DNA of 64,000 nt, from the IMG/VR virus record IMGVR_UViG_3300034683_000273. One strand, written 5' to 3'. The DNA is from an uncultured virus (IMG/VR IMGVR_UViG_3300034683_000273) (Duplodnaviria > Heunggongvirae > Uroviricota > Caudoviricetes). The notes beneath the pieces are model-generated. The model saw only the letters and a program-made list of their open reading frames with translations, was not told the origin of the DNA and searched no databases. Positions 1 through 64,000 of this stretch are shown here, in pieces. The first letter of the stretch is position 1. Each line of letters begins with the position of its first letter. Both the position numbers and the translations under genes were made by a program.

Positions 1-55
1 AAATCTTCTCCATCTCGAGTAAATCGAAAATCGTCTGTAACCATTGTAAATACAG

Positions 56-103
56 CTATTTCGTAGATTCCACCTTTTGTATTCCTACTACACACTCGAC
101 GTG
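56..103 (-). pseudogene. Displaced 3' end of rlmD/rumA-type methyltransferase (HVECVVGIQKVESTK*); left attachment junction of prophage 1
   Basis: Minus strand reads CAC GTC GAG TGT GTA ... AAA TAG; HVE(C/T)V is the conserved C-terminal motif of RlmD/TrmA enzymes, a known integration hotspot. Confidence 0.75.
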
Positions 104-248
104 CACCCCAAGCAGATTTTACATTATTTAAAAATATTTTTCTGTTCAAATTAAATCTTATGATATTAAAAACACTTATTTTTCAACGATATTAATATTT
201 TTTTTAATATTATATAAGATTTTAAAAATTATATTGATTTTTCTTCGC

Positions 249-275
249 CGCTGGCAACTTGTAGGCATTGCCAAC
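249..275. repeat. Integrase arm-type sites, left end
   Basis: gctggcaacttgtaggcattgccaac resembles gttggcaaatcgtaggaaat and tttgccaac at 35597-35640 next to the integrase. Confidence 0.6.
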
Positions 276-287
276 AGATATATATCG

Positions 288-317
288 AAAAAGAGCTAGG
301 AGTAATCTTAGCTCTTT
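288..317 (-). terminator. Intrinsic terminator after lysin
   Basis: aaagagctag/ttagctcttt inverted repeat with flanking A/T tracts. Confidence 0.75.
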
Positions 318-329
318 GATTTATTTTGA

Positions 330-1688
330 CTAATCCAACAATCCAAGTCTATCTAATATTACCATCAACTCTGCTCTTGTTGGAGTTTTATCTGGTCTAA
401 ATGTTCCATCTTCGTAACCGTTTACAATGCCTTTTTTAATAGCCTTTTCAATACTTGCTTTCGCCCAATGATTCTCAATATCTTTAAATATCATCATATC
501 AACTCCTATTATCATATAGTTTCCTAAGCTACTGTTATAGCCAACTTTTTTTATTTCTAAATCGAATGGTGCATAAATATCAAAATTATCAGTTGTTTGT
601 TTTCTGTTTATTGGAACAACATCTACCCCATAATGCTCGTATAAACCATTAGCATAAGTAATTTTATAACCTTCTTCCTTATAAGTTGTAGTTATAAAAG
701 GTTCTATTTTGAATAAATCATTTGATATAAAATCATACAGAATTTTTTCACAAGGAATGAATTCACCCTTTTCTATTTGTAAATAGGTAAAGAAATCATG
801 CTCTCCGTATATAAAAGCCAAATCTAAATGGCTTCCATTTGATTGTCCTGTATTGCCCATTCGTGCAATTTTCTGCCCTCGTTTCACTTTACCTGAAGTA
901 ACGTAAACTTTTTCTAAGTGACCTAATCTACCGGTAAGTTTTGTGCTCTCTAAGTCATTTATTTTTTCTGGCAATCTAGGCACCCCCCATCCAAAACTTG
1001 TATCATATCCTTCTACCCCATAATCAACTGAAATGCTTTTCATTATTTCTATTACTTCTTCTTGAGTTTTTAAACCGTAGCGTTGCATAATCAAAGCCAC
1101 CATACCCGAAAATACAGGCTGTGCAAATGATGTCCCGTTTAACTCTCCATGTAGAGTGGTAAAATGTAAGCTGTCCTCACCCATAGCAGAATAACTCTCT
1201 ACCATTACATTGCCTTTAATCAGCTTAATTGCGCCAATATTTATACCTACCCTCTCAAATTTACCTGTTACTCCTTGCAAATCATTATTGCCAGCTGCAC
1301 CAACAAGCACAACACCCAAAGACTTAAGATATTCCTCAGCAGGTCTAGGCATTCCTTCCGATTCAGATGATACGCTCAGACCGATTATATGTATGTTGTT
1401 TTCAATTACAAACTCTTTTAAGTCTATTGGTTTACCATCTACAATAACGTTAAAATAAAGGCATTCATTACCCTTGGATTGTAGATTATATCCATGCAAA
1501 AAAGTTTTCGCTTCTGGTGCTACTAGCGAAAATATATCAACTACATTCTCACCATGTTCTGAATCTTCTAACTCAAGGAAGTTAATTCCTTTGCCCTTAA
1601 AACCCATAGAGTGCCAATTTGACACCCCATGAAAGTCTAAGGTTTCTTTGCGTTTAGCGATTTTATATTCTTCGTATGTCATTGACAT
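330..1688 (-). CDS. Putative endolysin: S8 subtilisin-like peptidase + circularly permuted M23 peptidase + SLH domain
   Basis: HG, AAGN and GTSFA subtilase motifs; GHL..VKRGQKIARMGNTGQSNGSHL and HYGVD M23 motifs; C-terminal FKDIENHWA..GYEDGTFRPD..TRAE SLH; directly after holin. Confidence 0.8.
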   Translation of the reverse strand: MSMTYEEYKIAKRKETLDFHGVSNWHSMGFKGKGINFLELEDSEHGENVVDIFSLVAPEAKTFLHGYNLQSKGNECLYFNVIVDGKPIDLKEFVIENNIHIIGLSVSSESEGMPRPAEEYLKSLGVVLVGAAGNNDLQGVTGKFERVGINIGAIKLIKGNVMVESYSAMGEDSLHFTTLHGELNGTSFAQPVFSGMVALIMQRYGLKTQEEVIEIMKSISVDYGVEGYDTSFGWGVPRLPEKINDLESTKLTGRLGHLEKVYVTSGKVKRGQKIARMGNTGQSNGSHLDLAFIYGEHDFFTYLQIEKGEFIPCEKILYDFISNDLFKIEPFITTTYKEEGYKITYANGLYEHYGVDVVPINRKQTTDNFDIYAPFDLEIKKVGYNSSLGNYMIIGVDMMIFKDIENHWAKASIEKAIKKGIVNGYEDGTFRPDKTPTRAELMVILDRLGLLD

Positions 1689-1696
1689 AAAATAAC

Positions 1697-2161
1697 CTAC
1701 CTTTTATCAGCGTTAGTATTAACATTAGCATCCTCTTGATTTGCGTTATCTTTAGCCTGCTTTAAAATTTTAACCAAGAATGGAGGTAAAGGGATTCCTG
1801 TTTTTTCTGCATTTTCAGCTATGCTCAAAAGCTCCATTACTATATAGAAATATATAGTAGTGTCTCTGATGTACGTCATACTTAAAGCGTAATCAGCCAT
1901 ACAAGCTAGGGACACGATTAAAAATATAGTTACCTTCTTGATTATACCCTTGTAACCTATAGCGCTCGACAATTGCCCTAAATATGCTCCAGCCAAAATG
2001 CCAGTAATAAAATCAACGGTTACAACTATAACCAATATCCTTAATGTCATATCCCAACCCCCTAAAAAAGTAGATGCTATAAAACTAAAAAATAAGACAA
2101 GCGACTTAAATAAGCCGCCTCCTGTTCCTGTTGCTATTAAATTCTCTAATTGTTCTTTCAT
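1697..2161 (-). CDS. Holin (phage holin 4_1 / TcdE-like)
   Basis: LGGWD..DFITG..SSAIGYKGIIKK..ELLSIAENA..GIPLP pattern with hydrophobic helices. Confidence 0.9.
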   Translation of the reverse strand: MKEQLENLIATGTGGGLFKSLVLFFSFIASTFLGGWDMTLRILVIVVTVDFITGILAGAYLGQLSSAIGYKGIIKKVTIFLIVSLACMADYALSMTYIRDTTIYFYIVMELLSIAENAEKTGIPLPPFLVKILKQAKDNANQEDANVNTNADKR

Positions 2162-2179
2162 TGTTTTCTCCTTTCTTTA

Positions 2180-2896
2180 TTACACTGCATAAACTCTACC
2201 TTGTACTTTATTGGTAGAACTTACACTAATACCAATACTCGACAATGAAGTTACACTTGTACTATGATATGAAACTTGCGTTTGTTGGGTTGAACTGTTT
2301 ATTACTGATGTTCTACTTATAATTATGAAATTTGATGGTATCAATGTTATTGTTATGAAATGAGCATTTACTGAAGAGCTACCATTAGTGACGAATGATT
2401 GCAAATTACTGCCATTGACTCTTATGTAGTTAGTACCATCACCGCTGGAATTATGAGTATGGTACAGTGCAAATGTTATTTGGGTATACGCACTTGGTAT
2501 TGCCAAATCAGACGTCCCTGCGCCAGTTCTACTAATTGACCCTATAAATTTACCGATTGCATCAGGTATAGTATCAACTTTTTCCTTATCCGAAGTACTC
2601 ATAAATCCGTTTTCGATTGTAGATGCAATGGCATGAGAGTCACCACCACTACCAACATGCGCGTTAAAATCAGCTGTTAAATCCCCTAAATCTCCCTCAA
2701 GTGATTCTATACCCTCTGCATTGTTAATGATTGAGTTTTCAATCTCATTCATATTAACAGCGTTTACAGGAGTTCCGGCTTCTGTAATTTCTCCAGTGAC
2801 CGGCATTAAATCAAATACATCTTCTTGTCCCGCAACAGGTATCAACTGATACCTTTTAGGATGTTCAACAATTCTATCCTTCCATTCTAAAGCCAT
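2180..2896 (-). CDS. Short tail fibre / receptor-binding protein
   Basis: N-terminal WKDRIVEHP..GTPVNA(xN)MN anchor seen in clostridial phage fibres; position at end of tail module. Confidence 0.6.
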   Translation of the reverse strand: MALEWKDRIVEHPKRYQLIPVAGQEDVFDLMPVTGEITEAGTPVNAVNMNEIENSIINNAEGIESLEGDLGDLTADFNAHVGSGGDSHAIASTIENGFMSTSDKEKVDTIPDAIGKFIGSISRTGAGTSDLAIPSAYTQITFALYHTHNSSGDGTNYIRVNGSNLQSFVTNGSSSVNAHFITITLIPSNFIIISRTSVINSSTQQTQVSYHSTSVTSLSSIGISVSSTNKVQGRVYAV

Positions 2897-2908
2897 TTAA
2901 TCATCTCC

Positions 2909-3304
2909 TTATCCTATTTTTTCCTCGCCCGCATTAAATGTTCCACAATACTTAAAACTATTTTTCATTCTTTCTAATATATCATTGAGATTAAACAAAT
3001 TCTGTTCAAGACTATTCACATCTTGCCAATCAAGGCTATTCCAGTATCTTATATCAGGGCTACCATCCAATTTGTGATAAGCATCAATTAGTGTATTTAT
3101 GTTATCCCTTATCCTATTTATTTGAAATGAATAAGGAAAATCATTCATGCTCCAATCCATTTTTGCTTCTATCTCTATCTGATATCCATATAAAAATAAC
3201 TGCTCAGCAATATAAGAGCAGTTACCTTCAATTCTATTAAGCACTTCAAAGGTTAGATATCCTTTATCCAGTGCAGTTCTATTAGTCACAGGCTCAAGCC
3301 ACAT
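2909..3304 (-). CDS. Baseplate/tail-tip protein
   Basis: W.EPVT.R..KGYL..LNRIE.N pattern; position in tail module. Confidence 0.55.
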   Translation of the reverse strand: MWLEPVTNRTALDKGYLTFEVLNRIEGNCSYIAEQLFLYGYQIEIEAKMDWSMNDFPYSFQINRIRDNINTLIDAYHKLDGSPDIRYWNSLDWQDVNSLEQNLFNLNDILERMKNSFKYCGTFNAGEEKIG

Positions 3305-4978
3305 TTAAATCACTCCTCCAGTTAATGTCATGTCGGCAATAAAGCCACCTGTTAAGTTGATGTCAAGCTTTTCTATGTACCCTTCTATTTTTTGTTCATA
3401 TAAGCTATCCAGAGTTATCAACTCTCCACAGCTTTCATCCTTTAACATTATCATTCCATCATCCTGGTGCCTAAGCTGATAATAGTCATATATCTTTTGG
3501 GCTATAGCAGCTGCATTATTACTCGATATTAACGTTCCCTTTTTTACGCTCAAAACATTGGTCTTTTCTCCTGCCGGCAAACTTGGAGTATATACTCCGA
3601 AAATCTTAGTAGTATCAGTATATTTCTTTCCCGTCAAAACTACATTTCCTTCAGCAACAACATTAATAACTGCATAATTTGCTCCACTTTCTGTAATTGT
3701 TGCGCCCGTAATATTCAAACTATGAGCAGGTTCACCAAACAATATTTCATGAGCTCCTATAGATAAAACACCATCAAACAAAGATATAGTTTCCGTTGCA
3801 GCTACATAGTTATGTGACGTTATTTCAACACCTGTAACTAAAGACTTAAGCCTAACCTTATGGCCATAAATCTTTCTGTCATATGAGATAGTTCTATTGT
3901 TTAATGCAGGAGCTGCTCTTATCTTAATTTTATCTGACCTGCTGCAATCCACTATTGCACCTATAGCAAAAGCTACCTGTTGCAAAGCTTCCCTGTGAGT
4001 GCAAACAGGAATATAACCACTTAATGTCATGGGCTCTAAATTTTCATCCAAATCATATTCAGCATTGGCACTTGTCATTATCTGACCTACAATGCTGTCT
4101 ACTGTAACAGCAGAATAGATTCCACCTTTAAAAGTTGCCACGTCTATTACTCCTATAAGATCAATAGCGTTCATAACAATTGTACTCTCATTATCATTTG
4201 ACCAATCCTCAAGATAAAAAGTACCCATGTTTTTTTTAATTCCATCAAGGTATATGTACGCAGTAAGAGGCTGTCTCTGTTGAAGCAAAGAATAAATACC
4301 TGTTGGGTTCATTACTGAAAACTCAGTATCCTTTGAATGCAAGGTCAGATTCAGGGTATTAATCCTAATTTCAGAGCTTGTTAAATCCACTTCTTCCAGC
4401 ACGTTGGCTGAGATCAAAACACTGCTGTCAAATATTTTAATTTGTCCAAATTCTATTTGTGTAAGCTTTAAGTATCTATACGGTTTGTTTGTCGTTCTAA
4501 AAGTAATTACAATCCTTCTATAATTTTCAACCATGTTCTCCGCAAAATAAATAGCTGCATCAGGACTAAAGTTTTTATCGTCTAACAAAGTTTCCGACTC
4601 ATCATACCACTTAATGTTTAAATCTATGCAATAATCATTAGTCGATTCGTTAAACACAAGGGTTAACCCTATACTGCTATGATTCGAAGAAAAATCTATA
4701 TCTAACACTACTGGGCTTTCAAACGCACCCTCTTCATCACTCATTGACTGAGACCAGAATCCAAACTCCTCATTTTCAGGCACATCAGGGAACAACTCAT
4801 AAGTTCCATCCAAAAGAAAATAATCTTTTTCAAGCGTTCCAAATTTTTTAGTAGTTATTTCTTTTGTCTTTAACTGATTTAAATCAACAAAGCTCTGCTT
4901 ATCTGATGTAGAAGGAGTGCTGTCTTCCTTTGCTGTAACGTCAATTATTTTAAAAGATATAGCAGTTTTTGTTTTCAT
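3305..4978 (-). CDS. Baseplate hub / tail-tip protein
   Basis: 557 aa ORF after the Dit-like gene; GYIP..THREALQQVAFA hub-like motif. Confidence 0.6.
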   Translation of the reverse strand: MKTKTAISFKIIDVTAKEDSTPSTSDKQSFVDLNQLKTKEITTKKFGTLEKDYFLLDGTYELFPDVPENEEFGFWSQSMSDEEGAFESPVVLDIDFSSNHSSIGLTLVFNESTNDYCIDLNIKWYDESETLLDDKNFSPDAAIYFAENMVENYRRIVITFRTTNKPYRYLKLTQIEFGQIKIFDSSVLISANVLEEVDLTSSEIRINTLNLTLHSKDTEFSVMNPTGIYSLLQQRQPLTAYIYLDGIKKNMGTFYLEDWSNDNESTIVMNAIDLIGVIDVATFKGGIYSAVTVDSIVGQIMTSANAEYDLDENLEPMTLSGYIPVCTHREALQQVAFAIGAIVDCSRSDKIKIRAAPALNNRTISYDRKIYGHKVRLKSLVTGVEITSHNYVAATETISLFDGVLSIGAHEILFGEPAHSLNITGATITESGANYAVINVVAEGNVVLTGKKYTDTTKIFGVYTPSLPAGEKTNVLSVKKGTLISSNNAAAIAQKIYDYYQLRHQDDGMIMLKDESCGELITLDSLYEQKIEGYIEKLDINLTGGFIADMTLTGGVI

Positions 4979-4981
4979 AAA

Positions 4982-5371
4982 TTAACTCCTTGATGGGGTT
5001 TTGGCTATAAATTTTATCTGCAAATTCCCCCAATAGTTAATGCTGCTGTTTCCGATTTTCAGAAGTTCATCTGATACTCCTGTAATATAAGCCTGAAAAG
5101 TAAAAGAACCTATAGTACCCGGAACAACAACCGTATGGAATTCTACAGGCTCAGTAACCTTATCATACAGCCTTGCATACTCCGAAGGGTCTAAATGTAG
5201 CCTTGGAAATGTCAAGGTATAATTAAAATAAACTCCTATTATTTCTCTGTTTAAATCTCCATCTTCTGTCCTATTAGCATATTTATCTAACACAGGAGCA
5301 TCTCTTTTAACGCTAACAAGACCTATATCAAAGGTTTCTCCGTCAATGCTAAATACTTCCTTAGCCTGCAT
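4982..5371 (-). CDS. Distal tail (Dit-like) protein
   Basis: Follows tape measure; RTEDG.L.REIIG motif. Confidence 0.6.
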   Translation of the reverse strand: MQAKEVFSIDGETFDIGLVSVKRDAPVLDKYANRTEDGDLNREIIGVYFNYTLTFPRLHLDPSEYARLYDKVTEPVEFHTVVVPGTIGSFTFQAYITGVSDELLKIGNSSINYWGNLQIKFIAKTPSRS

Positions 5372-7510
5372 TTAAACCACCCCTTCAATCAAATTATTAC
5401 CTACCCGTTTATTCTCCTTATCAATGTAAGGCTTTAGAACTCTGATCAATTGTCCCATATTACCTGCAAAGTTAATGGTAACATCCTGATTTCCTGACAA
5501 TCCTTCTAATTCTTCTTTAATTATCTGTCTTATTAACCCTTCTGGTGCTTCTATATTCCTGCCAGATTTTTGATCCCCAAGTATGGCTAAGAACTCGCTG
5601 TTTGGCGGGATGACCGCTCCTGTGGCAAGTGCTGGTACAGGGATCTTAAACCCACCCTTGAATTTTTTCAAAATATCTAATACAGCTACAGCACCTCCCA
5701 CAAGGGTAATGCCCGTAGATTTCGAAAAGCTTGTTTTAGGTGAAAACATGCCAGTTATTTTTTCTCCAATACCTTCTCTAAAATTATTGTAGTTTTCCCA
5801 AGCAAGAGCTAATCCATTTACAAAATTACTTACTATACCTGTTGCGGTTTCTCCCGAAATAGAAATCATCCCATTCCCCCAAGCTGTAAACTCTTTTAAC
5901 ATAGAATCTACCCAATTAACAGTGTTTTCAAAAGTTGTAGTTAAAAATCCATTAGTGTTAAGGATGCCATTAAGGGACATAGTATAAGTTGCAGCAGAAA
6001 CTATAGCCGCTAATAACCACACACTTCTTGATGCGCTATCTTTCCATTCTTCAGTGTTTTCTTTTATCGATTGACCTGTTCTTTGCAATTTTTCTTCAAC
6101 GTATTCTGCTAATTTTTCAGATGCAGTTTGACTTAAAGAATATATGCTCTGCATTGCCGCAAAAGTAAAAGCTAACTTCCCAAGCAAATCGTTCGAAAAA
6201 TCCTCTATTGTTTTTTCTACCAAGTCGGATTCAAGTACTAGAGAATTATTAAGTCCCCAATCAGGTTCGTATATAGGTGAAGGTATAGGTTCAAAAGAAG
6301 GCGCCGGCATTGGGGGTAAATTCAGACCCCAATTAGGTTTGTAAACGGGATCAGGCAATTCTGCAAAAATCGGTGAAGGAATGTATACCGGCATCATCAA
6401 AGTTGAATTAAGCCTATTAAATCTATCCTCTGTAATAATAAAGAAATTATCTATCTCTTTTTTTAATCCCTTGACATTTTCCTCAGATTCCTTCATATCC
6501 TCAGTAAAGCTTGTAGAAAAATCAAAATCACCTATGCTCGTATCAGTTGAACCAATATCATTTTGCAACACATTAAGCTCGTCAAAAGGAGCCAATGCCT
6601 TTTTTGCTGCCTTAGTGGCTTCATTAATTCCATCAGCGAACTCAAACTCTGCATCCGTTGCTATCGAAGTAGAATTTGCCACCTCCAAAGTTTTGCCGGT
6701 TAAAGCAGTGTATATTTCTCCTATTTTTTTAAGTATATTTATTAAAATTTCTAAGGTCTTGTTTAAAAATCTTATTACAGGGAGTAGCATTGGAATTAAA
6801 ACATTGCCTAAAAGCCCTAAGAACTCTTTCCATCTTTCCGTTAAAATTCTTGTCTGGTTAGCCCAGGATCCTGAAGTTTTGGAAAAGTCACCCTGGGCAA
6901 GAGACAACTTCTCGGTAACAAACTTATATCTGAGCATAACAAGCTCTGATTGAGACATAGCCGAAATATTTTTATTTATACCTTTAGCGTAAGCAAATTG
7001 TTGAAGATTTGCCTGAGTCATGACTACACCAAATTTCTTTAAAGCCTCTGTCTCTCCTGTCCATATAGATTTCAAAGCGGTGTCGGCAACATCTTGACTG
7101 ACATTAAAAAATGATGCCATATCTCCAGTTAGTCCTGTAACTTCTAAAGCCATATCAGCAGCAGCCTCTCCCGTTATGCCCATTCCTCTAGACATAGCCA
7201 TATAAGTGCTAGCTGTCCTTTTAGCAGTCAATTCAGACATGCCGAACTTTTCTATAGCTGTATCAGCAAACTTTTCAACCTTTGATGACATATCTCCAAA
7301 AGCTGTATCTACTACGTTTTGTACTTCTTGTAACTGAGATGCCATATTAACTGCACTTTTTCCAATTTCAACAATCATCTGCGCAATCTTAACTTTGATA
7401 AATACAGATGCAAAACCCTTCATAGCCTTTGTTATGCCATCCATGCCTTTATTAAAGCCTTGAGTATTTATATTTGTATCTATTCTAATACTTCCATCAT
7501 AACCAACCAC
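5372..7510 (-). CDS. Tail tape measure protein
   Basis: DGSIRIDT start, Ala-rich helical body, LATGAVIPPN..LGDQ..EAPE C-terminal motif. Confidence 0.9.
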   Translation of the reverse strand: MVGYDGSIRIDTNINTQGFNKGMDGITKAMKGFASVFIKVKIAQMIVEIGKSAVNMASQLQEVQNVVDTAFGDMSSKVEKFADTAIEKFGMSELTAKRTASTYMAMSRGMGITGEAAADMALEVTGLTGDMASFFNVSQDVADTALKSIWTGETEALKKFGVVMTQANLQQFAYAKGINKNISAMSQSELVMLRYKFVTEKLSLAQGDFSKTSGSWANQTRILTERWKEFLGLLGNVLIPMLLPVIRFLNKTLEILINILKKIGEIYTALTGKTLEVANSTSIATDAEFEFADGINEATKAAKKALAPFDELNVLQNDIGSTDTSIGDFDFSTSFTEDMKESEENVKGLKKEIDNFFIITEDRFNRLNSTLMMPVYIPSPIFAELPDPVYKPNWGLNLPPMPAPSFEPIPSPIYEPDWGLNNSLVLESDLVEKTIEDFSNDLLGKLAFTFAAMQSIYSLSQTASEKLAEYVEEKLQRTGQSIKENTEEWKDSASRSVWLLAAIVSAATYTMSLNGILNTNGFLTTTFENTVNWVDSMLKEFTAWGNGMISISGETATGIVSNFVNGLALAWENYNNFREGIGEKITGMFSPKTSFSKSTGITLVGGAVAVLDILKKFKGGFKIPVPALATGAVIPPNSEFLAILGDQKSGRNIEAPEGLIRQIIKEELEGLSGNQDVTINFAGNMGQLIRVLKPYIDKENKRVGNNLIEGVV

Positions 7511-7540
7511 TTTATACCTCCTTTCTTAAAAATCTACATG

Positions 7541-7563
7541 AAAAAAGCACCCTTTAGAGTGCT
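7541..7563 (-). terminator. Terminator of tail-region moron
   Basis: agcactctaaagggtgctttttt hairpin plus U tract on minus strand. Confidence 0.7.
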
Positions 7564-7571
7564 CGACTTGA

Positions 7572-7889
7572 TCAATATACAGTTAAGCATATTCCTATAA
7601 CTATTATAGATATTATAATGATAACAACATCTTGATTTACTCGTTTTTTTGTTATTAAGTCAAATAACATTTTTATAAAAGTTACCACGAAAACACTTAT
7701 TGCAGTTAACCCAATTATTGAAATTATTATTTCAAACTTATCTTCTGCATTTAAAATTAACATACCCATCATAAATAAATAAACCAAAATCAAAAACCAG
7801 TATTTGCCAAATTCAAAATCATTTTTCTTTTGCTTTTTTTCCGGTTTTGGATCTGGTCGACTTAAATCAGGCGAACCATAAATACCCAT
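7572..7889 (-). CDS. Three-TM membrane protein, moron-like (possible superinfection exclusion)
   Basis: Three hydrophobic segments, AT-rich, own RBS and terminator, inserted between Gp15-like gene and tape measure. Confidence 0.6.
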   Translation of the reverse strand: MGIYGSPDLSRPDPKPEKKQKKNDFEFGKYWFLILVYLFMMGMLILNAEDKFEIIISIIGLTAISVFVVTFIKMLFDLITKKRVNQDVVIIIISIIVIGICLTVY

Positions 7890-7936
7890 AAATAAACCCT
7901 CCTTTTCTAAAAGAGTATCATACTAATCGCAGGTTT

Positions 7937-8500
7937 TCAAACATTTAATTTTTTCATAAACTCTTTTATAACCTCTTCATCCTCTTCCTCAAACTTCTCC
8001 GGAAGGTCTACTATATCCTTAAGGCTGTAATACATCTCTCTTTCTTCTTTAGTGAGTTTTCCTTTAGCTTTTTGGGAACGTAAGTGTACTATTCTATTAA
8101 AAAAGCATTCTTCCCTTAAATCAATAAACAAAAGAGCAAACTTCCACCAGTGCAGATATTCTATCTGTTCTAAATCAATATTATGACTTTGCCTTATCCC
8201 TGAATAAATATACTTGCTATCTTTTTCAAAACTGTAAAGTCTTTCATTTCCTTTGATATTTTCATTCAAAATTTCACCACAATTTAAAAACTTTACAGCC
8301 ATCTTTGTAGCTGATTCAATATTGCCAGGAATTTCTTTATATAAAAGATTTAACATTAAAAATTGTTTTTCCTGCATTGTCAAATCTTCATCCTCAAAAA
8401 CAAGTATTATTTTTAAGCAATTTCTAAAATCCGTATTTAATTCATGAAGCTTTCCATCTATATCAATAGAGGTAGGCAATTTATCCACTAAAACATTCAA
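7937..8500 (-). CDS. A118 Gp15-like tail assembly chaperone
   Basis: NTDFR..YSFEKD..IDL..LHWWKF motif. Confidence 0.85.
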   Translation of the reverse strand: MNVLVDKLPTSIDIDGKLHELNTDFRNCLKIILVFEDEDLTMQEKQFLMLNLLYKEIPGNIESATKMAVKFLNCGEILNENIKGNERLYSFEKDSKYIYSGIRQSHNIDLEQIEYLHWWKFALLFIDLREECFFNRIVHLRSQKAKGKLTKEEREMYYSLKDIVDLPEKFEEEDEEVIKEFMKKLNV

Positions 8501-8937
8501 GCTTTCATCACACCATTTCCATTATTTAAATATTTTTTCATTTTTGAATTTCTAGCATTTATTACATACTCTGCAATTCCATTTAAAAATTGGTCTATCA
8601 GTTCTAACTTAACAATGTTTCCAAAAGCCTTCTCGCTGGTTCCTTTTCCAAATACATAATCAATTTGCTCGGACATATAATTAAACATTTCAACTACTAG
8701 CTTGTTTTCCTCAATATTTTTAATTGAAATCCCAAAAGAATTTATCTCCTCAATTTTGTCGATTTCAGATGCTTTTTTAATAAATTCATCCTTTTTTTGG
8801 TCGAAGTTGGCAATCATTGTGTAATAACGATTTGCAAAAGAAGAATCATCCGGATCAAACTCAATGACTTTAGTTTTATCATTATTAATTAATAATTTAA
8901 TAACATTAGAGCTAGATTTAATCTTAATACTGTTCAT
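8497..8937 (-). CDS. Tail assembly chaperone
   Basis: Position after tail tube; IDYVFGKGT motif. Confidence 0.7.
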   Translation of the reverse strand: MNSIKIKSSSNVIKLLINNDKTKVIEFDPDDSSFANRYYTMIANFDQKKDEFIKKASEIDKIEEINSFGISIKNIEENKLVVEMFNYMSEQIDYVFGKGTSEKAFGNIVKLELIDQFLNGIAEYVINARNSKMKKYLNNGNGVMKA

Positions 8938-8989
8938 GTGTCCTCCTAAAGATTAGAGCCCTGAATATAACAGGACTCTAATTAAATAA

Positions 8990-9472
8990 TTAAGCCGCAG
9001 GTGTGAAGGTTTTTGTTGTTGGATCAAAGGTTCCTTTTGTAGGATCACCGATAAGATTAACCGTATAGTTAATAGCTATGCTCGATCCACCTTCGCCACC
9101 AAAATCATCAACTTGGATTGAACATATATTTTTCTCCGCAGGATAAGCTCCGGAAGTTTCTGTTCCATACAATTCAACTAAAACTACATCCGTCCTTGCA
9201 TCTGATAAAACAGCTCTATTTTTTCTTAAGTTGTCCACAAAAGTAAAAACAGGGTCTCCCGCAATAGCTGTCTGAGGAGTAGGGATGGTTAATTTATAAC
9301 TTTCAACATCCGTCACACCGCTATCCTGGTGTATATAATTTTCCTCTGATGTCTGAGGATTATAGTTAACCGTCTGAGAGGTGATGCCTTCCCCCATCAA
9401 GTTATAAGCAGGTGTTTCACTTGTGCCTGTATTTAAAAATATGGCAAATAAAGATCTTTTTAATTTTCCCAT
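8990..9472 (-). CDS. Major tail tube protein
   Basis: LMGEGI..YNPQT.EENYI..GDP.KGTF pattern; position. Confidence 0.8.
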   Translation of the reverse strand: MGKLKRSLFAIFLNTGTSETPAYNLMGEGITSQTVNYNPQTSEENYIHQDSGVTDVESYKLTIPTPQTAIAGDPVFTFVDNLRKNRAVLSDARTDVVLVELYGTETSGAYPAEKNICSIQVDDFGGEGGSSIAINYTVNLIGDPTKGTFDPTTKTFTPAA

Positions 9473-9476
9473 AATA

Positions 9477-9902
9477 TCATCCTTTCTTTTTAGTAAAAAT
9501 CATTTGAATCTGTACCTGGTAAAGACCGGTACCGTCTTCTTCAATATCAAACAGCAATGCATTTGACACATTAATTTCTTCAACTTCATAATTTGAGGGG
9601 AGTGAAGGGAATATTTCCTTATCATTTTGTTCTTCTATCCAATCACAGAAGTCTTCCAAAAAGTCATAATTATCTTGCCTATCCACTTCATCAGCAGCAG
9701 CTTCCTTTGCGTAGAAAACATAGTTGTTTTGATAAGTTTTATTGCCTGCAATATCTGTCAGAACTCTACTATTACCTGTTGGAGCTACCGCATAGCTTGA
9801 GGGTGCATTTAAAGCGGTATCAGTCATTACCATTTGGATATTTCTAAGCTCCATGTTGTCATACGTTTTAAGATAATCCTGTAACGATTTAATTATGCTC
9901 AT
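9477..9902 (-). CDS. Tail terminator-like protein
   Basis: Position before tail tube; ends YQVQIQMIF. Confidence 0.6.
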   Translation of the reverse strand: MSIIKSLQDYLKTYDNMELRNIQMVMTDTALNAPSSYAVAPTGNSRVLTDIAGNKTYQNNYVFYAKEAAADEVDRQDNYDFLEDFCDWIEEQNDKEIFPSLPSNYEVEEINVSNALLFDIEEDGTGLYQVQIQMIFTKKKG

Positions 9903-10345
9903 TCTCCACCTCCTGCAATTCTAGCAGCGCCCCTTAATATCTGTTTTCCTTTGTCTGACTTCATTCGTTCAAACCAAAAAGCGCCTCTTCGTGGGGCACC
10001 ATTATAAGTCAGGTTTTTGTTCAAAACATGCTTCGGGGCTACACCTCCCATAGCCTTTCCATAATACAAATATCTGGCATACGGCGCATTCCATACCACC
10101 GTTCCGCTTCCTATCTCAGTGCCTAAAATTCCGCTTTTCTTAAGCATTCCTGTCTGAAATGGTATGTAAGGGTCTGACAATCTTAAAACTTCGCTATCAA
10201 CAAATATTTGAGCCTTAGAGTATCTGTGCTGCCACTTGGACTTAAAGTCTGGGTTCCAAACAAGCTTAACCTGTCCATTATTAGTTTTTATAACACTCCC
10301 TCTTGGCGTATCGATTCTTGACACAATTTTCATATTATCTGCCAC
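9899..10345 (-). CDS. Minor capsid / tail completion protein
   Basis: PYIPFQTGML..APYARYLYYG..GAFWFERMK motif. Confidence 0.8.
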   Translation of the reverse strand: MADNMKIVSRIDTPRGSVIKTNNGQVKLVWNPDFKSKWQHRYSKAQIFVDSEVLRLSDPYIPFQTGMLKKSGILGTEIGSGTVVWNAPYARYLYYGKAMGGVAPKHVLNKNLTYNGAPRRGAFWFERMKSDKGKQILRGAARIAGGGE

Positions 10346-10745
10346 CTACTTCCCAATGATCCAACTCACTACCAAAGCTTTTATAGTCAATTTTAGTCAC
10401 TTTATAGACATCATCAAACCTTTCTAACTCTTTAGAAGACTTTACAATTTCATAGCCGGTATTTCCTTTTATAATAGAGTCGCCTACAGAAATAGTAAAA
10501 TACCCTGATTTCACTTGCAACGCCGCCCACTCCCTAGGTTTTTTATAAATCTTTCCACATTTAACATTTTTAGGGATTATGAGCATCACTTCATCCGCAT
10601 TTTCCAATCCTGTTTTTCTATAATTAGCCCCTTTCACGCTGTCCCAAAAAACACCATTAAGTACAGTCCTTTGCCATTTTTCAATCCCTGATGAATCAAT
10701 GTATTTATTATAGATGGTGCATACTTCATTAAACATCATAACCAC
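10335..10745 (-). CDS. Head closure protein
   Basis: TIYN..W.RTVL.GVFW..HWEVGG motif; position. Confidence 0.7.
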   Translation of the reverse strand: MVMMFNEVCTIYNKYIDSSGIEKWQRTVLNGVFWDSVKGANYRKTGLENADEVMLIIPKNVKCGKIYKKPREWAALQVKSGYFTISVGDSIIKGNTGYEIVKSSKELERFDDVYKVTKIDYKSFGSELDHWEVGGR

Positions 10746-11083
10746 CTACTCAAAAGACCAGTTTTATTCAAATACAATTTAGCAGCTTCATATAATCTTT
10801 TATCATCTGGTACATTTACTTTTGAATAAGTTTTAGTCCAGCTGCCAACAGATTCACTTTGCACCTCGCCGCCACCTTCATTTTTCTTCTGGGCTTCAGC
10901 TACAGAGCAAGCAGCCATTTTAACCGCATCATCCTTTGTATAAGAAGATGCAGCTCCACAAGTAATATTGTCTATATATGCGCTTGCCCTGGCTATTAGC
11001 CTGTCAAAATCATCAGAGGAAATGACATTGCCTTGATAATCGCTTAAATAAAACTCATATTCAGCATATGCCATATCAATCAC
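10736..11083 (-). CDS. Head-tail adaptor
   Basis: YA.YEFY..RASAYID..SESVGSW..YL..TGLL pattern. Confidence 0.75.
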   Translation of the reverse strand: MIDMAYAEYEFYLSDYQGNVISSDDFDRLIARASAYIDNITCGAASSYTKDDAVKMAACSVAEAQKKNEGGGEVQSESVGSWTKTYSKVNVPDDKRLYEAAKLYLNKTGLLSRWL

Positions 11084-11086
11084 CTG

Positions 11087-12217
11087 TTATCCTAATACTC
11101 TTGCAGCAAGCTCTTCATACATGGTCTTATAACCATAAAGTACGTCCATAGAGAGCATCTCTTTTTTGAATTGCATATTATAGCCTCTAACAACCCTCAA
11201 AGTAACTCCATTATACGAAGTAACATAAGATTCTACACCCGCAGGCGCAATCAAAGGTCTTGTCACAAAAGCAAATGCATTAGGATTAAAAGCAAGATTA
11301 GCAGTATGACTTCCAACTACCGTTACTTCTTCATCTGCTGCCACAACTATTGCTGGGTAAATATCAACTGTTATTTCATTATCAGCAGCAGTTGCATTTT
11401 TAGTTACGGTGTAAGTTTTTCCGTCAATAGTTAAAATATCCCCTTTAACTAAGGTTCCTGTCAAGGTACCTCCAGAAGATGCTGTAACATCTAAAACTAT
11501 TTGTTTAGCCGCAGTAGCAACGGCAGTTTTAACAGTTATTTTACCACCAGTTCCACCAGCTGCTAAAGTGCCTTTGACATGATTCTTAACTTCTTGAGAC
11601 ATATAGTTGTCAAGTCCGAATATCCTACCGATGGATCCTTCTCGCAAAGCCTGAGTGCTACCAGATTTTTCGGCATTAACTATAGCCTCGATAGTAGTAA
11701 ATTTAGCATCTGCTTCAGTATCCCAAACTGCTCTTCTTCCAGCCACAGGCACTTTGTTTTCGTTCAAAACTTTTCTCACATTAGCAATATCAGCCAATAC
11801 ACTTGGTGTAGTTCCTGCTGTTCCAGATATATAAGGTATGTCCTTATACAGGAATAAACCATCAGAGTTTATCTTTTGAGCTAAAGCTACGGCGGCGGGC
11901 TCAAGAAATAATCTGTTTAGATCATCTACGTTAGTAGCTCTTTGGATTGCCCCAAACTCAACATCAACTGTTGCAAGCTTATCCAAAGTTACTTCTACAG
12001 ATTGCTCTTTTACATCCTGAGCTGTAGTTCCCACTGTCTCATCAAATTCTTTCGCCTCCAAAATTACAGGCTTTTTTACCTGAATAGTTGCTCCAAGTCC
12101 ATTTACATAAGTATCTGAATAATCCTTATGAATCAGATTTGGAAACACAAGGTTCTCAATTAACCTCGGAAGTATTTGTCTTGCAATGTTCTTAATCGTG
12201 ATAAATTCATTTCCCAT
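11087..12217 (-). CDS. Major capsid protein (P22 coat-like)
   Basis: 376 aa after scaffold; NLAF.P.AFAFVTRPL and DVLYG motifs. Confidence 0.85.
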   Translation of the reverse strand: MGNEFITIKNIARQILPRLIENLVFPNLIHKDYSDTYVNGLGATIQVKKPVILEAKEFDETVGTTAQDVKEQSVEVTLDKLATVDVEFGAIQRATNVDDLNRLFLEPAAVALAQKINSDGLFLYKDIPYISGTAGTTPSVLADIANVRKVLNENKVPVAGRRAVWDTEADAKFTTIEAIVNAEKSGSTQALREGSIGRIFGLDNYMSQEVKNHVKGTLAAGGTGGKITVKTAVATAAKQIVLDVTASSGGTLTGTLVKGDILTIDGKTYTVTKNATAADNEITVDIYPAIVVAADEEVTVVGSHTANLAFNPNAFAFVTRPLIAPAGVESYVTSYNGVTLRVVRGYNMQFKKEMLSMDVLYGYKTMYEELAARVLG

Positions 12218-12232
12218 AAGTAATTCTCCTTA

Positions 12233-12826
12233 TTATTTTTTATTATTGTCTTGCATGGCTTTGTAATACTCTTCGTCACTCATCTTGTCATAGTCAACAT
12301 TATTGTTTGAGCTGTGGAAAGATCCGCTATTGAGTTTCACGTTTGTCTTTTCTTCCTGCCCAGTTTCAGCGTTAAATAAATAAGCTTCATCAGTTTTAAG
12401 CTTTTCAAGTTGTTCTTTTAAGCCTATAATTGCTCCGTCTGCATTCTTTAAACTTTCCATGTTAAGCAGCGCCTTAACTGTCTTAGGGTTCCTTGCGCCG
12501 GCTTTTTGCAGTTCGGATTCAAGACTATATTCAAACTGAAGCTTTTCAATCTGTTTTTTTGCTTCTACCTCTGCCTGTTCTGCTTTTGTTTTATACTCAT
12601 CTGCCGCCTTTTTAATCCCTTCAATATCCATTCCTTTAAAAGATTCAATCTGCTTGTTTGCCTCATTAAGCTGTGTCTTAAGACCATCAATTTCAGCGCT
12701 TTTGGTTGTAACTTTTGCTTTTTCAGCTTCAATGTCCTTGCCATTTTCAGCCATTATTTTGTCAATTAATTCTTTCTCAAGTTTTAATTCTTCCAAAAAT
12801 TCTCTTTTCATGCTATTCTCCTTCAA
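12233..12826 (-). CDS. Capsid scaffolding protein (GP20 family); likely start MKREFL
   Basis: IDKIMAENGKDIE..GARNPK.VKALL motifs. Confidence 0.85.
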   Translation of the reverse strand: MKENSMKREFLEELKLEKELIDKIMAENGKDIEAEKAKVTTKSAEIDGLKTQLNEANKQIESFKGMDIEGIKKAADEYKTKAEQAEVEAKKQIEKLQFEYSLESELQKAGARNPKTVKALLNMESLKNADGAIIGLKEQLEKLKTDEAYLFNAETGQEEKTNVKLNSGSFHSSNNNVDYDKMSDEEYYKAMQDNNKK

Positions 12827-12940
12827 CTACGCTTTTTTACGAGGTAGCTCCTCGAGTTGCCTGACTTTTTACGCCCTCAGGTAGGCTAAATTTGACATAA
12901 AAAATAAGCCTGTTTTACGTCTATTGCTTAAAGACGTATA
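12815..12940 (-). promoter_or_regulatory. Structured leader of scaffold gene (GP20-type RNA motif candidate)
   Basis: Repeated stem plus CGTAAAA units on minus strand: acgtct/agacgtaaaa, cctga/tcagg around cgtaaaaa, cgagg/cctcgtaaaaaa. Confidence 0.55.
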
Positions 12941-12975
12941 AAAAGCACCCGTCATTCTTACGAATTGAGTGCTTA
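12940..12975 (-). terminator. Terminator after the GNAT/small-gene cassette
   Basis: aagcactc...gggtgcttttt hairpin plus U tract. Confidence 0.65.
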
Positions 12976-13001
12976 TTTATTAATATGTTAAGTCTACCAT
13001 A

Positions 13002-13175
13002 CTATCTTTCGAATCTCTTAATTTCTGTTTCTGTTAATTTATCGCATTTTTTACCTGTGCTCATGCAATAATTCCTAATTCCAAGCATATCAAGATTTTT
13101 TTTGCTTGATACAGTAAAAGTACCGTCAGGAGATAGTCTATCTAGTTTTCCATATTTTCTTAGTGTTTTATTCAT
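13002..13175 (-). CDS. Small protein (57 aa), candidate antitoxin/immunity for GNAT domain
   Basis: ATG overlaps end of upstream ORF with GGTG RBS; sits directly after a MuF-type C-terminal domain. Confidence 0.55.
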   Translation of the reverse strand: MNKTLRKYGKLDRLSPDGTFTVSSKKNLDMLGIRNYCMSTGKKCDKLTETEIKRFER

Positions 13176-13677
13176 GTTTCTCACCACCATAATAAGTCTG
13201 AATTAATTTTTCGAAACTTTCGCCTTCTATCAACATTCTTTGGCTTGAACCTATTTGCATTGCGCCAAGTTTGCTTTTATAGTATTCTATGAGCTTTGTT
13301 TTAGCGTCAAAGTAAACATAATCATAACCTTCGTCTCTAGCTTGCTTACAAGCATATGCGAACAGATGCGCCCCAACACCATCAAATATACCAGTTTTCC
13401 CAAAATTATGTGGTGCCGATTCAATGATATCGACATGAACCGCTTTATTTGCCTTATCTATAACTGATGCTATTAATCCCTGTATGTCTTCGTTTTCAGT
13501 AGTTTTTAAGGCGTGTATCTCATATCCGTTTTTCTTTGGGATAGACCAATCAAACTTCCATCCTTCATAGTCTGATTTTTTTAAATCAACTGCAACTGTC
13601 CTCGTGTCTACTATTTTTCCTGTTGATTTTTCAATTAAGCAAGGTGTAAAATCATCTACTTCAACATCAACACGCAT
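13168..13677 (-). CDS. GNAT acetyltransferase domain with possible independent internal start (169 aa)
   Basis: IQGLIA..IESAPHN..GVGAHLFAYAC..F.AKT.LIEYY..LGA GNAT pattern; AGAGGT RBS 9 nt before ATG. Confidence 0.65.
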   Translation of the reverse strand: MRVDVEVDDFTPCLIEKSTGKIVDTRTVAVDLKKSDYEGWKFDWSIPKKNGYEIHALKTTENEDIQGLIASVIDKANKAVHVDIIESAPHNFGKTGIFDGVGAHLFAYACKQARDEGYDYVYFDAKTKLIEYYKSKLGAMQIGSSQRMLIEGESFEKLIQTYYGGEKHE

Positions 13678-13699
13678 AGCATTATTACCTCTTGATACT

Positions 13700-13727
13700 A
13701 TTATACCATTTCTACCAGAAACATCAA
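13700..13727 (-). promoter_or_regulatory. Internal sigma-A promoter inside minor capsid reading frame
   Basis: TTGATG-16 nt-TATAAT with extended TG (tggtataat), encoding VDVSGRNGII. Confidence 0.65.
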
Positions 13728-14176
13728 CCTTTTTGCCAACCTGCAACCGCCCTGATTGCCTCTTAAGACCCGTCTGTCTGAGGAAATCATCATGCGTATT
13801 GTTCCATCGTGATATTTTAGCTGAAGCTTCAGCAGTAGGTAATCCAGCAGCATTCATTCCGTTATACTCCCGTTTCCACCGCCTGATCTGACTTTCAATA
13901 TAACGCTGCTTTTGAGATGCTTCATACTCAGTCATTTTCTTGCCATTGTATTCATAATTCTGCGCCTGCATCTCCTTTAGTTCTTTGTTGGTGTAGGCTC
14001 TCTTGGATATACCTTCAAGGAACGGGTAGAAGTTGTGACGGCAGTTATACCCGCAAAGTCAAAGCCCGGCTCCCGTGCCATAGCCAGTGCTTGACACAAA
14101 ATCCGGATATTCTTTTTCATTCATCAATAAAATCACCCCCTAATACAAAAGACATTTTGTAAGCGTCTCTGACTAG

Positions 14177-15013
14177 TCACTTTTTTACTGGCTCAGTAAG
14201 TGCCTTTTCTACAGACCACCCATAACGGTTTATTCTATCCCTTAATGTATCATAGGGTAGACCACAATCTTTTGCCCATTGAGATATTGTCTGTGTTATC
14301 CCATTATATGTAACATCTCGATTACTACGCCTATTCAAACTTTGTTCTGAAGGTTTTACAAACCTGCAATTTAGAGGTTCATAATCCCCATCATTGTCAA
14401 CACGGTCAATAGTCAAATCGTCAGTGTAACCATTTTTCAATGCCCAGTCTCTGAAACTCTCAAAACTATTTTTCCATTCTTCACAAGTTCTGATCCCTCT
14501 ATCCCAATAATCCTTTTTATGTCGCTTATCAGTTTTTTGGCTTGTTCGACTTCTCATCCCTAACCATATATTGTAAAGTCGTGTTTCAGACATACCATGA
14601 GTTTTATTAGCTCCCCAACCTTTAGGTAAACATTCTTCTCTGCTGTAACAACCGCAAGAGACGATGGAACCGTTTCTTAAAGACGCACCCCTTAATATTT
14701 TTTCACTTCCACATATACAACGACAAAGCCACATAGCATCGCCTCGCTCGTTGCTTTTCTCTCGCTTGATTACCGTTAATCTGCCAAAGTTCAGTCCAGA
14801 TATATCAGTATATATTTTTTCACTATGTAAACAGCCACATGAACAAGTTTTTCCGTGTAAATTTGAAGTCGTTACAATAACTTCATTGCCACAATCACAA
14901 GCACATTGCCACTGTTTACCTTTACGTCCTTTTGGGCTAACATAATCGTCTGCTCTACCAATTACTAATAAACGACCGAAACGTTGCCCGGTTAAATCCA
15001 CCTGTATACCCAT
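14177..15013 (-). CDS. HNH-type putative homing endonuclease with two Cys-rich repeats
   Basis: DLTGQRFGRL..W.C.CDCG..SCGC twice; TIDR.DNDGDYEP.NCR motif. Confidence 0.8.
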   Translation of the reverse strand: MGIQVDLTGQRFGRLLVIGRADDYVSPKGRKGKQWQCACDCGNEVIVTTSNLHGKTCSCGCLHSEKIYTDISGLNFGRLTVIKREKSNERGDAMWLCRCICGSEKILRGASLRNGSIVSCGCYSREECLPKGWGANKTHGMSETRLYNIWLGMRSRTSQKTDKRHKKDYWDRGIRTCEEWKNSFESFRDWALKNGYTDDLTIDRVDNDGDYEPLNCRFVKPSEQSLNRRSNRDVTYNGITQTISQWAKDCGLPYDTLRDRINRYGWSVEKALTEPVKK

Positions 15014-15072
15014 AATATTACCTTCCTTTCAATAATATTATTGCATTTCCAACCACATATATCAATAACATT

Positions 15073-15819
15073 TTATTTATTCCATCTGTAAACTTTACCC
15101 TGCCACCCTGCATGATCAGCAACACCAGTACCTGTTCTAGCACCTGCATGAGCTGTGACTTCAAAGAGGGTGCATCCCATTTCCTCAGCCCTTGCCAATT
15201 GTAATTTAGCACAAGTCTGGTTAACACCTGTTATGACCGCCCTGCGAACAGATGATTCCAAATAACCAATCCTGCCACTTGGGTACTCTATGGAAGCTAT
15301 GCCATTTTCACTAAGACTTTTTACAGCTCCTCTGATAGCAGTTTCATAATCAAAAGCACCTGATGTTATTTGCATATAAGCTCTATCAAGAGCTTTTTCA
15401 AACTGTTTGGTAGTTGTGTTCGCAGTTGTCTTTGTCAAATTCTCAAACAGTCCATTGGTATTGTTGATGCCTGCATTCAGTACCGACAAGAGTGCCGGTG
15501 ATTGACTGATGGGTTTAGGCTTCAATCCAGCCAGTTGATAGATCTCATCATCAACCTTAATGGTTTGATAGCCTGCTTCCTTCATGAGCTGCTCTATCTC
15601 TCTTTTTCTTTTGCCGGTGAGACTTTCCATCTTTTTGAGTATCTCATCATGGATATTCCCCATCTCCAGAGCCTTTTTATACTGGAATTCAGCCGATGGT
15701 ATGAAGTAATCATATCTTGCCAGACGTCTCGATATGTCGGCAATGATGTCCGCTTCTAGTTTTCCATATAGTGTGACAAGATTGTCCGGAAACTGATCCA
15801 GTTGTTCTGGTGTAAGCAT
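15073..15819 (-). CDS. N-terminal half of minor capsid protein (phage min_cap2 / MuF-like)
   Basis: Follows portal; RRAVITGVNQ..VTAHAGAR..H..WQGKVY; stops before the NCRH motif. Confidence 0.85.
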   Translation of the reverse strand: MLTPEQLDQFPDNLVTLYGKLEADIIADISRRLARYDYFIPSAEFQYKKALEMGNIHDEILKKMESLTGKRKREIEQLMKEAGYQTIKVDDEIYQLAGLKPKPISQSPALLSVLNAGINNTNGLFENLTKTTANTTTKQFEKALDRAYMQITSGAFDYETAIRGAVKSLSENGIASIEYPSGRIGYLESSVRRAVITGVNQTCAKLQLARAEEMGCTLFEVTAHAGARTGTGVADHAGWQGKVYRWNK

Positions 15820-17261
15820 CAGCTACCTCCAAAACCCATAAGCTCATCATCTGACAAATCGGAAGCAACCATTTTCTTAGCCTCCTCTTCCGATTCACCA
15901 AACCATTTAGCTCTATACTCCCATTTCATAAGCAGTCCGTCACGTACTTCCTGCTGATCTCTTAGCCTTTCAGATTCTTTGTCGATAATAAAGCTATCAT
16001 CAAATATAATATTAATCTCCGCATCAGGGTTTACTGGCTGACCAAGAATCTCTTTACCAATCCATAAAACAGCTTTTACCAGGGTTTGAAGTGCCTGCTC
16101 AATGATAATGCAGTGCTTACTTGCATTCTGCACCAGCTCCTGCTTATCTCCTGAGTATTGGGTCGCTGTCACGATACTACCGGCATTGAACTGATAATGC
16201 TTTGTGCCAAGACCACATTTAAAGCTGAGATAATCAAGCTGACCCTGGATACCGTCCTTGTTTTCCTGCACCCTCAAGAGAGGATTGTATTCATGTATAA
16301 GCTTTTCATTATCCAACACCTCATCACCAAACTGGACAAAGAGCTGCTGAGCCACATCATCAGGAGTTATCAAAAATCCTTCAGAATCTCTCTTGGTCAA
16401 GCTATCGTTCATGAAGACCTTCTTTCCACCAAGCTTGAAATCTCTACAAAAGTTATTAAAAGCCAAATCAACTCCTTTTAAATTATCAATAGCATCAGCA
16501 AATACACTAATTCCCAATCCAATGCTTTCGTCAATATTATTAACTATATTAGGAGTAATAATAGTAAAAAGAGGAATATCCGTCCCTGTACTGTACGAAG
16601 AAATTATGCCTGGTGGGAGCTCTACTTGTTTAAGCACACCCTCATCATTCTCAAGATAAAGATTAGTTATCTGATAACCTAGATTTTCTTTGACGTGAGT
16701 TTCCAAATAAATATATTTCTTGCCTTTTACTAAAACCTCGCTTACAAAAGCAACGTCTATAATTTTTCCCTGTTGAACCGTCAAAGGAATTATATTTTGA
16801 GCAGACAGGTATTCAAACACAATCTTAGTATTAGAATCCTTTATAACTTCGTCATTGCTTATAGACATTCCTATCATACGAAGAACAATCGCCCCGGTAC
16901 CGGAATAGAAAGCCTTTTCAACAAGCGCATTCGACTTCTGCCAGAAATGATTTTCACCAAATACTCCACCCATTTGGTTTTCACCTTGAAGAAATTTATT
17001 GCTCAACTCATCCTCAACAACAATCTCTGTTCTTTCATTAAGCAAGAGGGATGCCCAATCTTCGCATATCTTTTTACCCATCTTAAGTGTATACATGTCC
17101 CTATCTATCACTTTCATTCCTGAAACCTCTCTGAAATGGTGAAATGGCTTGTAATAACCCTTCCACCATTGCTCCCACTCCTTAATGTACTGATAGTAGG
17201 CGCTGGAGACGCTATACCCATGTGTTTTGTTCAAATACTCAATAACCTGTTTTATTTCCAA
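15819..17261 (-). CDS. Portal protein (SPP1/A118 type)
   Basis: KKICEDWASLL, GLGISVFA, TATQ, FDDS motifs. Confidence 0.9.
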   Translation of the reverse strand: MEIKQVIEYLNKTHGYSVSSAYYQYIKEWEQWWKGYYKPFHHFREVSGMKVIDRDMYTLKMGKKICEDWASLLLNERTEIVVEDELSNKFLQGENQMGGVFGENHFWQKSNALVEKAFYSGTGAIVLRMIGMSISNDEVIKDSNTKIVFEYLSAQNIIPLTVQQGKIIDVAFVSEVLVKGKKYIYLETHVKENLGYQITNLYLENDEGVLKQVELPPGIISSYSTGTDIPLFTIITPNIVNNIDESIGLGISVFADAIDNLKGVDLAFNNFCRDFKLGGKKVFMNDSLTKRDSEGFLITPDDVAQQLFVQFGDEVLDNEKLIHEYNPLLRVQENKDGIQGQLDYLSFKCGLGTKHYQFNAGSIVTATQYSGDKQELVQNASKHCIIIEQALQTLVKAVLWIGKEILGQPVNPDAEINIIFDDSFIIDKESERLRDQQEVRDGLLMKWEYRAKWFGESEEEAKKMVASDLSDDELMGFGGS

Positions 17262-17265
17262 AATA

Positions 17266-18582
17266 TCACCTCGGCACTAATTTATTCATAAATCTTTCCC
17301 AGCTATATTCAAAGGCATCAAGAATATCTATATCTGTCGAAAAATCGTCAAGTCTAACATCCTTGCCTTGTTCAGCCGCCTTCATATCCCACAAAGCTGT
17401 CTGTAGTCCAGCAATAACTAAGGAACAACTTCTATGTATACTCAATCTATCCATGTTCAACAATGTATTCGCACAATAAATTCTTTGGACGATTTCATTT
17501 TTAGCAGCATCTCCTATCTTGACAGTTAATCCTTCTTTTAAACAAGCCTTTTTCAAGCCATTTATAAGATACTGAGCTTCACTGTCTCCAAAACAGTATT
17601 GTATGTACGCTCCCGGATATTCCATCTGTAAATCCCTAAAAAATCTTATAAATTCAGTATTTACCCTATCACTATCTATGTCTCCTTTGTTACCTTTTAT
17701 ATGATAATCCTTAATAATAGTCAGCTTTTTAAAGTTTCGGTGTACTGCTGTAGCCACAAAAGTAGTTAATGACCTGTTGCCACCAAAGTCAATGCCTATA
17801 GTAATAAAATCAATATCTTTTTCAACTTCATCTACAATCCATCTATTAGAATCATTTGCAAATTGCTGATAAATAACGCCTTCTGCCGGTACCCATAACC
17901 CAAGAATATACCTTTTAAAGAAGACACCCGAATACATGTTGCGGTATCTTTCTTTAATTTTTTCTGTCAAAGACAAGTTATCGTCCATAGTAAAATGGAG
18001 GACTACTAAATTCTTTTCTTTTTGTTTATCAAGCCAGTTTAATTTAAACCAATGCTTTGGATTATCCGGATTGCAGTTGAACCAAAACTTAGAACCATCA
18101 ACCGAACAACGCCCTGTTGCCTGGTTCACAAAACTTTCAGGCATCAATGCTACTTCATCAAAGAAGCATCCTGCTAATGTGATCCCTTGGATTAAATCCT
18201 GAGATCTCTCATCTTTGCCGCCGAAAATATAAAAATAGTTAGTAACATCTCCTTTACTAACTACAATCAAATTATCAGCTCTATGGTCTTTAACCTTGTA
18301 TCCTCTCGACCAAAGCATAAGCTTCAGCCAAAACAAAACATTACGTCTGAACGAACCTATGGTTTTACCACACATTCCAAAATTCTGTAAAGCGAAAGAC
18401 TCCATAGCCCACATAACAAAAGATAAAGACATTGATAAAGTTTTTCCTGATCTAATAGCTCCATCAGCTATTATTCCATCTTTGTCTTTAACCGGGGAGT
18501 TTGGCATCCACCAAGTCAAAACCTTTAGCTGTTTATTCGAAAAAGGCTTGAATTTAAATACAGCTTGTTTTAGTCTTGCCAT
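17266..18582 (-). CDS. terL: Terminase large subunit (PBSX family)
   Basis: DGAIRSGKT Walker A, FDEVAL Walker B, FNCNP, GIDFG nuclease motif. Confidence 0.95.
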   Translation of the reverse strand: MARLKQAVFKFKPFSNKQLKVLTWWMPNSPVKDKDGIIADGAIRSGKTLSMSLSFVMWAMESFALQNFGMCGKTIGSFRRNVLFWLKLMLWSRGYKVKDHRADNLIVVSKGDVTNYFYIFGGKDERSQDLIQGITLAGCFFDEVALMPESFVNQATGRCSVDGSKFWFNCNPDNPKHWFKLNWLDKQKEKNLVVLHFTMDDNLSLTEKIKERYRNMYSGVFFKRYILGLWVPAEGVIYQQFANDSNRWIVDEVEKDIDFITIGIDFGGNRSLTTFVATAVHRNFKKLTIIKDYHIKGNKGDIDSDRVNTEFIRFFRDLQMEYPGAYIQYCFGDSEAQYLINGLKKACLKEGLTVKIGDAAKNEIVQRIYCANTLLNMDRLSIHRSCSLVIAGLQTALWDMKAAEQGKDVRLDDFSTDIDILDAFEYSWERFMNKLVPR

Positions 18583-19367
18583 ATCTCATCAACCTTTCCG
18601 TTTAATGCATCAATAAATCCATCATCTTCGTTAATCTCTTCTTCTTTTTCAGATATTCTATTAATTTCTGCATTAAGCTTGCTAATTCTTGCCCTAGTCT
18701 CCTCATCCACAAGACCATATCTGTCTAGCTCCATGAAATTCTTGATCATCTGGTTAAAAGTTGTCATTGACCTAGCCATTGAGTTAAGAGCAGCATTCTG
18801 TTTATCCCAGGCAAATTGAATATTATATTCTTCTTCCCAACTGCTGCTTTTTTCGCTATCCATATGCTTTTCTCTTTTAAGTTCTTTGGTCATGTCCTGG
18901 ATATCCTTGACATATATCTTCTTCTGAGCAGCTATGATGTTGGCATACAAAATATGTATCTGGTCAACAAGCATCTCCACCGGAGACTTTTCCTGCAAAT
19001 CTTCCACGATCTCATTAAGCTCCTCGGGTAGATACTTTGAAAACAACCCATGCTTTCTTGCATTTTGATTCCCAGCAGGAGCTCCATGACCAAAAGAATT
19101 TTGATTCCCAAAAGGTGCACCTTTTTTTGTTTTGGAATGCACCCTTTCAGATGTAGAAGTGCACCCTTTTTTGTTTTGGGGTGCACTCTGTTTTGATGTG
19201 ATCTTATTCAGTTTCTTCTGGACTTCCTTTTTCTCATCGGTCCAGCTGTATCGTTTGATCCATGACTTCAGTGTGTTCAACTTCAGATCATACTTATTGG
19301 CTATGTCTTCCAGCTTAAATCCCTTAAGATAGTCTATCTTTGCTTTGGTTTTCAAATCCTCACTCAA
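18570..19367 (-). CDS. terS: Terminase small subunit
   Basis: N-terminal HTH (TLKSW.KRY.W), GAP.GN.NA.KHGLF motif. Confidence 0.9.
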   Translation of the reverse strand: MSEDLKTKAKIDYLKGFKLEDIANKYDLKLNTLKSWIKRYSWTDEKKEVQKKLNKITSKQSAPQNKKGCTSTSERVHSKTKKGAPFGNQNSFGHGAPAGNQNARKHGLFSKYLPEELNEIVEDLQEKSPVEMLVDQIHILYANIIAAQKKIYVKDIQDMTKELKREKHMDSEKSSSWEEEYNIQFAWDKQNAALNSMARSMTTFNQMIKNFMELDRYGLVDEETRARISKLNAEINRISEKEEEINEDDGFIDALNGKVDEIWQD

Positions 19368-19502
19368 GTCACCACCTGCTTAATCCTTAATTAACACCCA
19401 CCCCTAACCCAACAGCCGGTTACAACAGCTGCATAACACAATTAATCTTCGGAGGAAAGCAAAACGAAAAAGCAGTCCCAAAACGGACTGCTTCCACATT
19501 CT

Positions 19503-19556
19503 AATTATATCACAGGTTTTCCGTAAAAAAAAGGACATAAAAGTGACATGTTTTTT
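19503..19556 (-). promoter_or_regulatory. Late (terminase) promoter with activator-binding repeats
   Basis: atgtcactttt/atgtcctttt repeats at 3' end of ArpU/RinA gene, then TGATATAAT -10 with no consensus -35. Confidence 0.55.
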
Positions 19557-20034
19557 ACTCCTTCAATTCTTCAATCTTAGTAATGGCAATGTCTCCATAC
19601 AAACTTACTGCAATTTTATTCAAAGCAAAGTTTTTCAATCTCTTACAATGTCTTTCAGATACTTTTATTTCATACGCAATACAATACCAAGGCTGACTTC
19701 TAAAATACCGTTCCTCGATAATCTTCTTCTCCAAGTTTGTCAGCTCTTTGATTGCACGGTCTATCTTTCTTATTTTCTTCTGAGTGCTGTTTATTCTTCT
19801 TGTAAGCTCTTTTTCGCTATAAGTAATACTCGTGGCTATGTCAGATATAAAATCGCTTATTTTATAGGTTTTGGACGTCCTGATACCATCATAAGACATA
19901 GCGCCAATACCATCATTATCATCAAGACTCTCAAGCTCCTCCTGCATAGATAAAACACTTATCTTGAAACTATTGTAGTTATATAATAGAGCTTCTGTAG
20001 ATTTATAATAACTGTCAATTACCTGAATTTTCAC
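19555..20034 (-). CDS. ArpU/RinA-family late transcription activator
   Basis: Sigma-region-4-like C-terminus (IIEERYF..W..IA..SERHC.RL); upstream of terS. Confidence 0.8.
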   Translation of the reverse strand: MKIQVIDSYYKSTEALLYNYNSFKISVLSMQEELESLDDNDGIGAMSYDGIRTSKTYKISDFISDIATSITYSEKELTRRINSTQKKIRKIDRAIKELTNLEKKIIEERYFRSQPWYCIAYEIKVSERHCKRLKNFALNKIAVSLYGDIAITKIEELKE

Positions 20035-20064
20035 TCAATACCTCCCTAAAAAAGAGTCCAGGAA

Positions 20065-20211
20065 TTAATTTTCCCGGACTTCTTGAGTCTCTTTGCCATA
20101 TATATTTAACTTTTTACACCTGGTACACAAAAGCTCAATGTACCCTATTTCATGCTCGCAATCAACTTTTCCAAGAAGCTTGTTACAACTCTTGCATCTC
20201 AATTCTTGCAT
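20065..20211 (-). CDS. Com-family zinc-ribbon protein (48 aa, below ORF track cutoff)
   Basis: MQELRCKSCNKLLGK..IELLCTRCKKLN with GGAGG RBS. Confidence 0.7.
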   Translation of the reverse strand: MQELRCKSCNKLLGKVDCEHEIGYIELLCTRCKKLNIYGKETQEVREN

Positions 20212-20493
20212 TATTTCCTCCCTTGCGGTCACCTTGTCCTATCCCCATAAGTCTTAATGCTTTTGATGCTGGTAGTCTTTTGACTATAGCTATTACTAAT
20301 GCATACCAATTCTCTTCGTAGGTTATTATTTTCTCAAATTCTGTCATATCCTACTCCAATTCAGCTTTAGTGAAGCATTCCATTATCCCTTCCAACCAAT
20401 AGAGTTTATACTCTCCATAATCTGCTACTCTTATAATCTCCCTAGTGAGTTTCTCACCTCGGTATTTAACTGTTGCTAGGCTTCCTACGTGCA

Positions 20494-21012
20494 TTAGCTT
20501 TCCTCCTCTGTTTCTAACAAATCATTTCCCATTCTTAAAAGCAGCTGCATCAGACACTCTAAATCTCCATTATTGCTATATCCAACGTATCGGCTAAAAA
20601 CTCTTGGTCTTTTAAGATTGTGTCTTTGATATTGGCAATATTTTTCTGCCTCTGCTCTTGTCAGAAAATAAGCAACAGGACGATAAGTTCTTTGAACTGG
20701 GAACACTCTTATAGAGCCTTCTAATGCTTCACCCGTTTCTTCTAGTTCTATCGCTATCTCTAAAATTTCATCATCTGAAAAATCTTCTTGTTCTCTTAAC
20801 TCATCGATCAAATCATCTTTGTTTAAGTATTCTGTTTCTTCCCACAGGTAAATAATTTTGTCGTGATAGCCGTCCGGTGTTGCAATATATTCCTCCACCT
20901 CAACCACCACTATCGGCGTTCTTGTAAAATCAATCTTTCTTTCTGCGGCATAAACCTTTGCGTATTGCTTTAAAAATACTTTTTCGCTATGTGTTAAATT
21001 TATTTCCATCAC
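20494..21012 (-). CDS. Hypothetical phage protein
   Basis: 172 aa ORF with RBS; FLTRAEAEKY..RHNL motif. Confidence 0.6.
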   Translation of the reverse strand: MMEINLTHSEKVFLKQYAKVYAAERKIDFTRTPIVVVEVEEYIATPDGYHDKIIYLWEETEYLNKDDLIDELREQEDFSDDEILEIAIELEETGEALEGSIRVFPVQRTYRPVAYFLTRAEAEKYCQYQRHNLKRPRVFSRYVGYSNNGDLECLMQLLLRMGNDLLETEEES

Positions 21013-21157
21013 TCCACCTCACTTTCTACAACAGCCTTTACTTCTTTATATCCTTGCTTAATTGCTGCTGCTGCATACTTAGCCAGCTCTTTTGCGTCAA
21101 AACATTCGATCTTAGTACGATTAAAGCTTTCTTTATCCTTTAAATACAACACGTATT

Positions 21158-21550
21158 TCATTTCATTTCCTCCGTTGATTGTTTTGGTTTTTCATCTATC
21201 TCCCAGACCTCGACAACAACATCCTTCCCAGAATGAAACCGTTGCCTGATTTCCTTAACATGCTTACGATCATCATCCTCAATCAGGTACCCCTTAAGTG
21301 CATCAACGATCATTTTGGTAAGATAACCATGATTGTCACAATCAAGTTTTGAATTGTAACTGATGCAAATCCCAACTGGTTTATCAAATGGGGACCTGGG
21401 TATTTTCTGTTGCTTAAGAGAATAAAAGACAAGTTCATGAATCTCCTCAGCAATCTTCTTTCTGTTACTCCAATGCTTCCCTGAATAGATTTTATTCAAA
21501 CCGTATTGTGCATTGACCTTCAGGGGCACAACAAACCTAACAAAATCCAT
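21158..21550 (-). CDS. RusA-like Holliday junction resolvase
   Basis: LDCDN..K.IVDAL..IEDDD..V acidic motifs. Confidence 0.75.
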   Translation of the reverse strand: MDFVRFVVPLKVNAQYGLNKIYSGKHWSNRKKIAEEIHELVFYSLKQQKIPRSPFDKPVGICISYNSKLDCDNHGYLTKMIVDALKGYLIEDDDRKHVKEIRQRFHSGKDVVVEVWEIDEKPKQSTEEMK

Positions 21551-21558
21551 AGCCCCTC

Positions 21559-22449
21559 CTATAAGTTTTTTCTTGCTATTTTTTCCAGCTCCTCTTCGGA
21601 CATCTTGCTGTACTGCTGCTCAAAGTTAAGAAAAGAATTAGACTTAACCTTAGAGTTTTTAGGCAAAACAACAGACTTATCCCCTAAAAGCTTAATACCA
21701 CCATTAGCCTTCCAGTTGCTTAAGATACCTTCAACATAACTCTTCTGAACCTTTCCACGCTTTTCAGATTCAACAATGGCTTTCTTAACCCATTCAAAGC
21801 CATAGTTATTAAGAACAGCATTAATCCAATCAGCAGTAGTACCATTAACAGGAAAACCGCATTGTTGGTAGAGATTAGCTATTTCCGAAAACGACTTATC
21901 CACAGTGTTGTCCACAGTGTTATCCACAGACAAAGTACTACTACTACTATATTTACTTTCCTTTAGTTTAGTTTCTTTTAGTTTGTCAAATTCTGTATAC
22001 ATTTTTGATGTTTCTGTCAACATCATGTTTGCATTTTCTTCATTTCTGTTAACATCATGTTGACATAAAGAAAGCATAGGTTTATAGACAACAAAATCAG
22101 ACCTCACACACACGTCTTTTCTTCTTTTTGAGACATGATAGAAGTTTTCTTGAATACGCCGAGAAGTTAAAATGCCATACTTCTCGTACATCATATTGCT
22201 GAATATTTCCTTTTCGACACAGAATTCAATTAACTGATTGAGCGTTTTTACATCCTCCGAAAGCTCTTCTGCTAAAAGCAGAGCCGATTCTTCATCCCAA
22301 GCCATAAAGTAGCCTTCTTCCCTGTAGAGCGCCTGTAAAATCCTCACCCAGATCCCCAGACCTGAATTTTTAAATCTAGCCAATAAAAGTCTAACACTAA
22401 AATCAAAAGTGGTGTCGAAAGAGAAATAATCAAGTCCTTGTTTAGACAA
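21559..22449 (-). CDS. Replication initiator (DUF4373/Lin1244-like + DnaD-like domain)
   Basis: KQGLDYFSFD, GILTSRRIQ, YVEGIL.NW motifs. Confidence 0.8.
   Translation of the reverse strand: MSKQGLDYFSFDTTFDFSVRLLLARFKNSGLGIWVRILQALYREEGYFMAWDEESALLLAEELSEDVKTLNQLIEFCVEKEIFSNMMYEKYGILTSRRIQENFYHVSKRRKDVCVRSDFVVYKPMLSLCQHDVNRNEENANMMLTETSKMYTEFDKLKETKLKESKYSSSSTLSVDNTVDNTVDKSFSEIANLYQQCGFPVNGTTADWINAVLNNYGFEWVKKAIVESEKRGKVQKSYVEGILSNWKANGGIKLLGDKSVVLPKNSKVKSNSFLNFEQQYSKMSEEELEKIARKNL
21896..22061 (+). repeat. Probable phage replication origin: three DnaA boxes plus iteron pair
   Basis: TTATCCACA 21896, TTGTCCACA 21908, TTATCCACA 21920; tttctgtYaacatcatgtt at 22011 and 22043. Confidence 0.65.
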
Positions 22450-22465
22450 TCTTAAATCACTCCCT

Positions 22466-23212
22466 CTAAAACGGATACAATTCCAAGTTCAATACCAACC
22501 CAGGATCAGCAACAACAGTATCTATCCCCGTAAGCTCCTCTATTTCCCTGACCATCCTCCCAGCATCAGAATTGCCATCTGATAAATGCATAAGAACAAT
22601 TTTTCTAACAGAACTCATATCATTAGACATAAGAAACTGTTTTACATTATCAAGGCTAAAATGGGATTTTAAGAGCCTATTATGAAGCTGCTTTGGAATC
22701 AATCCATTATCAATATTTTGATACAAAATTTCAGTAATATAATTGCATTCAATAAGAATGTAATTGAGATCCTCGAACTGATACTTAAGATAAAAAGTAT
22801 CAGTGGCAAACAGGAGCTTTTCCCCTGTCTGCTTACACTGTATTAAAAACCCGGAAGGCTCAGCTGCATCATGTTGAACATCAAAAGGAAGAATATTGAA
22901 ATCAACTAAATCAAAAGGAGTTTTGGAGGAAACTATGTTTAAACGGTGATGCTTCAAATTCAACATAGCAGCTGTTCCTTGGGTGGTATAAACATCAATA
23001 CCTAAATTCATAAGCTCTAAAGCTGACTTGGCATGATCAAGGTGCTCGTGAGACAATACGCACCCTACCACATTAGAAAAATCAAATTCAAGAGCCTTTT
23101 TAATATCTTTAACACCTATTCCACACTCAAGCAGCAGTATCTTACCATCATGCTCTAATATATATAAATTGCCTTTACTGCTGCTCGAAATAACTTTAAG
23201 AACCATAATCAA
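22466..23212 (-). CDS. Metallo-beta-lactamase-fold nuclease
   Basis: SSSKGN, SHEHLDH, HD, TDT, HLS motifs. Confidence 0.9.
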   Translation of the reverse strand: MIMVLKVISSSSKGNLYILEHDGKILLLECGIGVKDIKKALEFDFSNVVGCVLSHEHLDHAKSALELMNLGIDVYTTQGTAAMLNLKHHRLNIVSSKTPFDLVDFNILPFDVQHDAAEPSGFLIQCKQTGEKLLFATDTFYLKYQFEDLNYILIECNYITEILYQNIDNGLIPKQLHNRLLKSHFSLDNVKQFLMSNDMSSVRKIVLMHLSDGNSDAGRMVREIEELTGIDTVVADPGLVLNLELYPF

Positions 23213-24108
23213 AATCCAGGATCATCATCAAAAGGACTAGTACCGTCACCTCCGAATACATCATCTTCATCAACACTAGGTTTAATCTCCAAGGCTTTAA
23301 CCTTCTCCTGCTTAAAATCAACCTTCTCCTTATTAGCCTTAGACTCAATCTCAGTCTTCATCTCAATTTCAACAACATTTCCATTCTCAACATACTCATT
23401 TTCAGAAGACTTATTAAAAGCCTCAATCAATAAATCACTATCATCAGAAGTATTAGCATACATTTTACAAGCTCTATTAATAACAGTTTTCTTAGCCATT
23501 TCCTCTGTAAAATTAAGATGAGCACCAGAATTACCCTTAGCATAACCCTGCTTCCAGGATTTATTAATCTGAGCCATGCTCATAACCTCTACATGCAAAG
23601 GACTGTTCTCACCAACAATAACCGCAAAAGCCCCTCTAATCTTTCCAATATCAATATTTTCAAACTTTGGACTAAACTTGGCAATCTTAAGAGTAGCCGT
23701 ATCAACATCAAACTCAGTCTCAAACTCATCTCCTTCATAGATGCAGTAGGCTTTTACATCCTTGACACCCTCAAGCCTCTTGGTGACAGCCACAGTTCCC
23801 ATATAAGACCGCATAAGCTGGAGCTTGTTGCCATAGACTACAAAGTAACATTGCTTCTTAGCCGGCGAAAGACCCTGTACAACCATGTCCAGCAAAGCAT
23901 TAGCCACAGTGTTTCTGTCACATGCCTCAAGGGCGAGATTCCCGTTTTTATCCTTAGTTTCCTGCAAAATCAGCCAGGCTGATTTCATAGCATTTTGAGG
24001 GCTATAATTAGGAGGAAAATGAAGCTCCCCCTTCTCCCTAAAATCCTTAATTTTACCCTCAACCACATCCACTACATCTTTCTTAATTAAGTTCAATTCG
24101 TTAGCCAT
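23209..24108 (-). CDS. recT: RecT-family single-strand annealing protein
   Basis: QGLSPAKKQCYF, RSYMG, EMAKKTVI.RA.K. Confidence 0.9.
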   Translation of the reverse strand: MANELNLIKKDVVDVVEGKIKDFREKGELHFPPNYSPQNAMKSAWLILQETKDKNGNLALEACDRNTVANALLDMVVQGLSPAKKQCYFVVYGNKLQLMRSYMGTVAVTKRLEGVKDVKAYCIYEGDEFETEFDVDTATLKIAKFSPKFENIDIGKIRGAFAVIVGENSPLHVEVMSMAQINKSWKQGYAKGNSGAHLNFTEEMAKKTVINRACKMYANTSDDSDLLIEAFNKSSENEYVENGNVVEIEMKTEIESKANKEKVDFKQEKVKALEIKPSVDEDDVFGGDGTSPFDDDPGF

Positions 24109-24118
24109 ACCTCACCTC

Positions 24119-26119
24119 CTAAGACACCTTTTTAATTTTCATACCTTCAACACAAAGCTGAGGATCCTCAGTAACAAACAAACCAATAACCTGACTATCC
24201 GAAGCCATCAATTTGTTGACCGACTCATTATTATCAATAAAAATCGGAGCTCTCACCTTAAAATGCTCACAAAGAACATTAATAATATCAATACCTGCAT
24301 TAATAGATGCAGCAGTATTTAAATCACTATAAGGGACACCATCAACAGTAGTTTCAAAGCATTCCTCTATTCCTCCATTTACCAATCTATTAAACAGTTT
24401 AAATTTAACTAGTCTAAACTTCTTATTAATGCTTTCCTCCAGGAGATTAACCTTAGTAATTACGAACTGCCCAATCAAGAACTCCTCCTGCTGAAGCTTC
24501 AATATAAGATCACTATATCTTTTCTCCTCTTCCTTAAGCTCCTTAATACGTATAAGAGATTCCTCAATAATGACCTTACTGTTCAAGGACTTATTGATAT
24601 CATTCAAGCAATTATTAAAAGTTTTCTTGTCCTCTATAAGCTTTTGCACAGCATTCCTGGAATTTAACTTCTCAAGCTCAATCTCAAGGTCTGAGACCTT
24701 TTCTTTAAGCTCTACATACTCTTGATCATATTCAGGATTAAAACCCTCAGCAATCTGTTTTTCAGCAGCCAATTCCGTATCAAGACGTCTGATATAAGGT
24801 ATTAATATTTCAAGCTCATTTTTGTTAGCTTCAAGCCTATCCGTAACCTCAGCAAGCTCCTTGTCCATTTTTGCTTTTTTGTCTTTTCTGAACTTTCCCT
24901 TGCTTTGAATGTCCTCAAGATTCTTTTTCTTACTATGCTTAAAATTTGCCCTCATTCCGGAAATCTGAGAATCAATTTCCCCCTCAGGAAGAGACTGCTT
25001 ACAAGTAGGGCAAACAAAATTATTCTTATCCGGTTCAACAAATTCTTTTCTAAACTCAATATCCCAGTCATTTCTTAAATCCTTAATATCATCATCTAAC
25101 TTTTTAACTTCTGATTCAAAATCCATAACTCTAGCTTCATCTCTTTTAATACTAGATAACAATAGCTCTTTCTTATGCAGCAGCTGATTCAATTCCTTCT
25201 CAATGCTGTTTTGCTTATGCAGCTGCTCAGTTGTAAGCTTCATCTTCAAATCAAAAAGCTTATTCTTTAAAATCGACAAGGAACTGCTTTTATCCTTAAA
25301 CTGCTGAGAAATTTCTTCCTGGCTGTTAATTCTTTCATCAATCTCCTCAATCTTTCTTTCATACAAAAGCTTATCCTGTTCAAGCTTTTTAAAATCTACA
25401 TTTTCAGGAAGCACAGGAAGATTTCTATTGATTTCATCAATCCGTATAGGTATGTTCTTAAGCTCGCTATTATACTTTTTAAGTTGGCTAGATATAATCT
25501 TCTTATGATCATCCAAGCTTCTTTGTTGCAATATTGGCAACAAAAGGTGCAGCTCCTTATTCGCATTAAGTACATCCTCATCCGATACATCACTGACTAT
25601 ACTTAAAAAAAGCTCTCTCCTCTTAGTCCAATGCATCTGAGCAGAATTAAAATACATAACATTAGTAATCAGTTTAAAAATTTCCTCATCAACTATATCC
25701 GAAATATACGAAGTATACTCTGACTTTTTAACAGGCACTTCATTAATAAAATGCTCTGTTTCATTTCCTGTAAGAGTTCTATCAGCTTCTCCTCTTTTCT
25801 TAGTCCATACTTCCCTATAAACCTTTCTAAGAAAAATACTCTTACCGTTGATTTCAAGCTCTCCTTCAACAGCATGATCCAATCCGTGAATCACTTCTCC
25901 TTTAGAATTAAAAGTCTTGATCCCAAAATCTGATCTGTAATGGCTATCCTTTCCAAAAAGAAGCCAGATAAAGGCATCAAACAAGGTAGTTTTACCAGTA
26001 GCATTAGCTCCACCGATATTGATATTGGCACCATCCGCTGCCAATTCAAAACTCTTAATTCCTTTAAAATTTTCCAATCTCAGCTTTATTAACTTTATAT
26101 CTTTCATACTTCCCTCCAT
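24119..26119 (-). CDS. SMC/Rad50-like AAA ATPase
   Basis: NFKGI, GANATGKTT, coiled coil with CPTC hook, PIFIDN.ES. Confidence 0.9.
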   Translation of the reverse strand: MEGSMKDIKLIKLRLENFKGIKSFELAADGANINIGGANATGKTTLFDAFIWLLFGKDSHYRSDFGIKTFNSKGEVIHGLDHAVEGELEINGKSIFLRKVYREVWTKKRGEADRTLTGNETEHFINEVPVKKSEYTSYISDIVDEEIFKLITNVMYFNSAQMHWTKRRELFLSIVSDVSDEDVLNANKELHLLLPILQQRSLDDHKKIISSQLKKYNSELKNIPIRIDEINRNLPVLPENVDFKKLEQDKLLYERKIEEIDERINSQEEISQQFKDKSSSLSILKNKLFDLKMKLTTEQLHKQNSIEKELNQLLHKKELLLSSIKRDEARVMDFESEVKKLDDDIKDLRNDWDIEFRKEFVEPDKNNFVCPTCKQSLPEGEIDSQISGMRANFKHSKKKNLEDIQSKGKFRKDKKAKMDKELAEVTDRLEANKNELEILIPYIRRLDTELAAEKQIAEGFNPEYDQEYVELKEKVSDLEIELEKLNSRNAVQKLIEDKKTFNNCLNDINKSLNSKVIIEESLIRIKELKEEEKRYSDLILKLQQEEFLIGQFVITKVNLLEESINKKFRLVKFKLFNRLVNGGIEECFETTVDGVPYSDLNTAASINAGIDIINVLCEHFKVRAPIFIDNNESVNKLMASDSQVIGLFVTEDPQLCVEGMKIKKVS

Positions 26120-26195
26120 ATAGTTAACCGGGAGAATTTTCCTAATCCAAAATACCTTTGTATTTTTTTGCTTATATCCTTTTTCTCCCGGCTAC

Positions 26196-26301
26196 TTGAA
26201 AATTAAAATTGTTTATGCTAAAATCATAAGTAAGTTTAAATTTTTCATACTTCCGAAAGCTTCTTAACCTCTTTCACAGGTTTGGAGCTTTCTTTCTTTT
26301 T
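26196..26301 (+). ncRNA. Candidate antisense small RNA (promoter plus terminator)
   Basis: TTGAAA-17 nt-TAAAAT with TG extension; gaaagcttc/ggagctttc hairpin and T tract about 70 nt downstream. Confidence 0.5.
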
Positions 26302-26413
26302 CCTCTTCCACATACTCAGACAGCACCCTAATAGGTTCTCCATCATTACACATGATTATAAGCCCAAGCTTATCATGCATTTTTAAAGCTCTTTCCAAAG
26401 TGATTGTCAACAT
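26264..26413 (-). CDS. Small hypothetical protein (49 aa)
   Basis: GAGGA RBS; MLTITLERALKMHDKLGLIIMCNDG. Confidence 0.5.
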   Translation of the reverse strand: MLTITLERALKMHDKLGLIIMCNDGEPIRVLSEYVEEEKERKLQTCERG

Positions 26414-26533
26414 TTTCAATATCCTCCTCTTTTAAAGTAAAAATATATTCACATTGTCTGCATTTTACGAGATATACCATTGACCAAAATTTAAAACCAC
26501 ACTCAGGACACCTAACATTGATAAATCTTCCCA

Positions 26534-26983
26534 TCAAATCAACTCCCTTGAATTATTGAGAAATATGAGACTCATTGCAGCTGCTGCTACTTCATCAAGC
26601 TTAATTAGAATCTTATTCCAATCCCTTTCCTCGAAATCAGAAACATAACCATCCATAGCAATATCAACTATTTTGTCATTCATTTTAGTTACGTCCCTTA
26701 CTTCCTTCTGCAATCTCAAAACGCATTGAGACAATTCTCCAAAGTGCAAATCCGGAAGATACCTTCCCAGGTCACTATTTTGTTTCAAATGAAGATATGC
26801 CAAGTATTTTGTGTTATATATTTTTATCATTCTATGAACCATCTCATCAGATGGCACTCTTTCGTATACCTCATAAGCTATAAGAGTCCTCCTGCTTACT
26901 CCCATCATATCTGATGCCTGTTCCTGTGTTAGCTGTGATGAAAGCCTGGCAAATTTATAAATGTTTGTGCTAGTAGTATTCAT
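26534..26983 (-). CDS. XRE-family HTH regulator
   Basis: AR..LTQEQAS..GVSRRTL.AYE. Confidence 0.8.
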   Translation of the reverse strand: MNTTSTNIYKFARLSSQLTQEQASDMMGVSRRTLIAYEVYERVPSDEMVHRMIKIYNTKYLAYLHLKQNSDLGRYLPDLHFGELSQCVLRLQKEVRDVTKMNDKIVDIAMDGYVSDFEERDWNKILIKLDEVAAAAMSLIFLNNSRELI

Positions 26984-27366
26984 TCGCCCTAACCTCCTAT
27001 TGAATTAGTATAAAAGTATGAATCAATCTTCTCTAAACATCTTCTATATGGTTCCTGCCTATCCCACATCCATACAAGCATTCTCTCTATCACTCCTTTC
27101 CTTAGAGGTGTCTTCATATAGTTGACACCTCCTCTTCCAACTCCTTTAGCCATTTTTTTAATTTGATAATGTAGCTATAGGTTTCAACGCTTTCTTCGCA
27201 AAGCTCTTCCCAGTGCTTAGTGCTTTCGTCAATTTCCTTTTTGTACTTTCTGATTAGTGTTTCGTTTATATTAGTTACCATAGTTCCTCCTTCTCGAAAA
27301 ATAAAAAAATAAAGCAGGGCAATCTTACAAGCTCGTTGATGGAACTAAGAATAAATCTGGCAAACC

Positions 27367-27846
27367 TTAGTTCCACCCCTTATTGGGGTAACCTATCAAA
27401 TATTTAATAAAATCTGGACTATATTTAAATATTTGATGTAAAGCAATAGATAAAGTATTTAGCTGCGCATCATGATTTAGTTTCAAATTATAAATTGAGT
27501 CAATAGCCTCAAGAGTTTCATGTATTAAAACTTCCTTTTCAAATTGATCCGTTAATCCTGTTGCTAATCGTATTGTTTGTTGTAAATGAGAATATTCTCC
27601 TGCGTTATTTCTTTCATGTAAAATATCTTTATCATATAAAATTTTTATTTCATAACCTGCAATTTTTATGCATTTAATAGCTTTTTCCGATTCATCTACT
27701 TCTATTACTCCACCAAGCAGCTTAATAGCCTCTTCCAAAACTTCTTTATCATGTCTGAATATACAATTAGGGTCATTCTTATCTATAAAATCATTTCTAT
27801 CACCGATTAAATCCAATAGACCTTTAATTACTTCTTCTCTTGTCAC
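27367..27846 (-). CDS. Hypothetical protein with metallopeptidase-like C-terminus
   Basis: IKIAGYEI..GEY..IRL..VLIHETLEAI (HExxE variant). Confidence 0.55.
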   Translation of the reverse strand: MTREEVIKGLLDLIGDRNDFIDKNDPNCIFRHDKEVLEEAIKLLGGVIEVDESEKAIKCIKIAGYEIKILYDKDILHERNNAGEYSHLQQTIRLATGLTDQFEKEVLIHETLEAIDSIYNLKLNHDAQLNTLSIALHQIFKYSPDFIKYLIGYPNKGWN

Positions 27847-28076
27847 ACTCTCACCTCCGCATATTGAAGCTCTACAATGTTTGAAAGGTCTGTCAAATCC
27901 TTTCCTTCCATTTTTTCTAAAAAATCCAAAAGTGCTTTACGTCTTACCTTATAGCTTCCAAGTTTTAATGCAGGAAGCAATCCACTATTGATAAGCCCGT
28001 AAACATAAGCTGGATTTGATTTTATTAGCTTGGATACTTCTTTTACTGTGTATAATACATCTTCCAAAATTTTCAC
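27843..28076 (-). CDS. Excisionase-like HTH_17 protein
   Basis: LYTVKEV..VY.LI.SG.LPALKLG..KV. Confidence 0.8.
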   Translation of the reverse strand: MKILEDVLYTVKEVSKLIKSNPAYVYGLINSGLLPALKLGSYKVRRKALLDFLEKMEGKDLTDLSNIVELQYAEVRV

Positions 28077-28080
28077 CTCC

Positions 28081-28308
28081 TTAAACTACCTTTTTAGGCA
28101 ATTCTTCTTCTTCATTTAAAAAGATTGAATCATCCTTTGTTTTGAGCACTTCTTTAATTTTTAATGCAGTCTTAAGTCCTGGTATACATCTTCCAGTTTC
28201 ATAATGTACATAGGAAGTTCTGTCTATCCCTACCTTTTTCGCAACTTGTTCTTGAGTAAGACCAAGCTCTAATCTTCTTTGTTTTAAATTTTTTCTCATG
28301 ATTATCAC
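28081..28308 (-). CDS. Cro-like XRE regulator
   Basis: LTQEQVA..GIDRTSY..YETG; short, heads the leftward early genes. Confidence 0.8.
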   Translation of the reverse strand: MIIMRKNLKQRRLELGLTQEQVAKKVGIDRTSYVHYETGRCIPGLKTALKIKEVLKTKDDSIFLNEEEELPKKVV

Positions 28309-28319
28309 CTCCTTAATTA

Positions 28320-28357
28320 TGTGGGTTATTGTAACTTTTAATAATAAGTGTTATAAT
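28320..28357 (+). promoter_or_regulatory. Sigma-A promoter with operator-like site over -35
   Basis: TTGTAA-17 nt-TATAAT with TG; tgtgggttattgtaact resembles operator at 29427-29443. Confidence 0.7.
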
Positions 28358-28363
28358 TTTCTT

Positions 28364-28730
28364 TGAGCAACTACATTCTTGGGAGGTGGTCACCTTGACC
28401 AACCTTTTGACTAATCTAGTTCCTTAGTGCAAGGCTTCGCCGGGACAAGACCCGTAAAAATGAAAAGCAGTTAATAGAAGCAACACACCAGTTGCCTATA
28501 TCGGCTTAAAACTTGCATCAACATTGCTATTGCTCAATAGCTGAATCACAACTGCTGAAGTATGTGGCAATCCTAAAGAAGCAATGGCCTGTATCGTTGT
28601 ATGTATAGGGTGGTTTGGTATCCATTCTGGAGAGAATGGTAATGCTTGACTTACTCTATCCATTGCAAGATTGTTAGGGTAAAAAACTGTGGCTTATCAG
28701 TAAACGGGTACAGGACCGTTTGCTGATATG
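28364..28730 (+). ncRNA. Candidate large structured RNA with 10-codon leader ORF (28395-28427, MTNLLTNLVP)
   Basis: No long ORF; promoter upstream; many hairpins and nested long-range helices. Confidence 0.55.
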
Positions 28731-28747
28731 GAAACCTGGAGGTTATT

Positions 28748-29134
28748 ATGAAACTAAATCCAGATTGTATTAGAGATATACTTTTGACCATTGAAGCCAA
28801 TACTGGCTATGAGTTATGTTATGAGTATCCAGCTGAAATTAATATATCGCCACTTCTATCAAAATACTCAGATGATGAAATCAGGTACCATATCTTGCAG
28901 TGTTCAAAAACTGGCTTCATAGAGCTTAAACGAGACCTGACAGACAACATGTATGTTAAAGATATCACGCCTTATGGACATGAATTTTTAGCCAATATCC
29001 GTGAAAATAGCGTTTGGAGCCAAACTAAAACTGTTGCTGGCAAAGTAGGATCTAAGTCTTTGGATGCTATTTACAAAATATCTTCTGCCGTTATCGCTGA
29101 AATAATTAAGCAAGCTATCTCTGGAAATATTTAG
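28748..29134 (+). CDS. DUF2513-like winged-helix protein
   Basis: MKLNPDCIRDILL..IRYH..ITP.GHEFLANIR...W. Confidence 0.8.
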   Translation: MKLNPDCIRDILLTIEANTGYELCYEYPAEINISPLLSKYSDDEIRYHILQCSKTGFIELKRDLTDNMYVKDITPYGHEFLANIRENSVWSQTKTVAGKVGSKSLDAIYKISSAVIAEIIKQAISGNI

Positions 29135-29350
29135 TTATACGAGCCAAACATCACACTCAGCTATGAATTTTGCTTCTGCCTTGATAGCTTCTACAATAGC
29201 CCTGTCAAGCTCTTTGTAGGTTTCTAAATGCTCAGTTTTATAGGCGCTGATACAATCTGCTCTGACTGTATCTAGTAGATCATCTCTTAGTTGATTGAGA
29301 AGCTGCATGCGTTTTAAGCAGTTTGCAGATATTAGCGTTTTTTTCGCCAC
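29135..29350 (-). CDS. Small hypothetical protein
   Basis: GGAGGTG RBS; first gene after leftward promoter A. Confidence 0.55.
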   Translation of the reverse strand: MAKKTLISANCLKRMQLLNQLRDDLLDTVRADCISAYKTEHLETYKELDRAIVEAIKAEAKFIAECDVWLV

Positions 29351-29390
29351 CCCATCACCTCCTTCCTGGGGGTTGTTAAAAATAACTATA

Positions 29391-29475
29391 TGTTTTTATA
29401 AATAACATTCTTTATAGATTTATTGTAGTGGGTTTAAATAACATTGTCAATAGTTTTATGTTTATAATAATAACT
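29391..29475. promoter_or_regulatory. Switch A: leftward promoter and three 17-bp operators
   Basis: Minus-strand TTGACA(29450)-17-TACAAT; WGT..AACW sites at 29391, 29427, 29459. Confidence 0.75.
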
Positions 29476-29494
29476 TTTTTTAAGGAGATTTATT

Positions 29495-29839
29495 TTGCTT
29501 ACAGATAAGATCAAATATCTAAGGAAATCAAATGACCTTACACAACAAGAAATGGCTGATATTTTAAAAATCAAAAGGTCTACATATACAAATTATGAAA
29601 GTGGCAAAATACTTCCACCCATAGATAAGCTGGAATTACTTGCTGAACATTTCAAGGTCTCAATAGACTACCTATTAGGCAGAACCGACGACCCAACGCC
29701 TTATAGGGATATAAAAACAACCGAGGACGATTTGCAGATGATTCTTTCTAATCCTGCAATGATAAATGTTGTCAAAAAGCTTTCTTCTCTACCTCCTGAA
29801 AAGTTTGATGCGTTTGTCAAGCTGCTGGAACAATTTTGA
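29495..29839 (+). CDS. XRE repressor A
   Basis: LTQQEMA..RSTYTNYESG..VSIDYLLGRTD. Confidence 0.9.
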   Translation: MLTDKIKYLRKSNDLTQQEMADILKIKRSTYTNYESGKILPPIDKLELLAEHFKVSIDYLLGRTDDPTPYRDIKTTEDDLQMILSNPAMINVVKKLSSLPPEKFDAFVKLLEQF

Positions 29840-30227
29840 TGGTTTCATACTTTCCTCCTTTCCGGGGTTGTTAATTACTTAATTTCAAAATGATACAAGT
29901 CAAAATGTTCCATTTGGAAACTCTTTATATTGCAATTATAGTTTCTTATAGAAACATTGTCAACAAATTTTTGTTTACTTTCGGAACTTTTTTTATGAAG
30001 GATGTACACCTATGATTAATGAACGCTTAAAAAACCTAAGAAAACACTATAATAAAAAGCAAAATGATATCGCTGAATACATTGGTGTTGCTAGGTCTAC
30101 CTATACAAATTATGAAAATGGAAATAAAAATCCACCTTATGAGCAGTTAATTAAAATTGCTGAATTTTATTCTGTCTCCGTAGACTACCTATTAGGCAGA
30201 ACCGACGACCCAACGCCGTATAGGGAT
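29664..30227 (+). repeat. 47-bp direct repeat (1 mismatch) shared by both repressor genes
   Basis: tagactacctattaggcagaaccgacgacccaacgccKtatagggat at 29664-29710 and 30181-30227. Confidence 0.9.
29906..29988. promoter_or_regulatory. Switch B: leftward promoter and three 17-bp operators
   Basis: Minus-strand TTGACA(29963)-17-TATAAT; WGTT-N9-AACW sites at 29906, 29940, 29972. Confidence 0.75.
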
Positions 30228-30401
30228 GTTGACAGTGATTTGAATGGCTCACCTGACGAAGAGCTCAAGCAGCTGCTCAACGATCCAGAGATGAGAGTAG
30301 CTTTTATGGATTACTCTTCCTGGACAGACGAGGACAAAAGGGAGCTGATTAACTTTATTAAGTTTAAAAAGTCTCAAAGAGAGATGAAGGAAAATAAATA
30401 A
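30012..30401 (+). CDS. XRE repressor B (CI/ImmR-like)
   Basis: QNDIA..GVARSTYTNYENG..VSVDYLLGRTD. Confidence 0.9.
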   Translation: MINERLKNLRKHYNKKQNDIAEYIGVARSTYTNYENGNKNPPYEQLIKIAEFYSVSVDYLLGRTDDPTPYRDVDSDLNGSPDEELKQLLNDPEMRVAFMDYSSWTDEDKRELINFIKFKKSQREMKENK

Positions 30402-30461
30402 AACAAGAGGTGTATTATGGGTTTATATTTGTTACATTTATGTAAAAAATAGGCAAATGCA

Positions 30462-30489
30462 TTGACATATAACCTATATGTTATATAAT
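30462..30489 (+). promoter_or_regulatory. TAC operon promoter with palindromic operator
   Basis: TTGACA-16-TATAAT overlapping atataac-N6-gttatat. Confidence 0.75.
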
Positions 30490-30506
30490 GTGATTAGGAG
30501 GAACAC

Positions 30507-30920
30507 TTGGGAATATTAGGTAATATTGTTTATCCAGAAGAATTTAACCACGATAGTATATTAGCCCATCTTAAACAAGAAGATGAATTAAAAATACTAC
30601 TTGAAGACTCCGGACTAAAAACAGCTTTCTTAAAAAGATACAGACAACGACTAAAATTTCTAAGTACTCACTTAGATACTTTTTTTCACAAATCTGAGTG
30701 GTACGAAAGTCTTAAAAACGTAAATAATATGTACTCTATGAAAATCAAAGGTTTAGATAAAAACATTCGAATTTTATTTTGTCTTTGGAAAATAGAAAAC
30801 AGGCAAAAAATAATATTATTAACAACTTTTGAAGAAAAAAAGAGCAGCGATTATAGTAAATATATTGTTATTGCTCAACAAAGAATAGAAGAGTTAGTTA
30901 ATATGGAGGAATTACAATGA
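30507..30920 (+). CDS. RelE/HigB-like toxin
   Basis: ESLK...MYSMKI...NIRILF...IILLTTFEEKK..DY...I..A..R pattern; toxin-first order. Confidence 0.75.
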   Translation: MGILGNIVYPEEFNHDSILAHLKQEDELKILLEDSGLKTAFLKRYRQRLKFLSTHLDTFFHKSEWYESLKNVNNMYSMKIKGLDKNIRILFCLWKIENRQKIILLTTFEEKKSSDYSKYIVIAQQRIEELVNMEELQ

Positions 30921-31279
30921 AAAAAAATTTATTAGTTAATCCCATGGATTGGGTTAACAAAACATTAAATGATGAAGATTTATCTCTAGATGATCTTCTC
31001 TATGATTTATCTGTTGCCATAATTGATTATAGAATCAAAAACAACCTAGACCAAAAATCATTAGCAGCAAAATTGAACGTATCTCAAGCAATGGTATCTA
31101 AATACGAAAGTTGTGAATATAATTTTTCAGTAGAAAAACTGGACGATATAGCAAAAAAACTTGACCTAAAGCTATCTATAAGCCTACAACCTAAAGAATG
31201 TAATGGTAAAGAAGCAGTTAAATCTCATTGGAGTAAATCCCATAATTCTAATTCTAAAGGTAGTGAACATATAGCATGA
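30917..31279 (+). CDS. HigA-like HTH antitoxin with disordered C-terminal tail (ChAD-like)
   Basis: IIDYR..LDQKSLA.KLNVSQAMVSKYES..YNFS; polar tail KSHWSKSHNSNSKGSEHIA; ATGA overlap. Confidence 0.8.
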   Translation: MKKNLLVNPMDWVNKTLNDEDLSLDDLLYDLSVAIIDYRIKNNLDQKSLAAKLNVSQAMVSKYESCEYNFSVEKLDDIAKKLDLKLSISLQPKECNGKEAVKSHWSKSHNSNSKGSEHIA

Positions 31280-31734
31280 TTAAATCAGATGATGTATACG
31301 CAGATTTTCAATATATTTTTCACAGAGTAAAGAATGTTTCTTTTTCGTTTCCACCAGAAAAATGCGATTTAATAGATTGTAACACTGAATATGACTATGA
31401 TTATTTCATTAACGAAGATGCAAAAGATACTCACGAAGGGACAATAACATTAATAATTCGTATTACCGATAATGAAAATGAGATTTTAATGTTTGCAATT
31501 GAAGGTTTTTTTATTGGGAATATGGAAGTTTTAGATAAAGCAGAATTTGTTAAATTTCTCGAGATTAACGGCATAACAACATTAATCCAATTATCAAGAA
31601 GCATTATATTAAGTATGACTTCAAACTTTGGAATAAATAAATCTTTTAAACTTCCAATGATAAATGTGCATCGACTAAATATATTAAAGAACAATAGTTT
31701 AAAACAAAAGGAGAATGAAAACAAGCTAAAATAG
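31276..31734 (+). CDS. SecB-like chaperone
   Basis: I.GFF...NG..L..L.RS.I.SMTS..G...LPMINV SecB-type C-terminus; ATGA overlap. Confidence 0.8.
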   Translation: MIKSDDVYADFQYIFHRVKNVSFSFPPEKCDLIDCNTEYDYDYFINEDAKDTHEGTITLIIRITDNENEILMFAIEGFFIGNMEVLDKAEFVKFLEINGITTLIQLSRSIILSMTSNFGINKSFKLPMINVHRLNILKNNSLKQKENENKLK

Positions 31735-31798
31735 TTTTAAAGGGAATATATCGGGGCGCATTAAAGGAAGGCTTGAAAATATAATTTCACAACAAAAC

Positions 31799-31834
31799 AA
31801 AACCCCATTCATTATTTTTGAGTGGGGTTTTTAT
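31799..31834 (+). terminator. Terminator after TAC operon
   Basis: aaaccccattca/tgagtggggtttt hairpin. Confidence 0.7.
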
Positions 31835-31857
31835 TACAAAATTCACGGAGGATTATT

Positions 31858-32196
31858 ATGAATAAATGTAATTTAAAATATCTAAACGAGAGTTACACTA
31901 TACATGAAGAAAAAAAAGATTTTTTTCATCTTTATAAATTTTATTGTAACCATGAAAACAATGATTTCTATACCCTAGTCTATATTAGCAATCAAGTTAT
32001 GGTTAGTAATAAAATAAAATCAGCTGATTTTATCAAAATAGCTTACGATTTTGCTGTTAATTATATTTCTAATAATCAATTTATAGAAAACCCCGAAGGT
32101 TATTACGAAAAGCAACTTTGGATTAAAAAGTCTAGTGATTACGATTTTAACGAAACAAATGTAGAAGAGTTAGTAATTCCACCTGTCGATTTATAA
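31858..32196 (+). CDS. Hypothetical protein (start refined to ATG with GGAGGA RBS)
   Basis: AT-rich ORF in accessory slot. Confidence 0.55.
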   Translation: MNKCNLKYLNESYTIHEEKKDFFHLYKFYCNHENNDFYTLVYISNQVMVSNKIKSADFIKIAYDFAVNYISNNQFIENPEGYYEKQLWIKKSSDYDFNETNVEELVIPPVDL

Positions 32197-32220
32197 AAAA
32201 TATATCTTAAGGAGAATTTC

Positions 32221-32892
32221 ATGCAAGCATATTATCTGCTAGATTTAGAATATTTTAATGCAACCGATAAAATTATCACAACAACAAATCAGCTTGGTAT
32301 AAAAGACATAACAAATGATCGCTCTAGAACCTTTATAGAAAAGAAAGAAGATCAGTTATTAAAAGGATATATATCTTACAAACTTATTTGCGAAATAAAA
32401 AAACATCAAAAAATACGTCTTTATGAAAATTTTTTTGATGAGTTTATAGAAATAAAAGAAAAAATATTTTATTATGATACGAAAAAATGTATCGGGATTA
32501 TTCGTTCTCCCAAAGAAGTTTATAACCAATTCTGTGCCGACTTTGACTCTTCAACTTCTATTAAATTCAAAAAAGTAGAAACTGATTTCAAATATATAAT
32601 AGAACATAAAAATTCTAAAAACATAGCTGGTATTTGGCTAGGTGAAATACCAGATGTCAATTTAAAAACACTTGGCTTAATCGGTACTCAAATTAATTCA
32701 TCTAATACATATACAGAAATGCTAAATAATGGTGCATCTATTAAAAACATAACAATTATATATAAATATAATAATTCTGACATTAAAATAATGCTAACTT
32801 CTGATGGCGGGATTGTTTTTTATAAACACGAAGAAGAAAGTGTGTCCTTACCTATCATTAATAACATCTATGATAACCTTTTGAAAAAATAA
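32221..32892 (+). CDS. Hypothetical soluble protein, candidate defence component
   Basis: 223 aa, AAGGAG RBS, AT-rich; 3' end overlaps convergent gene. Confidence 0.6.
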   Translation: MQAYYLLDLEYFNATDKIITTTNQLGIKDITNDRSRTFIEKKEDQLLKGYISYKLICEIKKHQKIRLYENFFDEFIEIKEKIFYYDTKKCIGIIRSPKEVYNQFCADFDSSTSIKFKKVETDFKYIIEHKNSKNIAGIWLGEIPDVNLKTLGLIGTQINSSNTYTEMLNNGASIKNITIIYKYNNSDIKIMLTSDGGIVFYKHEEESVSLPIINNIYDNLLKK

Positions 32893-33599
32893 AGCGTTTT
32901 TTCAATATCTTTTTTAATACTTATAATATTATTATTGCTAAAACTTATGTTGTTATTCATTATTTTAATCAAAGTATCATTACTCCCAAAAAAACTAAGT
33001 TTCAAATTCTTTTTATGAAATGGTTTGAACATAATATATACAAAAGGATTACTTATATTGTCTCCTAAATCATCTTTATACTCTATATCTATTTCTATTT
33101 TTTCATCTATAATTTTAGCATCACAGTTTGTAAATGTTTTTGTATATCTCTGAATAATATCGCTTGCAAAATTATAAAATTGCTTCATAGACATTTTCGA
33201 ACTCATTTCTATGTATATATTTTGATTTTCCACATCATATTTAGCTACAAAATATGATGTTTTATCATGTAAAAATTCATACTGATATATATATTCTCCA
33301 AAGTTTTCTCTAATTATCCTACAATCTTCAGTAAAAATACTCATTATTTTTTTAAAATACTTTTCATCAATTTCAGAATTTACAATTATTTTCAACCTAG
33401 TTTTAACATTTTTAGCTTTCCATTTTGCTATCTTTATAAATATATCGGGCTTATAATAAACACGAGTCAAAACGAGTGCTAAAATCGGAATCAATGCATT
33501 TATAAAATTTTGGATTATAGGATTTGTAAATATAGTAATGTTGATAAAAGTTATTGCCGTTACTAACAAAATACTTGATATAGTATAAATATCACACAT
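32868..33599 (-). CDS. Hypothetical protein with two N-terminal TM helices
   Basis: Two hydrophobic segments in the first 45 aa then a globular domain. Confidence 0.6.
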   Translation of the reverse strand: MCDIYTISSILLVTAITFINITIFTNPIIQNFINALIPILALVLTRVYYKPDIFIKIAKWKAKNVKTRLKIIVNSEIDEKYFKKIMSIFTEDCRIIRENFGEYIYQYEFLHDKTSYFVAKYDVENQNIYIEMSSKMSMKQFYNFASDIIQRYTKTFTNCDAKIIDEKIEIDIEYKDDLGDNISNPFVYIMFKPFHKKNLKLSFFGSNDTLIKIMNNNISFSNNNIISIKKDIEKTLYFFKRLS

Positions 33600-33785
33600 T
33601 ATTTTTCCCCCTTAAATACATAATTATAACATGGATAAAATAAAAATAAAATTGAATTTAACTAAAAAAATCGAATGATTAATTTCATGTATAATTAATC
33701 AACATTTAACTTTTCTTTACATAGAATATTTGTTCTGATATAATTTATTTTATCATATTATTTGTTGTTTTAAAAGGGGTTAAAT

Positions 33786-34295
33786 ATGTATTATAATATG
33801 CTCAAAGAATCTATTTATCTTATAACCGAATATGAACTATTCAGCTTTCCTATCCAACTCCACGAGCTGGAGCAGATCTTCACAGACAAAGGTATTGAAA
33901 CCTTGCTTTCAAAACATATTAAAAAACCTTTTGTTATCTGTGAATCCATATCAATTCCTTATTATTGCTCTTCTAAAGAATATAGAAGCAGCTTATGTCA
34001 TGAAGCAGCTCATTTTCTTTTTCATGACACTAATTCCTTTTTTAAATCCGAAATAATTAACATTAAAAATGAAGCTCAAGCAAATGCCTTTGCTGCTTAT
34101 TTTCTTATGCCTGTATACATATTTGAAGAGTCTTTTAGATATTGTAGCAATGATTATGAGCTTGCCGAGGAATTTGGAGTTACAGAGGAGCTTGTTAGAT
34201 TTAGAAAAAAATTGACACAAGCACTTATTTATGATGGTTACTTTATTAATAATAATTTTGAGGAGGAAAACGAAAATGAAAAGAATGCGGTATAA
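33786..34295 (+). CDS. ImmA/IrrE-family metallopeptidase (antirepressor)
   Basis: HEAAH, E.QANAFAAYFLMP, LAEEFGVT. Confidence 0.9.
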   Translation: MYYNMLKESIYLITEYELFSFPIQLHELEQIFTDKGIETLLSKHIKKPFVICESISIPYYCSSKEYRSSLCHEAAHFLFHDTNSFFKSEIINIKNEAQANAFAAYFLMPVYIFEESFRYCSNDYELAEEFGVTEELVRFRKKLTQALIYDGYFINNNFEEENENEKNAV

Positions 34296-34325
34296 AAGAA
34301 CATTCCAAGAAAGGAGGCGTTTGTC

Positions 34326-35612
34326 ATGGCTGGTCATGTAAGAAAAAGAGGTGGTAACTGGTATTATTCTTTTGAGGCTTCTACTATAGATGGAAAAAGA
34401 AAAAGAATTGAAAGAGTTGGAGGGAGAACTAAAAAAGAAGCAGAAGCTGCACTAAGAAAAGCAATTGAAGAATATAATAATGCAGGAGTATATTTTGAAC
34501 CAAGCGAAATATCTTATGCCGATTATCTTGACTACTGGTTTGAAAATTACGTGAAAATTAATTTAAAATACAACACTCAGCTTGCCTATTTAAATATAAT
34601 TGAAAATCATCTCAAGCCTGACCTTGGAATGTATAAGCTTAAGTCTTTGACCCCAACTGTAATTCAAGAATTTGTTAACAATAAATTTTTACAGGGCTAT
34701 AAAAAAACACATCTTGTTAATATAACATCCACCTTATCCGGTTCTTTGAAGTATGCCGTAATGCCCGGAAAGCTAATTAAGGATAGTCCTGCTAACTATA
34801 TAACTTATCCAAAATATGATCATTCGAAATCCGAAACAAATAGAACGGTCATATCCATCAAGGACTTCACAACAATCACTGACAGATTCAAAGGAACACC
34901 TTACTATTATGCTTTAATGATAGGATTTTATACCGGCTTAAGAATAGGTGAAGTATATGGTCTTACCTGGGATAATATAGATTTAACAAACAAGACTTTG
35001 ACGGTCGAAAAAATTATTTATAAAAGAAATTACGGAGTAGATGTTAGAAAAGTCTTAAAAGAAAAAGGCAAAAAAGAAGAAAAATCTGCCTGGTATTTTG
35101 GCTCAACTAAAACCTATAGCTCTAAGCGAACTATAAAAATCGGAGATGCTTTGATTAAAGATTTAAAAAAATATAGAAAATGGCAGATTGAAAATGAATT
35201 AACCTATGGAGAGTATTATACAAATTACTATTTAAAAGAAGAAAAGGACGAAAAGAACAACATTATCCAACGGATCATACCTGTTGAGAAAAGCGTGCCT
35301 TGTGCTCTGCCTACAGCAAATTTATTAATAAGAAAAGAAAACGGAGAGTTTTCATCTCCAGATTCATTTAAATATGCTTCAAGAGTAATTCATTACGAAT
35401 TAAACCTTGATTTCAATTTCCATTCTTTAAGGCATACTCATGCGACTATGCTAATTGAAAATGGGGCTAACATTAAAGATGTTCAAATAAGATTAGGTCA
35501 TTCAGATATCGAAACAACTTTGAACACTTATACACATCCAACCGAAAAGATGGCAGACCGATCAGTTGAAATTTTTGAGAATGTCATAAATGGGAATTTG
35601 CCAACGAAGTAA
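34326..35612 (+). CDS. int: Tyrosine integrase
   Basis: TGLRIGE, K, FHSLRHTHAT, LGH, TY catalytic motifs; N-terminal arm-binding domain. Confidence 0.95.
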   Translation: MAGHVRKRGGNWYYSFEASTIDGKRKRIERVGGRTKKEAEAALRKAIEEYNNAGVYFEPSEISYADYLDYWFENYVKINLKYNTQLAYLNIIENHLKPDLGMYKLKSLTPTVIQEFVNNKFLQGYKKTHLVNITSTLSGSLKYAVMPGKLIKDSPANYITYPKYDHSKSETNRTVISIKDFTTITDRFKGTPYYYALMIGFYTGLRIGEVYGLTWDNIDLTNKTLTVEKIIYKRNYGVDVRKVLKEKGKKEEKSAWYFGSTKTYSSKRTIKIGDALIKDLKKYRKWQIENELTYGEYYTNYYLKEEKDEKNNIIQRIIPVEKSVPCALPTANLLIRKENGEFSSPDSFKYASRVIHYELNLDFNFHSLRHTHATMLIENGANIKDVQIRLGHSDIETTLNTYTHPTEKMADRSVEIFENVINGNLPTK

Positions 35613-35658
35613 ACTCACCGTTGGCAAATCGTAGGAAATTCAAACTAATTATCTATTT

Positions 35659-35721
35659 TCAATCTTTATAGCCATTGGAAATACTTGATAAAAAGCAAAC
35701 TACCTCCACATGGCTTGTCTG
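35659..35721 (-). pseudogene. Second displaced rlmD-type 3' end (QTSHVEVVCFLSSISNGYKD*), junction of the two prophages
   Basis: CAG ACA AGC CAT GTG GAG GTA GTT TGC matches the (DMFP)xTxHVExV motif. Confidence 0.75.
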
Positions 35722-35829
35722 GATGGGCTGAATTTCTTTGCTATTTTTACGAGCAAGGGAATATACCCACAGCCATTTTTACACTTTTTCTGTTTAAGGG
35801 AATATTTCCATTAAACAGAACTTTTCTTT

Positions 35830-36273
35830 CTAAATGTTTATTGCTGTCAAAGCCTGTTCTGTAGCTGAAATATCTTTTTCAATCAATGGACGCATACTTT
35901 CCTTGTATTTTGACAAATCCGCACTATGTAGAGCAGATAATATCATTGGAATATATTGTGGCTTCGATTGCCCCACTTGGGCGAGGGCTTGGATACATTG
36001 TCTGGCAGTAATCGGTTTTTCATCTGTGATATGAATGAGAAAATCCGATATGATAGAATCGAAACGATTTTCATCATCCCACTGTGCATTTGCAGCAAGA
36101 ATATATATCGCCCTATTTCTTACCAGTGATTTGGGATGATTGAGTAACGATGCAACCTCATCAAAATGCCTATACCATTCGTCTGTTTCTTGACTTTCAG
36201 ATATAATTCTATCCGCAATAGCACACGCATATTTATCATCTTTTGATGTCAATTTTGCAATTATATCCTGCAT
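35830..36273 (-). CDS. HEAT-repeat-like hypothetical protein
   Basis: SLVRNRA..LA.NA.WD..DEKPITARQCI. Confidence 0.65.
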   Translation of the reverse strand: MQDIIAKLTSKDDKYACAIADRIISESQETDEWYRHFDEVASLLNHPKSLVRNRAIYILAANAQWDDENRFDSIISDFLIHITDEKPITARQCIQALAQVGQSKPQYIPMILSALHSADLSKYKESMRPLIEKDISATEQALTAINI

Positions 36274-36306
36274 ATATACTCACCTCCAGAAACTTCAAAT
36301 TATCTC

Positions 36307-37845
36307 TTACTCTACAGGTTGGTCAAAATTCTCATCGGTACACTTACGAATGATTCTCTTTGTTTTTTCAATAGGCAAAGGAACATTTTCTTCACTGAAA
36401 TATTCAATGTTCACGACCTCTACAACAGCCTTGTGATTATCCTTACCTGCAGGCACAAGCACAAAATCACCGATTTCTATGCTGTCATCCTCGGTCATAT
36501 AATAATAACTTTTGTATCCTTCATCAAAGGTGACACTACAAAAGATGTATTCTGATTTGCGACGTTTTGCTTTGCCGTAGACTGATGGGTCAAGAATTTC
36601 TCCCAAACCATAGAACCGAATGAAACCAAACACCGTTTCCGCAAAATCCGCAAAGTCCTCCGGCAGACCGTTTTTATCGTAGCTGCCCGTGATGGTACGG
36701 CTCGGATTTTTCTTATACTCGATTGTTATGGTGTAATCCTTTGTTTCGTTTGGTGTTTCTATCACATCATCGGGATTTCCTTCAATGTGAGTAAACAAGT
36801 CCTCGGCATCGAAATTTTCAAGCAGACTCTCGATTCCGCCTTCGATTTCATACTTGCGAAAAACCTTACATCCAGTGCCAATATTCTGAATATGCTCCAA
36901 TGTTTCCGTGGTTCTATCGATAATCAAATGCTCGGTATAATCCCAGGTTACAAATTTCCAATCTGCATCTTCCGGTTTGTGTCGTGGTTCAATTTTTGTC
37001 AGCCTGTGGTAATCTAAGGTGACTTTTGTTATCACATCCGGTTTGCAGTTTCCATCAAACACATACAAATCATCCATACCAACGGTATCACGGACAAGGT
37101 CTGATAAATCTGTACCTTCATAGTCGAAATCAGCACACAGAGAACCTCTGAATCTATATGCGACACCATCGGTATTGGTCAGTTCCATGACCCAATCACC
37201 AATATCTGTTGCAAAAATTTCTGTATACTCGTTGCCGAAATAAGTTTCGATTGCTTCAAACAACTTGTCTGCCGCCGACTTATCAATTTTGAAATTCTTA
37301 CTTCTGGCTTTCTCGTATCGTTCTCCGTCACAACCAAAATTATATCCAGAAAACCAAACACGGCCTTCATTATTGATGGTCAGATGCTGTTCTACCTCTT
37401 CATCCGGCTCTGGCATAGGACCATAGCAGATATTATTTGATACGATACGCATCTTCTTTAGTGTGCCTTGAAATATAAAAGGGTTCTCCCCGGACAGCAA
37501 TGCCAGCCTGCTTAATGCCAGGATAAACCATGCACGGTTTTCCGGCTCCAAGATTTCTGCACCTGTGTATGCCCAATGATTGAAATATCGCCATTGGGAA
37601 TAGATTGCAGAGCCAAGCAAAGGAATATCGGTCACATCATCGATAATCCTGTCCAAAGCCTCATGATTGTTTGCAGCGTTGCCGTATCTCTCTGAAAAGG
37701 CATGACCACAGTCCATCTCAAAACCAAGAGCATCGCAATCGTCAGCCATATAGTGGTCAACGAGTTCTATGTAGTTGATATGCTGGTCTCTGAACTTCTC
37801 GCACCATTTCACAGCGAAATCGTGTATCTGTTTCATCTCAGCCAC
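36307..37845 (-). CDS. Multi-domain acidic hypothetical protein
   Basis: 512 aa, GGAGGT RBS; C-terminal CSV.F...K.YYY..IGD.VLVP.G domain. Confidence 0.65.
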   Translation of the reverse strand: MAEMKQIHDFAVKWCEKFRDQHINYIELVDHYMADDCDALGFEMDCGHAFSERYGNAANNHEALDRIIDDVTDIPLLGSAIYSQWRYFNHWAYTGAEILEPENRAWFILALSRLALLSGENPFIFQGTLKKMRIVSNNICYGPMPEPDEEVEQHLTINNEGRVWFSGYNFGCDGERYEKARSKNFKIDKSAADKLFEAIETYFGNEYTEIFATDIGDWVMELTNTDGVAYRFRGSLCADFDYEGTDLSDLVRDTVGMDDLYVFDGNCKPDVITKVTLDYHRLTKIEPRHKPEDADWKFVTWDYTEHLIIDRTTETLEHIQNIGTGCKVFRKYEIEGGIESLLENFDAEDLFTHIEGNPDDVIETPNETKDYTITIEYKKNPSRTITGSYDKNGLPEDFADFAETVFGFIRFYGLGEILDPSVYGKAKRRKSEYIFCSVTFDEGYKSYYYMTEDDSIEIGDFVLVPAGKDNHKAVVEVVNIEYFSEENVPLPIEKTKRIIRKCTDENFDQPVE

Positions 37846-37877
37846 TGTGGTACACCTCCAATCTATTTACTGTTACT

Positions 37878-39569
37878 TTATCCAAGCAGCTGACGAATTT
37901 TTGCCGTTAGCAGTTCCTTACGCTTTTCGTAGAACTCTTCGAAATTTTCCAATTCGAGAGAAACACCATCCGGGATAAGAGCCTCTTTGTGGAACACCGC
38001 CTTCTGCTCATCATTCATATCGTTATAGTAATCCACAAGACGCATAGCATTCTTGCTGCTGTTACTTCTGCCCTCCAGAAGCTGAAGGTTTGGCAAGCGG
38101 TTTCTGTTGCCACGCCATCTGCGCCAATCATCCATAGATACGGAAATCGGCTTTGTACTGTCAAATCTGTCATAAGGGTGCAGATGGTCTTGCTCATATT
38201 TGAAGTTTTTGTTTATCCAATCAAGACCCAAGAAGTAGAGTGCCTCACCCGCAACACGGCTTCCTTTTTCAGAATTGATAATATCATCAATTTTGCCATC
38301 GGTTACACGCAGGTCATTCATCTGCTCAAGCATATCCACTGTGATTTCATATTCGTTATCATTGATATTGCTCTTCATCTGCTGAAGCTTACTTGTAGTT
38401 CCGGATTGGAAATAGGTGAACAGAACCGCTCTAATCAAGTAGGCTCTGATGCCATCCAGGTTGTTTGCATAATCCGGGTTGTAATACATGAAATAGATAA
38501 TAGGTAACAGCACGTTCCAACTGCTTGAAAAACGGCTGACTTCAATTTTCATATCCTTCAGAAAGGATTCCAGGTTCTTAAGGGTCTTCTTGAAATCCTG
38601 CCAGTTGTTTTTGAGGTCTTCTGCAATCTGCTTATTGATATTGGATTTTACAACATCACCATAAAGCATAAGGGCAGAACGAACGATAAAATCAGAACCA
38701 AATCCGGCATAGGAATCTACGAGCAGTCTTCCGAACTCTGTTTTTGCATTAGGCCAATATGCCTCCAAAATGGACATAGTAATTTCGTGCTTTTTCAAAG
38801 CCTTACCACCGCTGTTGAAACGGACAAACATTTCCAGAGCATCGTCCTGTTTCATATCCTGGATTTCTGTATAGCGGATTAACTTTTCCACAAAAATCTT
38901 GTTATACAGTTTATTGAGGATATCACGAGCATACTCTTTGCTGTCAGCCGGAACATTGGCAATGGCAGACTCGATGGCTTGTTCTCTTGTATTATCATCA
39001 CGGAATTTATCACTGAGAATTTCACGGATTTCAAACTGTGTAGGACTCAGTTTGCCTACCTTCTCAGTAAACTTGATGTCATATTTTTTACTGTTATATT
39101 CTTCCTCGTCAACGGTCAGTTTGTGCTTATTCAGTTCGATAAGCAATTTTACAACCGTGCCACCGACCATCTTTTTTCTTGCGTGTTTTTGTCTGATATA
39201 GGCACGTCCGAAAAGGGATAGAAACAGAGAGGTAAGTCTCTGCTGCCCATCCAGGACTGCCGTATCAGTCATCTTAACATCGATATTGCTTAATTCATAA
39301 TTTACGCTGTCAGCCTGTTTTCTGCTATCAAAGGTAACCTCAGACAGGAAATTACAGAAATAGGTGTCCCAGCTCACATTGTCATCATCTACGTGCCAGA
39401 ACAGAAAAGTGGCGATAGGATAATCCAAAAGAATGGAGTCCCACAGTTTTTCAATCTGTTCCATGCTCCACACATACTGTCTTTGGAATGCAGGCATAAC
39501 ATATTTTCCGTCTTTGATATGCTCAAGAGCCTCATAAATCGTAATGCTGCTATCAATTAAAACGCTCAT
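37878..39569 (-). CDS. GmrSD-like DUF262 + C-terminal HNH-like (DUF1524) protein
   Basis: PAFQRQYVW, LDGQQRLT, F.RFNSGG, DHLHP, NLQLL..N.SK. Confidence 0.9.
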   Translation of the reverse strand: MSVLIDSSITIYEALEHIKDGKYVMPAFQRQYVWSMEQIEKLWDSILLDYPIATFLFWHVDDDNVSWDTYFCNFLSEVTFDSRKQADSVNYELSNIDVKMTDTAVLDGQQRLTSLFLSLFGRAYIRQKHARKKMVGGTVVKLLIELNKHKLTVDEEEYNSKKYDIKFTEKVGKLSPTQFEIREILSDKFRDDNTREQAIESAIANVPADSKEYARDILNKLYNKIFVEKLIRYTEIQDMKQDDALEMFVRFNSGGKALKKHEITMSILEAYWPNAKTEFGRLLVDSYAGFGSDFIVRSALMLYGDVVKSNINKQIAEDLKNNWQDFKKTLKNLESFLKDMKIEVSRFSSSWNVLLPIIYFMYYNPDYANNLDGIRAYLIRAVLFTYFQSGTTSKLQQMKSNINDNEYEITVDMLEQMNDLRVTDGKIDDIINSEKGSRVAGEALYFLGLDWINKNFKYEQDHLHPYDRFDSTKPISVSMDDWRRWRGNRNRLPNLQLLEGRSNSSKNAMRLVDYYNDMNDEQKAVFHKEALIPDGVSLELENFEEFYEKRKELLTAKIRQLLG

Positions 39570-39571
39570 CG

Positions 39572-40108
39572 TTATGCCTCCTCTACATAAAAACTGTTCT
39601 TATATTTCATAAGGGTTTCTTCTACTTCATCCCAGATCCAAACTCTGTCACCGTCATCCTCAAAAACTTTACCATGAGATTTAGGACCGTCCAGTTTCAT
39701 CTGTGAATAGTTGTTTTTGAAAGTAGGAACATACAAATCCGGGCGTTCTTTATCACTGCACAAACGCTCCATCATCGGCAGGGTTGCTTCTCCTGCGATA
39801 TGCTCTGCCATAAAATAGGCTTTGATTATCTTATGATTATACTGGCTTGGCTTTAACGCCCACATCGGTATACGCTGAATTGCCTTACCGTAAAAATCTT
39901 TATCCGCACTATCGGATACCCTTGTTGCCTTCGGTGTATATTCCTTCGATACATTTCCGAAAGCCTGGGCGATATACCAACGAAGGCACGAATCTGCAGC
40001 CTCGTCAGATGTTTCACCGGAAAGATTAAGCGCCATATTAAATTTATCAAACACATCTGCGTCTACATTAAAAGATATACTTTTTCTCATCGAATAACCT
40101 CCGTTCAT
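39572..40108 (-). CDS. Hypothetical protein with RHH-like N-terminus
   Basis: ISFNVD.DV..KF start; first gene after consensus promoter. Confidence 0.6.
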   Translation of the reverse strand: MNGGYSMRKSISFNVDADVFDKFNMALNLSGETSDEAADSCLRWYIAQAFGNVSKEYTPKATRVSDSADKDFYGKAIQRIPMWALKPSQYNHKIIKAYFMAEHIAGEATLPMMERLCSDKERPDLYVPTFKNNYSQMKLDGPKSHGKVFEDDGDRVWIWDEVEETLMKYKNSFYVEEA

Positions 40109-40127
40109 TTACACTTTAACATCATAT

Positions 40128-40156
40128 ATTATACTGCAAATTAGTACTTTTGTCAA
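40128..40156 (-). promoter_or_regulatory. Consensus sigma-A promoter of cargo operon
   Basis: TTGACA-17-TATAAT. Confidence 0.85.
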
Positions 40157-40189
40157 TACTCACAGACAAATTGACATAGTTTCATCAAG

Positions 40190-40220
40190 CAGAAAACACC
40201 CTGCATTTCTGCAAGGTGCT
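40190..40220 (-). terminator. Terminator after recombinase operon
   Basis: gcaccttgca-gaaa-tgcagggtgttttc. Confidence 0.75.
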
Positions 40221-40239
40221 AACTGTAGGGAATATTTCT

Positions 40240-41811
40240 TTATCTTCTTACATCCAGGCTTGTGCCGGATTTGAACTCCACCGTAACCTTTTCATCGTAG
40301 ACCGTTATTTTCTCAATCAGTCTGCGTACCAACTGCTCATCGTATTCGGTAATGTTCTGTGTCTGCTCTGCAAGGAACTGCTGCATTTCGCTGATTCGCT
40401 GTTTTATACCTTCTCGTTCAGCACCCTCCACCAGGGCATTCTGCCTTTTCTCACGAAGGTGGTAAATCTCATCTGCGATGCTGTCATAGTTGCCTTTGGT
40501 ATTTGCTACCTTGAGCAGTTCCTTTTGCAGTTCTTCCAAACGGCTGTCAATCTCATCAAGGGGAATGCCGTCTGCACCGGAAAGCACCGACTCCACATTT
40601 TTCTGTAAGGTTTCGTTCACTGTATCCCTTCTGGCAAGTGTCCTGTTGATTGCTCTTATCACAAGGCTTTGAAGTTCAGACTCGTGGATGGCATCGGCAT
40701 CGCAGGTTCCGGGACCTTCCTCCATTCTGGTGCAGCATCGCCATACCACGGATTGCTTTCCTCTGTTGTTCCAGACCACCCTTCGGAAAATCTCCCCGCA
40801 CTTGGAGCAGTACACAATACTGGAAAGTGCGTACTTGCTGCTATAAACACGCTTTTTTCGATTCTTCCCGCTGTGGAGGTTGGCACGTCTTATCATTTCT
40901 TCCTGCACCTGCATATAAAGGTCACGGGGGATAATGGCTTCATGGCTGTTTTCCACATAGTATTGTGGCACCAAGCCATTATTCGGTACACGCTTCTTTT
41001 CCAAAAAGTCCACCGTATAGGTCTTCTGAAGAAGGGCATCACCGATGTATTTTTCGTTTTTTAAGATTTTCTGCAGGGTTTCCGCTCTCCATTTGGTCTT
41101 TCCGGCACCCGTTAAAATGCCGTCAGCCTCTAAGCCTCTGCCAATCTGCTGCAAACTTGCACCCTCAAGGTATTCTCTGAAAATGCGTCTGACCACTACC
41201 GCCTCATCAGGGTCAACAATCAACTGCCCCTTTTCGTCCTTGGTAAAGCCAAGGAAACGGTTGTGGTTCACTGTAATCTGCCCCTGTTGGTATCGGTACT
41301 GAAAACCCAACTTTACATTTTGCGAAAGGGACTGGCTTTCCTGCTGTGCAAGGCTCGCCATAATGGTAAGCAGAACCTCACCCTTGGCATCCATCGTGTT
41401 GATATTTTCCTTCTCAAAATACACGGGGATGTTCTTTTCCTTAAGCTGCCTAATGTATTTCAGGCAGTCAAGGGTGTTTCTTGCGAATCGGCTGATGGAC
41501 TTGGTAACAATCATGTCGATGTTTCCTTCCATAGCCTCATCAATCATACGATTGAACTCCTCACGCTTTTTGGTGTTCGTGCCGGATATTCCATCGTCAG
41601 CAAATATTCCTGCAAACTCCCATTCACGGTTCTTACGGATATAATCGGTGTAATGCTCCACCTGTGCCTCGTAACTGGTAGCCTGCTCATCACTGTCCGT
41701 AGAAACACGGCAATAGGCAGCCACACGTAGTTTTGGTATTTCATTTTCCTTTGCCGTATTGCCGACACGTTTTCGTGCCGGAATTACGGTAATATTCTTA
41801 GTCTGTGCCAT
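40240..41811 (-). CDS. Large serine recombinase
   Basis: [18 protein letters not shown], zinc ribbon, coiled coil. Confidence 0.95.
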
Positions 41812-42232
41812 TTATCTCAACCTCACTTTCTATCAGACTGTAGGCGTATTCGGCTTGCTCAAAAGGGTCATAACAAACCTTTTTCTGCTTTCCTATTGTA
41901 AAATGCAGGGGGACGGCAGGACTCGTGGCAGGAGCCAATTCTCTGACCCTGCCAAGCTGTCCGGCTCGTGCCTGGCGTTGCTCTTCTGCTTTGTCGAATA
42001 ATTCCCGATCTATGATGGCAGGGTAATAATCATCCCCAAGGTAATGGGTATTGCGAAGCATTCGTCCGGCACTGCCGTGAAATAACTTCAAGCCTACCGT
42101 TTCGGCTGCCACCATCAATGCCTTACCGGAAATGTATTCATTGAAAAAGGCTCTGACCTGTTCTGCCTGGGATTCATCCACCACTGCTTTTCCATCCTCG
42201 ATGCGGTATCCGTAGGGAATATGTGCTGTCAT
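41798..42232 (-). CDS. Small recombinase-domain protein
   Basis: [16 protein letters not shown] without catalytic domain. Confidence 0.85.
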
Positions 42233-43798
42233 TTACACCACCAACCTTTCCTTTAAATTCAATCCACTTTTCAAATGGAACACTATCTGCTGCCTTGTTT
42301 CCACTGTAATGCTTTCCACAAATGCAAGGAACTTCTCATCCTCAAAGGCGGTCAGCATCTCTCCCTTGGAAGTGAATGCCATCAGATTTTGCAGTTCCTT
42401 CATTCTGACCTTATCGCCGCCAACGAAACTAACCAAATTCTCTTTTTCCGCCCGTAGCTGTTGCTCCTCCGCTATAAGGGCATTGTTTTCTCTGTTGAAA
42501 ACGGCAGGCTCCAAGACCCCAGTTGCCATAAGATTGGTAAGAATCTGCTTTCTGTCGGCGTTTGCTTCGATGCGGATTTCCAATTCCTGAATCCGCAGAA
42601 GTCTGTCCTTATCATCCATCCCTCGCAAGGTACGAAGGAGTGGTTTCAAAATCGTGTTGTGACCGTAGACCAGTTTGTTCATCATGGTCAAGAATGCAAG
42701 TTTAATGCCCTCATCGGAAATATAGAGCATGGAACAATCCGCCTTGCTTTCCAAGTGCGTTGAACAAGTCCACGCCACATAATTTCCGCTCGGCTTGTAG
42801 TGTTGCCTACGCTTAAAGGTGCCGCCACACTCACCGCATTTAATAATGCCGGAGAAACAATATCTGTTTTGATATCGGTAGGTGTCTGTGCCGTTTCCTT
42901 TTTCCATTGCCCTTTGGTCGAGAACCGCACGGACTTTGTCAAAATCCTCATGGCTGATAATCGGCTCATGGTGGTTTTCGCAAAGAAACTTGTCTCTCTC
43001 GCCGTAGTTTCGATGGCGGTTGAAACTGCTGTCACTATAGGTTTTTTGAAAAATCACATCACCCGTATATTTTTCGTTGGTCAGAATACCGTTTACTGAC
43101 CCGGCACCCCATTTTCCGTTTTTCTTGGTGCGAACCCCTCTTTCATTCAGTTCCTTTGCAATTGCGTGGGTACTCTTACCAACAAGGCAGGCTGCAAAGA
43201 TTTCTTTTACGATTTCTGCCTGCTCCGGTATGACTTTCATCTCACCATCTACATTTTCATAACCGTAAGGGGGATAGGCGATAATGAAGGTGCCGTTTTC
43301 AAAGCGTTTTCTGATACTCCATTTTTCATTTTCGGAAATGGAAACCGACTCGCTTTCCGCAAGGCTGCTCAAAATGGAAAGCATCAACTCGCTTTCCATC
43401 GACCCCGTGTTTATATTTTCCTTTTCAAAATAAATGGAAATGCCCAGGTCGGTCAGACTTCGTACCATCTCCAGGCAGTCCGTTGTATTTCGGGCAAATC
43501 GGCTGATGGACTTGGTTATGATAAACTCAATCTTGCCATCCTCACAATCATCAATCATGGAAAGAAGTCCGGCACGGCCGTCTTTCTTAGTACCTGTGAT
43601 GCCCTCGTCATAGTAAAGGCCTACATACTCCCATTCGTCATTAGCACGGATGTATTCTTCGTAGTGGGCCTTTTGTGCCTCAAGGCTAATAATCTGCTCA
43701 TCACTTGCCGTAGACACACGGCAGTAGGCGGCAACCTTAATCTTTTTCTTCTGTAACGGGGTCTCGTTTACCCCGATTTTTGTTATCCTTTTCATCAA
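42233..43798 (-). CDS. Large serine recombinase
   Basis: [23 protein letters not shown] zinc ribbon. Confidence 0.95.
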   Translation of the reverse strand: MMKRITKIGVNETPLQKKKIKVAAYCRVSTASDEQIISLEAQKAHYEEYIRANDEWEYVGLYYDEGITGTKKDGRAGLLSMIDDCEDGKIEFIITKSISRFARNTTDCLEMVRSLTDLGISIYFEKENINTGSMESELMLSILSSLAESESVSISENEKWSIRKRFENGTFIIAYPPYGYENVDGEMKVIPEQAEIVKEIFAACLVGKSTHAIAKELNERGVRTKKNGKWGAGSVNGILTNEKYTGDVIFQKTYSDSSFNRHRNYGERDKFLCENHHEPIISHEDFDKVRAVLDQRAMEKGNGTDTYRYQNRYCFSGIIKCGECGGTFKRRQHYKPSGNYVAWTCSTHLESKADCSMLYISDEGIKLAFLTMMNKLVYGHNTILKPLLRTLRGMDDKDRLLRIQELEIRIEANADRKQILTNLMATGVLEPAVFNRENNALIAEEQQLRAEKENLVSFVGGDKVRMKELQNLMAFTSKGEMLTAFEDEKFLAFVESITVETRQQIVFHLKSGLNLKERLVV

Positions 43799-43856
43799 CT
43801 CACCTCACTTTTTGGTAGTGACATATTCCCGTACTATTGCAGAAATAGCAAGTCAT

Positions 43857-44087
43857 TTAGGGCATAATCTCTGCCAAAAACGGGGAGAAAGTTTTCCGAT
43901 TCCGTGCCGTGATTTTGTTGAATTCATCCACAGAAATCATTCCGAACATGAACATGGTTTCAAGCATCTGCTGTGCCCTGTAAAAGTCATATTCCTGCTG
44001 CAATTCTTCCTGGGTGATTTTATGTGCTACGGCATTCGGTATTTGAAAATTCTCGATTCTTTGTACTTGCACTTGTCTTTCCTCCAA
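43857..44087 (-). CDS. SHOCT-like small protein
   Basis: GMIS.DEFNKI...NR.TFSP pattern; upstream of recombinases. Confidence 0.7.
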   Translation of the reverse strand: MEERQVQVQRIENFQIPNAVAHKITQEELQQEYDFYRAQQMLETMFMFGMISVDEFNKITARNRKTFSPFLAEIMP

Positions 44088-44164
44088 TCTTGGGGGAACG
44101 GTGGAAATGTTCCCCTCTGCCTATATGCGAAAAGACAGGATAAATCGAACCCCTCAAAGGCAAA

Positions 44165-44203
44165 AAAATAATGCCCTTCAAGGAAAAATCCTCAAAGGGC
44201 ATC
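44165..44203 (-). terminator. Terminator after lysin
   Basis: atgccctt/aagggcat inverted repeat plus U tract. Confidence 0.7.
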
Positions 44204-44206
44204 GTT

Positions 44207-45151
44207 TTAGTTCGGAATCTTGAGTTTCCAACCGCTATAAATCACATTGGAAGAAAATCCGTTCAGTGTTTTGATTTCGGTGTATCTGCTGCCTTTGCCG
44301 AGATACTTCACGGCAATATCCCAAAGGGTATCGCCCTTCACAACCGTATGGATGCGATAATCCGGCTCGGCTGTGCTGTCGGCAGGATAAATGGCAGTGC
44401 CGTCATTGGCAAAAACAAAAGTGCCAGGGTTCTTATCTGCCGCCGCCTTTGCATTGGAGAGAATACGGTAAGCACCCACCTGGGACTTGCTATCCTTCCA
44501 AGTCTTACGCACACGGTAATAACCCGTAGTCAGCTTTTCGGGATAAGTCACCGTAGGCTCCGCAGGGGTTTCGGTTTCCTCCTCATCGGCAGTCGCCAAG
44601 AGTGCCTTGACCTCGGCACGGAAGGTATCCATGCTCTTGCCGTGCTTTGGAAACCAGTGCATCACATCACCGTGGTTGGATGCCACGCCCTGCTTGTAGC
44701 CTTCGGAGTGGCAGATGATGTTCTGCTCCGTCAAACCGTACTCTTTGCAAAGGTAGGCACATAATTCAACGGCCTCACGGTACACCTTCTTAAAATATGC
44801 ATAATCCGCAAGACCGTCCTCGCAAATTTCAAATCCGATATGGGTGTTGTTTGCACTGCCTCCGGCGTGCCATCCACGATGATTCCAAGGGAGCGTCTGA
44901 TAAGTGGCAATCGTACCGTCAGCCAGCTTGCCGATAAAGGCATGAACACAGACTTCTCTGCCGCCGGGATGATAGGTGTTCCAATGGTTGCCGTACTGGT
45001 TTTTGCCGAGCAAACCATCATCAGGGCCCACATAGCGTTTGAGGTTAGGGTTATTGGCACCCGTGGAATGAACCATGATGCCCTTAACCGTAATTTTTCT
45101 ACCCGCCTTGTAGCAGGCATTTTCCGTTAAAATAAGTTTGTGTAAATTCAT
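44207..45151 (-). CDS. Endolysin: amidase_2 + LysM (start likely MNLHKL)
   Basis: HSTG, WHAGG, FEICED, H.D; C-terminal HTVVKGDTLWDIA. Confidence 0.9.
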   Translation of the reverse strand: MNLHKLILTENACYKAGRKITVKGIMVHSTGANNPNLKRYVGPDDGLLGKNQYGNHWNTYHPGGREVCVHAFIGKLADGTIATYQTLPWNHRGWHAGGSANNTHIGFEICEDGLADYAYFKKVYREAVELCAYLCKEYGLTEQNIICHSEGYKQGVASNHGDVMHWFPKHGKSMDTFRAEVKALLATADEEETETPAEPTVTYPEKLTTGYYRVRKTWKDSKSQVGAYRILSNAKAAADKNPGTFVFANDGTAIYPADSTAEPDYRIHTVVKGDTLWDIAVKYLGKGSRYTEIKTLNGFSSNVIYSGWKLKIPN

Positions 45152-45152
45152 G

Positions 45153-45572
45153 TTACTTGCCCTCGCTTTCCTTATTATCGCGGTCATGGAGCTGCTCCAG
45201 GATATCCTTCATCTTCTCCGGAATCGGCAAACCAAGGTGGGATGCGTTTTCCAAAAGGCTGACGCCCTCATTGGAGATGTAGAAGAAAATAACCGCCGTT
45301 CTCAGTACACTGCCGTCACCGATGACATTGATATCCAGGACATGGGCAATGCCGACCATCGCAAAAATCAACACTTTTCGACAAATGCCCTTAAATCCGA
45401 CCGAACTGGAAAGGTTCTTGTCCACCACAGCACACATGACTCCCGTGATGTAATCCACAACCACGAAAACAATCAGTGCATAAAGCAGACCGTCAAACCC
45501 ACCGAGAAACCAGCCGAGCCAACCACCGATGGCGGCAAAGATGATTTGAATGGTGTTCCATAAATCCTTCAT
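45153..45572 (-). CDS. Holin (phage holin 4_1), start likely MKDLWN
   Basis: LGGFDG..DYITG..LSS.VGFKG..NEGVSLLEN. Confidence 0.9.
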   Translation of the reverse strand: MKDLWNTIQIIFAAIGGWLGWFLGGFDGLLYALIVFVVVDYITGVMCAVVDKNLSSSVGFKGICRKVLIFAMVGIAHVLDINVIGDGSVLRTAVIFFYISNEGVSLLENASHLGLPIPEKMKDILEQLHDRDNKESEGK

Positions 45573-45647
45573 AGTAAAATCCTCGCTTTCTAAATTTTTT
45601 GTATGCAAAAGGGGCACCCACCACATGGCAGATACCCCTTAAAGCCG

Positions 45648-48122
45648 TTATTCAGTTTGTTTGGGCAGCCACTCCCAAACTCGCATATCCTCCTGTCCAA
45701 GGGACCACATACACATCCCTCGCAGTTTCCATCGGTATGCCGCCTGGTTCGCCCAATAGATCAGGCTGTCCACATCCTGGTAATACAGAATGGAAAAGCC
45801 GTCCGAGTCCCCAAGGAACAATCGTGAAATCCAAATGTTAATATCCCTTGGTATGATTTTTGCCGTGTAGTCATTCCCGCACTCAAGTGGCATGATGTGG
45901 GAATGGTAGAACTCATAGTCCAGGGAGATGCTTTCGCTCCTGGTGGACGATTCCTCCACATCGGAAGTCAGCGTAAACACCTGAAACTCCTCATCCCATG
46001 TACAGTTGCTACGCTCAATTCTGCCAAAGGAAGTCTCCGTTCCGTCCGGCATTACCACATCGAACCTCTCATACGGCTCATACGTCCAGGCATCACCCAA
46101 ACGGAGCAGTTGGCAGTTGATTTGGTTATCGGAGCGGATGCCTGCATAACCGCTGACATCGCTGACCGTTGCCGTGAATCGGAGTGTGTTGGATGCCGAG
46201 GAATAGACCCTCACGGTATTTCCACGCTTACGCATTTCAATGGTGTAAACATTGGGATTGGTACGAAGGTCAGCCTTTGCGGTTTTGGAGAAATTCGTAG
46301 CATAGCTACCTTTGAGCGTTGACCCCTCATACAGTTCGATGCACTGGCTGTCATAATTGAAACAGCAAAACAGCGAACCGAGGAACACACCCGCTTTGCC
46401 GCCACCGTTTTCCGGGAAGATAATCTGCGCCCTTAAATGGATATCGGAAAAACCGTTGTAATTCCATGCAAGCTGACCGTACCCCTCAAGCTGTGAATAA
46501 GGTCTGCTTGTATCGCCGTAAGGCAAATCCTTCTGCCACACATCCCACTCACCGGAGAGAACCATCCAGTAACTTTCCGGAATTTTCTGCTCATCACGGA
46601 AATCCTCATACCAAACCAATGCCGAGTCCGGCTTTCTGCGTAGCATTTCGAGAGTCAACTTGAACCCTGTGGCGGGGCCTACCATATTGCCGTTGACATC
46701 TTTGAATTTACGAGGAGCAAGGGTGTATTCCGCTTGCCCCGCAGTCGGTTCTTCCGAAAAATCGGTACAGACACGGAAACCATAAAACTGCACACCGTTG
46801 ACACCAACCGAAATGGTCAGCGTATGCTCTCCGGCAGCAAGGCTCACACCCTTGGCAAGTGTCGCCCAAAAGGTAGTCCTCCAATACGGCCACCACAGCC
46901 TGTCCTCGGAAAAGTGAACCGTGCTGCCGTCCAACGATGCGTAAATGCTGTTTTTATCCCAAAACGGATAGCACAGGCGAATGGCAACATCGTAGGTGCC
47001 GTCTTCATCAATAGTAAAGTTGTAGGTGGCAGTACCTTCATCGCCCAGCGTGACCAATGTTTCAGATACAGAAACCACACCGCCGTAACTGTCCGGCTCG
47101 GCATTGTGGTCGATGATAATATCTCCAAACTCGGTCTTTTGCTGTTTGGCATAAGCGGTCAGATAGCGTCTGCGGTTATACACTTCTGCCATCTGCGGAT
47201 ATTCCTTATAAACGGCATCTCTGCCTTCCATATAGTCGTACACATGAGGCAATGCCCACGGTCCCATATCGTAGTCATCCCAATAGGAAACGATAGGGAT
47301 GAACGGCTGCGGAGGTGCATCGTCCGTAAAGTTATACAGACCCTGCATCCAGTATTTCGCAGCATAATAGGTGTGAGAAGTTCCTCTATAATACTTGCCC
47401 AGGTTCTCCGGGGTATCGTATATCTGCCAGTTCCATCCGTAGGCAGGCATACCGAGGAATACTTTGTCGGGGTTCATCACCTGGGTAGCATAATCGTAAA
47501 TACCCTCAAGCCAACTCCTCGGAGAAACGGGACCCGGTGCAGAACCCGCCCAAGCCATACCGTAACTCATGATGGATGCCGTATCGCAGTATTGGTCGAG
47601 GTCACCATATACGCACCAGTTCTCACCACCGACCGAACCGTTGACGGAAGTCATACCCGGCAGGCAGATATTCATCTCCTTGGTGGGGTCATAGGCTTTG
47701 ACGGTTTCGTAGATATGCTTGAACATTGCCGTAGACGCTTCGTGAGTGGAATACCCATCGCCTTTTTCAAGGTCAATATCCACACCGTTACACCAGGGGT
47801 ATTTCTCCATGATACGGATAAGTTCCGAGCAGAAGGTATCCTGTGCACCGTCCGTGTTATCTCGCAGAGCCTTAAAAATAGAATTGCCGCCATCGTTGGC
47901 AACCGTTAAGAGCCATCGGATGTGCGGCCATTTTTCAATATAGGTCATCATACTGCTGATGCTGACACCGCTTTCGGTGATAACACCCGTCTTACCGACC
48001 TTAAAGGAGAACAGACCGATGGTATCAATGCGGTCACCGTAATCACGGAGTGCCTCATACATACGGGCATTGCCCATAAACGTCCACACCATGATTCGTT
48101 TGCCTTTTAATTTATCCCTCAA
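45648..48122 (-). CDS. GH18 glycoside hydrolase with inserted carbohydrate-binding domains
   Basis: GVDIDLE (DxDxE), IMSY, LGMPAYG, terminal WSLGQED. Confidence 0.85.
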   Translation of the reverse strand: MRDKLKGKRIMVWTFMGNARMYEALRDYGDRIDTIGLFSFKVGKTGVITESGVSISSMMTYIEKWPHIRWLLTVANDGGNSIFKALRDNTDGAQDTFCSELIRIMEKYPWCNGVDIDLEKGDGYSTHEASTAMFKHIYETVKAYDPTKEMNICLPGMTSVNGSVGGENWCVYGDLDQYCDTASIMSYGMAWAGSAPGPVSPRSWLEGIYDYATQVMNPDKVFLGMPAYGWNWQIYDTPENLGKYYRGTSHTYYAAKYWMQGLYNFTDDAPPQPFIPIVSYWDDYDMGPWALPHVYDYMEGRDAVYKEYPQMAEVYNRRRYLTAYAKQQKTEFGDIIIDHNAEPDSYGGVVSVSETLVTLGDEGTATYNFTIDEDGTYDVAIRLCYPFWDKNSIYASLDGSTVHFSEDRLWWPYWRTTFWATLAKGVSLAAGEHTLTISVGVNGVQFYGFRVCTDFSEEPTAGQAEYTLAPRKFKDVNGNMVGPATGFKLTLEMLRRKPDSALVWYEDFRDEQKIPESYWMVLSGEWDVWQKDLPYGDTSRPYSQLEGYGQLAWNYNGFSDIHLRAQIIFPENGGGKAGVFLGSLFCCFNYDSQCIELYEGSTLKGSYATNFSKTAKADLRTNPNVYTIEMRKRGNTVRVYSSASNTLRFTATVSDVSGYAGIRSDNQINCQLLRLGDAWTYEPYERFDVVMPDGTETSFGRIERSNCTWDEEFQVFTLTSDVEESSTRSESISLDYEFYHSHIMPLECGNDYTAKIIPRDINIWISRLFLGDSDGFSILYYQDVDSLIYWANQAAYRWKLRGMCMWSLGQEDMRVWEWLPKQTE

Positions 48123-48685
48123 ATCGACAGACCTCCATCCGTCATCTGCTGCAATTCAAAAAGCACCCTGGCAGACTTGCCGTCCTCCAAGGTGACCATA
48201 TGCTTGGAATCCCAAGCGGCACTGTATTGATAAAAACCCTCTTTCGGCTCAGTTACACCGTTCTTGGTGCATTCTCTGACAGAAGCCAAAAGTGCAAGGT
48301 CATCCTCGGCGGCGAGGGCATTTGGAAAAACAACTCTCTGACCACCGACACCCTGGGCAAGCTGCACCGAGCCTGCCGCCATATCGGATTTGGGATAAAT
48401 GTGGACATCCAAACCGCCGGATGTATCACCCACATTGCAGATGATGACCGTTTCCTTTGAGCGAACCACACCGTTGAACCATACCTTAGAATCTTCCGTA
48501 AGTCTACTCTCGGTGTGAGGAACATAGCCAGTCAGTGCCGGTCCCTCTTGCAGCATAAGGTCGGTAAACCAAATTGTGCCGGAGCAGTTGGTAAGGGTAG
48601 GTTTTACCGTAACGCTCACAACACGCATATCTTGTTTCTTGTTTATGACCTCTGCCAAACGGATAAAAACGGGATTAGCCATCAA
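48119..48685 (-). CDS. Tail-associated protein
   Basis: N-terminus paralogous to 48675-48884; position. Confidence 0.6.
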   Translation of the reverse strand: MMANPVFIRLAEVINKKQDMRVVSVTVKPTLTNCSGTIWFTDLMLQEGPALTGYVPHTESRLTEDSKVWFNGVVRSKETVIICNVGDTSGGLDVHIYPKSDMAAGSVQLAQGVGGQRVVFPNALAAEDDLALLASVRECTKNGVTEPKEGFYQYSAAWDSKHMVTLEDGKSARVLFELQQMTDGGLSI

Positions 48686-48884
48686 GCACCCATTTCATCT
48701 CACAGGGATGACCTACCCATCCCGTGGCTACAGAACCCGGCTGCAGCAAGAGGTCTGTGATATATAAAGTGCCTGTGCAGTTGGTAATGCACACACGCAC
48801 CGTAATGGATTTGACTTTGGAGGAATATCCGCTTGGGATAATCTTTTCCTGTGTTTTAGAAAAATAAGCCATAGACACCTCCAT
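48675..48884 (-). CDS. Small tail-associated protein
   Basis: GGAGGT RBS before MAYF; NCTGTLYITDLLLQPG..TGW. Confidence 0.6.
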   Translation of the reverse strand: MEVSMAYFSKTQEKIIPSGYSSKVKSITVRVCITNCTGTLYITDLLLQPGSVATGWVGHPCEMKWVLDG

Positions 48885-51409
48885 CAGTACAAATCAATAA
48901 ATCGTGTTTCCGTGCTGCCGTCCTCGTATTCAATGACCACCTCAATGCCCACCTGGGCATCATCAGATAACTTTTCCAGATCTTCCGAGGCAATTTGCGC
49001 CGACAGTGTATAACTGCTGCGATTGGACGGATATACGGTCTGTGCGAGGCTTAATGTCATACCCTCTACACCCACAGCCTTAAAGGATGCCGTGCCGGAT
49101 GCACCGTTTTCTCCGTCAGCCTCAAAGCCGGAACTAACCCAATAAGCAAGACCGTCATCGGCACGAGAGTTGCGGAGGTGGTTGAATGGCACAAGTTCAC
49201 GGATATCGTTGTTAGACACCATGCCTGTACCTTCCAATGCATCGGCAATGGTATCAATGGAACTGACCGAACTTCCAAGGTTCTTCAGCGTGGTGGAAAG
49301 TTCCAACACCGTGTTCCAAGGCTCCTGCAGATTGTATTCACGGCGCACGATACGGGTGGTAACGGAGAGCCCCAAATCCTTATCTTCCACACGGACATAA
49401 TCACCCAAGTTCCAAGCCTCATGCTCATAACCTGTCAGAACAGACAAGTCCATCGCATTCAGCACATAGGAAACAGAAGGCTTGCAGTATTCCGCAAGGC
49501 GCATAGCCGTGTATTCCTTCATCTGATAGGGATTGGTAAAGGAAGAACAGTCCAAAGTGGTAATGCGCACTTCCTTGGAATAAGTGAAATCCTCAAGATA
49601 TGGTTTGCCGCCGTTGATATCGGCAAAGGTCATGCCGTTGGCACCCGTGGCATAAAGCCTTGTTACAAGGGAGCGGGTATCCACCACACGCTCGATGCTT
49701 TTCATGTTCTTCTTGTAGGCAAACAAGGCACCGCTGTCCTTGCCGTTTACCGTAAGCAGATGCACCAGTCGGTTCGGACAGTCAAATACAAGGTCGCCAC
49801 CGTGGAGATTGGCAATGCTACGAAGAATGGAAAGAGCGTTCTTTTCCGTGGAAGTCCATGTACGCTTTGAGGTCACATTGACTGTTCCAACACTCCACTC
49901 GGTATCAGCCAGGGCATAAGCCATAGCCACATCCGCTGTTTCCGCATCAAACTTCTTTTCTTCCTTACGGACAGAAAAGGTCAAATCATAGAATTCTGCC
50001 TCGGCATAAATCTGCGTGACCGTGTTTCCGGTGCTGTCCTTCACATCGGTGATGGTACGCACCTTATACACATCATCCACGATCTGGATTTTCTTTTCGT
50101 TTTCCAGATATTTTCGCTTGCTGTCACGGAACGGAATGGAGAAAGTCAGGGTGTCTTCACCATTGATTTCGCCCGTAACGATGATGTCGTAAGCATTCTC
50201 CAAAATGGCCTCCCATGCACCGTTATCATCAAGCACCACAGGACGGGCATAGCCGATTTTCTCATAAGGCGCTTTCGGAATATCATACAGGCGGATATCA
50301 ATAAGTTTCGGTGTTTTGCTTGTATCCGTTGTAGTCAGTGTTACCTTGAAACGGATATAGTTTCTGTTCGGAGATTGCAGCTTGCCGTCCGTTCCAACAG
50401 CAACCCAATCACTCCAATCGGAAAGGTCATCACTGGTGGAAGTTTCCACCGAGGCGATTGCCGTTGTACCTGCGATATACTCGCTTGTATAGGACACCTT
50501 GCCTGTACCTGACAGACTGCATTCTGCTGCCTTGGTATAAAGCACACCACTTTCAGGATAAACACCGTCCGTTGCTTTCAAGGTCACACCGCTTGCATCG
50601 GTCAGTGCATCCACATCCGAAGAACTGTCTGCACCGTTACAGAGAATGGTGGCATTGAAATAATCCACCAAATCATCTGCCGTAAGCTGTGAATCGCAGT
50701 CCAGAAACCACTCATCAAAACCACCTGCGTAATAATAGGTGTCGGCGTGCATACCGATAACAAGGTCAGCCTTACATTCTGTATTCAGTGTTCCCGTAAA
50801 GGTCAACACATCAGATTTCCAAATCACTCCTGCCGAGCGGTCACCAACCACATAAGTGAACTTCTTTTCATTCGGCTCAATCACACCTGCGATAAAATAC
50901 CACTTGCCATTTTGCAGTGAAAATGTCGGTGTTACGGTCTTGTCAAGGATAAGGCTGCCGGAGGAATTGTAAAGCATAATTCTCGGCTTACCGGAATATA
51001 GGGACAGATAGAAAATCGGCTGCCCCGGACCGTAACGGGTGTTAAATATCGGACAGAAGGTGTTACCCACAGAATAAGTGGTAGGACACATCCAGCCACC
51101 CACAATAATACGCTCACCGAGGTTAGAAAAGATAGTGCCATCATTGGTCACCTGCAGGTGGGTTTTCTCCGTGGTCGGATTATTGATATTAAAACGAATC
51201 TGTCTACCCTTGGGACTGTTGGAAAGATTGGCAGTTGTGCCACTCCAGTTCACAATAGTAAAATTGCGCCCATAACCGGAGGAATCGGCAAGCGACGTAT
51301 CTTCATCCGGTGCAGACTCGTTAAATCGCCACAGACCGGAGGCGGCATACTCCGCAGGAAATTCTCCCGTGAAATCCGTCTGTTTATTCAAAATGATTTT
51401 CAGAGCCAT
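48884..51409 (-). CDS. Tail spike/hub protein with N-terminal LamG-like domain
   Basis: GLWRFNE..GKWYFIA..GGFDE LamG pattern; NGEDTLTF, KNMKSI, VTRLY tail motifs. Confidence 0.8.
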   Translation of the reverse strand: MALKIILNKQTDFTGEFPAEYAASGLWRFNESAPDEDTSLADSSGYGRNFTIVNWSGTTANLSNSPKGRQIRFNINNPTTEKTHLQVTNDGTIFSNLGERIIVGGWMCPTTYSVGNTFCPIFNTRYGPGQPIFYLSLYSGKPRIMLYNSSGSLILDKTVTPTFSLQNGKWYFIAGVIEPNEKKFTYVVGDRSAGVIWKSDVLTFTGTLNTECKADLVIGMHADTYYYAGGFDEWFLDCDSQLTADDLVDYFNATILCNGADSSSDVDALTDASGVTLKATDGVYPESGVLYTKAAECSLSGTGKVSYTSEYIAGTTAIASVETSTSDDLSDWSDWVAVGTDGKLQSPNRNYIRFKVTLTTTDTSKTPKLIDIRLYDIPKAPYEKIGYARPVVLDDNGAWEAILENAYDIIVTGEINGEDTLTFSIPFRDSKRKYLENEKKIQIVDDVYKVRTITDVKDSTGNTVTQIYAEAEFYDLTFSVRKEEKKFDAETADVAMAYALADTEWSVGTVNVTSKRTWTSTEKNALSILRSIANLHGGDLVFDCPNRLVHLLTVNGKDSGALFAYKKNMKSIERVVDTRSLVTRLYATGANGMTFADINGGKPYLEDFTYSKEVRITTLDCSSFTNPYQMKEYTAMRLAEYCKPSVSYVLNAMDLSVLTGYEHEAWNLGDYVRVEDKDLGLSVTTRIVRREYNLQEPWNTVLELSTTLKNLGSSVSSIDTIADALEGTGMVSNNDIRELVPFNHLRNSRADDGLAYWVSSGFEADGENGASGTASFKAVGVEGMTLSLAQTVYPSNRSSYTLSAQIASEDLEKLSDDAQVGIEVVIEYEDGSTETRFIDLY

Positions 51410-51413
51410 GCCG

Positions 51414-52190
51414 TCACCTCCATCTGCTTTTCGCTTGAATTTGTAATTCCGTCAGTGTGGAATTGTTTACTTCCACCGTGACGGTATTCTCTCCGACAGC
51501 AAGGGTCGGAAAGTTCAGTTCCTGTAAATACGGCAGACCGTTTCGCAGAGTCTCACCGTTTTCATCCACCACATAAGCTGTCATTTTATCCGTATCCACA
51601 ACAAGGGTTTCTCCTTCGGAGAGGGTTGCGTTTACGATTTTCAGTTCCGAGCCGTTGGTGGTAATGCTGATATAGTTGCTTGCACCTGCTGTTATCACAC
51701 CGCTGATGCGATACACAGGCAAGGACTCGATATTGCCAATAGCACGGCTTACGGTATGGATGCCTTCCTCCGTGATGGAGAAAGTTTCATCCGTAATGGC
51801 ATAGGCAAAAGGGTCAGGACAGAAGAACTTCAAATCAAAAGAGCCTGCCGAGCGGATGAGCCTTTCACAGTCCACCGCATCGTTCAGTCTCGCCATGAAA
51901 TATCTGTCCGGCACATCCTCAAAAATAAGCTGGCGTAACCCCTGCACAGGGTCAAGCCACGCTGCAATGTCATCCAAGGCGGATACCAATGTCGTAAAAT
52001 TCGCCTTGGGGTAAATGTTGCAGTGGACATTGATTTCACGGTAATCGAAGTCTGCACCGAAATCTGCAACACCGTATTTGCCAGGCACGGTGGTGGTAAA
52101 ATTACGCATCTTACCACACACCTGCCAGGAAGTCAGGCGGGCTTTGATGCCCATGCTGCCCGATGTAATGTCATTAAAAATAAAACCCAT
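51414..52190 (-). CDS. Distal tail protein Dit
   Basis: LIFED.PDRYF.A, F.C.DPFAY, FPTL..GEN. Confidence 0.85.
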   Translation of the reverse strand: MGFIFNDITSGSMGIKARLTSWQVCGKMRNFTTTVPGKYGVADFGADFDYREINVHCNIYPKANFTTLVSALDDIAAWLDPVQGLRQLIFEDVPDRYFMARLNDAVDCERLIRSAGSFDLKFFCPDPFAYAITDETFSITEEGIHTVSRAIGNIESLPVYRISGVITAGASNYISITTNGSELKIVNATLSEGETLVVDTDKMTAYVVDENGETLRNGLPYLQELNFPTLAVGENTVTVEVNNSTLTELQIQAKSRWR

Positions 52191-52206
52191 AGGTCAAAAC
52201 CCTCCT

Positions 52207-54762
52207 TTATGCTGTAGTGAAGTGACCCTGCGCACGGGAGCCACTCTGAATCAAGTTGTAAAGTTCCTGGGAAATCTTGCGTATATCCTCTTCACTGCGG
52301 ACAATCATCTGCTGAATGGTAATTAGCGCACCGCCGCCGAATCCTGTGCCGGAAATCGTATCATTACGATTTACCGTTCCATTCACGCTAAAGTCCGTAG
52401 GAAGTGCCGTGGTCATATCATCTGCAAGGCTGTGCATTACATCGTTGATGTCCTTGCTCATACCTTCAGCGGCAGCAACCGCATCTTTACCATTGGTATT
52501 GATGGAGCCTGCCAGACCTTCCACAAGCATTTCACCAATCCACGCCATTTCATCCGAAGGCGAATGGATACCGAAGAAGTCGCAAATACCGTCCCAAATG
52601 GACGATATCCAAGAGGACACCTTATTCCAAAGCCAGGATGCCAGGGACTGGATACCTTGCCACAAGCCACGGACGAGGTTTGCGCCCACGCTTGCAAGCT
52701 GTGATACACCCTTACCGAAAGCATTTACTAAACCGGAAAGAATCTGCGGTACGGCTTTTACGATTTCCACGATAATGGTCGGCAGGTTCTTTATCAGAGA
52801 AATAAAGAGCGTTACACCTGCCTGTACGATTTGCGGTATGCTGTTAATCAGTGCATTTACCACAGAACCGATGATTTCCGGGATGGCTGCCACAATGGTT
52901 GTGATGATTTCCGGCAGTGCCTGAATGAGTGCCACAAGCAAATCAATGCCCGCCTGGATAATTTGAGGAATAGACCCAAGTACCGCTGTGATAATGCCCT
53001 CGATAATCTGTGGGATTGCCTCCACGATTGCCACGATGATTTCCGGCAACGCAGATACAAGCGAGGTCAAAAGCTGAATGCCTGCATCGATAATCTGCGG
53101 AATCGCACCAATGACAAATTCCACGATGGCAAGGATGATGGAAGGTAATGCCTCAATCAATACCGGAATTGCATCAAGCAGGCCCTGTGCAAGACCCATA
53201 ATCAACTGCAATGCTGCGTCCAAAATCATCGGCAGGCTGTCAATCAGACTCTGCACAATGGTAATGACCGCTTGCACTGCTGTAGGAATCAGCGTAGGAA
53301 GTGCCTCGCCGATACCCTGTACCAAAGACATCACAATCTGAATGGCTGCGTCAATGAGCAACGGCAGATTTTCAATCAGCGTATTTACAATGGTCATCAG
53401 TGCATCGATTACCACGGGGATAAGTTCCGGCAGCATGGTAAGTATGGTGTTCAGCACCTGCGAAAACAGGTCAACCACGGTATCCAAAAGTGTCGGAAGA
53501 AGTTCTCCCACCGTTGCAAGCAGGGCGTTTAGAGCAGTAGGCAGTGCTGCTATGATGTTTTCAATCACGGGAGTGATGTTGGTCAGCACATCCTGGAACG
53601 CATCCACTACATTGTTGCAGAGCATTTCAATGTCTGCGTCAGCATTACCGAAACCTACGATAAGGTTATCGATGGCGGCCTTCATGGAGTTCAAAGAACC
53701 CTCAATGGTGTGTTCCGCCTCGGCTGCCGTTGCACCTGCCACACCCATGCTCTCTTGAATCACATGGATGGCAGAAACCACATCGGCATAGGAACTGATG
53801 TCATACTCAATGCCGGAAATCGCCTGTGCATCGGCAAGCAGACGTTCCATTTCGGTCTTGGTGCCGCCGTAGCCGAGTTTCAAGTTGTCCAGCATTGTAT
53901 AGTTCTGCTTGGCGAATCCCTGGTATGCGTTCTGGATGAGTCCGATGTCCGTACCCATCTTATTGGCGTTATCCGCCATATCGGTAATGGCCATATCCGC
54001 ATACTTTACTGCCGCCTCGGTATCTCCTCCAAGGGAAGAAATAAGGGAGGCAGAAAACGATGTGACCGTGGACATATAGTCGTTTGCCGACATACCCGCC
54101 GTCTTATAGGCGTTATTTGCATATTCCTGCAGTGCAGCGGAGGAATCCTTAAACAGCGTATCGACACCGCCGACCAACTGCTCATATTCCGCATAGGATT
54201 CAACTACTGCCTTACCAAGGGAAACTGCGGCGGCAGCGGCAGCCGTGACCACCGCTCCCATTGCCACACCAACACCTTTTAGAACAGAACCGAGGCTTTC
54301 AAATTTACCCTTGTTCTTTTCAGCGGAATCTCCTGCATCGTCCAGTTCCTCACTCATATCGTCGGCACTGTCAATAACATCATCCATTTCACGCTCGGCA
54401 TCATCAAGTGCAGCATTGTTGCGGTCAAGTTCACGCTCCATATCGTTGAGCGCCGCCGTAGCATTGTTAAGCTGAATCTGCCACTGCTGAGTCCTTCGGT
54501 CGTTTTCTCCGAAAGACTCAGAGGCATTGGCAAGGGCAGAACGAAGGGTTTCGATTTTCTGCTTCTGTGCCTCGATTTCCTTATTCAGCACCTGGTTTCT
54601 TGCCGTGAGTGCTTCCACGGAACTGTCGTTTTTATCAAACTGCGACTGCACCACTTTCATTTCCGAGCCGAGAACCTTGAAGGACTGATTGATTTCGGAC
54701 AGTGCCTTCTTGAATTCTTTCTCGCCCTCAAGGCCGATTTTTAAGCCAAAATCATCTGCCAC
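52207..54762 (-). CDS. Tail tape measure protein
   Basis: GLEGEKEFK start, periodic Ile/Leu-Pro repeats, GIHSPS. Confidence 0.9.
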   Translation of the reverse strand: MADDFGLKIGLEGEKEFKKALSEINQSFKVLGSEMKVVQSQFDKNDSSVEALTARNQVLNKEIEAQKQKIETLRSALANASESFGENDRRTQQWQIQLNNATAALNDMERELDRNNAALDDAEREMDDVIDSADDMSEELDDAGDSAEKNKGKFESLGSVLKGVGVAMGAVVTAAAAAAVSLGKAVVESYAEYEQLVGGVDTLFKDSSAALQEYANNAYKTAGMSANDYMSTVTSFSASLISSLGGDTEAAVKYADMAITDMADNANKMGTDIGLIQNAYQGFAKQNYTMLDNLKLGYGGTKTEMERLLADAQAISGIEYDISSYADVVSAIHVIQESMGVAGATAAEAEHTIEGSLNSMKAAIDNLIVGFGNADADIEMLCNNVVDAFQDVLTNITPVIENIIAALPTALNALLATVGELLPTLLDTVVDLFSQVLNTILTMLPELIPVVIDALMTIVNTLIENLPLLIDAAIQIVMSLVQGIGEALPTLIPTAVQAVITIVQSLIDSLPMILDAALQLIMGLAQGLLDAIPVLIEALPSIILAIVEFVIGAIPQIIDAGIQLLTSLVSALPEIIVAIVEAIPQIIEGIITAVLGSIPQIIQAGIDLLVALIQALPEIITTIVAAIPEIIGSVVNALINSIPQIVQAGVTLFISLIKNLPTIIVEIVKAVPQILSGLVNAFGKGVSQLASVGANLVRGLWQGIQSLASWLWNKVSSWISSIWDGICDFFGIHSPSDEMAWIGEMLVEGLAGSINTNGKDAVAAAEGMSKDINDVMHSLADDMTTALPTDFSVNGTVNRNDTISGTGFGGGALITIQQMIVRSEEDIRKISQELYNLIQSGSRAQGHFTTA

Positions 54763-54780
54763 TTCAAACCACCTCCTTCA

Positions 54781-54990
54781 TCAGATTCCGGCAGGAATAA
54801 TGTCATCAATGAAATATTCCCTCGCAGGCTTTGCAAGCCCGTTATACTGTTTATGGCACTCCCATAAATCCAGGAGCAAACCAAACGGCATCAGCCACAC
54901 CTCATCCTGTGTCAGATGGAGATGGGCGATGCCGTAATATAAAAGTCGAGTAAATAACTCATCGTCACTTACTCGACCGCCACGTTTTTT
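54781..54990 (-). other. -1 frameshift extension of tail chaperone (gpGT-like)
   Basis: A AAA AAC slippery site at 54984-54990; -1 frame open to TGA at 54781 (..FTRLLYYG..LLDLWECHKQ..). Confidence 0.75.
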
Positions 54991-55352
54991 GAGTCAGCCT
55001 CGCTGACCACATTTCGCTTGGTGCCCTTATACAAAGCCTCGGTAATGGCAGATTTGTAATCAGCCAGATCCAAAGGTGTGGTCAAAAGTTCCACCGTCTC
55101 CTCTGTAAGGACATCCTTCTTGTTTTCCTTGTTCTTCAGATTGTGGACAAGGATGGACTGATTGGCAAGCAGGGTAATCAGCCACACAATTTCGCCGATA
55201 GCCATCTCGAAGTTTTCGGACTTCATCAGCTTATCGCCAAGGTTCTCAAGACCGCCGTAGCGTCCTGCGATTTCCTTTGTTGCCTTGGTAGTGAGTAGCA
55301 AAGTATACTCGTCACCGCCGATATTGATAATTGCAGAGCGTTCTTTATCCAT
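54969..55352 (-). CDS. Tail assembly chaperone
   Basis: Between major tail and tape measure; slippery site at 3' end. Confidence 0.8.
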   Translation of the reverse strand: MDKERSAIINIGGDEYTLLLTTKATKEIAGRYGGLENLGDKLMKSENFEMAIGEIVWLITLLANQSILVHNLKNKENKKDVLTEETVELLTTPLDLADYKSAITEALYKGTKRNVVSEADSKNVAVE

Positions 55353-55366
55353 GTGTCAAATCCTCC

Positions 55367-55963
55367 TTATTCCGCAGCCTCGGTAGCATAGGAAGGCTCA
55401 TATACTTCCTGATACCAGTTTGTGATGATATCCGCTGCAACAGCAGAATCGCCCTCGGTAACCTCTGCCTTCCAAGGATGCTTGTTCTGACCGTCCACTT
55501 TGTTACGGCGCAGAATCGTACCCTCGATGGTAGGTGTACTGAAAGTAATGCTGTCACCCTTGGTAGCAAGGTTCGTGGCAGGGATACCGAACTTCACACG
55601 GTAAAGCCAGTAATACTTGTACTTGCCGTTGGCTTTCTTTGCACGGAAACCCACAGCCACAGGCTCGCCGCCATCTTCACTTGTGGACACCACTACACCG
55701 TTGGCGTCGATGGTCGCACCCGTAAGGTCGGATGCGGTAGAGGCACCGATATCATCCACACCCAAAGAAAGAGTGCCGGACTTGAATTCCTTGACGATTT
55801 CAGATGCACCGTCATCGGCATAAAGAGTTGCCTCCGCAAGTTCCACGGAGAGGTCGGCGGTCATCGCCTTTGCCATCTGCACCGGAGAAGCGTAGGTTTC
55901 ATTGCCGTTTTCGTCTTCGGTGATTTTGGCATAATACAGTTTGTCAAGACCAATAGTAGCCAT
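55367..55963 (-). CDS. Major tail protein (phi13 family)
   Basis: ATIGLDKLYYA..LYADDG. Confidence 0.9.
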   Translation of the reverse strand: MATIGLDKLYYAKITEDENGNETYASPVQMAKAMTADLSVELAEATLYADDGASEIVKEFKSGTLSLGVDDIGASTASDLTGATIDANGVVVSTSEDGGEPVAVGFRAKKANGKYKYYWLYRVKFGIPATNLATKGDSITFSTPTIEGTILRRNKVDGQNKHPWKAEVTEGDSAVAADIITNWYQEVYEPSYATEAAE

Positions 55964-55966
55964 TGA

Positions 55967-56308
55967 TTATTCCTCCATTTCATAATGTTTTGCCACATCC
56001 ACGTTATAATGGAAGTAGCCTGTTTCTGTTTCATAACCGATGTATCTTCGGTCAGTTATGGTAAAATCCATGCCAAGCAAGGCACGGACGATTGCATTTT
56101 TCTCTTTGGTATAACTGCCTTTGGCATACAGGGAAATTCGTGCCTCCTGGATATCACATCCGGGAGTGTTGTCAGCATGAAGTTCAAAGCTGTCTGCCAT
56201 AGGCACTACCACGATATATTTATCCGGAGCCTCGTCATGGAACACTCCTGTTTCCAAAGGAATGCCCAAGGACTCTAAAGCCATATTGATATCTGAAAGT
56301 ACACTCAC
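55967..56308 (-). CDS. Tail terminator
   Basis: Position; GYE.ETGY.H. Confidence 0.7.
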   Translation of the reverse strand: MSVLSDINMALESLGIPLETGVFHDEAPDKYIVVVPMADSFELHADNTPGCDIQEARISLYAKGSYTKEKNAIVRALLGMDFTITDRRYIGYETETGYFHYNVDVAKHYEMEE

Positions 56309-56736
56309 AGCTTTCTGACCTCCTCTTCAAATTTATCCTGCATGGCACTGATACAGGCAGCACGGGATGCCGTTTTTGCAGGTTTCATAAAAGGTTTGGC
56401 AGGCTGACCGTGTTTGCCATATTCGATGATGTTGGCCAGTTTCGCATTGCTGATACCATCCCCACGGGGTTCTGCAAAGCCAACCTTGATGTTGTGGTTG
56501 CCGTTTTTGTCCATCTTTACAGAGGACAGACCAAGCGCCGACTCCAATTCTCCTGTGGATCGGGATTCGTACTTTGTACCGTTACCCACCACGGAGGACA
56601 GGTTGCTCTGCGCCTTGGCAAGAACTATCTCGCCTCCGGCTTCCAGTACCTTTTCGGCAACGGGGTCAAAATCAGAACCAAGCCTTGAGATACGTTGCAA
56701 AAACTCCTCCGGCATTTTGATATCCACTTTAGCCAC
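56305..56736 (-). CDS. HK97 gp10-like tail completion protein
   Basis: STGEL..EYG...QPAKPFMKPA. Confidence 0.85.
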   Translation of the reverse strand: MAKVDIKMPEEFLQRISRLGSDFDPVAEKVLEAGGEIVLAKAQSNLSSVVGNGTKYESRSTGELESALGLSSVKMDKNGNHNIKVGFAEPRGDGISNAKLANIIEYGKHGQPAKPFMKPAKTASRAACISAMQDKFEEEVRKL

Positions 56737-57064
56737 TTGTTGCCACCACCTTTTTCGCAAGCACCTCCGTATACATTCCACGCCCCTTTACATCCTCCAC
56801 GGACGTGATTTCAAAACTGCCGTCCTCACACACCAAAATGTGGTCGGTTGTTACGGTAAGACCGGGTATGATACGAAAGCGGAACAGGTCAGTCGCCTCG
56901 GAGAATGCAGCGAGGTTTGCCCATCGTTCACTTCCGTGGCGTCCTTCTCTGTATACACGGACAGAGGCGAGGATTTCATTCGCCGTTGTGGAGAAACCCT
57001 CGCTGTCCTTGATGCGTTTTGTGATGACAATATCAGCAAAGCCGTTCATTTTTCCGAAACTCAT
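56729..57064 (-). CDS. Head closure protein
   Basis: D.EGF..FRFR..SVEDVKGRGMY.EV. Confidence 0.8.
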   Translation of the reverse strand: MSFGKMNGFADIVITKRIKDSEGFSTTANEILASVRVYREGRHGSERWANLAAFSEATDLFRFRIIPGLTVTTDHILVCEDGSFEITSVEDVKGRGMYTEVLAKKVVATSG

Positions 57065-57065
57065 G

Positions 57066-57386
57066 TCACACCTTCCAATCTCGGTCGAGCCTTAACAGAA
57101 GGTTGACCGTGTTCCATACCTGCTGACCTGCCTGCACATTGTCGGCAAAGAATCCGCCCGTAGAACCGTCCCTTGACTCATAGAAATGCGATGCCAACAT
57201 AATCACGGCTTGTTCCGTGGTTGCAGGCATCGCATTTTCTGTATAATATCCTGCCTCAATGTGCTGATAACTTTCCGCATAGGAAACGGCGGCAGTGATG
57301 AACCTTTCAATCAGTCCATCATCCACCGAATGCTCCAGTATCAGATTTTCCTTAACTTTCGTAAGAAGTTCGCTCATCACTGCCAC
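57066..57386 (-). CDS. Head-tail connector (gp6-like)
   Basis: VKENL..DD.LI..QAVIMLASHFYESR. Confidence 0.9.
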   Translation of the reverse strand: MAVMSELLTKVKENLILEHSVDDGLIERFITAAVSYAESYQHIEAGYYTENAMPATTEQAVIMLASHFYESRDGSTGGFFADNVQAGQQVWNTVNLLLRLDRDWKV

Positions 57387-57394
57387 CTCCCATC

Positions 57395-58597
57395 TTAGGC
57401 AGTAGCCATAGTGAGCAGTTTTACTGCTTCAGCAAGTACCAGCTTGCCGTCCACACGCTCCTTGGCAACAAAGCCGACCATACCGTTTCCGGCGAAGAGT
57501 TCCTTGAGTTCCGCAAAGGAACGGGTACCACGGTCACCGATGTTGTAGTAGCTGTAGTCACCGAAGGCAATAGCAGGCATACCTGCAGTGATGACAGGGA
57601 AATAAGGGGAAGTGTACACCTCATAACCCAAGAGTCTGCCAGGTTCTCCCGCCTGCACGGAATCCTGCCAAAGGTAACGGCCGTTCTTGTCAGTCAGCTT
57701 ACGGATGGCTGCCAAAGTCTGGTCGTTGCAGATAAACTTGGCATTCTTACGGTAAGGACGCTTGAGAGAGTACACAAGGTCGATGATTTCATCGGAAGTG
57801 ATTTCTGTTGCAGATGCAGCAGTCACACCGATTTCAGCACCACCTTCGGTAGCAAGCAGACCCAAAGGCTGACCCGTGCCGGTACCGTTGAGGAAGGCAT
57901 CCTCTTCGGCATTTGCCAGAGCCTTAGAGAACTGACGGATGATGTAATTCTCAAGACCGAAGGCGTTGTCATACAGAAGTTCCTCGGTTACCTTAACGGC
58001 AACATGGAGTTTGTGGGCATCCAGGTTGATCTGGGCGAACTTCGCATCACCCCAGGTGAGTTCCTCGCCCTCGTCAATCCATGCAGCCGCAGGCTTGGTG
58101 GCAGCGATGTTGATTTTACGCTCACCGCTTGTAGTGATGGTGTGACCCAGCTTACGGAAGATGTTCTCTTCCTCCAATGCCTCAATCAGGCGGGAATCAT
58201 ACTCTTCGGGTACGAGATAACCACCGTCTGCATCCACGCCCTCCTGGAGAACATTGGATACCTGTCGGAAGTTGGTACGCAGAGCCTTGAGCATACCATC
58301 CTTATAGGCATCGGAAGCACGTCCGGTCTTTTCCTTCTTGCCGTCCATAAGTTTGCCGTTCATAGGCTTTTCAGTGATGGGAGCAGAGGTAGGCTTGGAA
58401 AGCTGGGCATCCATAGCGGACATAGCCTCCATACGCTCAATTTCAGCACCGTAGTCCTGAACCTTCTTCTCCATCTGTGCATAGGTCTTTGCATCCTCAT
58501 CGGAAAGCAGACCGTCCTTGTCGCGCTTGGTTTCCACAAAAGCCTTTGCAGCCTCCCAAGCCTGGTTACGCTTTTCGCGCAGTTCGTTGATAGTCAT
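57395..58597 (-). CDS. Major capsid protein (HK97 fold)
   Basis: GGYLVPEE, ELL.D, G.YLWQ, FGD, RVDG. Confidence 0.95.
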   Translation of the reverse strand: MTINELREKRNQAWEAAKAFVETKRDKDGLLSDEDAKTYAQMEKKVQDYGAEIERMEAMSAMDAQLSKPTSAPITEKPMNGKLMDGKKEKTGRASDAYKDGMLKALRTNFRQVSNVLQEGVDADGGYLVPEEYDSRLIEALEEENIFRKLGHTITTSGERKINIAATKPAAAWIDEGEELTWGDAKFAQINLDAHKLHVAVKVTEELLYDNAFGLENYIIRQFSKALANAEEDAFLNGTGTGQPLGLLATEGGAEIGVTAASATEITSDEIIDLVYSLKRPYRKNAKFICNDQTLAAIRKLTDKNGRYLWQDSVQAGEPGRLLGYEVYTSPYFPVITAGMPAIAFGDYSYYNIGDRGTRSFAELKELFAGNGMVGFVAKERVDGKLVLAEAVKLLTMATA

Positions 58598-58603
58598 AAT
58601 AAA

Positions 58604-59332
58604 TTACCTCCAATTTTTAATAAGATTTAGCCTGTCCATAAGGTCATCGGCTTTGGTTTTTCGGGTTTCTTCGGACTTGATTGCACACTTGGCGGCAACC
58701 TTATCCATAAGGGAATTGACCACATTTGCCTTGGAATAAAGCATAGACACCTGCGGCACTTCCACTTCGTCCGTGGTGGTTCTCTGCATGATTTCATCTG
58801 CAAAGCCAAGTTCCACGGCCTTGTTTGCGTCCATCCATGTTTCAGCGTCCATAAGGTGGGACAGCTTTGTACGGGACAATCCGGTCTTAATCTCATAGGC
58901 ATTGATGATGGAATCCTTGACACTACCGAGCATATCGATGGCTTTCTGCATTTCCGCAGAATCACCGAATGCTACCGTCATAGGATTGTGAATCATCATC
59001 ATGGATACCGGGGACATCAGCACTTTCGTGCCTGCCATCGCAATCACGGATGCTGCGGAGGCAGCGATGCCGTCAATCTTGACCGTGACATTGCCCTTGT
59101 AATCCATCAGCATATTGTAGATCTGGGCTGCCGCCACGCAGTCACCGCCGGGTGAGTTAATCCACACGGTAATGTCACCGGAGCCTGCCATGAGTTCGTC
59201 CTTGAAAAGCTGTGGAGTGACATCATCGTCAAACCAGCTTTCTTCTGCGATTGTTCCGTTCAGAAACAGTGTCCTCGCCTCCGGCATCGTTTCCGTCTGT
59301 GCCTGGTTCTTCCACTTCCAGAACTTCTTCAT
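58604..59332 (-). CDS. ClpP-type prohead protease (start likely MKKFWKW)
   Basis: INSPGG, DGIAASAAS, MIHNP, ETW. Confidence 0.9.
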   Translation of the reverse strand: MKKFWKWKNQAQTETMPEARTLFLNGTIAEESWFDDDVTPQLFKDELMAGSGDITVWINSPGGDCVAAAQIYNMLMDYKGNVTVKIDGIAASAASVIAMAGTKVLMSPVSMMMIHNPMTVAFGDSAEMQKAIDMLGSVKDSIINAYEIKTGLSRTKLSHLMDAETWMDANKAVELGFADEIMQRTTTDEVEVPQVSMLYSKANVVNSLMDKVAAKCAIKSEETRKTKADDLMDRLNLIKNWR

Positions 59333-60608
59333 CGGAATTTTCCTCCTTTCCGTCATTGTCGGTTGTATTTGCAAAAGCGCCCGCATCTTTCAGAGGGAGC
59401 ATATTGCCGTTGATAAGGTAAAGGTCGCCGCCTTCTGACCCAGGGATACGGTCGAGGTTTTCCAGTTCACGGATATCGTTTGCAGACATCCAACCGTTCT
59501 GACGACCAATGGCGTAGCCGTTCATACGGCTCTGGTAATCGCCACGGAGCAGACCCTCAAGATTGAATTTCACAAAATAACGCACCTTTTCATCGTGGGA
59601 TAAAAGCGCCCTCTGAATGGACTGCTCCCAACGGATGACCCACGGGTCAAGGGTGTATTTCACGAATTCCAGGGACTGCTGCTCTATATTAGAAAAACTC
59701 GACTTCTCAAGGTCGCCCACCATATGGGGAGGGACTCTGAAAATTCGAGCAATTTCATTGATTTGGAACTTCCTTGTTTCAAGGAACTGTGCCTGCTCCG
59801 GAGAAATAGAAATAGGCGTGTACTTCATTCCTTCTTCGAGGACAGCCACTTTATTGGAGTTGGAACTGCCGCCAAAGGCAGCCTGCCAGCTTTCTCTGAC
59901 CCTCTGCGGGTCTTTGATGGTACCTGGGTGTTCCAACACACCGCCAGGGGTAGCACCGTTGGCGAAGAACTTGGCACCGTATTCCTCGCAGGCAATCGCC
60001 ATGCCGATGGCGTTCTTTGCCATAGCGATGGGACTGTAGCCTACAAGACCGTCAAACCCAAGTCCCGGAATATGAAGCACATCGGAAGGCTGCAGGGTTA
60101 CTGCAAACTCCTTATTTTTAATAGCCTCATCGGGACCACGGTAATAGGTGTAATACAGATGCCCGTTTTCATCCCTGTCCACGCTCATCTTGTTTGGCAT
60201 CAGTGGGTAAAGAGCCACCACCTCGTTCTTGCCGTTACGGATAACCTGTGCGTAGGCATTGCCCCAAAGGAGCAGATGGGTCATGAGTGTTTCCCTAAAT
60301 ACAAAGGAACTCATTTCCGGATTCGGCTCATCATGGAGCAATCGGTAAAGCGGATGGTCGATGGCTTTTTCCTTGCCGCCGTCATCGTTATATTTATATA
60401 AATGCAAAGGCAAGCCTGCCACGGCTTCAGCCAGGATACGGACACAGGAATACACTGCCGTCATCTGCATGGCAGAACGCTCTGTCACTGCCTTACCGGA
60501 AGTTGTGCCGCCCATGTAAAAGGTGTAGGCACTGCCCGCCGTTCTGTTTTCAGGCTTATCTCTTGCTTTGAAAATGTTTGCTAATACTCCCATTGGAACC
60601 TCCTTCAC
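59229..60608 (-). CDS. Portal protein (HK97 family)
   Basis: LLHDEPN, LLWGNAY, GYSPI, IARIFRVPP. Confidence 0.95.
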   Translation of the reverse strand: MKEVPMGVLANIFKARDKPENRTAGSAYTFYMGGTTSGKAVTERSAMQMTAVYSCVRILAEAVAGLPLHLYKYNDDGGKEKAIDHPLYRLLHDEPNPEMSSFVFRETLMTHLLLWGNAYAQVIRNGKNEVVALYPLMPNKMSVDRDENGHLYYTYYRGPDEAIKNKEFAVTLQPSDVLHIPGLGFDGLVGYSPIAMAKNAIGMAIACEEYGAKFFANGATPGGVLEHPGTIKDPQRVRESWQAAFGGSSNSNKVAVLEEGMKYTPISISPEQAQFLETRKFQINEIARIFRVPPHMVGDLEKSSFSNIEQQSLEFVKYTLDPWVIRWEQSIQRALLSHDEKVRYFVKFNLEGLLRGDYQSRMNGYAIGRQNGWMSANDIRELENLDRIPGSEGGDLYLINGNMLPLKDAGAFANTTDNDGKEENSDEEVLEVEEPGTDGNDAGGEDTVSERNNRRRKLV

Positions 60609-60663
60609 TTTAATTGGGGAGCAAATTCAATGCTTTTTAGCAAAATTTGTTCCCCAATATAAT

Positions 60664-62268
60664 TCAGATAAAAAGTATGCCACGGTCATCGTAAACCGAG
60701 GCGCTGTTGGTGTTGCCACAGCGAATTGCACGGTCGAGTGCCATGATGGTGGCAACAGCACCGTCAATCTTTTCTGTGGATTTGGCTTTGTCTGCTTTGA
60801 TATTTCCGGCAGGGTCAGTCTTGATGTAGATGTTATCCATCATCCATCGCAGAACCGGATGCCCGCCGTGAGCCAGTTTTTTCTCCATTGCAAGTTTCAT
60901 CAGTTCCTTGGTCGGAGGAGACATATCCTTGTACCCCTGTCCGAAAGGAACTACCGTAAATCCCATACCCTCAAGGTTCTGCACCATTTGAACAGCACCC
61001 CAACGGTCATATGCGATTTCTCGGATGTTGTATTTCTCACCCAGGGACTCGATGAATTTCTCGATGTAGCCGTAATGGACTACATTGCCCTCGGTGGTCA
61101 TAAGCAAGTCCTGTCGTTCCCAAATGTCATACGGCACATGGTCACGGCGGACACGCAGGTCAATGTTATCTTCGGGTATCCAGAAGTACGGCAGAATGAT
61201 ATATTTATCATCCTCGTCCTCCGGTGGGAACACCAACACAAAAGCCGTAATATCCGTAGTGCTTGAAAGGTCAAGACCACCGTAGCAGACGCGGCCTTCC
61301 AGTTCGGACTTGTCGGTCGGGAATGCACAGGCATCCCACACCGCCATCGGCATCCAACGGACAGCCTGTTTGACCCACTGATTCAGCCTTAACTGACGAA
61401 AGGCGTTCTCTTCGCCGGGGTTCTGCTTTGCCTGTTCGCAGGCTTGCTGCACCTTATCGATACCAACCGTCACACCAAGAGAGGGATTGGCTTTCTTCCA
61501 TACTTCCGGGTCTGTCCAATCGTCATCATCCTCTGCACCGTAAATCACAGGGTAGAAGGTAGGGTCAACTTTTCGACCTTCGATGATGTCCTTTGCCTTT
61601 TGGTGGGTTTCGTAGCAGATGGACTGCGTATCGTTACCCGCCGTGGTGATCAGGAAGTACAATGGCTGCATTCTTGCATCACCGGAACCCTTGGTCATTA
61701 CATCAAACAGTTTTCGGTTTGGCTGAGTGTGCAGCTCATCGAATATAACGCCGTGAGTATTGAAACCATGTTTGTTGGCTACATCCGCCGACAGTGCTTT
61801 GTATTTACTGCCCGTCGGGTTGTAGGTCATGGTCTTCTGGCTTGCCTGAATGGTCATCTTATTTTTAAGCAGAGGACTGCGCCTTACCATCTCCAAAGCA
61901 ACATCAAATACGATTCGTGCCTGGTCTTTATCCGCAGCACAGCCGTAAACTTCAGCACCCGGTTCAAAGTCGGCACACAGAAGATACAGTGCCACGGCAG
62001 CCGCCAGTTCCGATTTACCTTGTTTCTTCGGTATTTCGATATAGGCTGTGTTGAACTGCCTGTATCCGTTTGGTTTCAGAACACCGAAGATATCTCGGAT
62101 AATCTGCTCCTGCCAGTCAATCAGTTCAAATGGCTTTCCATCCCATGTGCCTTTGGTATGACAGCAGAATTTTTCAATAAAACATACCGCATGGTCGGCG
62201 GCATCTTTATCGTAATAGCTGCCCTCCGCCATAAAGCGGGTTGGTTTGTAGTTTTTCAACTTTCGCAA
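60664..62268 (-). CDS. terL: Terminase large subunit
   Basis: IPKKQGKS, FDELH, ITTAG, GLDLS, KIDG. Confidence 0.95.
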   Translation of the reverse strand: MRKLKNYKPTRFMAEGSYYDKDAADHAVCFIEKFCCHTKGTWDGKPFELIDWQEQIIRDIFGVLKPNGYRQFNTAYIEIPKKQGKSELAAAVALYLLCADFEPGAEVYGCAADKDQARIVFDVALEMVRRSPLLKNKMTIQASQKTMTYNPTGSKYKALSADVANKHGFNTHGVIFDELHTQPNRKLFDVMTKGSGDARMQPLYFLITTAGNDTQSICYETHQKAKDIIEGRKVDPTFYPVIYGAEDDDDWTDPEVWKKANPSLGVTVGIDKVQQACEQAKQNPGEENAFRQLRLNQWVKQAVRWMPMAVWDACAFPTDKSELEGRVCYGGLDLSSTTDITAFVLVFPPEDEDDKYIILPYFWIPEDNIDLRVRRDHVPYDIWERQDLLMTTEGNVVHYGYIEKFIESLGEKYNIREIAYDRWGAVQMVQNLEGMGFTVVPFGQGYKDMSPPTKELMKLAMEKKLAHGGHPVLRWMMDNIYIKTDPAGNIKADKAKSTEKIDGAVATIMALDRAIRCGNTNSASVYDDRGILFI

Positions 62269-62311
62269 ATGCCGTCACCTCCTCAAAAATGGCATAAAAA
62301 ATAAGAACCTC

Positions 62312-62374
62312 TACGGTTCCCAAAATCAAAGATTTTGACCGTAACGAGAACCTTGTTACTCGCTACGCTCGTAA
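62312..62374. repeat. Compact palindromic element upstream of terL
   Basis: caaaatc-aaa-gattttg inside tacggt/accgta, then gtaacgag-aac-cttgttac. Confidence 0.5.
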
Positions 62375-62452
62375 TATGCCGCCATATAATAATGCGACCT
62401 TCGTATACGAGGAACAGAGCCTCACGGCTCCGTCCTGCCTTTACAGGATTTT

Positions 62453-62692
62453 TTAGTTGTGTTCGTTCAGTAAAATGCAAAGGGCAAGGTTGGCTTCTTC
62501 GGTTGCGGGTTCAACATCCCAACCTCTGTCATAGTTGGCAATAACCTCGCCATCGAGTTTCAGCATCAGCTTGCTGATTTTTCCGCCGTTGATACCGAAT
62601 CGGCTGCCTTCCTCATAAACCTTAATCCAGTAGTGGACTGCCTTGTAACCGCCGTCCGGCTTTGGAATACCGATTGTTCCTTCTTTCCACAT
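62453..62692 (-). CDS. Conserved small phage protein
   Basis: K.YEEGS.FGI..G.ISKL..NYDRGWD. Confidence 0.7.
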   Translation of the reverse strand: MWKEGTIGIPKPDGGYKAVHYWIKVYEEGSRFGINGGKISKLMLKLDGEVIANYDRGWDVEPATEEANLALCILLNEHN

Positions 62693-62694
62693 AG

Positions 62695-62874
62695 TCAGTC
62701 CTCCATTTCGCCTGTGAGTATAAAGTGGGTGTATTCCTTTCGGTGTTCCTCAAGGTACACCACCAATTCGTAAAAATGCATCTCGTTGGCAATGTACTGT
62801 ACCATCGGCACATCAAACATATTGGTTCGTCCGGTTGCTCGGATGGCGAGTATCTGTTCCTTGATTTTATTCAT
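62695..62874 (-). CDS. DUF5049-like protein (start likely MNKIKEQ)
   Basis: QILAIR.TGRTNMFD..Y..FILTG. Confidence 0.7.
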   Translation of the reverse strand: MNKIKEQILAIRATGRTNMFDVPMVQYIANEMHFYELVVYLEEHRKEYTHFILTGEMED

Positions 62875-63253
62875 CGGTGCAGACCTCCTTGCCCATAAGC
62901 AACTCGGTGTAAATTTTGGTATAGCGTTCACACTCGCTGCCCTCGGAGTCCGCAATGGCTCTAAGGTAAAAATCTGCCGCTTCTTTTCTGCTGTCCCAGA
63001 CTTCCGTCTGACCGTAGCAGGTAATCTTCACAGCATCCAATTTTCGACAACTATCGACACCGTACACTACATTCAAGCCGGAGCCGTTATCCCAACGAAC
63101 CATAATGGAGGCAGTATCATCCACCCCTCGAACCGTACCCTTCGTGCCAATGGGTGGTGCCTGCATATCTTCCATCTGCACCAGTTCCACACGGCAGCCT
63201 ACAGGGTAGGCTTTGCGTACACGCTCCACTGTTTCTTTATTCGGAAATCTCAT
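62867..63253 (-). CDS. DUF4314-like protein
   Basis: YP.G.RVEL..M.D..PPIGTKGTV..VDD..WDNGS.L. Confidence 0.75.
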   Translation of the reverse strand: MRFPNKETVERVRKAYPVGCRVELVQMEDMQAPPIGTKGTVRGVDDTASIMVRWDNGSGLNVVYGVDSCRKLDAVKITCYGQTEVWDSRKEAADFYLRAIADSEGSECERYTKIYTELLMGKEVCTDE

Positions 63254-63986
63254 GCTTGGCACCTCCTTTGAAAGCACTGCTGCCGGAAAGATTGCGGAGC
63301 AGGATTTTTCGCTCGGTCTTGTATTCGTTTCCGATAAAGCCGAGGCGGAGGAGAAAACAGCGGAATGCGTATTTCTCGTTGTCCACCGCTTTTTCCGTGG
63401 CGCTGATGCGTTTCTGATTTCGGCTCATTTCACAAAGGGCTGCAATGAAGTGTGTGTAAGTCTTGACCTCGTCAGCATCCAATCCATCCTCAAACCAAGG
63501 GAAGGAAATCCTATCCTCTCCGATTTCGATTGGGGTTGCCGTAATTCCGAGTGCCTTTTTTATAAGACTGCCCTTGGCATCCAGAAGGTTCGTAAGGTTT
63601 CCCACCACCACCTTATCAAGGGGAATCGCCACCGTAAGGCCAACGATTTCGTTCTGTGGCTCGGCAGGGTCTTCGGAAAGGTAAGCCGGAGGGCAATCCG
63701 CCAAGGGTTCTTCGCCCTCAATAACAGGCTCCTGCTGTTCGCTATCGTAAGCGGAGAAGTCGCTCTCAAAACCTTCATCGTAAAGATGTTCTAACAGTCT
63801 CTCAATGACCTCGCTGTCTGCCATATCATCAAACAGCAGGTTGCCTTCCTTGTCGATTGTGAAGTAGTCTACTTCGTAGGCGCAGGAAGGAACTCCCTTA
63901 TACCTGCAATCAACCTCAAGCCAGGTGGCTATGGTCTGTGCCAGTTCCTTGCGTTTTTTACCGGGTACATTGTAATGAATTCTCAT
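63237..63986 (-). CDS. Conserved phage protein often annotated 'virulence protein'
   Basis: RKEL..Y.G.PS.AY; NEKYAFRCFLLRLGFIG..LSGSSAF. Confidence 0.7.
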   Translation of the reverse strand: MRIHYNVPGKKRKELAQTIATWLEVDCRYKGVPSCAYEVDYFTIDKEGNLLFDDMADSEVIERLLEHLYDEGFESDFSAYDSEQQEPVIEGEEPLADCPPAYLSEDPAEPQNEIVGLTVAIPLDKVVVGNLTNLLDAKGSLIKKALGITATPIEIGEDRISFPWFEDGLDADEVKTYTHFIAALCEMSRNQKRISATEKAVDNEKYAFRCFLLRLGFIGNEYKTERKILLRNLSGSSAFKGGAKHEISE

Positions 63987-64000
63987 ATAGAAATCCTCCT

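Follow-up and report, generated by a model that had tools for sequence, protein, structure and literature searches.

Tandem repressor switches in the control region of a low-GC temperate phage, plausibly two immunity modules stacked by recombination

Why would a temperate phage carry two complete repressor switches side by side? The question is raised by a 64,000-nt stretch of DNA from an uncultured Caudoviricetes virus (IMG/VR record IMGVR_UViG_3300034683_000273; the whole stretch is referred to as the window), in which a low-GC temperate phage has, in a lysis–lysogeny control region laid out in the ImmR/ImmA manner, two homologous cassettes in tandem: cassette A at 29351–29839 and cassette B at 29840–30401. 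Each cassette consists of a ribosome-site leader, a set of operators, a leftward promoter and an XRE-family repressor gene, and the two align position for position. The tandem region is small, about 1.1 kb in all. An earlier note on this DNA had described it as a duplicated switch; the two complete homologous cassettes stand, whereas duplication in place does not, since homology to L001, a related IMG/VR prophage, starts at the ribosome site of B. L001, a 55–70% relative of the window phage, is the reference for the terms resident and imported used below. The reading favoured here, with a probability of roughly 0.55, is that two immunity modules of different specificity were stacked by recombination, which would confer double immunity and be followed by collapse.

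The two cassettes share a leader motif whose presence at 29358 and 29854 had already been remarked on and which is found nowhere else in the window. Specifically, CCTCCTTYCYGGGG is confined to positions 29358 and 29854 and GGGGTTGTTAA to 29369 and 29864, in each case two matches against 0.03 expected, a count that none of 100 shuffles of the window reaches. Leader A (29358–29379, minus strand) comprises the Shine–Dalgarno sequence (minus-strand GGAGG) of the leftward gene L71 together with its conserved 5′ untranslated region. Leader B (29854–29874, minus strand) comprises an orphan Shine–Dalgarno sequence and 5′ untranslated region, and L001 homology begins at its first position, 29854. A structured leader RNA was considered and dropped, as the leaders fold no better than shuffles (z −0.15 to −0.61).

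Comparison of A with B confirms three operators per cassette that match by position, although the sites are 15 bp long rather than the 17 bp first claimed, and A has a fourth site at 29372. In cassette B, OB1 (29907–29921; GTTCCATTTGGAAAC), OB2 (29941–29955; GTTTCTTATAGAAAC) and OB3 (29973–29987; GTTTACTTTCGGAAC) follow the pattern GTTYM-N5-GRAAC at 29907, 29941 and 29973, with spacings of 34 and 32; OB2 is a perfect palindrome within the PL(B) spacer, OB1 is conserved in L001 and OB3 is identical there. This pattern gives nine strand-matches in the window against 0.91 expected (0 of 100 shuffles reach nine), and its two remaining sites, at 57508 and 59253, are distant from the switch. In cassette A, GTTKW-N5-ATAAC describes the operators at 29372, 29392 and 29460, a pattern derived from these same sites and non-significant by count, 3 of 100 shuffles reaching three. 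OA0 (29372–29386; GTTGTTAAAAATAAC) is an A-type operator without a positional match in B, OA1 (29392–29406) lies downstream of the PL(A) start, OA2 (29428–29442; GTGGGTTTAAATAAC), the positional match of OB2, fills the PL(A) spacer, and OA3 (29460–29474) lies over the −10 box of PR(A). The 36/32 spacing claimed for A corresponds to the sites at 29392, 29428 and 29460. The A operators are poor palindromes, with variable left halves and a half-degenerate OA2, and the heptamer AAATAAC recurs at 29380, 29400 and 29436. As had been observed, the inner operator bases differ between cassettes, and the change from ATAAC (A) to GRAAC (B) is common to all three positionally matching operators. Across 20 distinct RSTYTNYE-type proteins, which represent about three sequence groups, at least one 15-bp GTT-N9-AAC site is present within 230 bp upstream in 17, that of L001 included, against a background of 0.075 per 230 bp; on this distribution, the sites are assigned to the RSTYTNYE type of helix–turn–helix (HTH).

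A leftward TTGACA-17-TAYAAT promoter is indeed present in each cassette. PL(A) (29450→29422, minus strand; TTGACA-17-TACAAT) matches the consensus at 11 of 12 positions and PL(B) (29963→29935, minus strand; TTGACA-17-TATAAT) at all 12, the latter pointing into xreA and being conserved in L001. On the plus strand, PR(A) (29444–29471; TTGTCA-16-AATAAT, 10/12) has a −35 box that overlaps that of PL(A), and both hexamers of a candidate PR(B) (29914–29942; TTGGAA-17-TATAGT, 9/12) are identical in L001. In both cassettes these divergent promoter-like sites, which are consensus matches only, overlap operators in the manner of a CI/Cro-type switch. PL(B) converges on PR(A), with about 450 bp containing the whole of xreA between them, and no terminator-like site was found on the minus strand between PL(B) and L71.

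The repressor genes are xreA (29495–29839, plus strand, TTG start), whose 114-aa product has an HTH at residues 1–60, a flexible linker and three short helices, and xreB (30012–30401, plus strand), whose 129-aa, ImmR-like product carries a C-terminal module conserved in the loci L001–L006. Both genes are intact, with good Shine–Dalgarno sites and promoter-like sites, and both may be expressed. XRE-A and XRE-B are 45% identical (E 1e-29) and match HTH_3 (PF01381; cut-off 23) at 58.9 bits (E 5e-16) and 58.0 bits (E 1e-15), respectively. The helix RSTYTNYE, reported earlier for both cassettes, is identical in A and B, and cross-binding of the two repressors to each other's sites is for that reason possible. 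XRE-B resembles the HTH of ICEBs1 ImmR (7t8i; E 5.8e-8, residues 2–63), a likeness confined to the DNA-binding domain, and both proteins score below the 80-bit cut-off of the RstR family (NCBIfam NF041951), XRE-A at 67.5 bits and XRE-B at 72.8 bits. Their predicted structures have a common layout of HTH, linker modelled as disordered and three helices, with low confidence for XRE-A (pLDDT 51–62 over residues 71–110). The C-terminal part of XRE-A has no relative but itself among 5.8 billion proteins and resembles B-type tails weakly in a nine-sequence comparison (E 0.002); A may be impaired on this account. In a Protein Atlas comparison, the B tail reached no more than 0.88, short of the usable mark. 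An origin of the xreA tail as an overprint on the antisense strand of a leftover leftward gene was rejected, no similarity being found (best E 0.17 against a 261-nt target).

The leftward promoters directly serve only L71 (29135–29350, minus strand), a 71-aa gene downstream of PL(A) that converges on a DUF2513 gene of the plus strand. No Pfam or NCBIfam family matches L71, the only match being phrog_13038 (unknown function; E 5e-4); the L001 gene at the equivalent position shares 31% identity with L71, and further homologues fall in three clusters at 72–80% identity. Searches gave no match to L71 among phage records (tblastn) or in viral contigs, where its homologue P0032 gave one spurious 20-residue match, and the predicted complex of XRE-A with L71 scored 0.00, a value that counts neither towards nor against binding. 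L71 is without an HTH and cassette B has only a 19-codon stub, so that the first lytic-side gene is not the HTH regulator of a CI/Cro-type switch. The stub (29848→29792, stop at 29791–29789, minus strand), antisense to the 3′ end of xreA, had been taken for an open reading frame driven by promoter B. The frame and its GGAGG, 5 nt upstream, are present, but it would most simply be a leftover translation start: its body is the antisense of the last 16 xreA codons, and only the ribosome site lies within the L001-homologous stretch.

Further along the lysogeny module lies the only ImmA-like M78 metalloprotease gene of the prophage (33786–34295, plus strand), whose product has the motif HEAAH, is 66% identical to the L001 protein and matches PF06114 (E 3.7e-14) and phrog_87 'metallo-protease' (E 1.1e-17); a tyrosine integrase gene (34326–35612, plus strand) marks the end of the module. 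An ImmR-related HTH and an M78 HEXXH protease are present in one element, as is characteristic of ImmR/ImmA systems, repressor cleavage being putative. The adjacent immR-immA-int operon is not seen here: xreB (end 30401) and immA (start 33786) are split by seven ORFs over about 3.4 kb, one of them on the minus strand (32868–33599), and the interval has a consensus promoter (30462). The split layout of repressor and protease is also found in L001, and the B tail module co-occurs with ImmA homologues in three of the six loci L001–L006, namely L001, L004 and L006.

Comparison with L001 indicates which of the two cassettes is resident. The gene order of L001 is that of the window (cro-like HTH, DUF2513-like gene, small leftward gene, repressor, accessory genes, ImmA, integrase), with a single cassette in which the three B-type operators and the two hexamers of PL(B) are all present. 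By blastn, the window matches L001 at 75.7% over 29854–30359, the homology starting exactly at the ribosome site of B; leftward, the next match is 28190–28360 at 69.8%, and the stretch between, 28361–29853, lacks an L001 counterpart at the nucleotide level except for 33 nt of recognition-helix codons. This segment of FuFi-1 RNA, DUF2513, L71, switch A and xreA looks imported. At the protein level, identity to L001 is 69% for XRE-B, 66% for ImmA and 67% for the Xis-like protein, 57% for the cro-like HTH protein, 54% for the 149-aa HTH protein and 31% for L71, and the DUF2513 protein of the window has no match in L001. Of 57 positions in the HTH of the L001 repressor, 52 agree with B and 24 with A, which fits operators common to B and L001 and different for A. 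Judged by these homologies, the resident switch is cassette B, an orthologue of the single L001 switch, and a foreign immunity module most likely recombined in beside it.

A second feature of the locus is a repeat inside the repressor genes. Outside the linker, xreA and xreB are about 50% identical; within it, copy 1 (29664–29710, plus strand), which encodes DYLLGRTDDPTPYRD, is identical at 46 of 47 nt to copy 2 (30181–30227, plus strand), including a 37-nt exact match that marks a predicted recombination hotspot. The shared 15-residue linker lies just after the HTH in both repressors. Domain shuffling at the linker is seen in nature: the proteins P0002, P0004 and P0031 are chimeras that join an A-type HTH (43/57 and 30/38 positions identical to A) to a B-type tail (45/57 and 50/57 to B), and the B tail is present in all known A-head proteins except that of the window itself. 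P0031 is encoded on eight contigs, the longest of 88,140 bp, and the longest contigs for the L71 homologues P0033 and P0028 measure 88,140 and 47,651 bp. In run X5, a 295-nt contig has the xreB tail, with five differences over 240 nt, fused exactly within the linker to upstream sequence that is not the same.

According to the favoured reading, module A, comprising L71, OA0–OA3, PL(A)/PR(A) and xreA, would have come in on a foreign segment of 1.5 kb. This segment would have displaced the leftward gene that was resident there and extended one repressor gene too far; because of this overshoot, PL(B) would have lost its own gene and kept only the ribosome site. Each repressor, probably as a dimer, would bind its own 15-bp sites, GTTnn-N5-ATAAC for A and GTTYM-N5-GRAAC for B. 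One operator would act within the spacer of each leftward promoter, so that A would control the promoter actually serving the leftward unit, whereas B would autoregulate and keep the orphan consensus PL(B) shut, the phage's own leftward promoter no longer answering to B. A lysogen making both repressors would be immune to both phage types. Two immunities, one of the options that the earlier note had raised, are plausible because the operator half-sites differ (ATAAC versus GRAAC), and the comparison favours this option, with B the sole switch type of L001 and the A half-site distinct. The stacked state is probably transient; the 37-nt linker repeat would allow a 517-bp deletion that leaves a single chimeric repressor with the head of A and the tail of B.

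How a phage gains a new immunity specificity without losing its induction link is usually inferred from end products, and this locus is a plausible intermediate, with the old and the new switch side by side, a sharp junction and a recombination-prone linker between head and tail. Exactly the head–tail pairing expected of a collapse is present in natural proteins. If both repressors are active, the prophage would shield its host from two groups of relatives while being itself insensitive to one, an asymmetry in immunity that matters for competition among prophages; if one tier is dead, the locus is an ordinary mosaic scar.

Such a scar, a recent accident of recombination in which one repressor is unexpressed or inactive and an ordinary single switch remains, is an unlikely alternative. 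The dead tier would most likely be A, whose tail has no relatives and is modelled at pLDDT 51–62 over residues 71–110, or B, whose PR(B) is weak (9/12), with the extra copy later deleted; the arrangement is unique among the loci examined, the 37-nt repeat is a ready deletion route, and the architecture of the collapsed product exists in proteins. A slightly lower depth of the middle contig in run X1 (16.3 versus 19.3 and 21.3), within noise, would allow a minority of collapsed genomes. Both ORFs are nevertheless intact with good ribosome sites, and the six principal operators and the two leftward promoters are intact as well. A dead A would leave PL(A) unrepressed and lysogeny unstable, a dead B would let a consensus promoter fire constitutively into xreA, and linkers identical at 46 of 47 nt suggest exchange between copies that coexisted. 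Slightly less probable is a two-tier relay, the cascade of the earlier note that would open a putative lytic promoter. In this relay, removal of B by ImmA would let PL(B) fire antisense through xreA, lower A through antisense RNA or transcriptional interference, and read into L71 and the leftward unit, handing induction on from B to A. The convergence of PL(B), a 12/12 promoter with OB2 in its spacer, on PR(A) (10/12) over about 450 bp and the minus strand free of terminator-like sites from PL(B) to L71 are consistent with a relay, as is the co-occurrence of the B tail with ImmA in three of the six loci L001–L006. All known A-type heads outside the window carry a B tail; as the tail of A is an orphan, ImmA may not act on A, which would then need the relay. 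The layout is, however, explicable without selection by a recombination accident, and since none of the loci surveyed has a second example, nothing suggests that it is being kept; moreover, ImmA might cut A and B directly, by analogy at the 15-residue linker common to both, which would make a relay unnecessary. A working asymmetric device, doubtful and a shade more so than the relay, would combine these elements as a stage in immunity switching: with the leftward promoter moved under the new repressor A, the phage would escape the immunity of B-type relatives, and with B still made, its lysogens would exclude B-type relatives as well as A-type phages. The convergent PL(B) would pass induction on from B, the repressor matched to ImmA, to A, and collapse to a chimera, as in P0002, P0004 and P0031, would keep the new immunity and regain direct ImmA control.

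Two further explanations concern how the tandem came about or whether it is real, and both are improbable. An old in-place tandem duplication, followed by divergence of repressors and operators, with one copy later lost from L001 and similar relatives, would account for cassettes that are homologous over their whole length, leader included. It is very hard to reconcile with DNA of B that is 76% identical to L001 and only about 50–57% identical to A, with L001 homology that begins exactly at the ribosome site of B, and with a leftward gene beside A that is only 31% identical to that of L001; L001 would need a precise deletion of cassette A and a regained full leftward gene beside B. An assembly artefact, the merging of two strain variants at the 37-nt repeat, is the least credible of all, even though the window is of metagenomic origin and the repeat interrupts the de Bruijn graph of run X1. 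The Logan contigs of that run show no other break in the graph, and the depths are those that a true tandem predicts: 41.3 for the repeat node, approximately double the 19.3 of the left flank, 16.3 of the middle and 21.3 of the right flank. The middle contig (540 nt, 29671–30210) starts and ends within the repeat, and only the tandem path places it. X1 may be the window's own sample, and its agreement is one of consistency, not independent support.

Exchange of immunity regions between heteroimmune relatives is well known from the lambdoid imm434 and imm21 hybrids. For the heteroimmune phages P2, P2 Hy dis and WPhi, repressor identities of 43–63% are reported to accompany changed operators (PMC1904268). 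As in the lambdoid and P2 groups, repressor and operators would have moved as one module in the window phage; unlike there, the incoming module appears to have been added beside the resident one, leaving an orphan promoter and ribosome site. The ImmR/ImmA module is exemplified by the immR-immA-int operon of ICEBs1, whose ImmR is cleaved by ImmA (PMC8767453). As in this module of ICEBs1 and many Gram-positive temperate phages, an XRE repressor lies upstream of an M78 protease and an integrase in the same orientation, but here two tandem repressors with their own operator sets are present with one protease, and xreB is 3.4 kb away from immA, with accessory genes between them, one on the opposite strand. 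In Listeria, one ImmA-like protease, MpaR, controls several CI-like repressors and cuts them at a common region downstream of the HTH, with a mapped site at A74/H75 (PMC6872733). The likeness lies in one metalloprotease, more than one repressor and a conserved stretch just downstream of the HTH. The Listeria repressors are on separate elements, whereas both are in one switch region here, and the common stretch DYLLGRTDDPTPYRD differs in sequence from the Listeria one, which holds the mapped cleavage site, and is not known as a site of cleavage.

Convergent promoters, pR and pL in coliphage 186 and Pe and Pc in P2, form the core of one switch in these phages. In P2, a strong promoter, Pe, faces the promoter Pc of the repressor gene, an arrangement that allows transcriptional interference (PMC1904263). 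PL(B), a predicted strong promoter, likewise faces the promoter of a repressor gene; unlike the convergence in P2 and 186, the convergence here would be secondary, between promoters of two switches about 450 bp apart. The CI/MOR switch of TP901-1 is compact (<1 kb), with divergent promoters and a small lytic-side protein (PMC7250872). The present layout resembles it in all three respects, although the small leftward protein here, L71, is without a detectable HTH or Pfam family.

ImmR/ImmA-type switches and immunity exchange are already known; what is new is the tandem of two different switch modules, of which no description was found in the literature searched, although one may still exist. 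The 'two repressors' of PMC9934374 belong to tandemly integrated mycobacterial prophages and not to a tandem switch. A deletion between two tandem prophages would yield the same structure as that of the window. Two adjacent XRE-A/B-like ORFs were found in 0 of 93 viral and genome-collection loci and in 0 of 80 metagenome loci, counts that rest on short, often redundant loci, 52 of the 80 encoding one identical N-terminal sequence. The arrangement was seen in one phage of one study and, as fragments of low depth, in the runs of a second one. Among the sequencing runs listed as containing the stretch, none is of RNA. Against 50,697 phage records, blastn of 29100–30520 gave no match, and tblastn of XRE-B matched 508 records, all below 60% identity. 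One candidate with two matching places, Brevibacillus phage Emery, was set aside as a tandem switch, its two XRE genes lying 2 kb apart with other genes between. XRE-A had no match in viral contigs, and its matches in a one-genome-per-species set (22–57 residues, in Chloroflexi and one Rhodobacterales MAG) were not accepted as relatives of the module. The promoter-core pattern, searched in viral contigs, recovered the contig of L001 and three unrelated loci. At one of these three, L097, a similar promoter core stands beside a different type of repressor.

The tandem repressor cassettes open the plus-strand lysogeny block of a low-GC prophage (GC about 0.35) that extends from position 1 to about 35612 of the window, whose source is an environmental metagenome. 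The minus strand up to 29350 carries the structural, replication and early genes of this prophage. The plus-strand block contains, in order, the repressor genes xreA (29495–29839) and xreB (30012–30401), a Gp49/HigB-like ORF with an HTH partner, very low-GC ORFs, an M78 ImmA-like protease with the HEAAH motif (33786–34295) and a tyrosine integrase (34326–35612). All elements that an earlier note had listed for the two cassettes are present where it placed them, and its interpretation, a repressor cascade or a means of holding two immunities, stands only in part.

Each cassette is organized around a leftward promoter, TTGACA-17-TATAAT in cassette B (29963 to 29935) and TTGACA-17-TACAAT in cassette A (29450 to 29422), which are the best promoter-like sites on the minus strand. 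Three putative operators per cassette match by position (B, 29907/29941/29973; A, 29392/29428/29460), and in both cassettes the 17-nt spacer of the leftward promoter is taken up exactly by the middle one. The B sites are 15-bp palindromes of good quality, GTTYM-N5-GRAAC, clustered far above chance, and the A sites have in common the right half ATAAC with weaker left halves; an additional, fourth A site lies at 29372. The B-type pattern also fits two palindromes, 57508–57522 and 59253–59267, that fall within capsid and portal genes of a second prophage and are probably chance matches. The leader motif occurs in the window solely at 29358 and 29854; read on the minus strand, it comprises the Shine-Dalgarno site and 5' UTR of a leftward gene, and no special fold was found in it. 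Both XRE proteins carry the recognition helix RSTYTNYE and are 45% identical to each other, with 23/57 identical positions between their heads. Additionally, the 34-nt promoter/operator core of each cassette (29934–29967 and 29433–29466) has 4-mismatch matches in unrelated contigs of sequencing runs X1, X3 and X4, one of 5.8 kb at depth 248, which indicates that other, more abundant elements of these samples use a similar promoter core. No RNA run was found to contain the cassettes.

A scan of 80 metagenome loci encoding proteins with the same recognition helix yielded 20 distinct proteins, which form about three sequence groups. Of these 20, 17 have one or more GTT-N9-AAC 15-mers (for example GTTGCAAAATGAAAC, GTTTCAAAAAGAAAC and GTTTATAATGTAAAC) in the 230 bp upstream, against a background of 0.075 per 230 bp in the same loci. 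The outer GTT/AAC is thus associated with this helix type, whereas inner bases differ from group to group, in line with the differing operator inner bases noted earlier between the cassettes. Because the helix is identical in XRE-A and XRE-B, this group pattern is no proof that the two proteins tell each other's sites apart.

The origin of the tandem is illuminated by L001, a related IMG/VR prophage whose genes are arranged as here: a cro-like HTH gene, an opposite-strand DUF2513-like gene, a small leftward gene, repressor, accessory genes, ImmA and integrase. L001 has a single cassette, of B type, with three B-type operators, both hexamers of the leftward promoter and the candidate rightward hexamers all conserved, and its repressor head is identical to that of XRE-B at 52/57 positions. 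Nucleotide homology (blastn) starts exactly at 29854, the B ribosome site, and extends to 30359 at 75.7% identity; leftward, it returns only at 28190–28360. The intervening 1.5 kb (28361–29853) has no blastn counterpart in L001 and contains a FuFi-1 RNA, DUF2513, the 71-aa leftward gene L71 (29135–29350), switch A and xreA. With the L001 leftward protein, L71 shares only 31% identity, versus 54–69% for flanking proteins. The simplest reading of these alignments is that cassette B is the resident-type switch and that an L001-like phage traded the segment with DUF2513 and the leftward gene for that of a more distantly related phage. The donor's switch and repressor would have come in on this piece, which would have been joined immediately to the left of the resident ribosome site; the same structure would also result from deletion between two prophages in tandem. 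The two cassettes are indeed homologous, as the term "duplicated" had implied, but duplication in place would not give this structure, and an old duplication is very improbable. Assembly artefact is scarcely credible: in X1, which may be the window's own source, the assembly graph breaks solely at a 37-nt repeat common to xreA and xreB, whose depth is about twice that of the surrounding pieces, as expected of a real tandem. The 19-codon ORF with a strong RBS, confirmed at 29848 to 29792 with GGAGG 5 nt upstream, would be a by-product of the join, in which the antisense of the last 16 codons of xreA comes after a ribosome site left without its gene; this antisense has no similarity to the leftward genes.

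The 37-nt repeat lies in the linker codons (DYLLGRTDDPTPYRD), where 46/47 nt are identical between xreA and xreB, synonymous positions included; apart from these and the recognition-helix codons, DNA identity between xreA and xreB is about 50%. L001 uses different linker codons from the window's. In both structural models this stretch is a flexible linker that divides the HTH head from a C-terminal part of three short helices. The B-type tail is conserved across L001 and five further loci behind very different heads, and the proteins P0002, P0004 and P0031 have a head of A type (43/57 and 30/38 positions identical to A) on a B-type tail (45/57 and 50/57 to B). Moreover, in a 295-nt contig from another study's run, the xreB tail shows 5 differences over 240 nt and is preceded by a different sequence, which begins inside the linker; its 30 printed letters, in our own translation in the xreB frame, read K-Y-F-N-V-S-S-D-F. 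The A tail resembles B-type tails weakly, and among 5.8 billion proteins no relative of it was found but itself. As judged from sequence, heads and tails have separate histories, and their shuffling at the linker marks it as a natural recombination joint. Recombination between the two linker copies would remove 517 bp and leave one repressor, A head with B tail, beside switch A, which is the architecture of P0031. The longest contig is 88,140 bp for P0031 as well as for P0033, an L71 homologue, a hint that the two share a contig.

In the proposed working, XRE-A would bind its operators OA1–3, perhaps also OA0, shutting its leftward promoter PL(A), the promoter for L71 and anything past it, and limiting its own rightward promoter PR(A) via OA3. 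XRE-B would bind OB1–3, shutting the orphan leftward promoter PL(B) and regulating its own candidate promoter. Read-through from PR(A) may reach xreB, since no terminator-like site was found between the genes. A lysogen making both would resist A-type and B-type relatives alike, and the phage's own leftward promoter would no longer answer to B. This plain double-immunity mosaic, for which we infer both the expression of the two repressors and their binding, is favoured at a probability of roughly 0.55. A scar with one dead tier is a doubtful alternative. Less probable again is the cascade, in which ImmA would cut B alone, its co-inherited partner, and PL(B) would then fire through xreA into L71; B-type tails and ImmA occur together in 3/6 loci (L001–L006), and L71 converges on the plus-strand DUF2513, which makes it an assumption to name PL "the lytic promoter". 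For induction to reach A, the single ImmA might instead cut both repressors at the common linker, by analogy with Listeria, where several repressors are cleaved by one ImmA-like protease at a conserved region right after the HTH (PMC6872733). Alternatively, A might never be removed, and the prophage would be poorly inducible until the stack collapses.

The module resembles ImmR/ImmA in its repressor head, its protease and a putative cleavage step, and differs in lacking the adjacent-operon arrangement. Relative to the well-known immunity-region exchange between heteroimmune relatives, the window is a variant, and the unusual part is the addition of a second immunity module rather than replacement. 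Literature searches, which cannot prove absence, returned no description of a tandem heteroimmune switch of this kind. Two adjacent XRE-A/B-like ORFs occur in 0 of 93 loci from viral and genome collections (6 xreB relatives, 7 weak matches and 80 DUF2513 loci), and exactly one such ORF occurs in 79 of 80 metagenome loci, with none in the remaining one, these loci being short and often redundant, so that independent lineages are far fewer than the counts. One locus, L033, has two matches, but 2 kb apart, and the second match of L001 is its oppositely oriented cro-like gene. XRE-A is a rare protein as well: in a set of 5.8 billion, the next relative is 57% identical to it.

Several neighbouring features accompany the switch. 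The FuFi-1 RNA (Rfam RF02986; 28519–28729, plus strand; 82.8 bits, the gathering score being 59.6; E 4.4e-16) is situated immediately upstream of the DUF2513 gene, within the segment without an L001 counterpart, and is faced by a TG-extended promoter-like site at 28329–28357. Downstream of xreB, a plus-strand consensus promoter, TTGACA-16-TATAAT (30462–30489; 12/12), holds a near-perfect palindrome, ATATAAC-N6-GTTATAT (30467–30486), in its spacer and precedes the Gp49/HigB-like ORF (137 aa; PF05973 below cut-off), which overlaps the HTH ORF (120 aa); this part of the lysogeny block (30462–31279, plus strand) resembles a toxin-antitoxin pair under its own control. On the way from the repressors to ImmA, 31276–33599 contains 4–5 ORFs of GC 0.245–0.29, one on the opposite strand; they have no family match in Pfam or PADLOC and are probably accessory cargo genes. 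A GP20-b cis-regulatory RNA (Rfam RF03003; 12828–12887, minus strand; 55.6 bits; E 1.4e-9) was identified among the structural genes of the first prophage. The second prophage (40240–64000) is GC-richer (0.45–0.50) and carries two adjacent large serine recombinases (40240–41811 and 42233–43798) together with amidase-LysM lysin, tail, capsid, portal and terminase genes; between the two prophages, a minus-strand GmrSD-N/DUF262 protein (37878–39569) matches HEC-05, a defence candidate in PADLOC (E 7e-105).
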